From Pseudomonadota bacterium (GTDB lineage Bacteria > Bdellovibrionota > Bdellovibrionia > Bdellovibrionales > Bdellovibrionaceae), in contig JBEGVH010000006.1 of the NCBI GenBank assembly GCA_041178425.1, positions 96,001-160,000 of the forward strand: 64,000 nucleotides of DNA. Direction: 5' to 3'. Shown piece by piece: positions 1 through 64,000 of the stretch. Within the stretch, counting starts at the first letter, position 1; each line of letters starts with the position of its first letter. The translations under genes and the position numbers were made by a program. The notes under the pieces were generated by a model that saw only the letters and a list, made by a program, of their open reading frames with translations, was not told the DNA's origin and made no database searches.

Positions 1-2
1 AC

Positions 3-152
3 AAAGCCTCTAATTTGAGGGCCCAGCTCGCCCGACTTAGAGATCGACTCCCGAGGCGTATTCAGCCGATTTGCCATAAGTGGCGTCTTCAGGCGGGATT
101 TTCTCCCGAAGAAATAGAAGTCCTCGAGGATTTTCGTCAAAACTGGTTTTAA
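3..152 (+). CDS. 3' end of a CDS entering from the left edge (unknown product)
   Basis: Open frame from base 3 (KASNLRAQLARLRDRLPRRIQPICHKWRLQAGFSPEEIEVLEDFRQNWF*) ending TAA at 150-152; start lies outside the window. Confidence 0.5.
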   Translation, partial: KASNLRAQLARLRDRLPRRIQPICHKWRLQAGFSPEEIEVLEDFRQNWF

Positions 153-529
153 GCAACGAATAGCGACTGGTCCTCTATCTTTTCCTTACAAAGGGGGTGG
201 CTTTGTGTACTTGAACCTCCTCTTAGCTTGCTTTAGTGTATTTTTCAGTCTTAACAAAGTAGGTTGTGGTGGCCACTTTAAATCTGAGATAATATCAACT
301 TAAGGCCATCAAGGCTTTTATGTTTGCCCTTTTTACATTTGTGATAGGCCCATTAAAGTTGGTTCCAGAGATCTGGTGGCGGTGTGAATATATCCTTCAT
401 AAGGTATTGTCTAATTGATTCTCGGCGTGGATAAAAGTTAATTAAACTAACCTCATGAAATATTGAGCTAAATTGAAGGAAAGATTTCTTCCTAAAACAT
501 TGGAAATAGACTTTTCTTTTAAACGCTAG

Positions 530-546
530 TAAGGTATATTACCTTA
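530..546. promoter_or_regulatory. Palindromic operator TAAGGTA-TAT-TACCTTA, probable antitoxin autoregulation site
   Basis: Perfect 7-bp inverted repeat 16 bp upstream of the toxin start, overlapping the likely -10 region. Confidence 0.55.
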
Positions 547-562
547 TAAACGAGGGTATAGG

Positions 563-844
563 GTGGCAGTTTTAACTACGGTTGGTTTAACAAAGTTCGC
601 AGAAAAACAACTCAAAAAGGTACCTCTCCAGATTAGGGAAGCGCTTAGGTACTGGGCCGAGTCGGTTGAACGACTTGGAATAAGAGAAGTGCGAAAATTG
701 GCCGGATACCAAGATGAGCCACTTAAAGGTAATCGAAAAGGGCAAAGATCTGTGAGGCTAAATCGTGCTTATAGAGCCATTTATGTCGAAATAAACAATG
801 GTATTGAAGTGACCGTTATTGAGGTAAATAAACATGAGTACTAA
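563..844 (+). CDS. Type II TA toxin, RelE/HigB-family mRNA interferase
   Basis: 93 aa basic protein with 'DEPLKGNRKGQRSVRLNRAYRAIY', typical of the RelE/HigB/YoeB fold; overlaps the downstream HTH gene. Confidence 0.8.
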   Translation: MAVLTTVGLTKFAEKQLKKVPLQIREALRYWAESVERLGIREVRKLAGYQDEPLKGNRKGQRSVRLNRAYRAIYVEINNGIEVTVIEVNKHEY

Positions 845-1139
845 ATCTTTAACCAAAACATTAAGGAAAGAACTAGGTGCGATTTCTTTTGGTGGATTCC
901 TTCGATCGGCGAGAACCATGAAGGATAAAACCCAAAAAGAAATGGCCGATTTCTTGGGAATAGCCAAGGGCACTTTATGTGACATCGAAAAGGGGAGGCA
1001 AAATGTTAGTGTTGAGCTTGCCGCTAAAATTGCTAAAAAGTGCGGCCTTTCTGAAGCTATGGCCGTGGAGTGTGCCGTTAGAGATCAATTAAATAAGTAT
1101 GGTTTAAAACTAAAAGTTGAGATTAAAAAAGCAGCTTAA
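834..1139 (+). CDS. XRE/HTH antitoxin, HigA-like
   Basis: HTH_3 pattern 'TQKEMADFLGIAKGTLCDIEKGR'; toxin-first gene order as in higBA. Confidence 0.8.
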   Translation: MSTKSLTKTLRKELGAISFGGFLRSARTMKDKTQKEMADFLGIAKGTLCDIEKGRQNVSVELAAKIAKKCGLSEAMAVECAVRDQLNKYGLKLKVEIKKAA

Positions 1140-1171
1140 CAAAAGTTTTAAACTATCGATCAAAATCACTT

Positions 1172-1711
1172 TCAATGTCTTTTCCTTTTTTGTAGCTGCC
1201 GATTAGCATTAATAATTTTTAATGTTTGTGCTTTCTGGAAAGCGATCATCTTTTTATTGAGGGTTTCACTGGCGATGCCGAGCATGCGGATAGCGAGCAA
1301 ACCCGCATTCCGACTATTATCAACGGCGACGGTCGCGACCGGTACTCCCTTGGGCATTTGAGCTATCGACAACAGTGCATCGAGTCCTTTGAGTTTTCCG
1401 ACTTGAACAGGAACACCAATTACAGGAAGGTGAGTGAGCGATGAAACCATGCCCGGGAGATGGGCTGCACCACCGGCCCCTGCAATAATTATTTTATAGC
1501 CGTGTTTGTGAGCTGATTTTGCAAATTTGTACATCCATTCTGGCGTTCGATGGGCAGAAACAATAAGGACATCGTGACCCACACCAAACTCTGCCAGCGT
1601 GCTGGCGGCATCGCTCATGGTAGGGAGGTCGCTATCGCTTCCCATGATTATGGCGACCAGAGCTTTGGACGAAGTTTTACTTTTTTTTATAGAAACTTTT
1701 TTTGATGTCAT
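1172..1711 (-). CDS. purE: N5-CAIR mutase PurE
   Basis: 'IIMGSDSD', 'SAHRTP', '[11 protein letters not shown]', '[11 protein letters not shown]'. Start set at MTSKK (1711), which overlaps the purK stop. Confidence 0.95.
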
Positions 1712-2850
1712 AGTTGAACCTTTCGTCGAGCGGTAAGGGCGACTTTCAAGGCCGCTTGCGGAGATGTCGCCGTGGCGTTGATGTGTCCCATTTTGCGGTG
1801 ATTGCGATTTTCTTTTTTTCCATACCAATGAAGTTGGCATTGCTTTGGCGTTTTGGCTAATTGATTTGACCATTCTGGACATTGATCAGAGGACCCGAGT
1901 AAATTGGCCATCGCGAAGGGAGCAAGAACGGCTGGAGCCACTAATTTGTAACCAGCAACAGCTAAAATATGGGCCTGAAACTGACTCATGCTCATCGCGT
2001 CTTGGCTGTAGTGACCACTGTTGTGGACTCTTGGTGCTATTTCGTTCACTAAAAGATTTTTACCATCATCAAAAAGTTCAAAGGCCATAAGGCCTACGTA
2101 GTTTTCTTTTTTGAGAAAGGCTTTCATTGATTTTCGAAGGGCCTTTTCTTGACGATGTTTGATGGGGCCCATCACCCAATCACAACGAGCGTTTGTTTGC
2201 TTTGACTCCACCAATGGAAAATCGATGATCGTGCCAAATTGATCGCGGGCCATCAGAAGTGCGAGTTCTCGTCGAAAAGGAATCTTCTTTTCAGCGATAA
2301 ACCCTTCCTTAGTTTTCTGTTGGATTTGATGCCAGTCTCGGGCACCCGTTTTGGTGTGAATAAAAAATGTTCCATAGCCATCGTAACCGAAGCGTCTTTG
2401 TTTTAAGACGATTTCTCGACCCATTTTTTGGAGGTTTTCAATATCTGCCCAGGTATTGACGGGCGCATAGGGTGCTGTTGGAATTTTGTATTTTTCGAGG
2501 AGTTGTTTTTGCGAGAGTCGATCCTGAAGTTTTCCCATTAAGGTGGGATGAGGATAGATAGGTACCTTTGATTTTTCGCTCAATCGAGCCAGGGTTTCGG
2601 CGTTTAAAAATTCGCTTTCAAATGTGACAACGTCACATTTTTTAATGAAGGCTTCGAGGGCGACCGGATCTTTGAGGTCGCCCTGAGAAAAGTGGGGGCA
2701 GACTTGTGGGGCTGGATCATCTGCTTCGGCAGCAAAAATATGAGGAACAATGCCGTAGGGATGAGCAGCGAGAGCCAACATCCGAGCAAGTTGTCCGCCT
2801 CCAAGAATACCGAGCGTCTGACCAGGAGTTTTCTTCAATGATTCCTTCAT
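1708..2850 (-). CDS. purK: N5-CAIR synthase PurK (ATP-grasp)
   Basis: '[11 protein letters not shown]', 'GYDGYG', '[12 protein letters not shown]', 'RKMGH'; adjacent to purE. Confidence 0.95.
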
Positions 2851-2912
2851 AGTAGAGTCCCTTTTATCGAGTTGTTTGCTAAAAAGTGAAAACCTTACTA
2901 TAGATCTTGGGT

Positions 2913-3983
2913 ATGACAATAAAAAAAAGAGGTCTGGAGCGGCCCGTTCTTAACGAGACGATTAATTTTCCACTCACGTTAGCCCCTATGGTTGGGCTCT
3001 CGCACACGTCCGTCCGCCGCTTATTGATGGATTACCTTCCTGAGGGCGCAGAAACAATCTGGCCCACCGAGATGTTAAACTCTCGCAAAATCCCATTAGA
3101 AAAACTAGGGGCCACTCCAGAAACCTACCGACATTCTTCTGAACATGGAGCCCTCGTCCCGCAAATCCTAGGGAATGAAGAAGAACCTATTCGAAAAAGC
3201 GTTGAGAAGCTGCAGGAATGGGGTGTGAGCGGTATTGATATTAATATGGGTTGTCCCGTTGCAAAAGCTCTCAAGCACAACTATGGAGTGTCGCTCATGG
3301 GAGATGTTGAATATGCGGCCGAGGTTGTTCGAATGACAAAACAATCGGCAAGAGTTCCTGTTTCTGTAAAGTTGCGTGCCGTTGAGTCGGGTCAGAGAGA
3401 AGACTTGAAGCACTTCATGCAAGCTCTTGAGGAGGCCGGTGCTAGTTGGTTGACTCTTCATCCGCGTCGGGGAAGTCAGAAAAGAAGGGGCGAGGCAGAC
3501 TGGTCGCAGATTGGGTGGGTCAGAAATCAAATATCATGCCCTCTGATTGGAAATGGGGATGTGCAAACAGTCGACGACGTTGAAGCCATGTTGGATGAGA
3601 CGGGGTGTGATATGGTAATGATTGGTCGTGCGCTGATGGCTCGACCGTGGCTTTTCTGGCAAATGGGTGAAAAATGGGGATGGTCGCCTCCGATCAAATA
3701 TCGTGGACTTTCGGCACCAAAAACACCTCAAGAAGAGGCGCACGAATATGGAAACGCCTTACAGCGTCTTGCTTTTTATATGGGTGAGGATTTTTCTTCG
3801 GAAGCCTTGGCTCTTCGAAAATTTATGTTTTTTGTAAAAACGGGAGCTGTCTGGTTGGATTTTGGTCAAAATCTTGTAGGAGTTGTTCATCAGTCCAGAA
3901 GTTTGCTGGCGCTCCACGAAAACTTAGAGATTTTTTTCAAACAAGATCTGTTGATGTGTCAGCGAACGGAGCTTCGTCAGTAG
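2913..3983 (+). CDS. tRNA-dihydrouridine synthase (Dus family)
   Basis: 'LAPMVG', 'IDINMGCP', 'SVKLR', 'IGNGDV', 'VMIGRA' motifs. Confidence 0.9.
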   Translation: MTIKKRGLERPVLNETINFPLTLAPMVGLSHTSVRRLLMDYLPEGAETIWPTEMLNSRKIPLEKLGATPETYRHSSEHGALVPQILGNEEEPIRKSVEKLQEWGVSGIDINMGCPVAKALKHNYGVSLMGDVEYAAEVVRMTKQSARVPVSVKLRAVESGQREDLKHFMQALEEAGASWLTLHPRRGSQKRRGEADWSQIGWVRNQISCPLIGNGDVQTVDDVEAMLDETGCDMVMIGRALMARPWLFWQMGEKWGWSPPIKYRGLSAPKTPQEEAHEYGNALQRLAFYMGEDFSSEALALRKFMFFVKTGAVWLDFGQNLVGVVHQSRSLLALHENLEIFFKQDLLMCQRTELRQ

Positions 3984-4019
3984 ACGTCATTGATAATTTG
4001 AAGGTAAGAGGGCATTGGT

Positions 4020-4829
4020 GTGGTTGATTTTCAGCATCCTTTAGCAATAAAAATTAGAAAGCAAATTGTTCAGGCTCTGAATGATTTTTCGATGATGGCA
4101 CCCCAAGATCACTGGATGGTTTGTGTTTCAGGCGGAAAGGACTCCAGTATTCTTCTTGCGCTCTTAACAGAGATTCAAAGAAAAAGCCCTATTCCCTTTA
4201 CCTTTGCAGGCGTCATCCTGGATCAAAAACAACCAGGGTTTAAGGTTCAAGATTTTCAAGCCTGGGTTGAGTCTCTGGGGGTGGAGTTGACGGTTCTGCA
4301 AAAAGACACCTATTCGATTGTAAAAGAAAAAGTAACTGACGGCGTGTATTGCTCACTGTGTTCGCGTTTGCGAAGAGGCATTCTCTATGCTCATGCAGAA
4401 AAGATGGGGTTCACAAAGCTGGCATTAGGACATCATCGTGATGATTTGATTGAGACGACATTGTTGAATCTCTTTTTCACGGGTCGAGTGGCGGCTATGC
4501 CGCCAAAATTGTTGTCGGATGATGAGAAAAATCTTTTGGTTCGTCCTATGGCCTATGTTGCCGAAAGTGATATCGAAGAGTTGGCCAAAGCATGGCAAAT
4601 TCCAATAATTCCCTGCAATTTATGTGGTTCTCAAGAGGGATTGCGTAGAAAGAGAATTAAACGTTTAATTAACGATCTCGAAAAAGAAATTCCCGACATT
4701 CGCCACTCGATGTTGGGAGCCATCGGTAATGTGCACCGCTCTCAATTGCTAGATCATCGTCTCTGGGATTTTGAGACTCTTCAGCGCACCCCCGATAAAG
4801 AAAAGCGGGCCGAGGAGTTGTTTTCCTAG
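4020..4829 (+). CDS. ttcA: tRNA 2-thiocytidine(32) synthetase TtcA
   Basis: PP-loop 'SGGKDS', 'CSLCSRLRRG', 'GHHRDD', 'PCNLCGSQ'. Confidence 0.95.
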   Translation: MVDFQHPLAIKIRKQIVQALNDFSMMAPQDHWMVCVSGGKDSSILLALLTEIQRKSPIPFTFAGVILDQKQPGFKVQDFQAWVESLGVELTVLQKDTYSIVKEKVTDGVYCSLCSRLRRGILYAHAEKMGFTKLALGHHRDDLIETTLLNLFFTGRVAAMPPKLLSDDEKNLLVRPMAYVAESDIEELAKAWQIPIIPCNLCGSQEGLRRKRIKRLINDLEKEIPDIRHSMLGAIGNVHRSQLLDHRLWDFETLQRTPDKEKRAEELFS

Positions 4830-6121
4830 GCCGTGTATTTAGAAACACCCTCAAGCACGAGTTCGCCACCGATGAGTAACTGGTAAAAAGTATTAGCATC
4901 ATTAAAATTATGAGTTCCAAAACTCTCGTAGTGCTGTTGAAGGTGAAGACCTTTCTCCTTTGATTCCAAAATCAGGTCTCTCACATTATCAGTGCGCACA
5001 TGATGGGCTTCGCAGGTTTTAACTATGAGATCGACGTATTCAAAGTGATTTTTAATTTGGCTCGTGATCTGTGCGTAGTCCTGAAGGAGCAATTTGGGTG
5101 AAAGCAGCAAGCTCTGAGTGAGTACCTTCAGGGATTCGATCGCATCAATGCTCATGGGGATGTCGGCCGAACTTTCCGTTTTGAGATAATCGAAAAAGTG
5201 AGAAACAAAGGCGTTCATTGAACTGAGATGCAGAAGAACCGACGAACGATGAAACTGTGTTTTTTTGAGAGTTTCAAAAAAATAACGAAGATTACCCCGG
5301 TAATTATTCATAAGGAGGGAGTCTTCGTTTCCGGTGGTTGTGGGGCTAGGTATCGTTTCTTCGGGAACACTAAAAGATCGAACCTTCTTAGAGAGTTCTC
5401 GATTGAGAACCATAAGGACCGATTGAAATTCATATTGAAGTTCAATAGCACTGTCTACCCGTCGGAGCCACTCAATGATATTGCGATGGAGAAATTTGTA
5501 ACCTTTAAAAACCTGATTCAACGTGTGGCTGGCTACGAGATCGGTGCGACTGGCAGGTCTAAAGGAAAGACGTTCGAGATGATCGGGAAAGGCTCGCGAT
5601 GAAATGCCGATATTGGCGTCAATCTCGGCCGATAAACAAGAGCTCGCCCAGGCATGGTAATTGATAAAGTCACGCCCCAGGAGCCAATGATTGAGTTCTT
5701 TTTCTGCATCAGTCACGGATACTTGTTCAATATTTATGAGGCGTTGATACAGACGCTCAATATGGGCAATATTTTGTGCTCGTGGCATGAGTCGAATCGA
5801 AAGATAGCGTTGTTCCACAGGGAGCACGAGGGCGTAAACCCAGTAGTAACGGCCATCCGAAGTTAGATTTTTAATGTAACCGCCGAAGGGCAAGCCCCCT
5901 TTGATGGTCTCCCACATGAGACGATAAACTGTTTTGGGCATGTCGGGGTGACGAACAACGCTATGAGGAGCGCCCTTCAAATCTTCAATCGAATACCCAG
6001 AGACTTTGGCAAAAATCCCATTGGCGAGTTGAATAAATCCTCGAGAGTTTGTGATGGAGAAAAAGAGTTCGTCATTGCTGATATCAACGGGAATTTCAGT
6101 GATAGGTATACTTTTTCGCAA
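4826..6121 (-). CDS. Aer-type PAS-domain protein without a recognisable MCP signalling domain
   Basis: N-terminal 'HSVVRHPDMP..MWETIK..YIKNL..DGRYYWV' Aer-like PAS; helical C-terminus. Strong RBS (AAGGAGGAGG) before TTG at 6121. Confidence 0.7.
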   Translation of the reverse strand: MRKSIPITEIPVDISNDELFFSITNSRGFIQLANGIFAKVSGYSIEDLKGAPHSVVRHPDMPKTVYRLMWETIKGGLPFGGYIKNLTSDGRYYWVYALVLPVEQRYLSIRLMPRAQNIAHIERLYQRLINIEQVSVTDAEKELNHWLLGRDFINYHAWASSCLSAEIDANIGISSRAFPDHLERLSFRPASRTDLVASHTLNQVFKGYKFLHRNIIEWLRRVDSAIELQYEFQSVLMVLNRELSKKVRSFSVPEETIPSPTTTGNEDSLLMNNYRGNLRYFFETLKKTQFHRSSVLLHLSSMNAFVSHFFDYLKTESSADIPMSIDAIESLKVLTQSLLLSPKLLLQDYAQITSQIKNHFEYVDLIVKTCEAHHVRTDNVRDLILESKEKGLHLQQHYESFGTHNFNDANTFYQLLIGGELVLEGVSKYTA

Positions 6122-6426
6122 GCGAACCTCCTCCTTAGAGCTAGAGAACAATCGGAGTTTTTTAATAAAGTCTTTAATTCTTTAAGGTTCATCGGAGGAA
6201 TAGGATTGAAGCCCAAGACAAAGGTCTTATTAGTGCAACGCAGCAGCATCAATGAAGGAGGTTTTATTGCTCGGATGGAGCAAGCAGAAAAGGCATACTC
6301 ATTCTAATGCGTTCTCTGTTGCTCAACAGGGATATTAAATAATCTCAATTTATTAATGACAAAATCTTTAAATAAAAATGCAATAGGCAAGTGTTGATCA
6401 CTTAATTACTCACAGGAGGAGTTTAA

Positions 6427-8661
<2,235 letters not shown>

Positions 8662-8688
8662 AGTTAAAAGATCTCTTGAAATTTGAAT

Positions 8689-8728
8689 AAAAAAAGGGGG
8701 GGGCGTCTCAACGCCCCCCCTTTTTTTT
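8689..8728. terminator. Intrinsic (bidirectional-type) terminator after katG
   Basis: A-tract, GGGGGGGCGT-ctca-ACGCCCCCCC, T8. Confidence 0.9.
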
Positions 8729-8772
8729 CTTGCTGTTGACAGATCAATGGCCTGTCGATGATGATTGTGCTG

Positions 8773-9573
8773 ATGACAAACATGCTAGAGATTTTTGCTA
8801 TCCTTTTGTTTTATTTTGGCATCGGTTTTTGGTGTTCTCATCGAAGTCATAAAATTGCGTGGGTTGATTTTTTTTGGTCATCTAGTTTTTTTGTTACCAC
8901 GTTATTATTATCTTTCTCTGCTTACAAAGTGGATCGATTAGCCCTAACAGAGGGTCCAATTCCGCCTTGGGTGGGTCTTGCTTTGATGTTTTGTATTTGG
9001 TCGCTGCGATTGAGTCTTCACTTGTTTCGGCGACTCTGGGGCGCATCAGAGGATACAAGGTATATTCAGTTGAGTTTAATGTGGAAACAAAACTGGAATC
9101 GAAATGTTTTTCTTCTCTATCTGTTCGAAGCTCTTTTATCGTTTGCGCTCAGTGCCCCTCTTTTTGTTGTTTTCGGAGCAAAGTCACAAATTCTGAGTTG
9201 GCCTCAGAGTTTAGGTTTTGTCCTTTTTTTAATTGGACTTGCGGGAGAAAGTTTGTCGGATTACCAACTTCTGATTTTTAAACGAAGGAATCGTGGCCAA
9301 AAAGCTGTTTGTGATCTGGGTTTGTGGAAGTATTCCAGGCACCCCAATTATTTTTTTGAAATAGTCATATGGATCTCCTTTGCGTTCTACTGTACTCAGT
9401 TACCATGGGCTTGGACGGCGTGGTTTTCTCCGCTCCTGATGGGCTTTTTGTTGGTGAAGGTGACTGGCGTGGCTCCCTCCGAAAAACAGGCTCTCGAGAC
9501 GAGAGGTAATTTGTATCGACGCTACCAAAGTCGCACCAGTATGCTGGTGCCTTGGCCACCCAAAGGAGAATGA
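8773..9573 (+). CDS. DUF1295 / steroid 5-alpha-reductase-like membrane protein
   Basis: 'VDFFWS', 'EDTRY', 'GLWKYSRHPNYFFE', 'YRRYQSRTS..VPW'; multiple hydrophobic segments. Confidence 0.85.
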   Translation: MTNMLEIFAILLFYFGIGFWCSHRSHKIAWVDFFWSSSFFVTTLLLSFSAYKVDRLALTEGPIPPWVGLALMFCIWSLRLSLHLFRRLWGASEDTRYIQLSLMWKQNWNRNVFLLYLFEALLSFALSAPLFVVFGAKSQILSWPQSLGFVLFLIGLAGESLSDYQLLIFKRRNRGQKAVCDLGLWKYSRHPNYFFEIVIWISFAFYCTQLPWAWTAWFSPLLMGFLLVKVTGVAPSEKQALETRGNLYRRYQSRTSMLVPWPPKGE

Positions 9574-9577
9574 CGTC

Positions 9578-10072
9578 GTGGTTTTTAAAACTTTAATTAT
9601 TGTCTTTTTTTTATTTTCATCAATAAGGGGTAACGCCATGAGTTCTGAATTGAGTCAGCAAGAACGAATAAAAATTGTTTTCAATAATCTTCGTGCGAAC
9701 AAACTCGATATTCTCGATGGCTTTTATGATCCAAATATTTTTTTTCAGGATCCTCTTGGAGTTCATAAAGGGCTCGACGAAATGAAAAAATACTACCAAA
9801 AAATGTATCGAAATGTGCAAGAGATTGAGTTTGTGCCCAAAGAAATGATTTCTTCTGGCTCGAAGCATGTTTTCGTTTGGCAGATGCGATTACGTGCGAG
9901 CGGATTAAATGGGGGAGACTTAGTTGTTGTTGATGGCAATTCGGTTATCGAGTTTAATGATCGAAATCTTGTTTCCTATCATCGGGACTATTTCGATATG
10001 GGGGAATTTATCTATCGTTACATTCCGGTGTTGGGTTGGACGATTGATAAAATCAATCGCCAACTCCGGTAA
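9578..10072 (+). CDS. NTF2/SnoaL-like protein
   Basis: 'FYDPNIFFQDP', 'YHRDYFD', 'YRYIPVLG' are typical of this NTF2-like family; alternative start at 9638. Confidence 0.8.
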   Translation: MVFKTLIIVFFLFSSIRGNAMSSELSQQERIKIVFNNLRANKLDILDGFYDPNIFFQDPLGVHKGLDEMKKYYQKMYRNVQEIEFVPKEMISSGSKHVFVWQMRLRASGLNGGDLVVVDGNSVIEFNDRNLVSYHRDYFDMGEFIYRYIPVLGWTIDKINRQLR

Positions 10073-10077
10073 TAATA

Positions 10078-10506
10078 TCATTTGGGCTGTGAGCGAAGCA
10101 TTTTCTTCACTTCGGCAACATGAGCCTCTTCTTCGCAAATCATTTCGCGGGCGTACTCTTCAAGGAAAACGGACTTCCCTTCGACAGCCTTGAGGAGTTT
10201 TTGAAGGTTTTCGAGCTGCGTTTCCTCGTGATCTAAGCTCTCATTTAAGATGTCATTAATCGTGTGCTTATGCGATTCAGTCAGTTTGCCGATTTTTAAA
10301 CTCGGGTGTCCTTCCAGGGTGGTGATATGTTCTCCTGCAACAGCCGCATGAGCGAGAGATTCTGTAGCTTGAGCGCGAAGCCAGCCCACAATTGGAATTC
10401 GATTATGACCAAAGATCATGAGAGAATAGTGGGTGTAACGAACGACTCCGGCAAGTTCCATTTCAAGAATTTGATTTAGTAAATCGATGACTTTTTTATT
10501 ATCCAT
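10078..10506 (-). CDS. Bacterioferritin-like ferritin-family protein
   Basis: Ferroxidase pattern E..(ESLAH)..E..(EEEAH), 'RYTHYS', 'LEGHPS'; RBS GGAGG before MDNKK. Confidence 0.85.
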   Translation of the reverse strand: MDNKKVIDLLNQILEMELAGVVRYTHYSLMIFGHNRIPIVGWLRAQATESLAHAAVAGEHITTLEGHPSLKIGKLTESHKHTINDILNESLDHEETQLENLQKLLKAVEGKSVFLEEYAREMICEEEAHVAEVKKMLRSQPK

Positions 10507-10700
10507 AACGAGACCTCCGCGCTTTGTTATCTTATCTTGCATTGGTAATTTTTGGCTGACAAGGAGGCAATGAATTGGAGGCTCTTTGACTCGCCCTTCG
10601 TCGAGACCACTCGATTGACTCTTTGTTAGCGTAACATAATCTTTTCAGGGACCGAAGGCTTTGCTACAAAAGGGCTCAAAGGTATGGCAAAAGGAAATAT

Positions 10701-10889
10701 ATGATGGAAGAGCGTTTAATAGAGATAGAAATGAAATTAGTGACTCAGGAAAAGTTGATTGAAGAATTAAGTGGGGTCATTTTTGAGCAGCAAAAGCAAA
10801 TCGATCTTTTAGAAAAGCTGATGCAAGATCAGCTTCGTGCGCGAAGTATCGAAATTGGGCCTCACAATGTGAAGCCTCCGCATTATTAA
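10701..10889 (+). CDS. slyX: SlyX family protein
   Basis: Coiled coil 'ERLIEIEMKL..QEKLIEELS' and diagnostic C-terminal 'PPHY'. Confidence 0.9.
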   Translation: MMEERLIEIEMKLVTQEKLIEELSGVIFEQQKQIDLLEKLMQDQLRARSIEIGPHNVKPPHY

Positions 10890-10950
10890 TTCACGACTCA
10901 ATCGATGACTCTTGGTGGTGCCACCCTGATTTTTATGGTGAAATTATAAT

Positions 10951-12420
10951 CTACTTATTCGAAGGTTCTTGTGGTTTTCTGATGGCCCAGGGTTTGGGCT
11001 CTTTGCGGTCCCACTTGAGAGTGAGATTCGCCATTAAGCCAGAGCTCGTTTCGATGAGAATTGATTTGGAACCTTTGGTTTTGAAGTTGGCATCGAGAGC
11101 TTTCTCGAGTTGTCGAAGAGATTGAATTTTTTGACCGTTCAGGCGATCAACAAAATCGCCTACCTCAATAAAAAGGTCTTCTGCGGCCGTTTCCGGACAA
11201 ACATGAGTAATCAGCATTTTCGATTTTGATTCTAGATATTCACGCATTAAAAAGCACGGATCTATACCGTAGGTTTGGTGAAGAGCCTCGATCAGCTCCA
11301 GAGAGACTTCCTGAATTATGATACCTTCAAGGCACATGAAGCTCATTCGGCTCCAAAGGGGTTGACTGGGAAAGGTCAGCGGTGGCGAGACTTTAATAAG
11401 AGCTGATTTTTTAATGACCTTTCCTTTTCTCCAAATCGACAGCTGTACCGGAGATGAGGGCGGCGTCATTTGCAAGATATCAAACAGGTTTTGTTTTCTT
11501 ATGTCGTGATTTTTCTCAATCACGATGCCGTGCCGATCCAGTTTGCGCCCATTCACAGAGAGAATCACATCTCGTTGGTGGAGCCCGGCGCTTTCGGCAA
11601 AACCGTTAGGAAGAATTTTTGATACGATAACACCCTCGCAGGACTTCATTTTTAGAAAACCGGCGTTTTGCGGTGAGTTTCTTTGAAGATGAGCGCCAAA
11701 GTGAGCATTCGAAAGAGTTTTACCTTGTTGTAAGATTGGTAAAATATTTTCGGCCAAGTGAATAGGGGTTATAAAGCTGATATTGTTAGCGCCAAGAATG
11801 ATGGCGGTGTTGATTCCTAAAACACCACCCGATTGATTGATCGCTGGGCCACCGCTATTGCCTGGATTGATGGCGGCATCGGTCACAAATCGTTCTACTG
11901 TGCCCGGTGTGCCACCAATAAAATTTGAAATTTCACCGGCTGAGATGTTTGGTTCTTCCATTCCTAAGGGGTAACCAATCGCCTTGATGATCTCTCCGCG
12001 ATGGACGCTTCGTGAGTCGGCAAATTTCAGATAGGGAATTGTTTTAATTTTTGCCACTTTTTTGAAGCGTTTAAGCTCTTTGGTGGAGAATTTAAGGAGT
12101 GCCACGTCTGGTTCTAGGCCTGGCACTAAACCTACGCATTCCACCTCGAAAGGTTCGTCACTCGTAAAGATAGAGCGAATTTCGAGGTGAGTGGCGCTGC
12201 GAGCAACGTGACCATTGGTGAGAATCCATCCCTCTTCGTTCTTCCAGCGAATGAAAAAACCAGACCCTGTCCACTCTTCTGTGGGGACTTGTCGAGGATC
12301 GAGAAAGGCCGGCCATTGGTTTTCCGTAAAGCCACGGCAATGAATACGAACAACTGCAGGCATTGCTTTTTTTGCGGAGGTGGTGATATCGTGAGCAGTT
12401 TTTTTTCTTTTCTTGATCAT
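10951..12420 (-). CDS. HtrA/Deg-family trypsin-like serine protease with PDZ domains
   Basis: 'GSGF', 'LTNGHV', 'PDVALL', 'AAINPGNSGGP' triad; PDZ-like C-terminal half; no evident signal peptide. Confidence 0.9.
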   Translation of the reverse strand: MIKKRKKTAHDITTSAKKAMPAVVRIHCRGFTENQWPAFLDPRQVPTEEWTGSGFFIRWKNEEGWILTNGHVARSATHLEIRSIFTSDEPFEVECVGLVPGLEPDVALLKFSTKELKRFKKVAKIKTIPYLKFADSRSVHRGEIIKAIGYPLGMEEPNISAGEISNFIGGTPGTVERFVTDAAINPGNSGGPAINQSGGVLGINTAIILGANNISFITPIHLAENILPILQQGKTLSNAHFGAHLQRNSPQNAGFLKMKSCEGVIVSKILPNGFAESAGLHQRDVILSVNGRKLDRHGIVIEKNHDIRKQNLFDILQMTPPSSPVQLSIWRKGKVIKKSALIKVSPPLTFPSQPLWSRMSFMCLEGIIIQEVSLELIEALHQTYGIDPCFLMREYLESKSKMLITHVCPETAAEDLFIEVGDFVDRLNGQKIQSLRQLEKALDANFKTKGSKSILIETSSGLMANLTLKWDRKEPKPWAIRKPQEPSNK

Positions 12421-12534
12421 CTTAGATCGATGATAAAGAAGTACACGATGGTGTCAACGAGTTGGGATTAAAAAGTCTAGATGTTTGGAATTTATTGACG
12501 GAGTTAAATGAGATCGGGTCGTTATCGCTTTCAA

Positions 12535-13494
12535 ATGATTGAAGAGGAAAAGCTAACTGCATGGGCTCCTCAACTTGAGCCGGTTTTCTTGCAATGGCGT
12601 GCAAGATTGGATACGGGCCATCTGGACGAGTGGGAATTCGTGGCGGCTTACGTATTGATATTTATTTTTTTAAATCGACCACGCGAGAAATGGCCCAAAC
12701 AATCAGAAATCCAATTATCTTCGCATCAGAAGGATAATTTCAATTTTTTTTGTGCAACGGCGAGAGCTTTCTTAACTGGCTTGGGTGAGGAGTCGATGGC
12801 TTCTCGTTGGGAGAATTGCTTGCGTTGGATCTATGGCCCCATGAAAAATTTGCGGGGAGTTCCTGAAAAAGTTCTTCAGAGTCTTCGCTGTTGGCGCGAG
12901 GGCGACTATCAACTCAAAATGTTTCATCGTGTGCCATCGTCTCGCGAAATGCTTCGCTTTCAAAAGGAAGGGTGGCGTTGTGTGTCCGTTCTTCTTTCTG
13001 AAACTGAAATCAAAAAGCCAGTAGAAACGGGGCGTGATGTTTGGAGTTTTTGCCTCCATGATCTTCTTCATGCGAGTCATTTTTTTGGAGATAGCGAGGC
13101 CATTCATGCTCAAAGATATTTGTCGCATTTCTTCTTATCGGCATGGGAGTCCACCTCGATGGCCGATTGGATTGAGCAAGATCCACAATTTGCGGCGGAG
13201 TTTGAGTATGTGGCTGCAGATATGAACGCTCACCCTGTCTATGTGTGGATGAGCTTTTATGCGGCAGTTCTCGATTTCTTTAAGCGCTCAGTCGGGGGCG
13301 GCTCCGAAAACTCACTCACTCCAGAGCAAGAAAAGCAATGGATTGTTTTTTGGAATAATTGGTTAATAGAAATTTTTCCTGTGACATCCTCTCTTTATGA
13401 GGCTTTTGTTAACATTCCATTAATGCCCCGAGGGCAGCAGGATTTTTCTGCTCTTCAGAGGGAGTTGCTGCAGGTGGGGGCCAATGAGTTTTAA
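12535..13494 (+). CDS. Hypothetical protein with HDxxH motif
   Basis: Long ORF overlapping the downstream thioredoxin gene; 'FCLHDLLHASHF', 'DMNAHP'. Confidence 0.6.
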   Translation: MIEEEKLTAWAPQLEPVFLQWRARLDTGHLDEWEFVAAYVLIFIFLNRPREKWPKQSEIQLSSHQKDNFNFFCATARAFLTGLGEESMASRWENCLRWIYGPMKNLRGVPEKVLQSLRCWREGDYQLKMFHRVPSSREMLRFQKEGWRCVSVLLSETEIKKPVETGRDVWSFCLHDLLHASHFFGDSEAIHAQRYLSHFFLSAWESTSMADWIEQDPQFAAEFEYVAADMNAHPVYVWMSFYAAVLDFFKRSVGGGSENSLTPEQEKQWIVFWNNWLIEIFPVTSSLYEAFVNIPLMPRGQQDFSALQRELLQVGANEF

Positions 13495-14017
13495 TTGGAA
13501 GAGCAAGGTTGATTGGATTTTAAATATTGCTACCGTTTTTTTATTGTTTCTTATGCTCTGGCAGAGGGGTCCAGGAATTGTTGAACATTTTAAGGTCGAA
13601 AATCAATCAGCCCCTTCTTTTCGAGTTCCGCTCCTTGATGGGAATTTCCTCGTTTTAAACGAAAAAAAACAAAACGTGATTTTGGTTTTCTGGGCGACGT
13701 GGTGTGGGCCCTGCTCTCTCGAGCTTTCTCGCATTGACGAGATGATCAAAAATAAAGAAATTTCAGCGGACTCCATTTATGCCGTTTCAAGCAACGAGGA
13801 GCAAAGCCTTCTTGAAAAAGTGGTTGGGGAGCGAGGTTATAGTTTTAAAGTAGGTGTCGATGGTGATGGAAGCGTGGCATCACTCTTTGGTGTGAAAGGC
13901 ACGCCCACCATCGTTTTTATTAATGCCGAACAAAAAATTGATTGGATTACAACGGGATTGAGTCCGTTCTTGGGTCTCCGAATAAAACGATTTCTCGTTG
14001 CTAAAAACAAAACTTAA
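13484..14017 (+). CDS. TlpA-family thiol-disulfide oxidoreductase
   Basis: N-terminal TM helix, 'FWATWCGPC', 'GTPT'. Confidence 0.9.
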   Translation: MSFNWKSKVDWILNIATVFLLFLMLWQRGPGIVEHFKVENQSAPSFRVPLLDGNFLVLNEKKQNVILVFWATWCGPCSLELSRIDEMIKNKEISADSIYAVSSNEEQSLLEKVVGERGYSFKVGVDGDGSVASLFGVKGTPTIVFINAEQKIDWITTGLSPFLGLRIKRFLVAKNKT

Positions 14018-14784
14018 GTTCGATGCACCTGTCGAATGGCCGCTTGGGCCGTTGGATAAAGCACCAGTTCCTGAATATTCACGTGAGGCGGTCGTGAAAG
14101 GCACCAAGAAATAGTTTCGGCGATATCTTCTGCTTTTAATGGCGTCATACCGGCATATACTGCGTTGGCTTCTTCTTGTGTTCCAAGGCGCACGAGTGAA
14201 AACTCCGTTTCGACCATCCCAGGCTCAATATTGGTGATTCGAATATTTGTACCGCAGAGGTCTTGGCGAAGCCCTTCGGTGATGGCTCTCACTGCAAACT
14301 TGGTGGCGCAATAGACGGAGCCTCCTGGGTAAACCCACCGACCAGCCACTGAGCCTAAGTTAATGACATGGCCAAAATTATTGGTAAGCATTTTTGGAAG
14401 GAGTGAGCGGGTCAGATAGAGGAGTCCCTTGATATTGGTATCTATCATGGTGTCCCAGTCTTGAGGGTCGCAGGAATGAAAAGGTTCTGTTCCCTTTGCG
14501 AGGCCAGCGTTATTGATGAGCACGCTGAGGGTTTTAAGTTCGTTATCAAAAGTTTTGCACAGGCTTTGGATATCCTCCTTGCACTGCACGTCGCCGACAT
14601 GGGTGTTAATTGTCACGGAGGCGTTGAGTTGGCTAATTTCTAGCTTGAGATCGTTCAATTTGTTTTCGCGTCGGGCCATCAGCAGCAGGTCGTAGCCCTG
14701 CTGAGCCAGAGTTATCGCCGTTGATCGTCCAATCCCTGAAGAGGCTCCGCTAATAAAGGCGAGCCCTTTTTTTTGATTCAACAT
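14014..14784 (-). CDS. Short-chain dehydrogenase, YdfG-like
   Basis: 'SGASSGIG', 'NNAGLA', 'YCATK', 'IEPGMVET', 'PPHVNI'. Confidence 0.9.
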   Translation of the reverse strand: MLNQKKGLAFISGASSGIGRSTAITLAQQGYDLLLMARRENKLNDLKLEISQLNASVTINTHVGDVQCKEDIQSLCKTFDNELKTLSVLINNAGLAKGTEPFHSCDPQDWDTMIDTNIKGLLYLTRSLLPKMLTNNFGHVINLGSVAGRWVYPGGSVYCATKFAVRAITEGLRQDLCGTNIRITNIEPGMVETEFSLVRLGTQEEANAVYAGMTPLKAEDIAETISWCLSRPPHVNIQELVLYPTAQAAIRQVHRT

Positions 14785-15148
14785 AATCTCTCCGATTGGT
14801 TGGGTGAGGTTTTTTTGTGAAAGAATTGGTTAACCGAGACTCACTAGATCCGTCTAGAAAATTCAAAAAAGACTGTCATTTAGCGCTGTGGTTATATGAC
14901 ACCCATTTGATCATCTTCTAGTATCGCAGATGATCATAATGAGGTGTGAAGGAGTAGGGCTAAATGACTGTTGTTTTTAAAGATTTGGTTAAATAAACGC
15001 GTAACATAATAACTGTTTATCAAGTCTTTTAAGTTTTCTACATTTTTTGTTGAAGCTGCGCTTCAATTCGCAGTTCTTGATTGTTATTTTCATTTGATTG
15101 AACAAATCTGGACCTGGAAGAGTATTAACTAGGGAAGGAGAGCACTGT

Positions 15149-16945
15149 TTGGCTAACAAAGTGAATAGATTTACAGAGCTCTTTTTTGCATTTGTGTATC
15201 TTTTCTTTTCAGTCAATACTTTTGCCTCTTCGAGGGGTCGTTCCTCTTTTCAAAGACAGATGGGAGTACAGTCTCTCAATGTCAGTGAAAATGATGATTT
15301 TCTGTTAGCTTTTCTAAAAGCCATGGTGCAAGCGCAACCTCTGAGCCCGATGTCGGCAGAGCATGAGACCGGCTTTTTAGAGTGGATTCCTGACGGAAGC
15401 CTTATTTCTTCTGTTCCACCCGAATGTTTGCCAGAGACGTTTGAAAATCAAATTCTAAAAAAACGACCTCGAGCTTCTCAATTTGGAGAAATAGCCAGGG
15501 ATTATTTTAATCGTTGTGGCCCTGTTTTGAGTTCGAAAGCCACCGGTGGACTGATGGGATTGGTTGATTTTGCGATGGCCAGTTACCCATTTCTACAAAA
15601 CTCTCGAGTGCGCCCCACAATTTTTAAGTTCAGAGATGGTCTTCAAATCAATGGTTTTGTTGGCGTTAAAGACCAAAATCCACGCCCCTGGGTTATTTAC
15701 AAGTGTGGAGTTTTTTGCTCTGCCGACCCTCGAGGGGCCTCTCTCAAAAATTACCTGATACACCTGTTTGATCAATCGCCTTTTAATGTTATTCTTGTGG
15801 GTAATCGCACTGGCCGCGACTTTATCAAAAACAATCAACGCTTTAATTTTGGTGGCTATTATGAACATCAAGATTTTATCGACTTAGCTCGATGGCTTCG
15901 TGAAGAATCGCCGTATGCTCACTTGGTGTCGTCTGTTCACGTGGTGGCTGTCAGCTTAGCGGGCTCTGCCGCTTATCTCACCGAACAGCGACTCAGTCGT
16001 ATTGGCAGTACGCAGAAGCCATTGATTCAGTCGGTGACATCCTTGTGCGCGGTCTCTGATCTTCGGCCTACGGTAGAGAATATGTACCAAGAGGGATTAA
16101 AGGGATCTATTTTTTCTAAACTCACCTGGGCCAATATAGAATCAGTGCGAGGGTCGCTCCCTGGTATCGATAAAGTGATCGGACATCAAGAACCTGAAAT
16201 CGAACATTTCCCGCGGCTCCTCGGTAAACTGGCATCCCACTATATTCATAACGAGCACTATGGCTTAGGCGATGAAGATTTCATCGGCGACAAAGAAAAG
16301 AAGTTCTGGGAGCGCAGTCAGTATTCATCGTACACTCATGCGGCGCCGGTTCCGCTTTTTATTTGGGCGAGTGAGGATGATTCGGTGGTTGACTTTCAAA
16401 TCAATACCGGAAATTTGATGCGACAGAGAGCGAAAATTTCGGATTCGAATGTGGCCATTGTCGGTCTTGAAAAAGGCGATCATTGCGGGTTTGCGACAGC
16501 TTATGGGTATCCTGTGGCGGCTTCGTTGTTAAGGAGTTTTATACTCAATAATTCTCCAGAGTTTACTTCGCGGATGGAACAAAAATCGATTCCCTTTAAG
16601 GCGCCTAAATTTACTCTTCTCGAGGGTGAGCACATTATTGGCCATTGGTGGTCTGAAGCAACCAAAGATCGAACGAATTTGCAACTCAACTTTGAAGTTT
16701 ATGGAGTCGACGATTCCCTTTGTCCGATTGAATTGATGTACGAAGATATGGAAAATTGTCGCACTTTTGCTAAGGTTGAATTTTCCGAAGACTTTTTTGT
16801 TAAGTATGGTTTTAAAAAGCCAATCAACCTCATTGAGCGCGAGGCGATGATTCGCGAGCTTAATGCCAGAGTTTTCCCCTTGCTGAAGGGGGAGACGGTC
16901 GTGGGTGGAACGCAATGGCCCGACGAGCTGCGGGTTAAGTTTTAA
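15149..16945 (+). CDS. Exported alpha/beta-hydrolase-fold protein (YheT-like)
   Basis: Signal-like N-terminus; candidate triad 'AVSLAG' / 'EDDSVV' / 'GDHCGF'. RBS AAGGAG before TTG at 15149. Confidence 0.6.
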   Translation: MANKVNRFTELFFAFVYLFFSVNTFASSRGRSSFQRQMGVQSLNVSENDDFLLAFLKAMVQAQPLSPMSAEHETGFLEWIPDGSLISSVPPECLPETFENQILKKRPRASQFGEIARDYFNRCGPVLSSKATGGLMGLVDFAMASYPFLQNSRVRPTIFKFRDGLQINGFVGVKDQNPRPWVIYKCGVFCSADPRGASLKNYLIHLFDQSPFNVILVGNRTGRDFIKNNQRFNFGGYYEHQDFIDLARWLREESPYAHLVSSVHVVAVSLAGSAAYLTEQRLSRIGSTQKPLIQSVTSLCAVSDLRPTVENMYQEGLKGSIFSKLTWANIESVRGSLPGIDKVIGHQEPEIEHFPRLLGKLASHYIHNEHYGLGDEDFIGDKEKKFWERSQYSSYTHAAPVPLFIWASEDDSVVDFQINTGNLMRQRAKISDSNVAIVGLEKGDHCGFATAYGYPVAASLLRSFILNNSPEFTSRMEQKSIPFKAPKFTLLEGEHIIGHWWSEATKDRTNLQLNFEVYGVDDSLCPIELMYEDMENCRTFAKVEFSEDFFVKYGFKKPINLIEREAMIRELNARVFPLLKGETVVGGTQWPDELRVKF

Positions 16946-17279
16946 GTTGTTCTTCAATCTCTAGTAAAAATTTATTTAAGTCCGGTTTGAGAGTGCGAAA
17001 GAGTTCTTGAGCTTTCAGTTTTTCATTCGCTCTTCCCGCTTGTTCAATAGCAAAGGCTGCATCAATTAAAGGTCGGCACAAAAAGATAGCGAGCGAGCCT
17101 TTCAGTGTATGTGCGGTGAGTGTGATTTCATCCGTCAGTGGAGAATTAAAGGCCATTTCAAGGTTTTGAATTTGCTTTGGAAGAACTCGCATTGTGAGCT
17201 TTAAGGTGTCATTGAGGAGTTGCTGATCGTTGCCAAGGCTTTTTAAAACAGAGGGTAGATCGAGATAATGAGTGATCAT
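16935..17279 (-). CDS. Stand-alone Hpt (histidine phosphotransfer) protein
   Basis: 'AHTLKGS' Hpt motif; probable leaderless start at 17279. Confidence 0.85.
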   Translation of the reverse strand: MITHYLDLPSVLKSLGNDQQLLNDTLKLTMRVLPKQIQNLEMAFNSPLTDEITLTAHTLKGSLAIFLCRPLIDAAFAIEQAGRANEKLKAQELFRTLKPDLNKFLLEIEEQLKT

Positions 17280-17326
17280 TGGTGTTATTCTAGAAAAAAC
17301 CATCTCCCTCTGCAAGGAAATTTATG

Positions 17327-17608
17327 TCAAAACTGAAGTGGATTGATGTCTTGTTTGTTAGCTTCAGTTTCTAAGAGATCGATGCAGATTCCTGAGAGTT
17401 CATCAAAGTCGTCGGTTCTCAGAATTTCACTTTGCTCGTTCATGCAAGATTGAATAAAAAATGAATCCCTAGTGCAGAGGTCGCCTGCGACTTCTTGTGA
17501 AACATCAAATTTGTTTGAGAGATCGGCCTTGCAGGCCTCATTATTGGCGCTTGCAGCGAGGGAAGACAGGGATAGCGCCAAACTTAGAAAAATAGTTTTA
17601 ATCTGCAT
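17327..17608 (-). CDS. Small secreted Cys-containing hypothetical protein
   Basis: RBS AAGGA; signal peptide MQIKTIFLSLALSLSSLAASA; four Cys. Confidence 0.65.
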   Translation of the reverse strand: MQIKTIFLSLALSLSSLAASANNEACKADLSNKFDVSQEVAGDLCTRDSFFIQSCMNEQSEILRTDDFDELSGICIDLLETEANKQDINPLQF

Positions 17609-17799
17609 GTGGGATCCTTCTTTTTTGAGTTCTTGCTTTCTGAGCATTCAGGAGCTGTGCCAACCCGTTGAGAGATTCTTGGGGTGAGGGAATTCGATTT
17701 GTTGTTAAACATTTGGTGAACGAGCAAAAAAATGTCACCATAATAAAAGTGAGTGTTCTGTGAGCGAGTGGTCTCTTTTGTTTTTTTGTTTGGGGAGGG

Positions 17800-18471
17800 G
17801 TGTCCATGACAGGTCATCGAACTGGGGTTTTGGTTTTTTTGATACTAGGTTCGTTATTAGTTGTGGCTTCGAAGATGTATTTGAAGCCATTTAAGAGCCC
17901 CAGTTCCTATGTGTACTTTGTCAGTCCTTCGCGACAGTTAGAACACTTCACCTTTGGTTATCGAGAGCTCGTAGCAGATATGATGTGGTTGCGAGCGATT
18001 CAGGATCTTGATCAGTGTGACCAAAAACTTGCCGAAGGTGAAAATTGTAACAACTCATGGGCTTATAAAATGGTCGATAAAATCACAGATCTTTCGCCGC
18101 GATTTCGAATTATTTATGCGACCGTACCAGTGATGTTGTCAGTGACTGTCAATGATCAAAAAGGGGCTATTCAACTTCTCGAAAAAGGCATTAAAAATTT
18201 TCCTAATGATTGGCCTATTCTCTATAAGGGTGGCTATCTCTTTCTTTTTGAGCAAGGCGATAAACTTAAGGCGGCTGAGTACTTTCTTCGGGCTCAGCAA
18301 AATGGGGCCCCAGATTGGATTGCGAGCCTGGCGACTAAACTTTATTCAGAGGCGGGGCGCCGGGAGTTGGCTGAGCAATTGGTGGCGGAATATGAGGAGA
18401 AAGGGTTCGATTCGTCTATTTTAGAACGGATGAAAAATCACCTCGATGAGGCCAATCAAAAGATAAAATAG
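17800..18471 (+). CDS. Membrane-anchored TPR-like protein, resembling deltaproteobacterial pilus-accessory PilG-like proteins
   Basis: N-terminal TM, 'VADMMWLRAIQ', 'ITDLSPRF', 'LEKGIKNFPNDW' helical repeats. Family call is from memory. Confidence 0.55.
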   Translation: MSMTGHRTGVLVFLILGSLLVVASKMYLKPFKSPSSYVYFVSPSRQLEHFTFGYRELVADMMWLRAIQDLDQCDQKLAEGENCNNSWAYKMVDKITDLSPRFRIIYATVPVMLSVTVNDQKGAIQLLEKGIKNFPNDWPILYKGGYLFLFEQGDKLKAAEYFLRAQQNGAPDWIASLATKLYSEAGRRELAEQLVAEYEEKGFDSSILERMKNHLDEANQKIK

Positions 18472-18510
18472 GTATTCCTTCAATTGTTTGAATTTGTTGG
18501 GGTTGATTCG

Positions 18511-18538
18511 TTGACAAAGCTCACAGACACCTCATATT
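18511..18538 (+). promoter_or_regulatory. Candidate heat-shock (sigma32-like) promoter of dnaJ
   Basis: TTGACA-N13-CCTCATAT resembles CTTGAA-N13/14-CCCCATNT. Confidence 0.4.
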
Positions 18539-18568
18539 GAAAACGTCTGACTTATTGAAGGAGCGAGA

Positions 18569-19687
18569 ATGTCTCAGCCTCGGGATTTTTATGAAGTTTT
18601 AGGTGTTTCCAAAGACGCCGATCAAGATGTGATTAAAAAAGCATACCGCAAGATGGCTATGCAGTTTCACCCAGATAAAAACCCTGGTAACAAAGAGGCC
18701 GAAGAGAAGTTCAAAGAGGCGGCGGCTGCCTATGAAGTGCTCAGCGACGAAGATAAAAGGGCGCGTTATGACCGTTTTGGTCACCAGGCTTTTTCTGGCG
18801 GTGCTGGTGGCTCGCAAGGCTTTCATGATGTTGAAGATATTTTTGCTCAATTTGGTGACATCTTTGGTGATTTTTTTGGAATGGGTGCTGGTGGAGGGCG
18901 ACGTCGTAAAGACCCTAATCAACCCAGAAAAGGGGCTGACCTCCGCTACGTGATGGAGATTGGCCTTGATGATGTGGTGAACGGCATCGAGAGAGAAGTA
19001 GAGTACGATTGTGATGAGTCTTGCAAGGAGTGCAACGGCTCGGGAGCAGAGAAGGGGAGTACGGTAGAGACTTGTTCAACGTGCGGAGGGCAGGGCCAAG
19101 TCATTCGTGCTCAGGGATTTTTTCAGATGGCGACAACCTGTCCGAGCTGTCATGGGCAAGGGCAAACAATCAAGCATAAGTGCAAGAGTTGCCGCGGTAG
19201 CGGGAGAACTCAAAAACACCGTAAAATTAGGGTTACCATTCCTGCGGGCGTTGACTCTGGAACGCGCTTGAGAGTCTCAGGAGAAGGTGAGGGCGGTTAT
19301 CGAGGGGGGCCTTCGGGAGATCTTTACGTCGAAATTCGAGTTAAAGATCACGATATATTTGAGCGTCGTGATCACGATCTCATTGGTGAGCTAAAGGTTT
19401 CTTACCTTAAGGCCATTCTCGGTGGAGAAATGGACGTTGAAACTGTGACATCTCACGAGACCATTAATATTCCTAAAGGAAGTCAGGTTGGAGATCTCAT
19501 AAAGCTTTCAGGGCACGGTGTTCCCACTCTTCGAGGCGGACGTCGAGGCGACATTTATTATCAAATTAACATCGATATTCCTAAAAAGCTGGATTCTGAA
19601 GAAGAGAAAATGCTTAGGAAAATCGCAGAAATCCGTAGCGAAAAGGCCGGAAATGCGGGTTCAAGCTTTTTTGGTCGAAAAAAATAA
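18569..19687 (+). CDS. dnaJ: Chaperone DnaJ
   Basis: J-domain HPD, G/F region, four CxxCxGxG repeats. Confidence 0.98.
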
Positions 19688-19705
19688 CTCAATTAGGGGT
19701 TGGAC

Positions 19706-19733
19706 CTTGACGGATTCAATTACAGCCCCAAAT
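19706..19733 (+). promoter_or_regulatory. Candidate heat-shock (sigma32-like) promoter of dnaK
   Basis: CTTGAC-N14-CCCCAAAT in the dnaJ-dnaK intergenic region. Confidence 0.45.
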
Positions 19734-19799
19734 TGGTTATAGATAGTTAAATAAACCAACTAAAACATTGATTTAAGGTTTACAACAGTAGGAGTTTTT

Positions 19800-21710
19800 A
19801 TGGGTAAAATTATTGGAATAGATTTAGGAACAACCAATTCAGTTGTTTCTATTATGGAAGGTGGCGAGGCAAAAGTTTTAGTGAATGAAGAAGGCGCTCG
19901 CACAACTCCTTCAGTGGTTGCATTTACTAAAGATGGTCAGCGTTTAGTGGGTCAGATTGCTAAGCGACAGGCTGTAACCAATCCTGAAAATACGATTTAT
20001 TCAGCAAAGCGTTTTGTTGGTCGTCGCTTTGAAGAAGTTCAAGAAGAGACTAAACTTGTTCCATATAATGTTGTTACTAAAGGTAACGATTGTGCCTTTG
20101 ATGTTCAGGGTAAAAAAGTTTCTCCTGAAGAAATTGGTGCCGCCGTTCTCGGAAAACTTAAAAAAGTGGCCGAAGATTATCTCGGCGAAGAAGTAACTGA
20201 GGCTGTCATTACAGTTCCTGCGTACTTTAACGATGCTCAAAGACAAGCCACTAAAGATGCCGGTCGTATTGCGGGTCTTGATGTAAAGCGTATTATCAAC
20301 GAGCCAACGGCCGCTGCCCTTGCTTATGGCCTTGATAAAAAGAAAGACGAAAAAATTGTTATTTACGACTTTGGCGGTGGGACATTCGATATTTCTATTC
20401 TTGAAGTTGGTGATGGTGTCGTAGAAGTTCAATCAACGAATGGTGACACTCACCTTGGTGGTGACAACTTTGATCATCGCATTCTCGAATGGCTCATTAC
20501 TGAGTTCAAAAAAGAGAGTGGTATTGATTTAAAAAATGATAAAATGGCATTACAGCGTTTAAAAGAAGGGGCTGAAAAAGCAAAGATTGAACTTTCAACG
20601 GCTCAGGAGTCTGAGATCAATCTTCCTTTCATCACTGCTGACCAAAGCGGTCCTAAGCATTTGCAGATGAAATTGACTCGTGCAAAGTTCGAGCAAATGA
20701 CCGAAGATCTCGTTAAGCGCTCAATGGAGCCTTGCCGTAAAGCTCTTGAAGACGCTGGTTTGAAGGCCTCTCAAATTGACGAAGTCGTTCTTGTGGGTGG
20801 TTCAACGCGTATTCCTGCTATTCAAAAGGCTGTTAAAGATTTCTTTGGCAAGGAACCAAACCGCACAGTGAATCCTGATGAAGTAGTTGCTATTGGTGCG
20901 GCTATTCAGGGTGGAGTTCTTTCTGGGGATGTAAAAGAAGTTCTTCTTCTTGATGTGACTCCTTTGTCTCTCGGAATCGAGACTCTGGGTGGTGTGATGA
21001 CGGCCTTGATCGAAAGAAACACGGCGATTCCAACAAAGAAAACTCAGGTTTTCTCGACGGCAGCAGATAATCAGCCAGGTGTTGAAATTCACGTTGTTCA
21101 GGGTGAAAGAAAGATGGCTGCTGATAATAAAACCTTGGGTCGCTTTGAGCTTACTGGCTTGCCACCAGCGCCACGAGGAGTTCCTCAGGTAGAAGTTATT
21201 TTTGATATCGACGCCAATGGTATCTTAAATGTTTCTGCAACAGATAAAGGAACTGGCAAGCAACAGGCTATTAAGATTACAGCTCAGTCTGGCTTAAACG
21301 AAGAAGATATCAAGCGCGCTGTGCGTGAAGCGGAAGAACATGCTGCTGAAGATAAAGAAAGACAAGAGCGCGCGACTCAGTTGAATAACCTTGATAACTT
21401 GGTTTATCAAACAGAGAAGCTTGTGAAAGAAAACGGTTCTAGTTTGCCGGCGGCGGATGTTAAGTCTGCAGAAGATTCTGTTGCTAAAGCAAAGAAGGCT
21501 ATTGAAGCTAAAGCAGCTCTTGCTGAATTGAAAGTGGCTCATGATGAATTGATGGTTATCAGCCAAAAATTATCGACTGAGCTTTATAAGAAGGCAGGAG
21601 CGACGGGTGAGCAAGGTGCTGGTCCGCAGGCTGGTGCTGAAGGTGCTGCGTCTGGAGCGAAGCAAGGCGGCGACGATGTTATCGATGCCGACTATAAAGA
21701 TGTGAATTAA
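19800..21710 (+). CDS. dnaK: Chaperone DnaK (Hsp70)
   Basis: 'GIDLGTTNS', 'TVPAYFND', 'DFGGGTFD', 'NPDEVVA'; C-terminal '[10 protein letters not shown]'. Confidence 0.99.
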
Positions 21711-21736
21711 GAATTAACGTTTAAATAAGTTCCTGC

Positions 21737-21769
21737 AAAAAAGCCTGAATGATGAATTCAGGCTTTTTT
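21737..21769. terminator. Intrinsic terminator after dnaK
   Basis: A6-GCCTGAAT-gatga-ATTCAGGC-T6. Confidence 0.9.
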
Positions 21770-21864
21770 ATTTCATTGCAATTCCGATTAGATAACCCTA
21801 GTTTGAAACAGCAGAAGCAGAAGTCATTGGTTTTTGCTTCTACACTCTTTCTTGGGGTATTTTT

Positions 21865-22383
21865 ATGATAAAAAATAAAACTTTGATCGACGCCTTTTGG
21901 ATTGTTTTGTTGTTGGTTGTATCTAGACTCGTTCCGCACTGGCCGAATGTGACGGCATTAGGAGCGACAGTTCTATTGGCTCCTCGGTGGTTCCGCGATA
22001 ATAAATTGGTTTTGTTGGTTCCACTTGTTGCGATGCTTGTGTCTGACTCTCTCATAGGTTTTCACGAAACTATGATCTATACTTATTCAGCGGTTTTCAT
22101 GGTGAGTTGGTTGTCGTTAAATGCAAAAGAGACTTCCAAGTTGTCTCAGTGGGTGAGTTGGGGGCTATTTTCAAGTCTGAGTTTTTTTGTAATTACTAAT
22201 TTTGGTGTTTGGCTGGCTTCGGGAATGTATGCAAAGTCGCTTTCGGGGCTCATCTTATGTTACTGGAACGCACTTCCATTTCTTGGTTATGAGATGCTAG
22301 GTACATCATTGTATTTGGCTGTGGGGATTATCACGCGACAACTCTGGGTAGAGGCGATATCAAGCTCGGTTGATGTTCATTAA
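21865..22383 (+). CDS. DUF6580-like putative solitary ECF S-component (vitamin-transporter-like) membrane protein
   Basis: 'SRLVPHWPNVT', 'AMLVSD..IGF', 'FFVITNFGVW', 'GLILCY..ALPF'; about 6 TM segments. Confidence 0.65.
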   Translation: MIKNKTLIDAFWIVLLLVVSRLVPHWPNVTALGATVLLAPRWFRDNKLVLLVPLVAMLVSDSLIGFHETMIYTYSAVFMVSWLSLNAKETSKLSQWVSWGLFSSLSFFVITNFGVWLASGMYAKSLSGLILCYWNALPFLGYEMLGTSLYLAVGIITRQLWVEAISSSVDVH

Positions 22384-22484
22384 GGCATTTTTTTCAAAGT
22401 TGGGTTGGATCGGCTCAATTCAAATATTTTTATAGCGAGTCGATACGTAAGATGTTACGCCGTGGACCTCCTAGAGGGGGTCTT

Positions 22485-23303
22485 ATGTCGCATGCTTTAT
22501 CTCAAATGTTGATTGCCATTTTTATCTTGGGTTCATGGTCTTCGTTTGCTTTGGCAGACACTTGCGATGATCCATCTCGGATGCCTGCCGTTTGTCGCGA
22601 GATGCGCCATTTGCGTAGCCAAATTTTATTGTTGGGTGCTCAGCGAGATACGTTGCAAATCAATTATGATCTTTTAAAGGTGGTTGCCGAGGAAATGAAG
22701 GCTGGTTCTAGCCGAGCTATTGGTCATCTTAAAGGTGATAGCACGCATGGGATTGGTCTTGTTGGAGTTCAAGCTTTAGCCTTTGATTTGATCGATGAAG
22801 CCACACAGAAAAAGGGTGATGCTTTTGTTACGGCCAATAAGATCCAACAGCAATGCAATAACTGCCATAACAATGCCTCCCCTACGAGTGGTCATCGCTG
22901 GGATGATATTTTCAAAAGTGATTGGTCTGTGATTTATAAAAAATGTAATTCACCGGAGCGAAATCCTCTTCTCTGTAAGAATATGCATGCGATGTTTAGT
23001 TACTATAGTGGATTCTTTACGGCTTATCAGTTAGGGGTTCAGAATTTCGAACTCACGGAGCGTTCTGCGATCGAGATTGCGAAAATTGCAATTACACTCA
23101 AAGAAAACAATTTGCTCCACGGGCTTGGTGAAACGATGGATTCCGTTGCAACCGAGGCAAAAGAGGTTGCTCAGTTAGCGAAAAATAAAGATCCCGACAC
23201 ATTTACTCGGGCTTTGGCGATCACTCAGTCATGCATGAGATGTCATGCTGATCGCGACTTGTCCTCTCCAAAAACATCCATTCGCCTAAAGTCACTTCGA
23301 TAG
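22485..23303 (+). CDS. Secreted diheme c-type cytochrome (two tandem four-helix-bundle modules)
   Basis: Signal peptide; CNNCH and CMRCH, each at the C-end of a ~125 aa helical repeat. Confidence 0.75.
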   Translation: MSHALSQMLIAIFILGSWSSFALADTCDDPSRMPAVCREMRHLRSQILLLGAQRDTLQINYDLLKVVAEEMKAGSSRAIGHLKGDSTHGIGLVGVQALAFDLIDEATQKKGDAFVTANKIQQQCNNCHNNASPTSGHRWDDIFKSDWSVIYKKCNSPERNPLLCKNMHAMFSYYSGFFTAYQLGVQNFELTERSAIEIAKIAITLKENNLLHGLGETMDSVATEAKEVAQLAKNKDPDTFTRALAITQSCMRCHADRDLSSPKTSIRLKSLR

Positions 23304-23330
23304 GCCGTCTTTCATTGCGGGTGCGGATCA

Positions 23331-23396
23331 CGAACGGGGACGCGAACAGGGACGGACGCGAACAGGACGAACAGGGACGGAGTCCGACTTCCGTCC
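23331..23396 (+). repeat. Left RAYT-flanking array: 4 degenerate CGAAC(A/G)GG(G)AC units ending in hairpin GGACGGA-N8-TCCGTCC
   Basis: Units start at 23331, 23343, 23359 and 23368; hairpin at 23375-23396. Confidence 0.75.
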
Positions 23397-23476
23397 ATCT
23401 CCGCACATCTCCCGGACGCCGCCTGCCCTTAGATTGACTCTCACCTTGTCACGCAGTTTGCTTCTACACCTCCCAC

Positions 23477-24244
23477 ATGAGAATCAATCGTTCCCAACAG
23501 CTCTATCCCCTCAATGGCAAAGTTCATCTCTACTGGCGTTGCCACAATAAAGAGTTTTACCTCCAGGCCAACCATTTCAAACATATGTACTTTGAGTGTC
23601 TCGAACGAGGCCTTGAACACAAACCTTCCATGCATACCTCGAAGCTCAAAGAAAAATGCGTGATTCATGCTTTCTGTGCGATGAGCAACCATTTTCATCA
23701 GGTTGTCGGGTACTCCGATGGCTCCCATCATCTCTCGCTGTTGATGCGGCAGCAGCATGCTTTGTTTGGGATCCGGTACAATCGTTCGAACCGTCGGAGT
23801 GGCAAAGTGGCCGAAGGTCGCCCCAAAACACCACTCATTCAAAATCCTGACCACGAAATGCGTGTTCACTTTTACGTGGAAGCCAACCCAATTCGTGCGG
23901 GCTTCCGGAAGCTCGAGAATCTCAAAGACTACGTTTATTCCAGCTATGGCTTTTACGCCTACGGCAAACGCACGAAGTTCACTCATCTTCTGACGTTTCC
24001 AGAATGGTACCTAAGGCTCGGCAAAACATTCCGAGAGCGCCAAGTTCAGTACCGCAAGCTCTTTCGGGCGTATCTGGGCGAGTATGTTTCAAGTACCTCG
24101 CAAAGATTCAAGAAGGCATTCATTGGCGATGCTCGGTGGATTTTAGAAGTTGTGGCGAGAATCAAAAAGGGAGCCCTTCAATTAGCAGAATCACCATCAG
24201 TGGCTGAGTTTGAAAGTGCGAGTCGCCTCAACGATTCGACGTAG
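23477..24244 (+). mobile_element. REP-associated tyrosine transposase (RAYT; Y1 HUH, IS200/IS605-related)
   Basis: 'HLYWRCHNK', 'HAFCAMSNHFH' (HUH), 'YVEANPIRAG', 'YVYSSY'; no tnpB next to it. Confidence 0.85.
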
Positions 24245-24496
24245 AATTGAAAACTTATTCTTGAGGTTCGTATTAATCTCCTGCGAGCGTCTTAAATTAA
24301 CGCTTGCAATGGATGGTTGCGTTTATTTTTCACGAAAAATATTTAAATTGTGTTAGTTTTTACCGCCGAAGCCAATAAGGATGTTTCATTTGAAAACTGT
24401 GGACCTGAAATTGTTGGTTCTCTCATTTTAAAAGGGGAAAGTTTAAGGAGTTTATGCGTATGGAGCTCGGACTGCAGAAAATACTCAAGGAATTTA

Positions 24497-24544
24497 GGGG
24501 GTATGCTCCGTCCCCAGATCGTCATCCCCAGATCGTCCCAGGTT
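24497..24544 (-). repeat. Right RAYT-flanking array: 3 degenerate GATCTGGGGAC-type units ending GGGGACGGAG
   Basis: Forward strand reads ggggg-tatg-ctccgtccccagat-cgtcatccccagat-cgtcccaggtt; it is the inverted counterpart of the left array. Confidence 0.65.
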
Positions 24545-24633
24545 GGCTGGCGGTATTCTTTTCTTAGGTTGCCTCTGAGGGATTCTTAGGTTATCCCATG
24601 CCCTGTTTTAATCCTTTTAATTGTGAGTTACCG

Positions 24634-25353
24634 ATGAAAAATCTTCTGTCTGCTTTAATCGCTATAATCGCTATGACCCTGATTGTGCCCCTCGCTCAGG
24701 GAGCGATTCCGATGCCAAAAGCCGACGAAGACAAGTACAGGGAAGTTCTGAGTGGCCACGCCATCGATTGTTATTTTTTTAAACCAAGTCTTTCGCCTAC
24801 ACTTTACTTTGAAGCGATTGGCCCTCAAGCGGTGCTGAGTGGTAATTCAAAGCAAATATCTCTGCAAATGAAAGTTGTTTACTACCGCTGTCATGTTTCG
24901 AGCGATGGTCATTTTAGTTATACCGTGGTCGATCCAAAGTCTCCCTACCAGTACGAAGTTGTACAATCGGATGGCTCTTTGACCACCATTAAAGTATTAA
25001 GTCAAAAACATCAGTTCACGGCAGTTTTAGGGGACAATAACGAATTAGCAAGTAGCAAGAAAGGCTTGGCTCCGCGAAGAGAGACTGAGGGATTATTAAA
25101 TTTTGTTCAGTTTGAACTTACCATCGACAAGGTGCTCTCCGTTCGACAACAAGCCATGAGAGCTCTTGGAAACCCGGTGTTTTTGTATGTTCGAGTTTTT
25201 GGTGCCTTCTCGTCCGTTTATAAAATTGGAAGTGAACCTCGGTTAGACACGGGATTTATTCCTGCTACGACCCATCTGTGGTCAATAAAGCTGTCTGGTC
25301 CATCTGACGCCACTAAGGCAGAGCTTTTGTCGATTAATACCGAACAACCCTAA
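24634..25353 (+). CDS. Secreted hypothetical protein
   Basis: Signal peptide MKNLLSALIAIIAMTLIVPLAQG; beta-rich; two Cys. Confidence 0.65.
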   Translation: MKNLLSALIAIIAMTLIVPLAQGAIPMPKADEDKYREVLSGHAIDCYFFKPSLSPTLYFEAIGPQAVLSGNSKQISLQMKVVYYRCHVSSDGHFSYTVVDPKSPYQYEVVQSDGSLTTIKVLSQKHQFTAVLGDNNELASSKKGLAPRRETEGLLNFVQFELTIDKVLSVRQQAMRALGNPVFLYVRVFGAFSSVYKIGSEPRLDTGFIPATTHLWSIKLSGPSDATKAELLSINTEQP

Positions 25354-25551
25354 GAACGTAATCGTTGCTCAATCCAATCCTCGTTAATTTGGCTCTGTAA
25401 CATAATTGTTGTTGTGCCAAATGAACTAGTCCAGTCTTGCATCAGCGCCGAGTCGCTCATGCAAACGCCGACAGAACTTGTGATAGAGCTAAGACTAGGG
25501 CTTCCGGGGCGTTCTTGCTCGAAGTCCTTTTTGAGTGCTACTGTTAAGCCT

Positions 25552-26085
25552 ATGAATCAATTCATTGTAAATAAAAATAGATTAGTTATTGTCTCTTTGG
25601 CGATCCTCGTTGGATTAACACTTTTTTCGGTTTATGGCTCTATAGGCCAGGCTAACACCGTAGCTACAAGCTTCAATCAAAATTGGGCTCCGTTTCAGAG
25701 AACTGGAGACAGAGTCTATCTCAATACCCCTGCAGTTCAAGACTGCCTCGCGATGAGTTGGGATGGTCGACTAATGATTTGTTCCCATCCGCAGTTTCCG
25801 CAAGTAAAAAAATCCACTGACATTGGCAAGATGAGAGTGAACAATCATCCTCAGGATCTTTCAAAGTTTGCTACACCAACTCTCCGTAATCTAACGACCA
25901 GCGCACCTTACTTTCATGGTGGATCGGCTAATACCCTCGAGGAGGTAGTGGCTCTTTACAGCTCCTGGACAATGGCGAGTAAACAGAATTCCGCTAAGGT
26001 CGATGAAGCCATGGTTCCAACGCCCCTCGCAGCAGAAGAACAAAAAGCTTTGGTGGCTTTTTTAAAATCATTGAGTTCGAATTAA
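25552..26085 (+). pseudogene. Internally deleted cytochrome c peroxidase (MauG/CcpA-like) derivative
   Basis: C-terminus 'KFATPTLRNLTTSAPYFHGGSANTLEEVV..Y...EQKALVAFLKSL' matches the diheme peroxidase tail, but there is no CxxCH and only ~177 aa. Confidence 0.5.
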
Positions 26086-26268
26086 AAATGATTATTAGAA
26101 TTTTGCAAAACTAGTACTATCCGATGCCTCCGAGCATTTCAGCGAGGGGGTTAACTAAATCTAAACCGTTTCACAATAAGACAGTGTTTCATGCTAATCG
26201 TGTTGTCATTTTACGATCTGCTGATAAAATTAAGAGAGGAGAGCTATTCCTCCGATTCGCTTTAAAAA

Positions 26269-27204
26269 GTGGCGATAGGAGTTAAATTTTGCTCGAGGCA
26301 ACACGTGTGGGATTATAGTATTAGAGCTATTTTGTTTATGAGTATTTTGGGAGCATCATTGCTTGGACTGGCTGCTGAAAGCTATCTCACGGGTTTTTCA
26401 TTGCCAGGCAATAGCTCTAAACCGATCTATGAACCGAATGGCACCTGGAAGAAAGTTACCAATTCATCTGCCAACAATTACTTTATCCCTACAAAAACCA
26501 CCACAGAGTGGGATCGATTTAATACCAATAAACCCGCTTCGGTGACAATCGTGGTAGGCTACCCTTATCACTGTTTAGATATCAAAGAGAAAAACCCGAG
26601 TGCGACCAGCGGTACCTACAATATTGATCCTGAACAAGACGGAACCGCCATTACAGTTTTTTGTGATATGGCCACCGATGGTGGAGGCTGGACCCTTATT
26701 GCGAGAACGGCGGTTTATAATGCTTCTATTCACACGACAAGCTACCCCTTCGGATGGAACTCATCCACTGGGACTCTGACCAATTTTAGTTACCCTTACT
26801 CGCTTAATATCGGTGGTAAACCTATCTCATTTACAGAAATGATGATCGGTCAGGTGCAGGCCTCCAGCAATATGCCTGGATATAATATTCTCAAGCGAAG
26901 TTTTACAAAGACGCTTTTAACGAATTACGCGAGCACCTTTGGCTCAGTCAGTGGCTCTTGGATTCAAAGGCCCTCTTGGCCGTACACTTCCGTTCCTGGG
27001 ATGCAGTCAGTGATGGGTTTTACTAACGATACTTCTAAATTTTTTATGCGTGATTGTTGCGGCGATGCCGGTTATGGGGTGTTTTGGTATGGGATGCAAA
27101 CTACCTATTGCGGCTCAGCAGGCAATGAGACCATGCCGGGACCTTACTGCGGTGGAGACACTCTTGGTAATAATTCAAAGCAAGTGATTCTATTTGTACG
27201 TTAA
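26269..27204 (+). CDS. Exported protein with fibrinogen-C-like (FReD) domain
   Basis: 'CLDIK..NPSATSGTYNIDP...VFCDMATDGGGWTLIAR'; N-terminal FIPTKTTTEW module. True start may be further downstream. Confidence 0.75.
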   Translation: MAIGVKFCSRQHVWDYSIRAILFMSILGASLLGLAAESYLTGFSLPGNSSKPIYEPNGTWKKVTNSSANNYFIPTKTTTEWDRFNTNKPASVTIVVGYPYHCLDIKEKNPSATSGTYNIDPEQDGTAITVFCDMATDGGGWTLIARTAVYNASIHTTSYPFGWNSSTGTLTNFSYPYSLNIGGKPISFTEMMIGQVQASSNMPGYNILKRSFTKTLLTNYASTFGSVSGSWIQRPSWPYTSVPGMQSVMGFTNDTSKFFMRDCCGDAGYGVFWYGMQTTYCGSAGNETMPGPYCGGDTLGNNSKQVILFVR

Positions 27205-27416
27205 GGTACCAGGTCCACAAATGTGCCATTCAAAAAAAATGGTGAGCCTGACACAATCAAAAAAATTTGATGGAGCCTGTCCGATCCACCGAGTCTTCCG
27301 GAGGGTGGAGGACTATTTCGGGATAAAAACAAGACCATTGGTGGTTTTGAATTCTATTTTGGTTAAGAAAAAGTTAACCTTAGGAGGTGTGGAAGTTTTT
27401 TTTGAGGGGGGGCGGC

Positions 27417-28580
27417 ATGGGTCATTTAAATCAAAAAGTATCTTTGATTTTTTTAATTTCGCTGTTGCAAATGGCGTTTCCCAATAAAACTTTCGCTTGC
27501 ACTCTAAACTCATACAATTTAGCCAACGGTGCCACCCAAGACATTAATGAGTGCAATATCTGCGCAAGGGTTACAAATAACGTGGGTGCGGCGTTATTCA
27601 TTCCAACAAAAACCACCGCCGAATGGCAGGCTTTTCTAACGAACAAACCCTCGGGGGTCACGCTCGGCTGCTGTTGGAGTTCGATGAGCTTTACTTCGTC
27701 TGGGAATCAAACATTCACTCCACCAGCAAAATATTTTCCTTCGGGCTACAATTACTGCACCCAAGTGCATGTTGTCGTTGTGGGCGGCGGCGGTGCTGGT
27801 AATAATTATTACGGATCAGGCGGCGGCGGTGGTGCTCTTGCTTATAAAAATAATATCACGGTTTCGCCTGGGCAGTCCTACACTGTGACGGTTGGTGCTG
27901 GCGGAACGGGCGGGACCAGTTACACTGTTCAGGCCAATAGTGGCGGTTCCAGTAGCTTTTCTAATGGCTCGATAACTGTTACGGCTGGCGGTGGCTACGG
28001 TGGCCAGCCTTACCCTTATGGTTCAAGACCCTCGCTTGGGGGCACTGTGAGCGGTACCTATGATGGTTCTGGCGCGGGCGGAACGAGTGGCTTGTATAGC
28101 TATTCCTCCCCTTCTTATAAGTCGAGCGGTGGTGGGGGTGCTGGTGGATATGGTGGTAAGGGGGGAGATGGCGCTGGATCTTCAGCCGCTGGAGCAGGAA
28201 CATTTTCATCCGCGACAGCCGGTGTCTCCGGCGGTGGCGGCGGCGGTGGATCCTCCACTGTCGGTTCGTATACTGGGGCCGGCGGCGGCGGAGTTGGGCT
28301 TTTTGGGCTTGGTTCTAATGGCGCGGCCGGGAGTACTGTTGGCGACGTGTCTGCACCCGGAGGAGGAGGAGGCTCGGGCGGATCGGCCGGTAATAGTTCC
28401 GTCACGCATTCTTCCGGGTCACGCCCAAGTGGCGGAGCCTACGGTGGCGGCGGTGGTTCTAATCACAATACAAATTATGCTGGCGGTAATGGAGCTGGTG
28501 GCGCTGTGAGGATCATGTGGGGATCGGGTCGGTCTTTTCCTTCGACGAATGCCTCGTCGACAAATGAATTGGCGCTCTAA
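27417..28580 (+). CDS. Exported glycine-rich protein (phage tail-fibre-like Gly-rich domain)
   Basis: Signal peptide; FIPTKTTAEW module; 'VVVVGGGGAG..GSGGGGGALAYKNNITVSPGQSYTVTVGAGG' and C-terminal 'GAGGAVRIMW'. Confidence 0.75.
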   Translation: MGHLNQKVSLIFLISLLQMAFPNKTFACTLNSYNLANGATQDINECNICARVTNNVGAALFIPTKTTAEWQAFLTNKPSGVTLGCCWSSMSFTSSGNQTFTPPAKYFPSGYNYCTQVHVVVVGGGGAGNNYYGSGGGGGALAYKNNITVSPGQSYTVTVGAGGTGGTSYTVQANSGGSSSFSNGSITVTAGGGYGGQPYPYGSRPSLGGTVSGTYDGSGAGGTSGLYSYSSPSYKSSGGGGAGGYGGKGGDGAGSSAAGAGTFSSATAGVSGGGGGGGSSTVGSYTGAGGGGVGLFGLGSNGAAGSTVGDVSAPGGGGGSGGSAGNSSVTHSSGSRPSGGAYGGGGGSNHNTNYAGGNGAGGAVRIMWGSGRSFPSTNASSTNELAL

Positions 28581-28699
28581 TGAGAAAGAATTCCTGCTGG
28601 GGTTCGCTCTTTTTCTGTTGCTTAAACAATTCAAAGCACGCGATCACGTTGGTGAGGTAATGTCTTCCGCCCCTCTGGGTCGCCCATTAACCCCATTTT

Positions 28700-29548
28700 C
28701 TATGAGACATTGATTGAGTGTTTGCTATTGAGACCGATATTTTCATTAACCAGCGTCATGGTAATCGATTGAGGTATGTAAAGAAACTCCAGTTGATTAT
28801 TAATCGAATGATAACCGCTGAGATAAATCAGCTGCGATCGATGTTGTGATAAAGCTCGCTTCTTATCATCACCACGAACTCTGAAAGAAATTATGTCAAA
28901 TTTTGGTGATGAAGAAAAAAGAAATAGAACGAGGTTTTTAACATTATAACAAAAATCGCGATATAAATATCTTTGGCTTGAGATGTTTCGAAACATTTTC
29001 CAAAGATATGGAGCCATGCTGTAAAGCCACCATTTCTTTGATAGAACAAAACAACTTTTACTGTCTGTAGTTTTGAGTTCTTGTTCACAGAAAAATCCAA
29101 ACAATAGTCCCCTTTTTAGGCATAAGCCTGCGAGAGTGTAAAAGGCCTGAATATGATGGGGGTGTGGTTTTTCGCCGCCATGGAAAGGGTGGGTTATAGC
29201 CAAGTCAAACTGTTGTCCTTTAGATCCAGAATCAAGAACAGTCTCGAGTTTTCGTGCAAGGTTGGGCAAATAATTTGAGAACCCGGAATCCTCAATCTCT
29301 GCAAAGCTTAATTTAACATTAAGATCTCTTATAGCCATTTGAAGTTCTTGGCCTCGAGGTGAGTCCGCGGAGTAGGTTAGACACAGAATTTCTATTTTAT
29401 GAATCTTCGATAAAAATTTTAACCCTTCGTAAAACCAAAGAGACTCGTCGTCGGGGTGTGCAACCACCAAAAGAATGCTAAAGGAACGGTGCTTTTCTTT
29501 TGTCATTAATTGGAATGCTAAAATAGGCTCGATAAAATACCAATTCAA
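28700..29548 (-). CDS. PIG-L / LmbE-family deacetylase
   Basis: 'VVAHPDDES', 'RGQEL', 'HPHH', 'KKRALSQHRSQ'. Confidence 0.8.
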   Translation of the reverse strand: MNWYFIEPILAFQLMTKEKHRSFSILLVVAHPDDESLWFYEGLKFLSKIHKIEILCLTYSADSPRGQELQMAIRDLNVKLSFAEIEDSGFSNYLPNLARKLETVLDSGSKGQQFDLAITHPFHGGEKPHPHHIQAFYTLAGLCLKRGLLFGFFCEQELKTTDSKSCFVLSKKWWLYSMAPYLWKMFRNISSQRYLYRDFCYNVKNLVLFLFSSSPKFDIISFRVRGDDKKRALSQHRSQLIYLSGYHSINNQLEFLYIPQSITMTLVNENIGLNSKHSINVS

Positions 29549-29662
29549 TTAATGTGTTGGGAATTAAATTGTGGCTGAGGTCTAGCAGAATTGCAGTATG
29601 GTAGACAGATAAAGCCATGACTGCCATGGAAGATAAACAATCAGCAAACAGAAAAAATAAAG

Positions 29663-30934
29663 TTAGAGTAACCAAAAGCAAATAGCAGCAATCAAAGTGG
29701 GAAGCAAAGAGCTGTAAAATAGCTGCCAGGAGCTGATTCCCTCTTTGCCAAAGGCACCATTAAGAATACTGTATCCGGCAGGATTAGGGGCGTTGGCAAT
29801 TATAGTAAGGCCACCACCCACTATGCTTCCTGCAACCAATGCATATCGAGAGGAGTGGGATAGGTCGGGAACTTGGGAGCCTAAATAGGTGAGAGCGGCA
29901 TTGTCCGTGATTGCAGTGAGTGAGAGACTACCAAGATACAGAGGCAGAGAATCTAAAGAGCTCAGGACGGGCTCAAGCCACCATCTTTGGGGCGCACCAA
30001 GAATGATCAATCCGCCAAGGAAGAACCCTACAAGTAAGCCCTCCTTTAGATTTAACCTTTCTTGGTACTCTTTGGTCACGGTGACAAGGCCAAGGAAGAA
30101 AAGAAAGAGTCCTAAGAATAAAATGGGGCGATGAGCAGCAGCGACTATTAAAATCAAGAAGAGTAGATGGATGATAGGAACCCAAAGGGGCATCTTCATT
30201 TGCATTTTAATTTGTGATTTAGAAAGACTCAAGAGCTCTCTTCTGTTGATCCAGGTCACAAGACTTGTTGAAATGCAAACTGCTATAATTGCTTTCCAGC
30301 CAAAATTCGAAAACATAAATGCAAGGTCCCAGCTCCAATTGGATGCTACCATGAGTACAGGGGCTGCAGCGTAGGGGGTAAGAGTTCCCCCAATCGAAAT
30401 ATTAACAAAAAGTAAACCGAGGGTAGCGTATTTGAGTTTCATGGAAATTTGTCTTTTATATAATCGATTAAGAAGAGTGAGTGCAGTGACTGTCATCGCG
30501 GCGGGCTCAGTGATGAAGCTTCCAAGGATTGGTCCAACAATGAGTATGATTAGATAAAAAGATAATTCGCCGCTAAAGGGCAATAAGCGACTCAAGCTAT
30601 CGATTATGATTTTTGTTAATTCTAGAATTGGTTCAGTTGAGCATACGGTCATAATTACAAAAATGAGTGCGGGTTCAGTAAAACTTCTCGTTTCGAGATA
30701 GAAAATGGATGTACTGAAGTCTTCAATGATTCCAAAACAAATAAGAAAAATCAGTGCCCAAACTCCAAAAACTACTTCAACTTCTCCAAGAAGGTGGAAA
30801 AAATTTTCCTTTATTGAGCCCGCGGGATATTGGAGTGCTAGATGTCGAAACCATTTTACCGAAAAAGTATGTAAAAGAGCCATGAAAAAACAAATTGTGG
30901 CTGCCAGGGGTACCGGGGTGATCGTTTCAAGCAT
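29663..30934 (-). CDS. Putative Na+/H+ antiporter (DUF1504-like, ion-transporter superfamily)
   Basis: 'FHLLGEVEVVFG', 'GSFITEPAAMT', 'NISIGGTLT', 'TDNAALTYL', 'GGGLTIIANAPNPAG'; about 11-12 TM. Confidence 0.8.
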   Translation of the reverse strand: MLETITPVPLAATICFFMALLHTFSVKWFRHLALQYPAGSIKENFFHLLGEVEVVFGVWALIFLICFGIIEDFSTSIFYLETRSFTEPALIFVIMTVCSTEPILELTKIIIDSLSRLLPFSGELSFYLIILIVGPILGSFITEPAAMTVTALTLLNRLYKRQISMKLKYATLGLLFVNISIGGTLTPYAAAPVLMVASNWSWDLAFMFSNFGWKAIIAVCISTSLVTWINRRELLSLSKSQIKMQMKMPLWVPIIHLLFLILIVAAAHRPILFLGLFLFFLGLVTVTKEYQERLNLKEGLLVGFFLGGLIILGAPQRWWLEPVLSSLDSLPLYLGSLSLTAITDNAALTYLGSQVPDLSHSSRYALVAGSIVGGGLTIIANAPNPAGYSILNGAFGKEGISSWQLFYSSLLPTLIAAICFWLL

Positions 30935-30971
30935 CTTGCTGGCCCTCCTCTAAGAGTGGATCAAAAAAGTT

Positions 30972-32348
30972 TTAAACGTATTTTAGGAGTTCTTTTAAGT
31001 TAGCGATCTTCGTTTTAGCATTTGCTGTAACATCAGGGCTCTGAGGGTAGATGGCAAAGGATTGTTCGGAGTGCTTGAAGAGACAAATGTCATTTTCTCC
31101 GTTGCCAACAGAAAGAACTTGGTGATCGTTAGGGGACGTGTTAGCCGCCCTCAAATGGTGAATAAAATTGGCCTTGCAGATTTGATGTTCTTTGCATCCG
31201 TTTTCGAACTGCATAAAGGGTGAGAGCGTAATTTCGCCTGTGGCTTTACCTTTATTAAAATCTAGTAAATGAGCAATAGAAAAATCGGCAAATATTCTAC
31301 GGCGAATGATCTCGGATGCTATAAAGTAAGAGTCGGTGATGATTCCTACTCGATAGCCGCTCTTTCTGAGTTCAATGATTGTCTCCTGAGCATGAGGTTT
31401 GAGCGGAATAGTGCGAGCAATTTTTTCAAAGGTCTGTTTAGGGATTCCTCTCAGTACTTGCGCGATCATTTTGGTTCTATATCGAGAGTCAAGTTGGTGA
31501 TTACCTAGTAGTCCGTTGAGTTCGTGTCGTAAGCCGGTATAATGGGTGATGGCCTCAATAAAACTACCTTCAATGAGTGTGCCATCCATATCGAACAAAA
31601 CAACCGGCTGATTCTCTTCTAGTTCCTGAAGGATAGATCCATATTGAAACTTCTCGAACCGCTCTCGTTCTGAAGAATCTCCAATTGAAAAAGGGTGGAG
31701 TCGACGATATTTTGAGGCCTTTGTAAGAATTGTTCTAACAACTTGGAGAGACATTTTTGAGAGGGCTTCGAGGGGTTGATGATCGTGATCAAGGTAGCCT
31801 ACTTCAATCTCTGTAATGCGAGCGCCCAATTGAGAAACATCAATGAGTAGGCCGATATCGACACCATAATCATTTTCAAATTTTATATTATTTAGAAAAT
31901 CGCGATTGGCCGCAATGATTCCGCCGAGGGGTTGTTCAAAAGCGAGGAGTTCTGGAAAAAAAATCTTTAAAAGTGGCTTTGCTGTAAGTTCGGTAACTCG
32001 GCCCGAGGCACGATGGAATTTTCCTTTTACAAAGTCGGCCTCTTCAGAAAGAAGTGGTTGGATCATACTATCAATTAGTTCGTTTGAAAAGTTAAAGATG
32101 TCGCCGTCGAGAAAGAGCACTTTTTCATTTTTGGAGCGCACCAAGCCGTCGTGCATCGAGGCACCTTTGCCTAAAAGTGAGCTTAAATAAACTTTGGCGC
32201 CTTCCTTTTTGGCAATATTAAATGTGTTGTCTGTTGACCCGTCATCTATAACGATAATTTCCGTTACGATGGGCTTTGTTTTTACGTATCGAATGATTTC
32301 GCCGATGCGTTTTTCCTCATTCAGTGTTGGAATAATGACGGTGATCAT
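30972..32348 (-). CDS. Fused glucosyl-3-phosphoglycerate synthase (GpgS/MpgS-type GT-A) + HAD-IB phosphatase
   Basis: GpgS motifs 'IPTLNEE', 'GKG', 'FLDGD', 'GRVTELTAKPLL', 'QPLGG', 'YGVDIGLLID'. HAD motifs 'FDMDGTL', 'ITDS', 'CK', 'GNGEND'. Confidence 0.85.
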   Translation of the reverse strand: MITVIIPTLNEEKRIGEIIRYVKTKPIVTEIIVIDDGSTDNTFNIAKKEGAKVYLSSLLGKGASMHDGLVRSKNEKVLFLDGDIFNFSNELIDSMIQPLLSEEADFVKGKFHRASGRVTELTAKPLLKIFFPELLAFEQPLGGIIAANRDFLNNIKFENDYGVDIGLLIDVSQLGARITEIEVGYLDHDHQPLEALSKMSLQVVRTILTKASKYRRLHPFSIGDSSERERFEKFQYGSILQELEENQPVVLFDMDGTLIEGSFIEAITHYTGLRHELNGLLGNHQLDSRYRTKMIAQVLRGIPKQTFEKIARTIPLKPHAQETIIELRKSGYRVGIITDSYFIASEIIRRRIFADFSIAHLLDFNKGKATGEITLSPFMQFENGCKEHQICKANFIHHLRAANTSPNDHQVLSVGNGENDICLFKHSEQSFAIYPQSPDVTANAKTKIANLKELLKYV

Positions 32349-32420
32349 AAGACTCCATTTTTTTCATAAGTGAGTGTTGGAATGAGTAGCGTATTAAAGT
32401 CTAGTTGGTTGGTGTCACTT

Positions 32421-32525
32421 CTACGTTAAGTAGAAGAGCGGTCCGAAAAAGAATAGGCGTTTTTTTATTAATAGAGTAATCGATTGGCGATGGTCGACAG
32501 ATCTCCACTCAAGAACCAATATCAT
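32421..32525 (-). CDS. Candidate 34-aa leader ORF (MILVLEWRSVDHRQSITLLIKKRLFFFGPLFYLT)
   Basis: Strong RBS GGAGG 4 nt before the ATG, directly 3' of the riboswitch candidate; below the ORF-track length cutoff. Confidence 0.35.
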   Translation of the reverse strand: MILVLEWRSVDHRQSITLLIKKRLFFFGPLFYLT

Positions 32526-32541
32526 AGTTCCTCCAAGCGAA

Positions 32542-32586
32542 AGCGACCCTACTTTCAGTTAACTACAAGCTTAAGCTTGCACCCGC
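32542..32586 (-). ncRNA. Candidate nhaA-I-like (monovalent cation, Li+/Na+) riboswitch
   Basis: Minus strand GCGGGTG-CAAGC-TTAA-GCTTG-TAGTTAACTGAAAGTAGGGTCGCT resembles the nhaA-I layout as recalled (GGGUG-hairpin-UGGUU...GGUCGGGCCGCC). It sits at the 5' end of a transcript containing an antiporter. No covariance model was run. Confidence 0.45.
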
Positions 32587-32598
32587 AAATTACTCTCT

Positions 32599-32627
32599 AT
32601 TTTCTATAGATTGCGAAGAGGAGTCAA
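32599..32627 (-). promoter_or_regulatory. sigma70-type promoter for the GpgS-HAD operon
   Basis: TTGACT-N17-GAAAAT on the minus strand; predicted start about 32592, just before the riboswitch candidate. Confidence 0.5.
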
Positions 32628-32644
32628 GATGTATAAATTAAAAA

Positions 32645-32685
32645 AACACCAAACAAAAGACTAAAAATAGAAGTTGTTTGGTGTT
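32645..32685. repeat. 12-bp perfect inverted repeat AACACCAAACAA-N17-TTGTTTGGTGTT
   Basis: Read directly; lies just upstream of the operon's -35. Confidence 0.6.
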
Positions 32686-33008
32686 GAGGCTTAGTCGCCA
32701 AATTGTCGTCGTGATTACTTTTCATTTACAGGGTGCCTCATTAAAATTAGGATTTCAGAAACAGGAGGTATCAACAATTAGATACCAGTTTCTCTAAATT
32801 TCAATTTAAATAGTTTTTGTTTACAGAGTCACTTGGCCCTTCGGAAGTATTGCGATCTTTAATGATACTAGCTGTTTTTATGGTGCCATTAAATAGTAAT
32901 TTGCGGTCGATATTAGGGCAATGATAGGTCTTAATAGATCACCTCTTGACAATCATAGGTAAATCCCTACACTGCGCGACTTAATTGTGATTGGTAGGGA
33001 GAAAATAG

Positions 33009-33428
33009 ATGAGAGTTTTAGTGCTTGCGTTCGTTGTGATTTGTGCTGCTACCCAGGCTTTTGGTTCTGATATCGTAATTGAATCAGAAACAAAAGAAAT
33101 CTTTTTGAGTCATCCTCTTCAAATGGATTTGAGATGCGAGGGCGGCCGTACAAAAACGTACCCGACTTCATCGGTAGTGTTGTTGACGAGCGCAACGGGG
33201 TTTTTCGAAAAAAGCACGCTGACCTCTCTGATCCATGATGATTATCCCCGCATGGGAGATCATTGCGATGAACTTATCAATCGCTTTTTATCTCAGTTGC
33301 CTGCGAAACTTTCGCTAACTCTCAATATCTTTGAGGTCGACGGTAAAAACATAAGAACCAAAGTTCGCCGACAGTCTATTTCTGGAAGTTTTGGTGATTT
33401 TAAGTTTGAAAGCCGTGACGAGTATTAG
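33009..33428 (+). CDS. Secreted hypothetical protein
   Basis: Signal peptide; RBS GGGAG; upstream TTGACA-N16-TACACT. Confidence 0.65.
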   Translation: MRVLVLAFVVICAATQAFGSDIVIESETKEIFLSHPLQMDLRCEGGRTKTYPTSSVVLLTSATGFFEKSTLTSLIHDDYPRMGDHCDELINRFLSQLPAKLSLTLNIFEVDGKNIRTKVRRQSISGSFGDFKFESRDEY

Positions 33429-33439
33429 AAAAGATAAAA

Positions 33440-33513
33440 TGGAGGTGGTAAACGGATTTGAACCGCTGTACGCGCTTTTGCAGAGCGCTGCCTAGCCCCT
33501 CGGCCATACCACC
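33440..33513 (-). tRNA. tRNA-Cys (GCA)
   Basis: GGTGGTA acceptor stem, anticodon loop CT-GCA-AA, TTCAAATC T-loop, encoded CCA; 74 nt. Confidence 0.95.
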
Positions 33514-33557
33514 AAATAGGTTCAGAAGGGCCAAGCTACCGATAAAGCCCTTTTGAG

Positions 33558-35000
33558 TCAATCCCATCTTTGTAATTCCACGAAGGGCGTCACTGTATAA
33601 GTCAGAGCCTTTTCAATTTCATCCACCCCGGGCCGATTTTTGCCACCAAGATCCGCAAGAGTCTTGGCCACACGAAGAGTCGATAGGTATCGGCGATGGG
33701 AACCTTGTAATTGTTCCATCAGTTTTCGCTCAAGGAGTGGCCAGTTTTTTACATCAAAGGCGCTCTCCGTAAGGGAGGCATTGTCTGACTCGCCCTCTGT
33801 CAAACGGTTTCTGAGGTCTTGCAGTTGTTCGCGAAGATCGGTCCATGGAATGGTCCGTGGCCCCTTCCAGCGATGGGAAAAATTAAGAATTTGAAAGCGG
33901 TCCACCAAAGGACCCGTCAGTTTTTGCGAATAACTTCGGCATTTCGTGAGGGAGTAGCGACAGCGTGTCGGAGTTTTAGGCACAAAATCACCACAGGGGC
34001 AAAGATTGGTGGTGGCCAACAAATGAAATCGGCACTCATAGGTATAATAGCCTGACACTCGCGCTAAACGAATTTTATGGGTTTCGAGGGGTTCACGCAA
34101 GGCTTCGATAACGGTGGGTTTAAACTCTAAAAGTTCATCAAGAATCAGCGTGCCATGGTGGGCTCGAGCGAGTTCACCGGTTCGAATCGGGTTACCACCT
34201 CCAACCAATCCTTGAGTTGTTGCTGAATGATGAGGGCGAATCAGTGGTCGCCAGAAACTGGAATCATTGGTCGTGTCGGGAGTCTGTTGGCGGCGGCGCC
34301 AAAGGTCTCTCTGGGTCTGTTCATCAGGATCACTTCCCAAACTGTGAATGATTTCTGACATCATCGATTTTCCGCTCCCCGCAGGGCCCGCCATGAGCAC
34401 TGAGTGTCGCCCAAGGGCCGCGATCGCAGCTAATTCTGCCTGTGCCGTGGTGAGGCTGATATGGTCGAAGCGCGGAGATTGAAGGACGGCCTGTGGCGAT
34501 TCGTTTTGCCATGACGGTTCGACGAGTTCGCGCAAATGAGTGATAGTTCCGAGAGGCGATTGCAACCATGGGCGTTTTTGATCATTGGTGGTTTTGCCAG
34601 TTACGAGAAACGTGGGAGAGCGGTCATCAAAACCAACAAGATCTTCGGGTTGTTGAACGCTCCCATCCAGGTTGAGCTCTCCGTAGAGAGTCCATTTGGC
34701 GGCATCAAAAGGCTGAGGGAGTTGTTGCATCTCCCAAAGAATTCCTGCCGCCACGGCGAGCTCTAAACCGCGACTCGATTTTTTTAAATGATTGGGTTTG
34801 AGATTAATGATGATTTGCTCTGCTTCAGGCCAGGTAAATCCGCTTTGTTTAATTGCCGTTTTAATGCGAATAGCACTTTCTTTAATGGCCTGATCGGGGA
34901 GCCCAACAAATTTCATCTCGGGCAGGCCGCGAACTAACAAAACTTCAACTTCGATGGGGTTTAAATCCCACCCCTGGGAGATCAGTGATTTTAATTTCAT
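33558..35000 (-). CDS. comM: ComM/YifB Mg-chelatase-like AAA+ helicase
   Basis: 'VGLPDQAIKES..RIKTA', Walker A 'GPAGSGKS', 'AHHGTLILDELLEF', 'TNLCPCG'. Confidence 0.9.
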   Translation of the reverse strand: MKLKSLISQGWDLNPIEVEVLLVRGLPEMKFVGLPDQAIKESAIRIKTAIKQSGFTWPEAEQIIINLKPNHLKKSSRGLELAVAAGILWEMQQLPQPFDAAKWTLYGELNLDGSVQQPEDLVGFDDRSPTFLVTGKTTNDQKRPWLQSPLGTITHLRELVEPSWQNESPQAVLQSPRFDHISLTTAQAELAAIAALGRHSVLMAGPAGSGKSMMSEIIHSLGSDPDEQTQRDLWRRRQQTPDTTNDSSFWRPLIRPHHSATTQGLVGGGNPIRTGELARAHHGTLILDELLEFKPTVIEALREPLETHKIRLARVSGYYTYECRFHLLATTNLCPCGDFVPKTPTRCRYSLTKCRSYSQKLTGPLVDRFQILNFSHRWKGPRTIPWTDLREQLQDLRNRLTEGESDNASLTESAFDVKNWPLLERKLMEQLQGSHRRYLSTLRVAKTLADLGGKNRPGVDEIEKALTYTVTPFVELQRWD

Positions 35001-35066
35001 AGTAACCGCTATATTTGCAAGCGGTGCCAAATTCTTATAATCAAATAAACCGACAAAGACTGTCCG

Positions 35067-35960
35067 CTAGGGGCGAGAATCGGAATCGTTTTCGGACGCT
35101 CGGCCATCGGCCAAGGGATGAAAGGCATTGATGGCGTCATGCAAGTGTTGAGTGCTCACAGAGGTATAAATTTGAGTTGTTTGAATGCTTGAATGCCCTA
35201 AAAGTAATTGAATGCTTCGGAGATCGGCCCCCGCATCGAGAAGGGCTGTTGCACAGCCATGCCGGAGTTGGTGCGGAGACACTGGCTCTTCAAAGCCTGC
35301 TTTGTTAGACCACGCTGTGAGCCAGCGCCAGATATCAACACGACTCGGGCGATGCCCCCTATCATTAAGAAGAAGGGCGTCGCTTTTTTCACGCAGAAGA
35401 CTCGGTCGAACCAGCTCAATGTATTGATTTAAAGCTTGCACCAGAACGTCAGTTAAAGGCACAAGGCGCTGTTTGCCTCCCTTGCCTGTTACCTTGATCC
35501 AGCGCTCAATCGAATTATAGTCAAGCGTATCAAGCTCAATGAGTTCAGACACTCGGCATCCCGAACCAAACAAGAGCGACAGCGTGAGTTGGTTTCGGCG
35601 CGTTTGCAGCTCATTGTCAGTTACGGCGGCTTCTTGCAAAGCAAAAAACTGATCGGTGGTTAAAACCTTGGGAAGAGTTTTTTTAGACTTTGGCTGGCGT
35701 AACTCGCGAAGTTCGGGGCATTGATGGCCACGGTTCTCACAAAATTTCAAATAGGTGCGAATGCTACTGATCATTCTTGCTTGTGAACGTGGAGAGAGCC
35801 CCCGTTGTCGAAAAAAATCATAGATATAAGCAATCGGCTTTTTTAACTCGATGAATTCGACATAAAGCTCTAAATCGCGACGATAAGCCATCACGGTATT
35901 TTGACTTCGGCCCCGGACCGTTTGGAGTTCTTCGAAAAAATCAGCCCAAAATTCCAACAT
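35067..35960 (-). CDS. xerD: Tyrosine recombinase XerD
   Basis: 'SQNTVMAYRRDL', 'GCRVSEL', 'GKGGKQRLVP', 'SPHQLRH..ATALL..GADLRSIQLLLGHSSIQTTQIYT'. Confidence 0.85.
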   Translation of the reverse strand: MLEFWADFFEELQTVRGRSQNTVMAYRRDLELYVEFIELKKPIAYIYDFFRQRGLSPRSQARMISSIRTYLKFCENRGHQCPELRELRQPKSKKTLPKVLTTDQFFALQEAAVTDNELQTRRNQLTLSLLFGSGCRVSELIELDTLDYNSIERWIKVTGKGGKQRLVPLTDVLVQALNQYIELVRPSLLREKSDALLLNDRGHRPSRVDIWRWLTAWSNKAGFEEPVSPHQLRHGCATALLDAGADLRSIQLLLGHSSIQTTQIYTSVSTQHLHDAINAFHPLADGRASENDSDSRP

Positions 35961-36207
35961 AAGCTCATCATGGGCAGTTCGCGATTGAAAATCAATCGCA
36001 AAGTAGGGGCCACTTTTGAAGCAAAGCATAAGAAAGGTCAGGGAAACACATAGTAAAAGTCACTACGAGGACCAAAAAGGGCCATGGGTATGAAGGAACT
36101 CAAGAATGACAACAGGTGCGAGTTCGGTTGATTGCTATTTTAACAAGGAATTGCTAGGGTTCGGGCGTTAGAAAAACGTTCCCGCGCCATCTGAGCCTTA
36201 GGAGTTA

Positions 36208-36603
36208 TTGGTGAAAATAGTAAAAACGGTTTTAGTTGTTATTGCTTTGATGGGTCTTGGGTATTTTGGAGTCACTTTTTATTCGTTTTTATTTGCTCGC
36301 AAGGTCAATGGTGTAGTGGTGGATGTTGAAAAAGTCGAAATGACTAATGCTGTTCTCACTCGTTCGACGAACGATCTTCCTTATATGCATTCATTCGCTG
36401 TTGCGGTGAAGGAAGCCAGTGGTGAAATTATCACTTCGTCGGCCGAAGATCGACAGTGGGCCGTTGTTAAAGAAGGTCAGTGCGTAGAGGCGAAGTTCTT
36501 TCCTTATCCTCCATGGGATTTTGTCAAATCAGGCACCTATTTTGGTGCCCGTCTTTTAAAGCTCTCGGATTGCTCATCCGTTTCACCTCAAGAGAATAAA
36601 TAA
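36208..36603 (+). CDS. Hypothetical membrane-anchored protein
   Basis: RBS AGGAG, N-terminal TM, 'DRQWAV', 'FPYPPW'. Confidence 0.7.
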   Translation: MVKIVKTVLVVIALMGLGYFGVTFYSFLFARKVNGVVVDVEKVEMTNAVLTRSTNDLPYMHSFAVAVKEASGEIITSSAEDRQWAVVKEGQCVEAKFFPYPPWDFVKSGTYFGARLLKLSDCSSVSPQENK

Positions 36604-36610
36604 GATTTAA

Positions 36611-38683
36611 TTAGTGCGCGAGAGCCTTCAGTTTGACCATTTGTATTTGTCCCTCGTCATCAGGGATCTGATCGAGAAATTTAACGGTCCATGTTCCCGC
36701 AGCGGGTTCTCCATAGAAAGCATTAGAAATTAAGTTGTAGGTCTGAGTCGTTGCATAGGGGTTTCCTAAGCCGTCGCGCGTGCCAGAATAGGTATTAAAT
36801 GGTGGCATTACAATGCTGCGTGTTCCTGCCGGTGAGATGATCTCAATAGCCACATCGCCAAAGTACGAATGTGATACAAGAGCTTCAAGCTCAAGGGTCT
36901 CAACGGTTTTATTAAGCGTAGATACAATGGCTTCGGTCGCGCTGATGGCAGAAGACGTTCCGAAGGCCTTGCTGCTTGTGATGGTGTTTCCTAGTTGGTG
37001 CTCAGTCGCTGGTGGCAAAAGAGTGTGCGAGCGAGCGTAGGTGAGTGCTGCGGAAATATCAAGAGCTCCAAAACCATAGTGGTTATGAAAAGCTATTCCC
37101 GCCGCATTGGTGACCCATCCCAAGGAGAATTCAATCTGTTGTCCTTGATAGCTGTAACTCATAGCTGGTGAAGACGGTTCGATTCGACGAGCCGTTTTAG
37201 CCAAGATATGTTTTACATCCCGCCACGTTAACTGCGGATTACCCTCGAGCAAAAGAGCAATAGCCCCAGAGGCCATAGGAGTAGCCGAGGAGGTGCCGTT
37301 GAAGGCCGATGTGTATCGACAAAGATTGTTTATTGCTAAAACGCCGCTGTTAAAGTCGTTCGTGGTGGAACTGCTACGGCTCAATCCAACATCACAACCA
37401 TAGAGGTCGGTGGTGACCATCGCTGGTGTGGTGGTTCCAAATTCGCCGCCCGGTGCCGAGATCCAAAGGCTGGACCCAATGCTTGAATAGGACGCTTTCA
37501 CTCCTTGTGCACTGAGAGCTCCAACAACGATCGTGTAAGGATTGTTGTTGTATTGATCTTGGTTGGCGCTTTCGGGGCAAAATCCGCTACTGCCACAACT
37601 CAGGTAACCATTGCCGGCGGCCTTGACAACGAGAGTGCCGCGCCCATTGCGCTGAGTGCTAGTTACAGATTTTAAAATATCCCGGTATTCCGCTTCGATG
37701 CTCATAGGAAAGCTATTAGAAGCTCCCCAACTTTGATTAATAATGTCGTAGGGGCCAATGACTTGGTCGATCAATTTGTTAATGGATTGATCGCTTTCAA
37801 TAAAGTTAAGAGACGCAATATTGGCTCTTGGCGCTACGCCGCGAACGCCAATGTCGTTCCATCCAACAGCCGCAATGAGACCTGCAACACCAGTCCCATG
37901 AAACGCATAGCTCGCCGAGGTAGGCGTGGGCACTCCACTGTAACCGTTAGCAAGTGTTCCATTGATATAATCGCGGTGGTAAGGTTTTACGTTCTCCGCA
38001 AGATCTTCGTGATTAACATCAAAGCCAGTATCAGAAACTCCAATGAGAATGTTTTTTCCAGAGTAACCCGCTTGGTGAGAAGCAAGAACATGGAGATCTT
38101 CGTTTGGTTTTCCACCCGATTGCGAGTAGGCTCGTTGACCGGTGTTAACAAGTCCCCATTGATCACTAAAAAAAGGATCGCTTTTTACGGTGATCGAAAA
38201 AGGGCCAATTTGAATATCTTGGTTATTCGATGTGTATCGCAAAGACAAATTCTCAAAGGTTCCTGAGCTCGGTGGAACTCCAGAGATTTGTCCGGTGGTG
38301 CTATTGATAGAGAGCCAGATCGGAAAATTATCTCCACGCCAGTTACTGAAGGAGCCAGAGTTGGACCAGTTACGAGCCACGGTCTGTGGATTGACAGTGA
38401 AGAGAAAGTCTCCGTAAGCAACCTGATTTTCAGCCTCGAAGAGTAAAATTTCTGTCGACGGCGGTGGTGTTGCTGTTTGTTGGGGAGTGGCTGTTTCGGT
38501 GGGAACCAGCGGTGGCACATCCGTTGTTGGCACGGTAGGGGGATTTACCGCTTCGTTCGTGGTTCCACTTGAACCCGTGGGAACACCATCGTTTCCGGGG
38601 AGGCCTTTTTTGGTATTGTCAGTTTTACTGCAACCGGAACCAATGAAGACAATAAATAGAATAAGATTGATTAACGGCTTCAT
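36611..38683 (-). CDS. Kexin/furin-like S8 serine protease lipoprotein with Ig-like and P-domains
   Basis: Lipobox GSGC, P/T linker, Ig-like 'WLSINSTTGQISGVP'. Catalytic 'VSDTG', 'HGT', 'AAGN', 'GTSSATP'; 'TWRDVKH'; C-terminal P-domain. Confidence 0.9.
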   Translation of the reverse strand: MKPLINLILFIVFIGSGCSKTDNTKKGLPGNDGVPTGSSGTTNEAVNPPTVPTTDVPPLVPTETATPQQTATPPPSTEILLFEAENQVAYGDFLFTVNPQTVARNWSNSGSFSNWRGDNFPIWLSINSTTGQISGVPPSSGTFENLSLRYTSNNQDIQIGPFSITVKSDPFFSDQWGLVNTGQRAYSQSGGKPNEDLHVLASHQAGYSGKNILIGVSDTGFDVNHEDLAENVKPYHRDYINGTLANGYSGVPTPTSASYAFHGTGVAGLIAAVGWNDIGVRGVAPRANIASLNFIESDQSINKLIDQVIGPYDIINQSWGASNSFPMSIEAEYRDILKSVTSTQRNGRGTLVVKAAGNGYLSCGSSGFCPESANQDQYNNNPYTIVVGALSAQGVKASYSSIGSSLWISAPGGEFGTTTPAMVTTDLYGCDVGLSRSSSTTNDFNSGVLAINNLCRYTSAFNGTSSATPMASGAIALLLEGNPQLTWRDVKHILAKTARRIEPSSPAMSYSYQGQQIEFSLGWVTNAAGIAFHNHYGFGALDISAALTYARSHTLLPPATEHQLGNTITSSKAFGTSSAISATEAIVSTLNKTVETLELEALVSHSYFGDVAIEIISPAGTRSIVMPPFNTYSGTRDGLGNPYATTQTYNLISNAFYGEPAAGTWTVKFLDQIPDDEGQIQMVKLKALAH

Positions 38684-39267
38684 CGTGGTTGAATCTCCCT
38701 GTCGACGACATCAACTTTTAAAGATTCAATGGCCATCTCTGCTCTGAGTTTATCGACAGCCTTTGGAACATCAGTGGGTGGATTGACGGTTACAATATAT
38801 TTATTGTTTCCAAGTTCGCGGCTGACGCTCAAAGTGGTTCCGTCAAAATCATTTGGAAGCCGACTGATCTCTTGCGTTTCAAGGATAATCTCACCCGATA
38901 TAAAAGCTTTTTTTCCAGTGCTGATATTGGCAACGGCCAAGCGTGGCTGTTCCGGTTTATTTTTGTCTTTTTCAATATTAATGATTTCGTTACCTTTAAG
39001 CACAAAACGTGATTTACCGTTTGTAAAATTGATAGTTTGCGACTCCGAAGCAATTCCACGTGCTTGACTCTGCTCCACGGCGGTTCGAACTTTGTTTTGA
39101 TTACTTAGTGTCTGATCTAGGAGTTGGCTCCAATTTTTTTCGGGAGAATTTTTAAGGGCATTTTCGCGTGCGAATTTTTCTCGAGTGATATGAATGACAA
39201 ACATACCAAAGGCAAAGCCCATTGTAGGAATTATGATCCACTTCCATTTGAACTTTTTGGCCTTCAT
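38680..39267 (-). CDS. Membrane-anchored protein, probable external chaperone/propeptide of the adjacent protease
   Basis: Overlaps the protease start by 4 bp; C-terminal ~75 aa look like an S8 prodomain/I9-type alpha/beta module ending '..DVVDREIQPR'. Confidence 0.5.
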   Translation of the reverse strand: MKAKKFKWKWIIIPTMGFAFGMFVIHITREKFARENALKNSPEKNWSQLLDQTLSNQNKVRTAVEQSQARGIASESQTINFTNGKSRFVLKGNEIINIEKDKNKPEQPRLAVANISTGKKAFISGEIILETQEISRLPNDFDGTTLSVSRELGNNKYIVTVNPPTDVPKAVDKLRAEMAIESLKVDVVDREIQPR

Positions 39268-39487
39268 GACGTCGAGCCCTCCTTTGATCTTTATCGGAGA
39301 GCAGCAAAAAAAGATGTTAGGACTCTGGTCTAAAAATGAGACAGTGGCGTTTTTTTGTGAGGTCTTTTTTAGGCAGCTGTTTAATTTATATTAGACAGGA
39401 CCTGGCCTATGGTTGGAGCAATTTGTTTCAAAAAAGAACAACTAAGATCTTGTAATCAATAAGAAGTTTTTAGAAATTCGAACCATT

Positions 39488-39504
39488 TAGGACTCCGTTT
39501 TGCA
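39488..39504 (+). promoter_or_regulatory. Candidate sigma54 promoter (-24/-12)
   Basis: TAGGACTCCGTTTTGCA = GG-N10-GC upstream of the rlpA-like gene. Confidence 0.35.
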
Positions 39505-39548
39505 GAGATATTAACGACGTAGCATCGCCTCGAGCGGGAGTATCAGCG

Positions 39549-40355
39549 ATGGGCAAAAGAATGGCTTCTTGGTTGTTTGTGATGTGTCTTGCGCAGAGTG
39601 CATCAGCGACGATGAATGCGGCTGCGGGGGAACCACGGCCTCTATTGTCTGAGGTTGGGAGCAGTCAAGGCGAGGAAGATTTTGCTTATGATGCTGCGGC
39701 TTTTGTGCCGCAAAATCAGAGTTTGTCTTATCGTGCTCATCAGCAAAAACGAGCTGATAACAAGGCCCCTTCTGAAAAGACCCCAGTGACGATCAATGTG
39801 ATACCTTTAGACGAATGGAATAAAATGAACCATGCTCAGTTGAGTCTTTTACCGAAGGCTTCTTTAGAGCGAAACGGTGATCAATTGCTCAATACGCTTG
39901 CGTTCGAAAAAGAGCTTGAGCGTGTTTCAGGCAGTCTTAGAGATGATGAACAATTGGCGTCGCTTCGAAAAACAAAAATTTCTGGAAAAAATCGCCGAGG
40001 AAGAAAATCTCAGGTGCTAACTTGTGCTGGCGATGCCACTTATTATTTGCCAACAGGAAAAAGAACGGCAAGTGGCGATCGTTTTACAGGAAGAGAACTG
40101 TCGGCAGCAGCGGTCAGTCGATTTCCATTAAATTCTATTCTGGTTGTTTGTCGGCAAGACAAAGTTCAAACCTGTGTAAAGGTGAAAGCGAATGATCGAG
40201 GGGGCTTTGAACATCAACGTGGCAACCCCACTCTCGTCGATCTCTCGCCAGCAGCGGCAAGCTATCTCGGATTTGGTCCGCGAGCGAAGTCCCGTGACGA
40301 CGAAGGAGGTGTGATCGGACGGGTAAAGATCACTGTTCGAGGGCCGGGTTGCTAG
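39549..40355 (+). CDS. RlpA-like double-psi beta-barrel (lytic transglycosylase family) protein
   Basis: Signal peptide; 'GDATYY..GKRTASGDRF...SAAA', 'VKANDRGGF', 'VDLSPAAA..LG'. Confidence 0.8.
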   Translation: MGKRMASWLFVMCLAQSASATMNAAAGEPRPLLSEVGSSQGEEDFAYDAAAFVPQNQSLSYRAHQQKRADNKAPSEKTPVTINVIPLDEWNKMNHAQLSLLPKASLERNGDQLLNTLAFEKELERVSGSLRDDEQLASLRKTKISGKNRRGRKSQVLTCAGDATYYLPTGKRTASGDRFTGRELSAAAVSRFPLNSILVVCRQDKVQTCVKVKANDRGGFEHQRGNPTLVDLSPAAASYLGFGPRAKSRDDEGGVIGRVKITVRGPGC

Positions 40356-40367
40356 TCGCCAGCAGAC

Positions 40368-40916
40368 CTAGGGCACTTTCACAAACTGTAAATAGTGTTT
40401 TAATTCGTTGATACTCTCTTGAATATCATCGAGAGCTCGATGTTTTTCGGATTTATCAAATTTCACATTGTATTTTTGATAAAACATGAGTTTCCAACTG
40501 CTCACATCCATCATGCGGTAGTGGAGTTTTTTATCGAGATCCGGCCAATACTTGCTGATAAACAAACGATCTTGAGAAATCGAATTACCACAAATAATCG
40601 CACGGCGGTCTTCTTCGTGAATCCAATGTCGCTCTATCAACTTTAATAAATCTTCTTCGACTAAGTGGGAGGCTTTTCCAAAAGGAACTTTGCTCGTCAA
40701 ACCAGATTTACCATGGTGTTGCTTGTTCCAATCATCCATTTTGTCGAGATACATTTTCGGTTGTTGAACCACTTGTTCGTAGGATTCTATAGGGTTTAAC
40801 TTTAAGTCAGTGACAATGGCAGCGCACTCGATAATCACTTCTTTGTTTACATCGAGGCCCGTCATCTCGAGATCAATCCAAAGAAGACGGTCTAATTTTT
40901 TATCGTTTTTACTCAT
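40368..40916 (-). CDS. orn: Oligoribonuclease
   Basis: 'WIDLEMTGL', 'CGNSI.QDR.F', 'HYR..DVSS', 'HRALDDIQES'. Confidence 0.95.
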   Translation of the reverse strand: MSKNDKKLDRLLWIDLEMTGLDVNKEVIIECAAIVTDLKLNPIESYEQVVQQPKMYLDKMDDWNKQHHGKSGLTSKVPFGKASHLVEEDLLKLIERHWIHEEDRRAIICGNSISQDRLFISKYWPDLDKKLHYRMMDVSSWKLMFYQKYNVKFDKSEKHRALDDIQESINELKHYLQFVKVP

Positions 40917-40954
40917 TGAGAATCCTTAAAAAGAAGTGAACCTTTATTGTATTT

Positions 40955-41908
40955 TTAATCTTCTGCCTGGGCAACTATTTTCTGGAGAGCCAAAAGCTCA
41001 TTAGACCAAAAATTATAATCGTGAAAGCCTGGAAACAGGTTCGGAAATGAAGGGTCATCCCATCGTTCCGCTATCCATGTAGAATAATGAATGATGCGAA
41101 AGGCTCGCAGGGGTTCTAAAAGGTATTGCTCTTCGTCGCTCCAATCGCGGAGTTGGCGGTAACTGTCAACGAAGACTTCTTGTTGTTCCTCGGGCAACTG
41201 GGTGAGAATGATCCAAAAATCTTGAGCCGCGGGCGCCATTAAAAAGTCGTCAAAATCAATTAATGTCCAATCATCGTTCCAAATGAGGTTGCCGCGATGA
41301 AAGTCACCATGCAAGCGAATCGATTTAAAATGAGGTAAGGCGGAGTCCAGAAAGTGAAAGACTTCTTCGGCGATGGATCGGTAAGGATTCCAAAGTTCTA
41401 TTGGAATATGGGGTTTTAAAAGTTCAAGCCGTTGAAAATTAGGCTTTAAAGTGGGTCGATGCTGCGATGGTCGTTTGGCACCCACATTATGAACCCTTGC
41501 AAGCCAACGTCCCAATCCTGGAACCTGCTCGGGAGTTATTTCTTCGATGAGTCTCCCACGAATTTTTGGAAAAACCACCATCATCAACCCATCATGCTCC
41601 GAAAGTGTGCTTTGGTTGCTGAGCAAAAAAGGATCTGCAACGGGAATACCCTCCTCTTTGAGCTCTTTTAAAAAAGCATGTTCTTCTAAAATAGTTTCGC
41701 GACTCCATCGATGAGGGCGATAAAACTTCACAATGACTGATCCACCCGTTTCGAGATCCACATCGAAAACTCGATTCTCGTAAGAATTGAGGGTACGATA
41801 TCGACCGGTCGACTGAAATCCATGAGATTCAACCGCGGCTAAGACCCTATCAGGTGTAAGATTAAAAAAGGTGGTTTTTTTAGAATCCTTTGAGGAATCA
41901 TTGACCAT
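40955..41908 (-). CDS. srkA: Stress response kinase SrkA/RdoA (APH fold)
   Basis: 'LNSYENRV', 'KFYRP.RWS...ILEEH', 'LHGDFHRGN', 'IDFDD', 'RWDDPSFP'. Confidence 0.85.
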   Translation of the reverse strand: MVNDSSKDSKKTTFFNLTPDRVLAAVESHGFQSTGRYRTLNSYENRVFDVDLETGGSVIVKFYRPHRWSRETILEEHAFLKELKEEGIPVADPFLLSNQSTLSEHDGLMMVVFPKIRGRLIEEITPEQVPGLGRWLARVHNVGAKRPSQHRPTLKPNFQRLELLKPHIPIELWNPYRSIAEEVFHFLDSALPHFKSIRLHGDFHRGNLIWNDDWTLIDFDDFLMAPAAQDFWIILTQLPEEQQEVFVDSYRQLRDWSDEEQYLLEPLRAFRIIHYSTWIAERWDDPSFPNLFPGFHDYNFWSNELLALQKIVAQAED

Positions 41909-44243
41909 TCGTATCGATCTCCACCCAGGTGATTCCGTCGCCACCGGTTTCGGGGGTTCCAGCTTTCCATTTTTTTACATAAGCGCTTCGCGACAAATAG
42001 GCTCTGAGGGATCGTTTGAGAGCCTCTGTTCCGTGGCCATGAATAATTTTAATTCGGTCTTCGCCACGTAAAACAGCTTGATCGAGTTCTCTATCCACAG
42101 TCTCGATGGCCTTGTCGACCGTTTGTCCGCGAATGTCGATGGATGGGTCGTGAGTTGAGAGGCTTGTGTCGAATCCAGATCGATGTCGTAGAATTTTTGC
42201 TGTTGGGTTTTGACTGGTCGCCGGTGGTTTAAGTTCTCTCCAAGAAATGCTAAGACGAAGAGAGTTAGAAAGCACAGGGATATCGCCCTTGGCATTGGGT
42301 TGCCCTTGGATGATACCGTCTTGACCAAGGGAAGGAATATAAACCTTTGTTCCCGGAGGAAAACGTTGGATAAACTCAGAGGCACTTGTGATTGCATGGT
42401 CTTCAAGGGCATCGCCTTTTTTATGGCGAATAATTTGTGGTAGTTCTTGTTTGATGTTTTCTAGTTGTTTAAAGCGTTTGAAGGTGTCTTCGACTTTAGC
42501 ATGCGTAATTTTTTCGTCGATTTCTTTTTGAGTTTCCTTCGCTAAGCGATCAAGCATTTGTGCACGTTCTTTTTCAAATTGTAGAATCAATTCTCCATAT
42601 TTCTTTTTTTCTTTTTCAGCTTCGTGTGCTCGCTTGTTGAAATCTTTTTGGGTACTTAATAAATCTTGTTTGAGTTTTTCAAGTTCGTCAAAGGCTTGGC
42701 GCTGAGCCCTTTGTTCAGGAGAGAGGAGCTCGTAAGCACGATCGATAAGTGTGGGTGAAACACCCACGCGTTTTGCCGTTTGCAGAGCCAGGGAGTTTCC
42801 CGCTACTCCTGGGATGAATAAATAGGTTGGTCGACCTGATTTTTCGTCGTATTGAAGGCTGCCTTGGAGCACTTCAGATTCCGCACTCCAGCCGGTTTTA
42901 AGGGGGCCTAAATGCGAGGTAACCACGGCAAAGATTTTCTCTTTAGCATAAGTTTCGATAAAACTGCGGGCGAGTGCACTTCCTTCCTCGGGATCGGTCG
43001 AACCACAAATTTCATCAACCAGCAAAAGATTTTGCTCACCATGAAGTTGGGTGGCGCGATCAAGGATTTTTAAGTGCGCTGCAAAAGTCGATAGATGTTC
43101 ATCAACACTTTGTGAATCACCAATGGCTGTAACGATTTTTTCAAAAAAAGGAATTTCAGAGCCCTCTGAAGCAGCAATCGGCATTCCACAACGAGCCATT
43201 TGTGCCGCCAAGCCTAAAGATTTGAGAAGTACGGTTTTTCCGCCCGCATTAGGGCCTGTTAGGAGGAGAATTCTCTTTCCTTTAGCAAGAGCCAAGGTAT
43301 TGGGAACGATTCCATCCGCATTGAGAGCTAAGAGCGGGTGACGTAAGTTTTTAAGGTCTACATGGTCTTTAGAGAAATGAGGCGCATTCGCGTCTAAATG
43401 CTCAGCGAGAGCGGCTTGAGCCAGATAAAAATCGATTTCTTGGAGAATATCACGAGCAATAAAAAATTCACCGGCGCGAGATGTTAAATATTTTGAGAGT
43501 TCTTCAAGAAGTCTTTCGATTTCTTGCTCAATTCCCCATTCGACTTGTTTGAGGCGGCTATTCATTGGAATAACTTCCTCGGGTTCAATAAAAACTGTTT
43601 GTTTGCTTTGAGATTGCGCCTGGATGATTCCTTTAACAAAGTGTTGCGATCCCCCTTTGACGGGAACCACCCAACGACCTTCACGCGAAGTGACGTATTT
43701 ATCTTGGAGGTAGGGCTCCATATCATAATCACGAACGATTCGATCAAGAGTATTTTGAATTTGTTTGGTGATGCTTTCTTTTTCGCGAAACAAATTGAAG
43801 AGAGTTTCACTGGCATCATTGCGAATTTCTCCGCCGAGAGTAAAGATATTATCGATGGCGGAGAGGGGTTCGTCGGCTCTCATGAGCCTTTCAAAAAGAG
43901 ATTTGAGCCAATGGGATTGAAAATTGCGAATAACCTCTTTTAAAGCAATACTCTCGGTGCAGAAATGCCGTACATCCCGAATTTCTAATGCATTGAGCAC
44001 AGCTTGTTTTTTTAGTTTAATGTGCCAGGTCTCAAAAAGATCAAGGCTTTGCATATGGGGTCTGGTGCCTGTTTTTAATAAAGCTCTTGCTTCTTCAATT
44101 TTTAAAAAACTCTCTTCCGCCTCCTTCGATTGGGCTTTTGGTTGGAGGCTAAGGACAGCGGCCTTAGTGAGGGCGGCGGTAGCCATTCTTTCAAGATAAT
44201 TTAGGAGTTCGGTCCAATCCAAATTGTTAATGTCTTTTGCCAT
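41898..44243 (-). CDS. mutS2: Endonuclease MutS2
   Basis: 'TGPNAGGKT', 'HLSTFAAH', 'DEICGSTDP', coiled coil, C-terminal Smr 'IIHGHGT...GGDGIT'. Confidence 0.95.
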   Translation of the reverse strand: MAKDINNLDWTELLNYLERMATAALTKAAVLSLQPKAQSKEAEESFLKIEEARALLKTGTRPHMQSLDLFETWHIKLKKQAVLNALEIRDVRHFCTESIALKEVIRNFQSHWLKSLFERLMRADEPLSAIDNIFTLGGEIRNDASETLFNLFREKESITKQIQNTLDRIVRDYDMEPYLQDKYVTSREGRWVVPVKGGSQHFVKGIIQAQSQSKQTVFIEPEEVIPMNSRLKQVEWGIEQEIERLLEELSKYLTSRAGEFFIARDILQEIDFYLAQAALAEHLDANAPHFSKDHVDLKNLRHPLLALNADGIVPNTLALAKGKRILLLTGPNAGGKTVLLKSLGLAAQMARCGMPIAASEGSEIPFFEKIVTAIGDSQSVDEHLSTFAAHLKILDRATQLHGEQNLLLVDEICGSTDPEEGSALARSFIETYAKEKIFAVVTSHLGPLKTGWSAESEVLQGSLQYDEKSGRPTYLFIPGVAGNSLALQTAKRVGVSPTLIDRAYELLSPEQRAQRQAFDELEKLKQDLLSTQKDFNKRAHEAEKEKKKYGELILQFEKERAQMLDRLAKETQKEIDEKITHAKVEDTFKRFKQLENIKQELPQIIRHKKGDALEDHAITSASEFIQRFPPGTKVYIPSLGQDGIIQGQPNAKGDIPVLSNSLRLSISWRELKPPATSQNPTAKILRHRSGFDTSLSTHDPSIDIRGQTVDKAIETVDRELDQAVLRGEDRIKIIHGHGTEALKRSLRAYLSRSAYVKKWKAGTPETGGDGITWVEIDTNGQ

Positions 44244-44297
44244 GATGTCTTTCCACTCATTTTTAGGTTTTTTGTGGGATCGAATCAATGAGTTGGT

Positions 44298-45947
44298 CTA
44301 TCTTTGTTTTTGCGTGAATAGAGCAACAAAACCCACGAGCGTAAAGAAGAGTACTACAATAGGCCACAAATCGCCATAACGAGTATAAAGCGTCATAACG
44401 GGTTTTTCTTGGTAGGGGATCTTGAAGAGTGAAAACCACTCATCGTAGAGGGGCGAGAGATTAAGAATCTTTCCGGAGGCTTCAACCGCAGAGGTGAACC
44501 CCGTGTTGGTCACTCGAAGGAGGGGGCGTCGGTTTTCAATGGCTCGCGCAAAAGTCATAGACATGTGCTGAAAAGGCTCAGAATTTGGACCGAACCAGGA
44601 ATCATTGGTTAAATTAACAAGAATCTGCGCACCAGCCAGCGTGCCGATTCTAGAGAATTCAGGATAAAGCGCCTCGTAGCAAATTTGAGGGGCAATTTGG
44701 AGATTGTTGAAAAAAGGATCACTAAGGGTCAAACTCTGAGGCCCCGGACCTCTTGAAAAGCCCTTGCCAGAGGGAGAAATTTCAGTGAGATAGGGAAACC
44801 AATCGCCAAAAGGGGTGTATTCACCGAAGGCCAACAAATGCTTTTTTCGATAGGGAGTCGGTGATAAGGCTCGTTGAGCCCCAAGCATGAAAAGCGCATT
44901 ATAGGAATCATCTGGCTTTTGAGATCTGATTTCCTTTGAATATCCACCCGTAATAAGAAAGCGCTGAGTTTCTCGCAAAAAGTTTTCAATGATTTGAGGT
45001 CTTCGGCGACCCTTGAATTGCCCATCCAGATAGTCGGGGATTGCCGACTCCGGCCAAACCAAGACCTTTCCCTCGGGAAATTGTTCAATTGCTTTTCGAC
45101 TGAGAGAAATGAACCTGTCTAGGATAAAATCCTGGTATCCGATGCCTCTTTCGGCTGAAATCCGCTCCGTATTGCCAATGTTTGCTTGGATGGCTAGAAA
45201 AGGAATTTGTTTTTGGTCATTACTATCAAACCATGGAGCACCGTGCCTGTGGCCAGAATAATTCAGTAATGCAAAAAAAGCCAATGCCCCGCTGAGGCCA
45301 ATCAATGTATGGGCAACCACAGAGGGTTTTTCTGATTGGTGCCACCAAACAAAAAAAGCGTTAAAAAGTAATAAGACGAAGGACAGCCCTTGGAAGCCAA
45401 TGATATCAGCCCAGTGATAGGAGGGTAGTTTCGCCCAAAAGAGCGTGTAGCCCATATGCCACTGAAAGATATAAGGCCAATAAATTTCAGCGAGGGCCCA
45501 AGAGCCAGAGAGAAACAGTAGCCACCAAACCAGTTTGAGCGAATGAGAGGGGATTCTAGCAGAAAACCGTTCCCGCAGAAAAAAAATGGAAAGTCCGACG
45601 AGCGGAATATAAAGGTGCGCCAAACTGGCAAATAAAAATAAAACAACCAGGGCTAAGGGGGCCGGAATATTTCCGAACTCGTGGGCTGTATGATAAACCC
45701 AATGAAAACCGATAAGATTCAGAACAAATTGGCTTAACCACCCCGTCCAGAAAGCCTCTTTTCTTGAGTTGGCCCTAAAGAGCCAAAACCACCAGAGGGG
45801 GGCATAGTTAAACAGTGCGGCCCACGGAAAAAAAGGAATATACGAGGTGCCAGTCATGACTCCTGTGAGGAGGCTGGCACTTATGGCGACCTTATTTTGG
45901 CGACAAAAAAAGAACAGGTGATCTTTAAGGTTCTTGGTGGACAACAT
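44298..45947 (-). CDS. lnt: Apolipoprotein N-acyltransferase
   Basis: 'WPESA', 'YRKKHLLAFGEY', 'ICYE', 'TNDSWFG', 'RAIENRR', 'NTGF'. Confidence 0.95.
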   Translation of the reverse strand: MLSTKNLKDHLFFFCRQNKVAISASLLTGVMTGTSYIPFFPWAALFNYAPLWWFWLFRANSRKEAFWTGWLSQFVLNLIGFHWVYHTAHEFGNIPAPLALVVLFLFASLAHLYIPLVGLSIFFLRERFSARIPSHSLKLVWWLLFLSGSWALAEIYWPYIFQWHMGYTLFWAKLPSYHWADIIGFQGLSFVLLLFNAFFVWWHQSEKPSVVAHTLIGLSGALAFFALLNYSGHRHGAPWFDSNDQKQIPFLAIQANIGNTERISAERGIGYQDFILDRFISLSRKAIEQFPEGKVLVWPESAIPDYLDGQFKGRRRPQIIENFLRETQRFLITGGYSKEIRSQKPDDSYNALFMLGAQRALSPTPYRKKHLLAFGEYTPFGDWFPYLTEISPSGKGFSRGPGPQSLTLSDPFFNNLQIAPQICYEALYPEFSRIGTLAGAQILVNLTNDSWFGPNSEPFQHMSMTFARAIENRRPLLRVTNTGFTSAVEASGKILNLSPLYDEWFSLFKIPYQEKPVMTLYTRYGDLWPIVVLFFTLVGFVALFTQKQR

Positions 45948-46000
45948 GCTTCGATTCTAGTGATAATTACTGAGAAACGGCAAGAAATTAAGAGGTTAAA

Positions 46001-46675
46001 TTGCGAGTTCATTGCCCCCGATGCGGAAAACATTATTTGGTTGATACGTCGACGAATCTGTCGTGCGAAAAGGCCCATTTTATTTGTACGGCTTGTCAAT
46101 GTGAATTTCCACTGCATTCAAAAAGAGAAATGGTCTCTCGGGTGGCTTTGCCAGAGGTGAAACATTGCCCGTTTTGTTCCGAAATTTTAATGAACGATAA
46201 AGATGAGTGTCCGCGTTGCCTTAAAATTCCCAGCAAATTTGATTTGTCTTCAAAGTCACTTGAAACTCCAACGGCGAAAAGCACACTTCAAAAGCGGGCC
46301 GATGAGGCTTGGCAAGACTTATTGGATAATTTTTCAGAAACAACACAACATCAAGCGTTTGTTTCTCTCTGTCATCAGTTAGGTCATCTCGATTTTGCGG
46401 AAGAGCGCTATCAAAAACTTCGTGATATTATCGGTGATGATCATGAAATCGATAAGCGACTGCAACAGATCAATTTTTTGCGCTGGCAATCGCAGAAGGT
46501 TAAAACCTCTGACGTAGCGGAGCGCCCTCTGACTCGTTGGCAGTGGCAGGTTATTGTTGGAATCGTTGCCACAGTTCTTATTTTAATAGGGACGTTGGCG
46601 AGTCCACTGCGCTGGTTGGCTTCGCTCGGTTTATTTTTGGTTGCTGGGCTTTTTTTGAACAGCCTCAAGAAGTGA
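46001..46675 (+). CDS. Zinc-ribbon (MJ0042-type) membrane protein
   Basis: Four CxxC pairs (CPRC, CTAC, CPFC, CPRC) and two C-terminal TM helices. Confidence 0.7.
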   Translation: MRVHCPRCGKHYLVDTSTNLSCEKAHFICTACQCEFPLHSKREMVSRVALPEVKHCPFCSEILMNDKDECPRCLKIPSKFDLSSKSLETPTAKSTLQKRADEAWQDLLDNFSETTQHQAFVSLCHQLGHLDFAEERYQKLRDIIGDDHEIDKRLQQINFLRWQSQKVKTSDVAERPLTRWQWQVIVGIVATVLILIGTLASPLRWLASLGLFLVAGLFLNSLKK

Positions 46676-47974
46676 CTTACCAAATCCCGACATTCCCGAC
46701 GCAGATTCGCCAAGTTTAGCTGGGTTGCGTTTGCCTCGTTCTTCTGAATTAAACATTTCCGACTCATGAGAAAAGACAGGGGCATCGGCTGTGATATTGG
46801 CCGCCTGAACACCGGTTGCACCGATACCACTATCCAAAACGGTGAGGGCTTTATAAAGATTGAGTTTTCGAGATGTTCCTGTTTTGTTAATGAGAGTTTC
46901 TTCTCCGTCGCCCGTTGCGAGTAAATATTTTTTAGTTTCATCCACTGAAAAAGTCCCTTTGTGTGCCATGACAACAGCAGCTGCTCCGGTCACAAAGGCT
47001 GTCGCCTGAGAGGTTCCCGTCATAAATCCATAAGTGTTTCTTGGAAGCGTAGAAAGAATATTTTGCCCGGGGGCTGCGATCTGAACGGTTTCAACGCCAT
47101 AGTTACTTGATGGGAGGACCTGGGTGTTTGGATCGATTGCGGTTACTGAAATGATATTTGAAAGCCCATAGTCGGCTGGAAAATACTTATGATGATCAGA
47201 ATTGGATCTCTCGTTACCGGCGGCGGCAACAAAAAGAATTCCGCGTCGTTGAGCCTCTTGGATGGCCTTTTTTTCTTCTTCACTAAACTCTAAACCACCA
47301 CCGCTGTAATTGATAATATTCGCTCGCATTTTTGTTGCATAGTGAATGGCTTGTACAGTGTTTCGAAGATTGTCGGTTGGGGTTTTTGGGTCGTAATACT
47401 TTAAAATCATCATGCTCACCTTGGGGGCAATTCCAATAATGCCTTTTCCATTTCCTCCCTCTGCGCCTACGATGCCCGCGATGTGGGTGCCGTGGCCATG
47501 GTTGTCGGTGAGATCATTGTTGTTGTTGACAAAATTCCAACCGTAAAGATCGTCGATGAACCCATTGCCATCATCGTCGATGCCATTGGTGGCTTTGTTT
47601 CTTCCCTCAGAATCATTTCCAATCTCACCTGGATTTTGCCAAATGTTATTGCTTAAATCTTCGTGTCGGACGTCGCACCCGGTGTCGATGATAGCAACGA
47701 CAATGTGTCGGCTTCCTTGGGAGACTTGCCAAGCTTTTTCTGCGTCGGTTTTTTGAAGGTCCCACTTGGAACTGATCGCAGGATCATTGAAGACAACACT
47801 CGACTCATTTTGTGTTTTTGCATTAGGTGCAATATTTGTTTTTCCCAGTTCAAGATACCGGCCTGGTTCTCTATGAGCAAGCGGCCCTTGGCTTTGTTTT
47901 TGAAAAGAGGCAATAAAATACACAAAGGTTAGGCCAAGTAGCATTAAAAGAAGAATATTTTGCTGTTTCTTCAT
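46631..47974 (-). CDS. S8 subtilisin-family peptidase
   Basis: 'IIDTG', 'GHGTHIAG', 'AAGN', 'TGTSQAT'; N-terminal anchor. Confidence 0.92.
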   Translation of the reverse strand: MKKQQNILLLMLLGLTFVYFIASFQKQSQGPLAHREPGRYLELGKTNIAPNAKTQNESSVVFNDPAISSKWDLQKTDAEKAWQVSQGSRHIVVAIIDTGCDVRHEDLSNNIWQNPGEIGNDSEGRNKATNGIDDDGNGFIDDLYGWNFVNNNNDLTDNHGHGTHIAGIVGAEGGNGKGIIGIAPKVSMMILKYYDPKTPTDNLRNTVQAIHYATKMRANIINYSGGGLEFSEEEKKAIQEAQRRGILFVAAAGNERSNSDHHKYFPADYGLSNIISVTAIDPNTQVLPSSNYGVETVQIAAPGQNILSTLPRNTYGFMTGTSQATAFVTGAAAVVMAHKGTFSVDETKKYLLATGDGEETLINKTGTSRKLNLYKALTVLDSGIGATGVQAANITADAPVFSHESEMFNSEERGKRNPAKLGESASGMSGFGKSLLEAVQKKPSNQK

Positions 47975-47992
47975 TTCCGTAGGCTCCTTAGT

Positions 47993-48694
47993 CTAAGCAA
48001 TCTTTTTGATCTGCTCGAGCTTGTCTCTCATGACGGCGTTGACCTTGCGTAAGTTTTGTAGCTCCATTTGAAGTTGAAAGTTTTGACGTCGCAAGGCTGA
48101 AATTTCTTCTTCTGCCTGTTGAGTGAGACCTTGGTTTGAGGCAGGCGGATTCACAACGCGAGCGGTGGCTTTTTCGGCTAGAATTTCTGACGACGGCAAT
48201 GAGGGCATTGAGTAGGGCTTTAGCTCCAATTGATTTTCAATGTCGTCGGGAATGTGCAGATGAGGCGCGAATTTATCAAATTTTAATAATCCCTGTTGAG
48301 CAAGGGCTCGTGTTTCAGAAAGTAATTTTTCGATACTTGCTTGGGCCTGCTGAGGGCTGAATTCGGTTTCGTCCATGATGCTTCTGATTTTTGCGTATTG
48401 AGCGTGTCCGAGGCCCGCAAAGAGAATTTTATTTTTTTCTTCGGGGAGTGATTTTGCCACAGCAGCCAGAGTTATAGGTTGAGTGCGGCTGGTGACTTCG
48501 GCAAGTATTTCTACGGGCCATTTGAGGAGGTCGTCGAAGCCCAACATCTTTTGTTTGAGAGCATCATGCCATACCGGACTCTCATCGAGGATGATTTTAA
48601 AGAATTTCTCCCGTTTTGCGCTTCCGCAAGATTCGAGGAGTGCTAAGAGTTGGGAGAATCCACCCGATTTTTTATAACGGTCAATCATGCTCAT
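47993..48694 (-). CDS. FliG C-terminal-domain-like protein with coiled-coil tail
   Basis: 'KMLGFDDLLKW', helical armadillo-like region ending 'RALAQQGLL'; not in a flagellar operon. Confidence 0.55.
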   Translation of the reverse strand: MSMIDRYKKSGGFSQLLALLESCGSAKREKFFKIILDESPVWHDALKQKMLGFDDLLKWPVEILAEVTSRTQPITLAAVAKSLPEEKNKILFAGLGHAQYAKIRSIMDETEFSPQQAQASIEKLLSETRALAQQGLLKFDKFAPHLHIPDDIENQLELKPYSMPSLPSSEILAEKATARVVNPPASNQGLTQQAEEEISALRRQNFQLQMELQNLRKVNAVMRDKLEQIKKIA

Positions 48695-48751
48695 AGGAAC
48701 TCCATCAACGAGTGTTTATCACCAAGATCCCCAGCGATCTCTACTCTCTAT

Positions 48752-48779
48752 AAGTCGGCATTTTTGAGGTAAAACTTTA
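48752..48779 (-). promoter_or_regulatory. Candidate sigma28 (FliA) promoter
   Basis: Minus strand TAAAGTTT-N12-GCCGACTT versus consensus TAAAGTTT-N11-GCCGATAA. Confidence 0.5.
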
Positions 48780-48842
48780 CGTTAAAATGTGGCTCAGTTT
48801 GAGACGAGAAGGCGGGAGAGTTCTTTGTTCGGAGCTTGATAA

Positions 48843-48879
48843 AATAAATAAAACCCACCTTAGGTGGGTTTTATTTATT
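48843..48879. terminator. Long perfect hairpin / terminator after clpP
   Basis: AATAAATAAAACCCACCT-t-AGGTGGGTTTTATTTATT. Confidence 0.85.
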
Positions 48880-48898
48880 GCGAAGTAAAAAGTTAAAC

Positions 48899-49483
48899 TT
48901 AAATTTCGGATTTCTTTTCGATGATGCGTTCGATCAGGCCGTATTCTTTGGCGTGGATCGCAGTCATCCAGTAGTCACGGTCACAATCTCGTTTCATTTG
49001 ATCAACGGTTTTGCCGGTTTCTTTTGCTAATATTGAAAGGAGCTTTTCTTTTGTTTTGGATAACTCTTTTGAGGCAATTTCAATATCGCTAATGCGCCCA
49101 GTGATACCTTGACTCAATGGTTGATGAATGAGGAATTCACAGTTTGGAAGTGAGAGTCGATTCTTTTTTGGAACGGCAGTGAGAATGATCGTCGCAATGC
49201 TTGCACAAAGACCGGTGCAAACAATTTTTACCTCGGGTTCAATAAAACGAATAGCATCATAGATGGAAAAACCGGCTGTCACTTCTCCGCCTGGGCTATT
49301 TAAAAGAACTTTGATTGGTTCTTTATTGTTATCGGCTTCGAGAAGTAACAAATTCTGTATGAACTCTTTAGCTACTTTCGAGTCAATAGCATCAAAGAGA
49401 GTGAGGGTTCTTGTTTTAAGCATCTTCTCGCTGAGGGTGTTTTCTTTTTTCTCGTTTTCGGTCTCTTTATTGGCCTTAGTCAT
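48899..49483 (-). CDS. clpP: ATP-dependent Clp protease proteolytic subunit
   Basis: 'NSPGG', 'GLCASIA' (Ser), 'IHQP' (His), 'DRDYWM' (Asp). Confidence 0.92.
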   Translation of the reverse strand: MTKANKETENEKKENTLSEKMLKTRTLTLFDAIDSKVAKEFIQNLLLLEADNNKEPIKVLLNSPGGEVTAGFSIYDAIRFIEPEVKIVCTGLCASIATIILTAVPKKNRLSLPNCEFLIHQPLSQGITGRISDIEIASKELSKTKEKLLSILAKETGKTVDQMKRDCDRDYWMTAIHAKEYGLIERIIEKKSEI

Positions 49484-49775
49484 TTGAAGCTCCCTTACTG
49501 TTTCGACATTTCACCCATCTCGAGTCGTGATGTCAATTTGTCAATTTCACCCCTCTTTTTTCGGATTTTGACCGTGACTCTCAAGAGAGACTTAAGTCTA
49601 GTCTTTCGGCTATATATTTTTTGTTTACAGATAGATCTATTTCTAATGCCTCATTTTGGGATGTAATGCCCCCTAATGCTCTTCTTTGGTTAAGTCTTTA
49701 TCAAGAATTTTTCCATCGATTGACCGAGGGCTTGTTCTGCCATTTACATCGACCTCAACCAAAAAGGGAGGTTTT

Positions 49776-50396
49776 ATGAATCAATTCATAACTAAGAAAA
49801 TTCGCTCAAGTGTGTTGGCTGTGGCGCTGAGCTCAATGGCTTTTGCTTCGGTCGGTGCAGCTTCAGTTGCTCTTCCGCCAGGAACAGGTCCTACGAATCT
49901 TGTTGGGGCGACAACGGCTGCAGAATCGGATTTGGCCGGGGTCGTTTTGCACGACAAGTTGATTCCGTTCAAAATTTTAGGACTGGGCGGGGTTGTATTG
50001 TTTGCCGGAACTTTGCAAAATCGAGTGGTAAAATCTAATCAAACGGGAAATTTACATTTTTACTATCGCATTCGAGATACAAAAAGCGGTCTTAATGGTG
50101 TCGTTCGGCATTTGCAAACTCAGGGCTTTCATAATGTGAATCCACTTCTCGCCGACTGGCGTCCAGATGGCCTAGGTACTATTCATCCCGATACAGCAGA
50201 GCGGTCACCAGGGGCGGGCAATATTGTGCGGTTCAATTTTATTCCCCATGCGGGCATGGTTTTTTCAGGGGGCTTAGATACGAAATTTGTTTATCTAAAA
50301 ACGATGTATAAAAAATTCGCATCTGGTGGTCATACCCAAATTCGTCTTAAAACGGGAGAGTCGGTAATGCTACCAACTGTGTTGCCGAGGCTCTAG
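49776..50396 (+). CDS. Secreted beta-rich hypothetical protein
   Basis: RBS GGAGG, signal peptide, 'LHFYYRI'. Confidence 0.7.
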   Translation: MNQFITKKIRSSVLAVALSSMAFASVGAASVALPPGTGPTNLVGATTAAESDLAGVVLHDKLIPFKILGLGGVVLFAGTLQNRVVKSNQTGNLHFYYRIRDTKSGLNGVVRHLQTQGFHNVNPLLADWRPDGLGTIHPDTAERSPGAGNIVRFNFIPHAGMVFSGGLDTKFVYLKTMYKKFASGGHTQIRLKTGESVMLPTVLPRL

Positions 50397-50581
50397 TGTG
50401 TAGCGGTGGCATCGAGGTTTTAATCTGAAAGTGATCATCAAGACGAGTGTATTTTCTTAGAAAATTATGCTCGTCTTATCATAAGAAGAACTGAAGATTC
50501 CTTAATGAGTGGTTTAATTCTCTTAAATTCGAAAGGCCTATGCTAGGGTTCGGCTAGTCTTGATGAGTGAGGGAGCAGCTG

Positions 50582-50926
50582 ATGATTAAGACTCTTTTAG
50601 TAATAGATGATGAGCCTGATATTCTTGAGATCGTTGCTGAGCAGATTGAGCTCCTGGGGTATGATTTTAAAGTACTCAAAGCTCAAAATGTTGACGAGGC
50701 GGAGCGATTGATTCCCTCTTGTGATGCCATAATCTCTGACATAAAGATGCCAAATAGCGCTAAACTCGAAAAAATTCTACATCATTGCCAAAAACCCGTC
50801 GCACGGATCACCGGGCACGATGAATTTCACGGTGATTTGGTCATAAAGAAACCCATCGATCTTAAAGTCTTAGTTGCGGTTATTGATCGGCTCCAGGGGC
50901 TCACAAAGAATGAGTTGAGGGGTTAA
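50582..50926 (+). CDS. Single-domain response regulator
   Basis: 'IDDEPD', 'SDIKMP', 'ITGH', 'KP'. Confidence 0.85.
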   Translation: MIKTLLVIDDEPDILEIVAEQIELLGYDFKVLKAQNVDEAERLIPSCDAIISDIKMPNSAKLEKILHHCQKPVARITGHDEFHGDLVIKKPIDLKVLVAVIDRLQGLTKNELRG

Positions 50927-52863
50927 TGGTTTTTACTCTTGAGGGAAACTGCAGAAGAGCAATAGCTCTCTTGGAAGGCCTTAAACTCATAGCCATTGTT
51001 TCTTCGTGTGATGTTGATGGTAGGATCACTGAGGTCAATGAAAAATTTTGTCAAATCACGGGTTACTCTAAGCAAGAGCTGATTTGGAAGAATCATCGAA
51101 TCATCAATTCTGGGGTATTGCCCAAAGAGTTTTTTGAAAATATGTGGAATACAATCACCGCCGGTAAGGTTTGGCGAGGTGAAATATGCAATCGTAAAAA
51201 AAACGGCGAGCTGTATTGGGTAGATTCAACGATCATTCCGTTGATGAATGATCGTGGGGTGATTGAAGGGTATACTTCGGTACGGTTTGAAATAACACAA
51301 AGAAAAAAACTTGAAAAAAATCTTTTCGAACAGACTCAGAAACTTCAATTGGTTCTCGATAGCTCCAATTTTGGCACATGGGATTGGAATCCTCAAACGA
51401 ACGAAGTTTACTACGATCGTATGTGGTGCGATCAACTTGGGTTGAAGCTAGAAAATGTTGCGCAAGATATCTCGACGTGGCTTGATCGTGTTCATCCAGA
51501 AGATCGAGATTCTTGTTTTGCTGATATCAACGCCCATACTAGTGGACTTTCACCCCATTACGAGAATGTTCATCGAATGCAACATGCCAATGGTCAATGG
51601 GTTTGGGTTTTGGATCGTGGAAAAATTGTTAGTCGAGACTCTCAAGGAAACCCCACTCGCTTTATAGGAACTCATGCGGATATTACCAGGCAGAAAGCAA
51701 AAGAAATAGAATACAAAAGAAATCTCGAGACCAAGTCGGCTATCCTCAGAAGTGCTCGATTTGCCATTATTTCTACCGATGTCAGTGGGGTGATAAATGG
51801 TTTTAATGCGGGGGCTGAGCGAATTCTTGGTTACAGGTCTGAAGAAATGATTGGACTTTGCTCACCTTTATTATTTCATTCGATGGAGGAAATGGTCAGT
51901 TGCGCACAAGCGCTATCGAACCGATTAGGTTATAAAGTGCCACCGGATTTTCAATTGTTTAGTGAACTTTCTAAACTAGATGATGCTAATGATCGCCAAT
52001 GGACCTACGTTGGAAAAAACGGGCAGCGAGTTCAGGTCCGATTGAGTGTTACCCCGCTCCACGATACCGATGGGTCCATCAATGGCTACCTTGGAATTGC
52101 TAAAGATCTAACTGAAGAGCTTGCCACACAACGCACGATTGAGCTTCAAAGAGCGAATCTCGTTTCCTCCTCGAGAATGGCAGCATTAGGAGAGATGGCC
52201 GCTGGTATTGCCCATGAGGTGAATAATCCTCTCGCGATCATTGCCGGAAAGGCAGATGTTTTGCTGCAGGTTATTGCCAAGCAAAGAGAGGTCTCCCCTG
52301 AAAAAATAAAAGAGTCTCTCGAAAAAATAAGTGTTGCGGCCTGGCGGGCATCGAAGATTATTTCGAGTTTAAAAAGTTTGGCTAGAAATGCTGAACGTGA
52401 CCCAAAAACAGTTTTAAACTTTGAGGACGTCCTTTCAGAAGCGCTAGGACTTTGCTCTGAAAAATTCAAACACAATGGAATAGAGCTTCGGGTGGTCGTT
52501 TCAAAGGGAGCTGCCTTTGAGGGGAGAGCTGTTCAGATTGCTCAAATAATCACGAACATTTTAAACAATGCCTTTGATGCGGTGTTGCCTCAGGCTGATA
52601 AATGGGTAGAAATCAGAGTAAAGAAAATGGTGAATAAAATAAAAATACTATTTATTGATTCTGGGCCTGGCATTCCTCAGGACGTTCAGAAAAAGTTAAT
52701 GCAGCCTTTTTTTACCACCAAAGAGGTTGGGCGAGGAACTGGACTGGGCTTGAGTATCTCGAGAAAGATTGCTGAAGAACACGGTGGTGATCTCTATTTT
52801 GATTCGAGCAATCCGAACACTTGTTTTGTGCTCGAATTACCCGCTTATAAAAATAACCATTAA
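50926..52863 (+). CDS. Cytoplasmic multi-PAS sensor histidine kinase
   Basis: Three PAS/PAC units; H-box 'IAHEVNNPL'; 'NAFDA', 'DSGPG', 'PFFTTK', 'GTGLGL'; no TM. Confidence 0.92.
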   Translation: MVFTLEGNCRRAIALLEGLKLIAIVSSCDVDGRITEVNEKFCQITGYSKQELIWKNHRIINSGVLPKEFFENMWNTITAGKVWRGEICNRKKNGELYWVDSTIIPLMNDRGVIEGYTSVRFEITQRKKLEKNLFEQTQKLQLVLDSSNFGTWDWNPQTNEVYYDRMWCDQLGLKLENVAQDISTWLDRVHPEDRDSCFADINAHTSGLSPHYENVHRMQHANGQWVWVLDRGKIVSRDSQGNPTRFIGTHADITRQKAKEIEYKRNLETKSAILRSARFAIISTDVSGVINGFNAGAERILGYRSEEMIGLCSPLLFHSMEEMVSCAQALSNRLGYKVPPDFQLFSELSKLDDANDRQWTYVGKNGQRVQVRLSVTPLHDTDGSINGYLGIAKDLTEELATQRTIELQRANLVSSSRMAALGEMAAGIAHEVNNPLAIIAGKADVLLQVIAKQREVSPEKIKESLEKISVAAWRASKIISSLKSLARNAERDPKTVLNFEDVLSEALGLCSEKFKHNGIELRVVVSKGAAFEGRAVQIAQIITNILNNAFDAVLPQADKWVEIRVKKMVNKIKILFIDSGPGIPQDVQKKLMQPFFTTKEVGRGTGLGLSISRKIAEEHGGDLYFDSSNPNTCFVLELPAYKNNH

Positions 52864-55800
52864 TGAATACTTGGTTCGATTTCTTTTTTGCTCGAGTGAC
52901 CAACTTCCAGTTCGACGTGTTTATTGGAGTTCGAGGTAATCATCTTTGATCCCACATTGCGAATCATCCAGCGTCGAGCTCTCTCGATATAGCTAAACAC
53001 AGCGGGCATCAGTATGAGCGTCAAAATCGTTGAAATGATCACTCCACCGACAACTGCAATACCCAGTGATTTTCTCTGCGAAGAAGCTTCGTTGAGCCCG
53101 ATGGCAACGGGCATCATGCCCGCAATGAGTGCCAAGGTGGTCATTAGAATCGGACGCAATCTCGTTTTGCACCCTTCAACAATAGCCGTATTGAGCTCCA
53201 CGCCTTCCTGAAGTTTTTGATTTATATAGTCAATCAGAATGATCGAGTTTTTGGTGGCGAGTCCCATAAGCATGATACATCCAATCATCGAGAATAAATC
53301 AAGGGTGGAGTGCATGACAAAGAGCCCGAAAAAACCACCGAAAATCGCGAAGGGAATAACCAACATAATCGCAAAAGGAGTAACAATCGACTCATACAGA
53401 GAGGCCAGTACGAGAAAGATAAACACAATGGCTAAAAGACCTGCGTTGATCATACTCACGCCGAGTTCTTGAAAGTTCTCAGCCTGCCCCACGAACCGAT
53501 AAGTAACACCCTCAGGAAGTTGAACTTCACCAGAGGCAAACATCGCCTTAATGTCTTGGATAGCGCCTCCCATTCCAGGGCCTTTAGGATTTACGTCGGC
53601 TTCGATACTGACATATCGACCTCGATTTTCACGGTTGATAGTGGCAAAGCCTACCTCTTTTGTGTAGCTGGCAAAATCTCTGACGTAAACCGGGCGATAA
53701 TTAAGATTCGGTACGGTCACCACGGGAAAGAATTTTTCGAGATCTCGTTGGTCTTCTTGGAGTTTCACTCGAATGTCATATTCGAGGCCTTTTTCTCTAA
53801 ACTTGGAGGCCACCACTCCCTCCACTTGAGCGCGCAACTCACCGCCCACCATCAGCGGGGTGACTCCGTAGGACTGCGCTTTCTCCTTATCGATCGAAAT
53901 TTGAAACTCGGGGAGACCTGGCTTATCAGAGATCTCTGGATCAATTAGAGCCTTATGATTTTTAAGTTTTTCGAAAAGCTTTTGAGAGACTTCCCGCACT
54001 TGAGCGAGATCTTGGCCCACGATATTAATCACAAACGGACGTTGCCCAGCACCCACAAAATCAACGTCTTTCACCTTAGGCTTTGCGTAGGCGTATTTTT
54101 TTAACATGTCTCGGGTTTCTTCTTTGACCTGGCTGGTAGTTTTCGTACGTTTCCCGAAGGGTGTCAGTTTAACGTAGATGTCTCCCACATAGGAGCGTCC
54201 GCTGGTGTCGCCAACAGTCACGAGCATTAGATCAACAGTAGGATTTTGTTTAATGTCTTTTTCAACGTCTTGAATCAGCGTGGTCATTTTATCAATCGTG
54301 CTTCCGGGGTCTAGCTCGAGTGCCACCGTGAATTCACCAGAATCGTTCGTCGGTATAAAGGTCTTGGGAATAAAAATTACGCTTGAAGCAAGTCCTACAA
54401 TGAGGACCGAGAGTGCCGCGAGAGTCAAAAAAGGACGTTGCAAAACACCTTTAATCAGTTTTTCGTACCCGTTTTCGAGGGAGTTTTGCAAACGATCGAA
54501 GAGAACAAGCACCGAAAAGATTGGTCGTTTCCAGTTGAGGGGTTTACCATTGAGTGTTTCATGGCTTCCACCAAAATAAGCAGAGAGCATTGGAGCATTA
54601 GAAAGTGCATCAAAGAGGCTAATGATCATCACAAAACACACGCCAAGACCAAATGACTTAAAAAACTGTCCTACCACACCAGATAGAAAGGCAATCGGTG
54701 CGAACACGGCGAGAACAGCGAGGGTAACAGCAAGAACGGCTACACCCACCTCGGCGGTTCCATCAAGGGCGGCTTGAGACGGGGATTTTCCCATTTCTAG
54801 GTGCCGAAAAATATTCTCTCGCACCACAATCGCGTCATCGATGAGAAGACCTACTGCCAAGGAAAAAGCCAAGAGAGACATGATATTAATTGTGAGACCA
54901 ACGGCAGCAAAGAGTGCAAAGGAGCCAATCAGTGACACAGGAATCGCAAAGCCGGTGATGATCGTTGAACGGGTCGAGCCTAAGAAAAGATAAACAACCA
55001 GGATCGTTAAAATAATTCCAAAAATAATCGACTCGCCCACATCGACCACATTGGCCCAAATAAATTTGGTAGCATCGCGAATAATAATGACTTTGGTGTC
55101 TTTGCCATAAACTCTAGAGAGTTCTTCGTTGATTTTATCGAGCTTCTTATAGATATCTTTTGCCACGGCGACAGTGTTTGTGCCTGACTGTTTATAGATA
55201 TTGAGAAAGAGACTCTTTTCGCCGTTAAGATAAACCCGTAAGCGTTCAGTTTCTAAGGTGTCAGTGACAGTTCCGATATCTGAGACTTTAGTAACGGCAT
55301 CGTTTCCATAGAAGCTCACAATTGAGTTTTTAATCTGATCGAGGGAGTTAAATTCTCCCAAAGTACGAAAGACCATTTCTGATTCAGCTTGGTCGATTTT
55401 TCCAGCCGGAACATTCTGACCGCTATTTTTTAAAGCGCCTGCAATTTGTGTGACTGAGAGTTCCCGCGCCTTCATTCGATCGCGATTAACTTGTACCTGA
55501 ATTTCCCTTTTTCTTCCCCCAATAATTTCAACCAAACCAACCTGATTGACTTGCTCGAGAAGGGGCTTGATTTTCTCACTCGCTAGGTCAAAGAGCTCTC
55601 CCCCTTCGAGCTTAGAATCTAACGCCATCACCATGATTGGTTGGGCGGAAGGATCTAGTCGACGTATAATTGACTCTTCGAGGCCATCGGGCAATCGTCG
55701 TTTAACACTGGCTACTTTGTCCCGCACTTGCTGTTCAGCGTACTTGATATCCATACTGAGATTAAATTCGCAAATGACAAAACTCACCGATTCTCGGTTG

Positions 55801-56048
55801 ACCGAGCGAATATTTTTAATGCCCGCAATTGAAGAGAGTTCCTCTTCGATGGGTTTTGATACAAGTGTTTCAATTTCATTTGGCCCTGCCCCGGGGTACA
55901 AGGTTTGCACAGTGACCACTGGAAAGTTGATATCCGGAAAGAGTTCTACCGGAATATTCTTGAAGGCAAAGTAACCAACAGTCATGAGGGCCGCAAGCAC
56001 CGACGACATAAAAATCGGTCGTTTAATTGAGATTTCCCAAATTTTCAT
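52860..56048 (-). CDS. RND (AcrB/AcrD/AcrF family) efflux permease
   Basis: 'IKRPIF', 'YPGAGP..IE', 'GLLIDDAIVV.EN', 'KNSILI', 'RLRPILMTT'. Confidence 0.95.
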   Translation of the reverse strand: MKIWEISIKRPIFMSSVLAALMTVGYFAFKNIPVELFPDINFPVVTVQTLYPGAGPNEIETLVSKPIEEELSSIAGIKNIRSVNRESVSFVICEFNLSMDIKYAEQQVRDKVASVKRRLPDGLEESIIRRLDPSAQPIMVMALDSKLEGGELFDLASEKIKPLLEQVNQVGLVEIIGGRKREIQVQVNRDRMKARELSVTQIAGALKNSGQNVPAGKIDQAESEMVFRTLGEFNSLDQIKNSIVSFYGNDAVTKVSDIGTVTDTLETERLRVYLNGEKSLFLNIYKQSGTNTVAVAKDIYKKLDKINEELSRVYGKDTKVIIIRDATKFIWANVVDVGESIIFGIILTILVVYLFLGSTRSTIITGFAIPVSLIGSFALFAAVGLTINIMSLLAFSLAVGLLIDDAIVVRENIFRHLEMGKSPSQAALDGTAEVGVAVLAVTLAVLAVFAPIAFLSGVVGQFFKSFGLGVCFVMIISLFDALSNAPMLSAYFGGSHETLNGKPLNWKRPIFSVLVLFDRLQNSLENGYEKLIKGVLQRPFLTLAALSVLIVGLASSVIFIPKTFIPTNDSGEFTVALELDPGSTIDKMTTLIQDVEKDIKQNPTVDLMLVTVGDTSGRSYVGDIYVKLTPFGKRTKTTSQVKEETRDMLKKYAYAKPKVKDVDFVGAGQRPFVINIVGQDLAQVREVSQKLFEKLKNHKALIDPEISDKPGLPEFQISIDKEKAQSYGVTPLMVGGELRAQVEGVVASKFREKGLEYDIRVKLQEDQRDLEKFFPVVTVPNLNYRPVYVRDFASYTKEVGFATINRENRGRYVSIEADVNPKGPGMGGAIQDIKAMFASGEVQLPEGVTYRFVGQAENFQELGVSMINAGLLAIVFIFLVLASLYESIVTPFAIMLVIPFAIFGGFFGLFVMHSTLDLFSMIGCIMLMGLATKNSIILIDYINQKLQEGVELNTAIVEGCKTRLRPILMTTLALIAGMMPVAIGLNEASSQRKSLGIAVVGGVIISTILTLILMPAVFSYIERARRWMIRNVGSKMITSNSNKHVELEVGHSSKKEIEPSIH

Positions 56049-56057
56049 AGCAGCTCC

Positions 56058-57476
56058 CTACCTAAATAGGCTCAGTGAATTAATAAACTTTCGTAGTTCG
56101 CGTTCCGTATTGATGCGCTGGTTTCTGGTATTAACATAGTCTTGTTCGAAGTTCAGAACCTGATAGGTGGTTGATCGTCCGTTATTGTATTTTTCTCGTT
56201 CCAGATTAGCCTTATTCTTTTGAATAACCTCGAGGTTATAAATAATTTTTAATTGGCTTGCGAGGGCCTCGGCCTGATCGACTGTATTTTTCCATTGAAG
56301 AGTTTCAGTTCTCGCACGAACCTTCTCAGCTAAAACCTGGCTCTGTTGAAGTTGTTCATAACCCTGCTTCGAGTCATTGAGGTTCCCGATGTCGATAGGC
56401 ATCGAGAATTGAACGGCGAACATATAAGAATCTTTTTTCTCGCGAAAAACGTTGGATTGGGCAACTCCAAACTCCGTGTCTCGACCCTGCCTTAAGTAAG
56501 AGGCGTTTAAGTTTATGTTGGGCTTATTTTTTTCCTTTTGAATTTGATACCCCGCCTCCGTGGCGTTGATATTTTCTTTTTCGATTTCAAGATCCATTCT
56601 CTGTTTGTGTTGAGATTTACTGAGTTCGAGATTTTTAAGGTCGATGTCTTCCATTATCAAATCAAAATCAACGGATTCCTCTTTTTTTTCTAAAAAAGCA
56701 TTAAATGTGCGTGAGGCCTCTTTTAATCTCATCTCTGCGTTCACAAGATCTATTTTTCGAGCAGCAACGAGGGCCTGAATTTGGTACACATCACCCTGGT
56801 CGGCTAGGTTTCGTGAGAATCTCGATTTGGCCCAGCCAAGAATTTTTTCAGCTCTTGCCAGGGAGTCTTTTTGGATTTCAAAATTCTGTTGCTGGGTTGC
56901 TAAGTTTATATAAGCTTCTTTGATTTCGTTCTCTTTTTGTATAAAGGATAGCTCGTTTCGCAACGTCTGCATTTTTAACTGAGCTGCCAGTTGTTTTTTG
57001 GTCGCTTGAATCTCGTTGCCCATCCAGTCGCGCCAAAGCGGAATAGATAATTCAAGTTTAGGGTAGGCATCAAAGTATTCGGGTTGTGGAAGCAAGGTTG
57101 CATTTTGAATGTTTGTGTAGGAGTAGTTTTGCGTAAGACTCCAGCTTAAGCCCAGCAGGGATTTTTGTTGGAATCCGAAGGCGTAACTTTTATTGATGGT
57201 TTTAGTTCCTGCGAAGGCCGGGTTTACGGTCGGGCGTCCATCGGAAAGATAAGAGCTATTTGCGATCAGGTTAACACTCGTCAGCAGTTCAGAGTTGTTC
57301 TTTGTTTTTATAGACCCCTCTTTAGCCATTTGAGCGGACTTCCATGAAGGATCGCTGGCTTGAGCCCATTCGATGTATTGTTTTAGTGTTATGGCCGTTC
57401 GCGAGGACGGTGGAGGTGTTGCCAATCCTACAGAGCCTACGAAAGCAAAAGAGAGAGGTAAGATTTTTTTTATCAT
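56058..57476 (-). CDS. TolC-family outer membrane efflux protein
   Basis: Signal peptide; two OEP repeats ('LELSIPLW', 'FSMPI', 'YNNGRST'). Confidence 0.85.
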   Translation of the reverse strand: MIKKILPLSFAFVGSVGLATPPPSSRTAITLKQYIEWAQASDPSWKSAQMAKEGSIKTKNNSELLTSVNLIANSSYLSDGRPTVNPAFAGTKTINKSYAFGFQQKSLLGLSWSLTQNYSYTNIQNATLLPQPEYFDAYPKLELSIPLWRDWMGNEIQATKKQLAAQLKMQTLRNELSFIQKENEIKEAYINLATQQQNFEIQKDSLARAEKILGWAKSRFSRNLADQGDVYQIQALVAARKIDLVNAEMRLKEASRTFNAFLEKKEESVDFDLIMEDIDLKNLELSKSQHKQRMDLEIEKENINATEAGYQIQKEKNKPNINLNASYLRQGRDTEFGVAQSNVFREKKDSYMFAVQFSMPIDIGNLNDSKQGYEQLQQSQVLAEKVRARTETLQWKNTVDQAEALASQLKIIYNLEVIQKNKANLEREKYNNGRSTTYQVLNFEQDYVNTRNQRINTERELRKFINSLSLFR

Positions 57477-58111
57477 TTCATTATTCCTTCTAAAAAAAGC
57501 TCTGAAATAAAATCGATGAGTTTATTTTTATCGCGAGGAAGTTTAATATCAACTCGGACTGGCGTGAGACCACATTCGTGGGCCAGTAAAAATCCGTGAA
57601 TAGCTTCGATAGCAATCCCAATAAATAACTCAGGCCTAAAGTCGGATCGGATAATCTTTTTTTGTTTTGCCTCCTCAAACATTTTTACCACTTCTTTGGC
57701 AATGGGCTCGGTGTATTTTGCTTGGATCTCTTTTGCCAGTGACATTTCGTTCAGCTTTTCTCGTTGTAAAAGGCGGGTAATCTCGGGATTGCTGATCTTC
57801 ATATCGACCATAAAAGAAATTAGTGATCTCATATTGGAACGGAAAGTTTTGGCTGTTAGGGCTGTCTTAGCGTTTACTTCTAAAATCTGTGAAGCTCCGA
57901 GGGTCGCTTCTTTTAGGAACTCAGTTAGAAGTGTTTTGTATAAGCCTTCTTTGCCACCAAAATAGTAACTAATCATTGAAATGTTTTGTCCGGAGGCCTT
58001 GGCGAGTTCTCTCACAGACACGGCATGATAACCTTTCTGTGAAAAGAGTTTTAACGCCGACTGAAGAATTTCTTTTCTCGCTTGAAGAGTTAACTTTTGA
58101 TCTTGCGTCAT
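57473..58111 (-). CDS. TetR/AcrR-family regulator
   Basis: 'ILQSALKLFSQKGY..VSVRELAK..G...SMISYYFGGKEGLY'. Confidence 0.92.
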   Translation of the reverse strand: MTQDQKLTLQARKEILQSALKLFSQKGYHAVSVRELAKASGQNISMISYYFGGKEGLYKTLLTEFLKEATLGASQILEVNAKTALTAKTFRSNMRSLISFMVDMKISNPEITRLLQREKLNEMSLAKEIQAKYTEPIAKEVVKMFEEAKQKKIIRSDFRPELFIGIAIEAIHGFLLAHECGLTPVRVDIKLPRDKNKLIDFISELFLEGIMK

Positions 58112-58118
58112 GGTTAAG

Positions 58119-58175
58119 AAGCTAAATCAAACGTTCGTTTAATGCAATTTTATTTTAAACGAACGTTTGATTTAG
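58119..58175 (-). promoter_or_regulatory. tetR promoter (TTGCAT-N17-TAGCTT) with twin operators in a 21-bp perfect inverted repeat
   Basis: CTAAATCAAACGTTCGTTTAA (58122-58142) and TTAAACGAACGTTTGATTTAG (58155-58175). Confidence 0.8.
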
Positions 58176-58366
58176 GATCATTTTAAGATTTTTGTTTTCA
58201 AGTCGTAATATGGCTCCTTGCGCTAAAACATTTGATTGGTCTGAGGTGTATCAAAATGGTTGTCTTTCATTTTGCCCTGCACCTAAGGCGTGTTCATCGC
58301 GCGCCTGAAGGTCCCAACTTGCCTCAGTTGTTTTCTGGCGTGAAAATTAACAAGACTGGAGGCCTC

Positions 58367-58828
58367 ATGAATCTTTCGATGCTTAAATCAATCTATCTAT
58401 TCAACGAATTTTCTGAAGACGATCTAAAGAAAATAGCGGCAACGGGAATTGAAAAAACGATTGTTGCAGGCCAAGAAATTTTTTCGGTCGGACAAGAAGC
58501 CTCGGCTTTTTACGTGGTTCTTATGGGTTCGGTAAAGTTAACGGTGAATTCGGGAAGTGGCGACGAGATACAGATTCGCACTTTAGGATCTGGAGCCCAT
58601 TTTGGAGAAATGCCCCTGATTGATGGCGAAAAGAGATCAGCCTCGGTGCAGGCGGTTGAAACTTGTCATGTGCTAGAAATTCCCTATGGCAAGCTACTTG
58701 CTCTCTTTGAGAAAGATCTTTCCGTGGCCTGTCGCTTTTATCGATCAGCGGCTAAATTTATGGCCATTCGACTGAGAGCCACAACGAATGATCTCAATCA
58801 ATTAAAAGAAATTAAATTCCAGCATTGA
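58367..58828 (+). CDS. Stand-alone cyclic-nucleotide-binding domain protein
   Basis: 'FYVVLMGSV', 'HFGEMPLIDGEKRSASV'; no HTH. Confidence 0.85.
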   Translation: MNLSMLKSIYLFNEFSEDDLKKIAATGIEKTIVAGQEIFSVGQEASAFYVVLMGSVKLTVNSGSGDEIQIRTLGSGAHFGEMPLIDGEKRSASVQAVETCHVLEIPYGKLLALFEKDLSVACRFYRSAAKFMAIRLRATTNDLNQLKEIKFQH

Positions 58829-58873
58829 TCCCGTAAAAACCAGGGGCTTTGTCATGTCCCTGGGGATGCGAGC

Positions 58874-60031
58874 CTATTTTGAATTTTGGAACGCAAAGCG
58901 TGGATCGAGCTTTATGACTTCAGCATCGACCAGATACGACTCGATTTTTTTGAATCTCTCAGCATCTAACTGTGAAACGAAGGTGATCGCCTGGCCGCTT
59001 CGTCCTGCACGAGCCGTGCGGCCGATACGGTGAAGAAAATCCTCCGGTTCGTAAGGAAGATCAACGTTAATTACGGTTCCTATTTCGGGGATATCCAGGC
59101 CGCGAGCGAGCAGGTCGGTCGAAACCAAGATTCTGTTTGCACCCTCTCTGAATTCACGCACTACGCGATTGCGATGTCCTTGGACCATGTCGCCATGAAT
59201 GAAGTCACTTTTCACTCCGTTATATTGAAGGTACTGACCAATCTCTTCACATCGACTCTGATCGGCAGCAAAGATGATGACCGACTTTTTGGTTTTTTTG
59301 AGTTCAATGAGGAGTTGATCGTTCTTTTGGTTCTTTCTCATAAAAATCACGGTTTGTTTAAGCTTTGCTACCGGTGATTCAGCTTGGTTCCCTCGCAAAA
59401 GGTAGGGGGGCGACTGAAAAAAACCAGTCGATAGTTTTTCAACGGAGGCATTGACGCTGGCAGAAAACATAAGGGTTTGCCATTGTCCACGGAGAGTCGC
59501 CCGAATCTTTTCAAGCTGTGGCGCAAAACCCATATCGAGCATACGATCGGCTTCATCAATCACAATGTGTTCAACGCCCTTAAGGAGAAGCTTGTTTGTG
59601 TGTAAGTGGTCGAGCATGCGTCCTGGCGTGGCAACAATGAGTCGTGGGAGTTTGCGAAGAGCGCTCACTTGTTTATCGTTCGGAGTTCCGGCAGTCACGA
59701 GAACAGGCTCAATTTCCGTTAAAAGCGAAAGATCAGAAAATACCTTGTGGATTTGTTGAGCCATCTCGCGACTGGGCGCAAAGGCTATGGCTCGGCTGGT
59801 GGGTTTTTTTGTTAAGGCCGCCAAAACCGGAAGAACGAAAGCCATCGTTTTACCACTGCCTGTTTGGGCGATGCCGATGAGATTATGGCCTTCGAGCGCA
59901 AGAGGAATGGCTCTCGCCTGAATTTCTGTGGGTTTTTTTATTCCACGGTGTTGAATGAATCGAACGATATCTTCAGCGAGCCCCATATCTTCGAATGAAT
60001 TAATTGATATATCAGATGTTTTTAATTCCAT
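58874..60031 (-). CDS. DEAD-box RNA helicase
   Basis: Q motif, 'AQTGSGKT', 'TPGR', 'DEADRMLDMGF', 'ARGLD', 'HRIGRTARAG'. Confidence 0.95.
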   Translation of the reverse strand: MELKTSDISINSFEDMGLAEDIVRFIQHRGIKKPTEIQARAIPLALEGHNLIGIAQTGSGKTMAFVLPVLAALTKKPTSRAIAFAPSREMAQQIHKVFSDLSLLTEIEPVLVTAGTPNDKQVSALRKLPRLIVATPGRMLDHLHTNKLLLKGVEHIVIDEADRMLDMGFAPQLEKIRATLRGQWQTLMFSASVNASVEKLSTGFFQSPPYLLRGNQAESPVAKLKQTVIFMRKNQKNDQLLIELKKTKKSVIIFAADQSRCEEIGQYLQYNGVKSDFIHGDMVQGHRNRVVREFREGANRILVSTDLLARGLDIPEIGTVINVDLPYEPEDFLHRIGRTARAGRSGQAITFVSQLDAERFKKIESYLVDAEVIKLDPRFAFQNSK

Positions 60032-60261
60032 AGTTAAACTCCGATCGGGCCTTGGTGTCTGTTGAATTGCTAAGAGGCTCTGGTGTACCTCGAAGAAGAA
60101 TGAAAGGGGTAGCACGAAATAGGAGATGGAACCGAAAAAGATGTAGTTTTTTTCATTGATTTACATTCTTTCAACTCCGATGACGCTTCTTGATCCTTGC
60201 CGCAAAGTGATGTCTTTTACGATGAGAAATCAAAGAGATTTAAGGGGATTTTGGGGGTTGT

Positions 60262-60840
60262 ATGGTGAGATCGGTGTCTTTCGTTCTTTTGACGAGTCTT
60301 TTGGGTTTGGCGTCTGGTGCTCAGAGTAAAACGATTGGCTTTCGTGAAGGCCAGGAATTGCAAATGGTGAAGCGAAGCGGGGTGGTAAGGTACTCGTGCA
60401 ATAGGGGATACTTTGATGAACCTCAACAACGACTCTGCTCTTCGAAAACGATCTCTCCTGGCAATGGGGGCTACTTTTACCATCCACCACTCGCCAAAGG
60501 AAATGCAGTCAAGTTAACAGTTCTTCATGCTGAGGGGCCAAGAACCCAAATGCGGGGTTGGAATCGTATCACCGGAGAAACCCTCGACACCTTTGAACTT
60601 TTAAATTTTAACCTCGAGCGTCGCTCGTTGTTGGCTCTAGGTAAAAACAAAATTACTTATCAGATCATACAAAAAGAGGAGGTCGTGGCCTCTGGATCTT
60701 TTGAGGTAACAGTGACTGAGAAAATTGAGAAATGTGCTTCAAGGTATTTAGGTGTTTCGAACGGCTGGGATTATTATCGCTGTATTCACGATGAAAGAAT
60801 CTGCAAAGAGTATCTCGAGGACTTTGCGGGGTGCCAGTAA
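60262..60840 (+). CDS. Secreted Cys-containing hypothetical protein
   Basis: Signal peptide, six Cys. Confidence 0.65.
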   Translation: MVRSVSFVLLTSLLGLASGAQSKTIGFREGQELQMVKRSGVVRYSCNRGYFDEPQQRLCSSKTISPGNGGYFYHPPLAKGNAVKLTVLHAEGPRTQMRGWNRITGETLDTFELLNFNLERRSLLALGKNKITYQIIQKEEVVASGSFEVTVTEKIEKCASRYLGVSNGWDYYRCIHDERICKEYLEDFAGCQ

Positions 60841-60880
60841 CAGCAGAGCATCAATAACAAGGTTTCAAAGCTGGATTGAT

Positions 60881-60917
60881 AAAAAAAAGCCCCGACTGAA
60901 CGTTGGGGCTTTTTTTT
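60881..60917. terminator. Bidirectional intrinsic terminator
   Basis: A8-GCCCCGAC-tgaac-GTTGGGGC-T8 between convergent genes. Confidence 0.85.
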
Positions 60918-60941
60918 ATGTAAAGATAGTTGAATCGCTTA

Positions 60942-61400
60942 TTAGTGCTTTTGGCAGCAAACAGCGTGACCTTTGAAGAGGTTCAAAAGTTCTGGATTAG
61001 CTTTCTTTGTATCCATCAAAAGCGCTCTGAGAGGATAGGTTTTACCTGATCTCTGGTGAGTGCAATCGTCAGATTTAACAAGATTCAAAGTGAGTGGGTG
61101 TTTTTTGTCTTCTGCTTTAATTAATTGAACCACTTCGATCACACGGCGTGGATAAAGGTTCGTGCTGATGATTCTTGCCAATAGATCTGTTTTTTCAGCG
61201 TCTTGAGTAAGGGTTGCGTGAGAGTAGCCAGACTCAGAAACCGTCAGTCGAACATCGAATTGACCTTCTGAATCTACGCAATAAAGGCGTTGAGGGCCTT
61301 TGTGTGTTAGAGCTGAAATGACTTCGTTCACAGAATGATTTCCGGCATGAGCCGTTCCCATTGCTAGTATTACAGAGATCAGAGTTAATAGTTTGTTCAT
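60942..61400 (-). CDS. Secreted hypothetical protein
   Basis: Signal peptide MNKLLTLISVILAMGTAHA; 'DCT..RSGKTYP..A...CC'. Confidence 0.65.
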   Translation of the reverse strand: MNKLLTLISVILAMGTAHAGNHSVNEVISALTHKGPQRLYCVDSEGQFDVRLTVSESGYSHATLTQDAEKTDLLARIISTNLYPRRVIEVVQLIKAEDKKHPLTLNLVKSDDCTHQRSGKTYPLRALLMDTKKANPELLNLFKGHAVCCQKH

Positions 61401-61552
61401 AATTTCCCCTTTTTTATTTGTCGCCCGAGGCAGCCTGTTAGCCTTTGCTTTAAAGGCTGTCAAAGCAAATTGCCTGAACGAGTGTATTAAAGACTTAAGT
61501 GTCTGAAAGGAAGATTAATGCGAAGCACTATCTTCTGCTTTTCGAATGGCTC

Positions 61553-62125
61553 TTAGGGAGAAATCTTAAAGAAATCGCCCCTCATATAGTGTTTGCGCTC
61601 GTTTGTGCGGCAAAGTGGTCTTCGGGTATCACCGGGATACCATCCAGGATAGGGGCTTCCATAACCGCCATCGCCATAGGTGCAATCCTTGTAGTATTCT
61701 GTTCTATCATTAAGTAAGAGCGTAAATTTTTTGGTGTTTGAAAAATCGAGTATCAGGATGCGGCCAGGAATTTGAGTGCACGTGCCAGGATGAAATCGAA
61801 AGATGGCTCGGTCGAGCTGATAAGTGCCCCGGTGTTTACTCAAGTCGATGGAATATAATTCGAGAATGGTCGAAGAACAACGAGGATGAATCACGTCGGT
61901 TCCCAAAGAGTCCTTGTAAACTAGGCGTGGGCGATCTTGATCAAAAACAATCTCTACACGTGCCTTTTTGCCATCGAACTCACCGTAGTAGGTGCCCGAC
62001 AGGGTTTTAGCCTTGGCGAGATAGGCCTCAGGAATACGGCCATCTTGAGTTTTTACCTCTTTGCAGGACACGAGCATGGAGGCCGTAATGGCCAGTGAGA
62101 TTGCGAAAATTTGATTCAATGTCAT
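61553..62125 (-). CDS. Hypothetical lipoprotein
   Basis: Lipobox LVSC; RBS AAGGA. Confidence 0.65.
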   Translation of the reverse strand: MTLNQIFAISLAITASMLVSCKEVKTQDGRIPEAYLAKAKTLSGTYYGEFDGKKARVEIVFDQDRPRLVYKDSLGTDVIHPRCSSTILELYSIDLSKHRGTYQLDRAIFRFHPGTCTQIPGRILILDFSNTKKFTLLLNDRTEYYKDCTYGDGGYGSPYPGWYPGDTRRPLCRTNERKHYMRGDFFKISP

Positions 62126-62318
62126 GTGATTTCCTTTTAGTTGCAAGCGAGTCTCTGAACTAACCCTGTGAGCCTCAGTTGTTAAGGTCTTTTGCCACTT
62201 TTTGTTCAAAAAATGAAAAAACTACAAGGCTAGTCAACGCCGAGCGCCTGGGTGAAATTCTAGGTCAGGAGTGAGTGTTGACATAAAGTTTATTTATTGA
62301 TCCACTTTTGCCAATGGA

Positions 62319-62783
62319 ATGCTCAATTTCACAGGGATGAGTGATAAAGCGATGAATAAGCAAAAATATTTTAATGCCTTAATGAGTCTTTTGTTTTTTT
62401 GTAACATAATGTTTTTTCTCACGAGCTGTCGAGATACACGAACGGCAGAGTCAACCATCGGAACCGCTGGATCAGCCATTAACAATAACGATCTAGAAAC
62501 TTTTTCAGCAACGTTAATGAACCCTGCTCTAAGAGATTGGGGCCATTCCGAGGGGCTACAAACATTAAGAGCAAGGAAACCCCAGCGAGAACCGCAACTT
62601 CTCAGTTTAGTTCTGTTTCGGAAGGAAAGCTGTGGCCACAACTCGTGTGTGCACCGATTTTACGAGGGTAAAATTGGATTAAAGGCCGAGGGGACACCCG
62701 ATGAAGTCCTTCTCACGCTTTGGGTTCTTTGCCGAAAAGTCGCTAAACATCGAGAGTGTTGGATTTATGATATTCAATTATAA
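62319..62783 (+). CDS. Hypothetical lipoprotein
   Basis: Lipobox LTSC; start uncertain (62319, 62337 or 62352). Confidence 0.5.
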   Translation: MLNFTGMSDKAMNKQKYFNALMSLLFFCNIMFFLTSCRDTRTAESTIGTAGSAINNNDLETFSATLMNPALRDWGHSEGLQTLRARKPQREPQLLSLVLFRKESCGHNSCVHRFYEGKIGLKAEGTPDEVLLTLWVLCRKVAKHRECWIYDIQL

Positions 62784-62793
62784 AAAGAGTCCT

Positions 62794-63852
62794 TTAGAAG
62801 GGCGCCTTCGCTAATTTTTTAAATTTACTAATTACTTCGCCAGAAAGCTTTAAATCGTGAGGATCAAGCACCATGACGGGGGCTCCAGGCTTTAAATTCG
62901 CTTTGCTGAGATCGGCCCAAATAACATTAGGGCTTGTGGTTAATTCAAAGAAATAGCGTTTATCTTTGAGTGACGCAACGGTGCGGTATTCGGTGTTATA
63001 AATACCAAAATCTCGATAGGGAGCACCGAAGGGAACCGAGACATTACGAGCAATAGCTAAGACACCGGCCACAGCTTCTTGCTCGTTTTTTGGTTCAGGA
63101 AGTAGCGCTTTAAAATAAGCGGCACGTTGAAAGCGATCCATCGGGTTAACGTTGCCAGGGAGCGGAAGAGAACTGCTAGGTTTGGAGAAATCCAACTTCG
63201 CTAACAAGGCAAGTTGTTCATCATAGGTAGGATCATTGGTCATGATGGTGAATTCTTGGCCATGATGAATCACTGGTTTACCATTGATGTACTCAACGAT
63301 GGCGGAATCACCTGTGGTATCTTCAATGGCCAAATGAACAGTCGATTTAAAGCCATGTGCTTCGGCCATGACGATCTGAACGTTTTTTAGTAGTTCGAGA
63401 GAGTCTTTAACGGTGGTCGCGTTGTCTAGCAGATATTGACCCCAAAGTGTGGCCTGAATGCCGGCTCGGGTAAGGTCGCGAGGTCCAAAATCGGTGGATT
63501 TAAGAAATAGCATGTGGACGGCTAAGCCATGTTCGTTGATGCCATCGGCGGTTCCGATACCGTAAATAGTTGTCACCAAACTTCCGTATTTAGAGGTCCA
63601 CTGGGCTGGATTTTTTTTCACAACGACATTAGTTCCAGCAAGGCCGCCATTTCGCTTCATTCCTCGCGGAAAAATGGTCAATACCGGTTGAGTAGACTCA
63701 GGCCAGTCCATTGATCGGGCGGAAACGGGAGCAAGCTTATTGTTGTTCCATAAAATTCGGGTACAGGCGTCGGCAATAGGGGAGATAGAGAAGCACAAAG
63801 TGAGGGCAGTGATTGCAGCCGAAGGTCTTTGGAGCAGAGTCGTTTGTTTCAA
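62794..63852 (-). CDS. Choloylglycine hydrolase / penicillin V acylase-family Ntn hydrolase
   Basis: Signal peptide followed by catalytic N-terminal Cys ('ADA|CTRI'), 'RSMDW', 'GINEHGL', 'MTNDP', 'DRFQRA'. Confidence 0.9.
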   Translation of the reverse strand: MKQTTLLQRPSAAITALTLCFSISPIADACTRILWNNNKLAPVSARSMDWPESTQPVLTIFPRGMKRNGGLAGTNVVVKKNPAQWTSKYGSLVTTIYGIGTADGINEHGLAVHMLFLKSTDFGPRDLTRAGIQATLWGQYLLDNATTVKDSLELLKNVQIVMAEAHGFKSTVHLAIEDTTGDSAIVEYINGKPVIHHGQEFTIMTNDPTYDEQLALLAKLDFSKPSSSLPLPGNVNPMDRFQRAAYFKALLPEPKNEQEAVAGVLAIARNVSVPFGAPYRDFGIYNTEYRTVASLKDKRYFFELTTSPNVIWADLSKANLKPGAPVMVLDPHDLKLSGEVISKFKKLAKAPF

Positions 63853-64000
63853 GGTAGATCTCCTGATGCTGATTGAATAAAGGTGTCAATGTGTCCACCA
63901 GCAAACAGATCATTCTCTCTGCTTACTGTCAACCGATAGCAGCGGTGACTGTTGAATTAAATCTCAGCTGGCTATCGGTTTTAGGTGACATTAACGAGGA

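Follow-up and report, generated by a model that had tools for sequence, protein, structure and literature searches.

The locus

Five elements follow one another on the minus strand of the window, the whole 64,000-nucleotide stretch of Bdellovibrionaceae DNA analyzed here: a promoter-like site, a leader, a fusion gene, a PF07399 antiporter gene, and a PIG-L deacetylase gene. An earlier note on this DNA had described such a layout, and ORF, Pfam, and motif scans bear it out: the promoter-like site; a GpgS-like glycosyltransferase fused to a HAD phosphatase in one GT2-plus-HAD ORF; an antiporter ORF beginning 37 bp past the fusion stop; and the deacetylase after it. There is a tRNA close to the three-gene module, whose GC content is lower.

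The putative sigma-70-like promoter site, TTGACT-17-GAAAAT (32599..32627, minus strand), is placed 14 nt 5′ of the aptamer described below. The match is at chance level on its own (12 found vs 10.0 ± 3.5 expected), and gains weight because similar sites are similarly placed elsewhere: TTGACA-18-AATGAT lies 13 nt upstream of a second copy of the aptamer in the same genome, and 17/54 copies have a promoter-type site 6–25 nt upstream vs 1/216 control windows, the latter being further upstream than the test windows and often coding. The fusion and antiporter genes very probably share one transcript; that the deacetylase gene belongs to it too is only slightly favored.

The fusion enzyme and its partners

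The fusion (30972..32348, minus strand; 458 aa) comprises a GpgS-like glycosyltransferase (about residues 1–215) and a SerB-like HAD-IB phosphatase (about residues 245–458). The first domain scores 189 bits over residues 2–221 against the GpgS equivalog NF010496, below its cut-off of 262, and keeps the DxD motif, the Lys-Asp-acid triad, the metal His, the Tyr, and the acceptor Val-Thr (D81, D83, K61, D164, H188, Y161, and V118-T119); residue roles follow PMC2581804, and the mapping to M. tuberculosis GpgS numbering was made in this analysis. Its closest solved structures are those of mycobacterial GpgS (rmsd about 1.8 Å, 36–37% identity). Mycobacterial GpgS (PDB 4Y6N, 7PDO, 3CKJ) and R. xylanophilus MpgS (3F1Y) have the same fold, with most of the donor, metal, and acceptor residues in common, but lack the attached phosphatase; conversely, the fusion does not keep the Glu of the PLxGE loop or Arg261, whose equivalent is Gln. 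The phosphatase domain scores 55.8 bits against HAD-IB (TIGR01488, cut-off 45) and has the DxDGT motif, motif II, the Lys, and motif IV (GNGEND, with Asn where most homologues have Asp); against the SerB equivalog it reaches 65, below the 144 required.

A comparable arrangement is found in a Chloroflexota cluster (Atlas, PF09488 + PF08282), which we take to be a bifunctional mannosyl-3-phosphoglycerate synthase/phosphatase. It likewise combines the two activities for a glycerate solute in a single polypeptide, but its synthase is from another glycosyltransferase family and its phosphatase is HAD-IIB-type rather than SerB-type. Homologues of the fusion number 3251 proteins at E 1e-30, with no match at E 1e-40 among plasmid records; record-level literature searches did not find the enzyme in print. 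The gene behind the second aptamer copy encodes a paralogue that has lost catalytic motifs.

The antiporter ORF (29663..30934, minus strand; 423 aa) is preceded by a GAGGAGG site and scores 553 bits against PF07399 (Na_H_antiport_3; gathering 25), so a putative role in Na+/H+ transport is assigned; a record-level literature search found no paper on PF07399 activity. The deacetylase (28700..29506, minus strand) probably starts at ATG 29506, 156 nt past the antiporter stop, giving 268 aa as in record P0121, rather than at TTG 29548. It belongs to a small PIG-L/LmbE subfamily that co-occurs with this fusion clade, scores 34.5 bits against PF02585 (cut-off 28.2), and has the His-Asp-His zinc ligands. 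It shares fold and zinc-ligand motifs with the deacetylases MshB, BshB, and teicoplanin Orf2, but at 10–19% identity and with no sequence match in PDB.

Neighborhoods of the fusion

Canonical nhaA-I RNAs, detected by RF03057 at 52 bits, precede the same fusion at L022, where a PF07399 gene is also present, and at L115, two unrelated loci; the exact three-gene order was seen in this genome only among the neighborhoods surveyed. A PIG-L gene, intact or remnant, lies beside the fusion in 4/4 relatives that carry it. In G021, G022, G026, and G001 the fusion sits after PIG-L or LysR, not after the switch. The LysR gene that adjoins the fusion in two of these genomes, G022 and G026, is not NhaR by NCBIfam (45–48 bits vs 219). 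When metagenomes were scanned with alignment A1, most matches were GT2 proteins of other kinds, and three of 80 loci were full fusions, so the survey outside the phylum rests on five loci.

What does the fusion make? Glycerate is probably the acceptor. For glucosylglycerate, proposed in the earlier note, the sub-threshold GpgS score, the SerB-like phosphatase, and the accompanying deacetylase leave it as only one candidate product among others. Because PIG-L accompanies the fusion in this clade, the product may instead be an amino-sugar compound. Fusion and deacetylase could form a three-step route resembling bacillithiol or mycothiol synthesis, in which GlcNAc is transferred to phosphoglycerate, dephosphorylated, and deacetylated to a zwitterionic, glucosaminyl-glycerate-like solute. 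Such a route seems possible but on the doubtful side. PIG-L overlaps the fusion start in G021; the motifs AHPDDE and HPHH are invariant (55/55), and the fold matches are GlcNAc de-N-acetylases. Among clade-1 fusions on contigs of at least 4 kb, 19/48 share an exact contig size with a PIG-L homologue, against 0/60 more distant fusions, contig size being a proxy rather than read synteny. Yet distant fusions with the same glycosyltransferase motifs have no such PIG-L within loci L022, L110, L111, L115, and L244; in G274, PIG-L and LysR genes occur but L225/L245 give no fusion match; and PIG-L is divergently transcribed in G022 and G026. GpgS-type enzymes are not known to use UDP-GlcNAc, which also counts against the route. 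This is an alternative about the product and can hold together with the reading of the RNA as a switch.

A variant alkali-ion switch fold

The leader contains a 47-nt, two-stem element (32538..32584, minus strand) with the following parts: a 5′ GGGU (32584-32581); stem P1 (32580-32565); junction J1/2, AGUU (32564-32561); and stem P2 (32557-32552 paired with 32543-32538), closed by the loop UAGGGUCG (32551-32544). It scores 49.8 bits with our covariance model R1, of which it is itself a seed. Downstream, an 8-bp hairpin, P3 (32511..32533, minus strand), overlaps a GGAGG ribosome site. There follow a putative upstream ORF of 34 codons (32421..32525, minus strand), spaced like the regulated start in other copies, and a hairpin without U-tail (32418..32436, minus strand) whose 3′ arm contains the stop codon of that ORF. 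No terminator-like site was found between aptamer and fusion gene. The second copy has the same P3 stem with another loop, a 24-codon upstream ORF of unlike sequence, and a comparable hairpin covering its stop. The structured leader claimed earlier holds for positions 32470-32597, which are more stable than shuffled sequences (z −2.3), but not for the whole 252 nt (z −0.45). The window copy most resembles copies of the dapB type (L109, L205).

The earlier note suggested a check against the Rfam nhaA-I, nhaA-II, and DUF1646 models, and these gave no match. A scan of the window with all 4227 families found no nhaA-I, nhaA-II (Li+-II), or Na+-I, and nothing relevant came up when the leader and seven variant loci were scanned. 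RF03057 (nhaA-I, cut-off 37 bits) did not match the window, whether at the gathering cut-off or at E 10, and even at E 10 scored no variant site across 10 genomes. RF03071 (DUF1646, Na+-I) did not reach its cut-off of 40.5 bits, and the GGUUG and CAAGA signature is absent. Judged by its sequence, the leader is thus a divergent variant of the nhaA-I/Na+-I-type fold (GGGU-P1-AGU-P2) rather than an nhaA-I member; the broader proposal, of an nhaA-I-like cation-switch fold linked to antiporter genes, is supported.

Three known classes provide the comparison. Li+-I (nhaA-I; PMC5737381, PMC9646797) shares the 5′ GGGU, P1, a short A-G junction, P2 capped by the 8-nt loop U-x-GGG-x-CG, a position upstream of NhaA/PF07399 genes, and probably action on translation. 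It has, however, J1/2 AGG and loop UCGGGCCG, where the variant has AGU and UAGGGUCG; the variant also precedes mostly small-peptide and dapB genes. Na+-II, the nhaA-I variant of D. propionicus (PMC9646797), has the same fold with an AGG junction, the loop CCGGGCCG, and an intrinsic terminator. Its hallmarks, C at loop position 1 and the terminator, are missing here: position 1 is U in 54/54 copies, which like the 5′ end is Li+-I-like. Na+-I (PMC9337991) shares the two-stem fold, dapB and antiporter targets, and a published link to osmolyte genes; its loop ends in two purines, whereas the variant loop ends in CG. Relative to Li+-I the core has three altered bases, two of which agree with Na+-I: a purine at loop position 2 and U at position 6, as in all four Na+-I constructs in the PMC9337991 supplement. 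Because of this agreement Na+ is the best guess for the ligand, held at even confidence; Li+ and a mixed or other ligand are each doubtful. Precedent comes from D. propionicus (PMC9646797), in whose switch one loop base change turns Li+ preference into Na+ preference, one change widens the response to NH4+, and the multi-base mutations M2 and M3 abolish the response altogether. The bases changed in the variant sit at the M2/M3 sites, and therefore ion binding could be altered or lost.

Distribution and target genes

Candidates were gathered with a loose pattern run over 401 phylum genomes, for which a reversed-pattern control showed many chance matches; matches with both stems alone were kept, and 27 became seeds. 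R1 matches at least 39/151 family genomes, a lower bound set by scoring 36 candidates per genome, and has two matches in this genome: the window copy and the second copy, which leads the paralogous gene and has a compensatory change in P1. In alignment A5, whose 31 matches include two seed loci, pairing holds in 91% of cells and both sides are changed in 111; slid by one column, it gives about 49% pairing and 25–30 such changes. Across 54 copies in 42 genomes, some related and hence non-independent, GGGU and AGU are each present in 54/54, and the loop in 52/54, an invariance that is partly circular, since the seed pattern fixed the loop. Among the differences listed in a strain comparison, some fall in genes and none in the aptamer; no RNA data set was listed as containing the sequence.

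The first downstream gene encodes a small membrane peptide in 23 of the 54 copies (two weak), DapB in 10, PF07399 in six, a GCS2-type ligase in four, NhaA in three, this fusion in two, and something else or nothing in six. Antiporter genes are thus first in 9/54, and follow a short peptide gene in six more; in the window the antiporter is second. DapB is a published Na+-I-associated product. The small peptides are 29–51 aa long, and an Atlas search found no family for them (best 0.84); the GCS2-type ligases are glutamate-cysteine-ligase-like. Among antiporter loci L050-L079, where L050 is this locus, R1 matches L053, L056, L058, L060, and L061, and weakly L063; 23/30 have no R1 match above 30 bits or no upstream pattern within 1.5-kb flanks. 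A tight pattern matched 4/121 genomes of one other phylum (five control matches) and 0/181 in a phylum whose genomes are very small, which makes this range test weakly informative. Those four loci received no R1 score, nor did one weak locus or 80 viral pattern matches (a negative control); beyond Bdellovibrionota the range is thus sampled very thinly. The variant was not found in print in record-level literature searches; the alignments of PMC5737381 and PMC9646797 (944 sequences) may contain such variants.

A model for control

The element very probably works as a cis-regulatory switch. With about even confidence, we propose that this two-hairpin RNA is a re-tuned Li+/Na+ riboswitch relative that senses Na+ and activates a transcript for a glycosyl-glycerate synthase-phosphatase and a cation/H+ antiporter, with the deacetylase in the same pathway. 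Direct observation covers the fold and its conservation, the genes associated with it, and the domain make-up of the proteins; the mechanism below is conjectural.

Transcription would start about 8 nt upstream of the aptamer. Without ligand, the mRNA would refold to block the start region. In most copies the loop AGGG would pair with CCU/CCC right before the start codon, a motif found there in 33/47 called starts vs 47/1108 long ORFs of this genome. The window and second copies lack the CCU anti-loop, and P3 would cover the ribosome site instead, joined in the window copy by a long alternative helix that disrupts P2; the expression platform of these two copies is drawn from two sequences and folding alone, and the minimum-energy fold of the second retains both aptamer stems. 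On ion binding, the 5′ GGGU and J1/2 would dock onto the P2 loop and free the start. In the window this would be the start of the short upstream ORF, and translating that ORF would permit expression of the long genes downstream. The glycosyltransferase domain would then place a sugar on 3-phosphoglycerate, the HAD domain would dephosphorylate the product, and the antiporter would export the cation.

Could the RNA be an ordinary Li+-I switch with neutral compensating drift, at a Li+ detoxification locus where the fusion is a passenger or secondary osmotic helper? Its GGGU, two stems, and loop with U first and CG last are as in validated Li+-I constructs; the J1/2 G-to-U and loop C-to-A changes occur jointly, like a G-C to U-A pair; and White et al. 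include pfam07399 in their NhaA targets, with five glycosyl transferases also listed. Nevertheless, we consider this unlikely: RF03057 scores no variant site, the antiporters that dominate annotated nhaA-I targets are seldom first here, and a single loop base suffices for the Li+-to-Na+ change in D. propionicus.

Less probable still is that the three genes came together by chance on a mobile island, with the switch a dapB-type leftover that drives only a dead short ORF and leaves the genes downstream uncontrolled. The likeness to dapB-type copies, the 195 nt from loop to fusion start (about 15–35 nt in most copies), the solitary gene order, the nearby tRNA and lower GC, and the degenerate paralogue would all fit. 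Against it, the two copies precede paralogues that are 31–33% identical and both keep aptamer, promoter position, P3, and stop-covering hairpin, and other lineages have canonical switches ahead of the fusion. A non-alkali signal suited to the phylum (pH, NH4+, K+, or a protein) is most improbable: the three altered core bases, the unnamed peptide as commonest target, and the NH4+-broadened D. propionicus switch speak for it, but targets and neighbors are still NhaA, PF07399, and dapB, the gene classes of Na+ and Li+ switches.

Implications

The earlier note knew of no described system with this combination; the general idea of coupling cation sensing to antiporter and osmolyte genes is already in PMC9646797 and PMC9337991. 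The rationale from prey entry finds no support, because the full fusion is rare, occurring in 2/301 phylum genomes sampled.

Quite improbably, the RNA could represent a third class of Na+-sensing riboswitch, confined to Bdellovibrionota and missed by Rfam; its paired base changes would then expose a tertiary contact in the unsolved alkali-ion aptamer fold. In that case it would gate here, through a leader peptide, a one-protein synthase-phosphatase and a deacetylase that make a so far undescribed amino-sugar glycerate osmolyte, and at other loci an unnamed membrane peptide of the salt response. White et al. raise the question of how a small RNA discriminates Li+ from Na+; the variant offers a natural, conserved triple change in the core of such a switch. 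It likely adds a cation regulon to a phylum in which Rfam detects none of these sites. It also points to uncharacterized, putative salt-response genes, the membrane peptide family and the GCS2-type ligases among them, and to a widespread GpgS-like/SerB-like fusion with a clade-specific deacetylase partner.

A conserved variant RNA

The earlier note proposed that a known class of cation riboswitch precedes the glycosyltransferase-HAD (GT-HAD) fusion gene (30972..32348, minus strand). That assignment failed: across the whole window no site reached the gathering score of the Rfam models for nhaA-I (Li+-I, RF03057), nhaA-II and Na+-I (DUF1646, RF03071), and a search of 32300-33000 with an E-value limit of 10 found none either. 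Whole-genome searches with RF03057 and RF03071 scored none of the variant sites described here; RF03057 does recover canonical copies, at 52 bits, in two loci outside the phylum (L022 and L115).

Despite this failure, the leader is a real conserved RNA, with an nhaA-I-like aptamer at 32538..32584 (minus strand). A BLAST search of the genome with the leader gave a single significant second match (contig C9, 4267-4340; 87% over 75 nt), which lies ahead of a paralogue of the fusion gene and whose first hairpin differs by a compensatory change. The two copies share a core: GGGU; hairpin P1; AGUU; hairpin P2; and the loop UAGGGUCG. The Li+-I class (Rfam consensus and validated constructs) has the same frame, but with AGG and UCGGGCCG.

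A covariance model, R1, was built from 27 seeds obtained by pattern search and then a stem filter. It finds exactly two sites in this genome, and sites in at least 39 of 151 genomes of the family. The seed alignment has 85% of cells paired and 104 double changes; 31 further matches (two of them seed loci) have 91% and 111, against about 49% and 25-30 when the same matches are slid by one column. R1 was also run on 85 outside loci, of which 84 had only a pattern match, and scored none of them.

Matches of at least 30 bits, less duplicates and three weak matches, gave 54 copies in 42 genomes; these include kin genomes, so the copies are not independent. GGGU and AGU occur in all 54 and UAGGGUCG in 52, a loop count that is partly circular because the seeds were chosen by pattern. 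Promoter-like sites lie 6-25 nt upstream of the aptamer in 17 of the 54 copies, versus 1 of 216 controls. Several copies are clustered at single loci in genomes G274 (L225 and L226; six R1 matches in all, one weak) and G206 (L239, facing a trehalose synthase/phosphatase pair).

Expression platform

CCU or CCC directly precedes 33 of 47 called starts, compared with 47 of 1108 long ORFs of the host genome, and is the complement of AGG or GGG in the variant loop. This enrichment suggests that the off state may be formed by pairing of the loop with the start region. The window and C9 copies depart from the pattern: in both, an 8-bp P3 hairpin covers a GGAGG site. Each also has a short ORF after the aptamer (34 codons in the window, 24 in C9, of unlike sequence), whose stop codon is covered by a hairpin. 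Read from these two sequences, the short ORF would act as a leader-peptide relay, coupling the switch to the downstream genes. The lowest-energy fold of the window leader disrupts P2 (-55.8 versus -50.0 kcal/mol with the aptamer forced); the C9 free fold retains both aptamer stems.

Ligand

Three core bases distinguish the variant from Li+-I: G to U in J1/2, the P1-P2 junction; C to A at loop 2; and C to U at loop 6. The first two changes appear coupled, resembling a swap of a G-C for a U-A tertiary pair, but this is weak evidence because the co-change is a single evolutionary event. Loop 2 is a purine and loop 6 is U in all four Na+-I constructs of the PMC9337991 supplement, and that paper ties Na+-I to dapB and osmolyte genes. 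In PMC9646797, the D. propionicus switch (Na+-II, an nhaA-I variant) shifts between Na+ and broader selectivity by one loop base, and J1/2 or loop mutants no longer respond. The matching loop bases, the dapB and osmolyte link and these published mutants favour Na+ over Li+. Na+ has roughly an even chance of being the ligand; Li+ is a less likely candidate.

Genes behind the variant

The commonest first gene behind the 54 copies (23, two of them weak) encodes a single-helix membrane peptide of 29-51 aa; the others are dapB (10), PF07399 (6), GCS2-type ligase (4), NhaA (3), GT-HAD fusion (2), and other or none (6). The peptide family (L097:1562-1705, L092:1560-1709 and about 20 other loci) has an invariant Lys and Pro and a basic tail, and matched no family in Pfam or Atlas searches. 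Its gene often stands ahead of NhaA or PF07399, and in six cases an antiporter follows within 600 nt. The YbdK/GCS2-type ligases (L226:1954-3156, L229:3930-5132, L230:4027-6025 and L234:4408-5613), one of them fused to peptidase C26, possibly represent a further solute pathway. Most antiporter loci of the order have no variant copy in their flanks, which counts against a tight link.

The fusion and its neighbours

For the N-terminal domain of the fusion, mycobacterial GpgS is the best match in sequence as well as in fold, but the score with the GpgS model is 189 (cut-off 262). The domain keeps the metal, donor and glycerate-binding residues given for GpgS in PMC2581804, except Arg261. The C-terminal domain is a SerB-like HAD-IB. 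Given the chemical resemblance of phosphoserine to phosphoglycerate, a glycosyl-phosphoglycerate would be a plausible substrate.

In metagenomes the fusion is widespread, with 3251 proteins, but it is rare in the host phylum (4 of 60 relatives, one without a start; full-length, 2 of 301). The full-length C9 paralogue (476 aa; L046:4267-5879 together with its switch copy) has lost DxD, GKG and HAD motifs II-IV and kept the switch; it is likely a pseudo-enzyme under the same control. Genome G001 (L045:7819-9748) has a fusion without its first 87 residues plus a PIG-L remnant, and the G309 copy (L246:3468-4049) is truncated near a contig end.

The association of the fusion with cation control recurs, as nhaA-I, antiporter or switch neighbours in other loci; the exact three-gene order was seen only here. 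Outside the phylum, canonical nhaA-I, PF07399 and fusion are consecutive in L022, nhaA-I is immediately ahead of the fusion in L115, and a divergent Na+/H+ exchanger fragment lies near it in L111; inspection of L110 and L244 by eye found no nhaA-I, PF07399 or exchanger beside the fusion. Three genomes (G022, G026 and G001) have a LysR gene, the fusion and a ClC-type gene in that order (family checked in G022), followed further on in G022 by DUF389, a switch copy, dapB and NhaA. In G021, PIG-L overlaps the fusion start.

The subfamily of the PIG-L deacetylase (28700..29506) is small, with 59 members at E 1e-15. With identical contig size as a proxy for linkage, it pairs with 19 of 48 clade-1 fusions and with none of 60 distant ones. 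This co-occurrence makes an amino-sugar a serious rival to glucosylglycerate as the product.

The locus

The locus agrees with the first description in its three ORFs and their order, in the 37-bp gap and in the promoter-like site. In the 156-nt gap between antiporter (29663..30934) and PIG-L, the module strand has no promoter-like site, and the only stem is weak (6 bp), so PIG-L may be co-transcribed with the antiporter. A Cys tRNA (GCA anticodon, 33443-33513) lies about 0.8 kb from the module, and module GC is 0.38-0.43 (0.48-0.50 in genes beyond, 0.44 genome-wide), hinting at an island. The window DNA occurs in freshwater and lagoon metagenomes, and two of these may be where it came from.

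Two plus-strand genes (26269-28580) converge on the module; one product is fibrinogen-like (YCDxxxxGGGW), the other is glycine-rich, and they have an N-terminal motif in common. A 255-aa ORF (23477-24244) without a Pfam match resembles a REP-associated tyrosine transposase. A second PF07399 gene (contig C28, 29855-31114; 55% identity), without a switch, sits upstream of genes resembling those of an NAD-linked NiFe hydrogenase.

Known and new

Cation-switch control of osmolyte and antiporter genes is already a known concept: in PMC9646797, genes behind nhaA-I include otsA (16) and glycosyl transferases (5), and pfam07399 is grouped under NhaA. No description of the variant core turned up in literature searches, which covered papers rather than the published riboswitch alignments. 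The main finding is the RNA variant, rather than the three-gene module.
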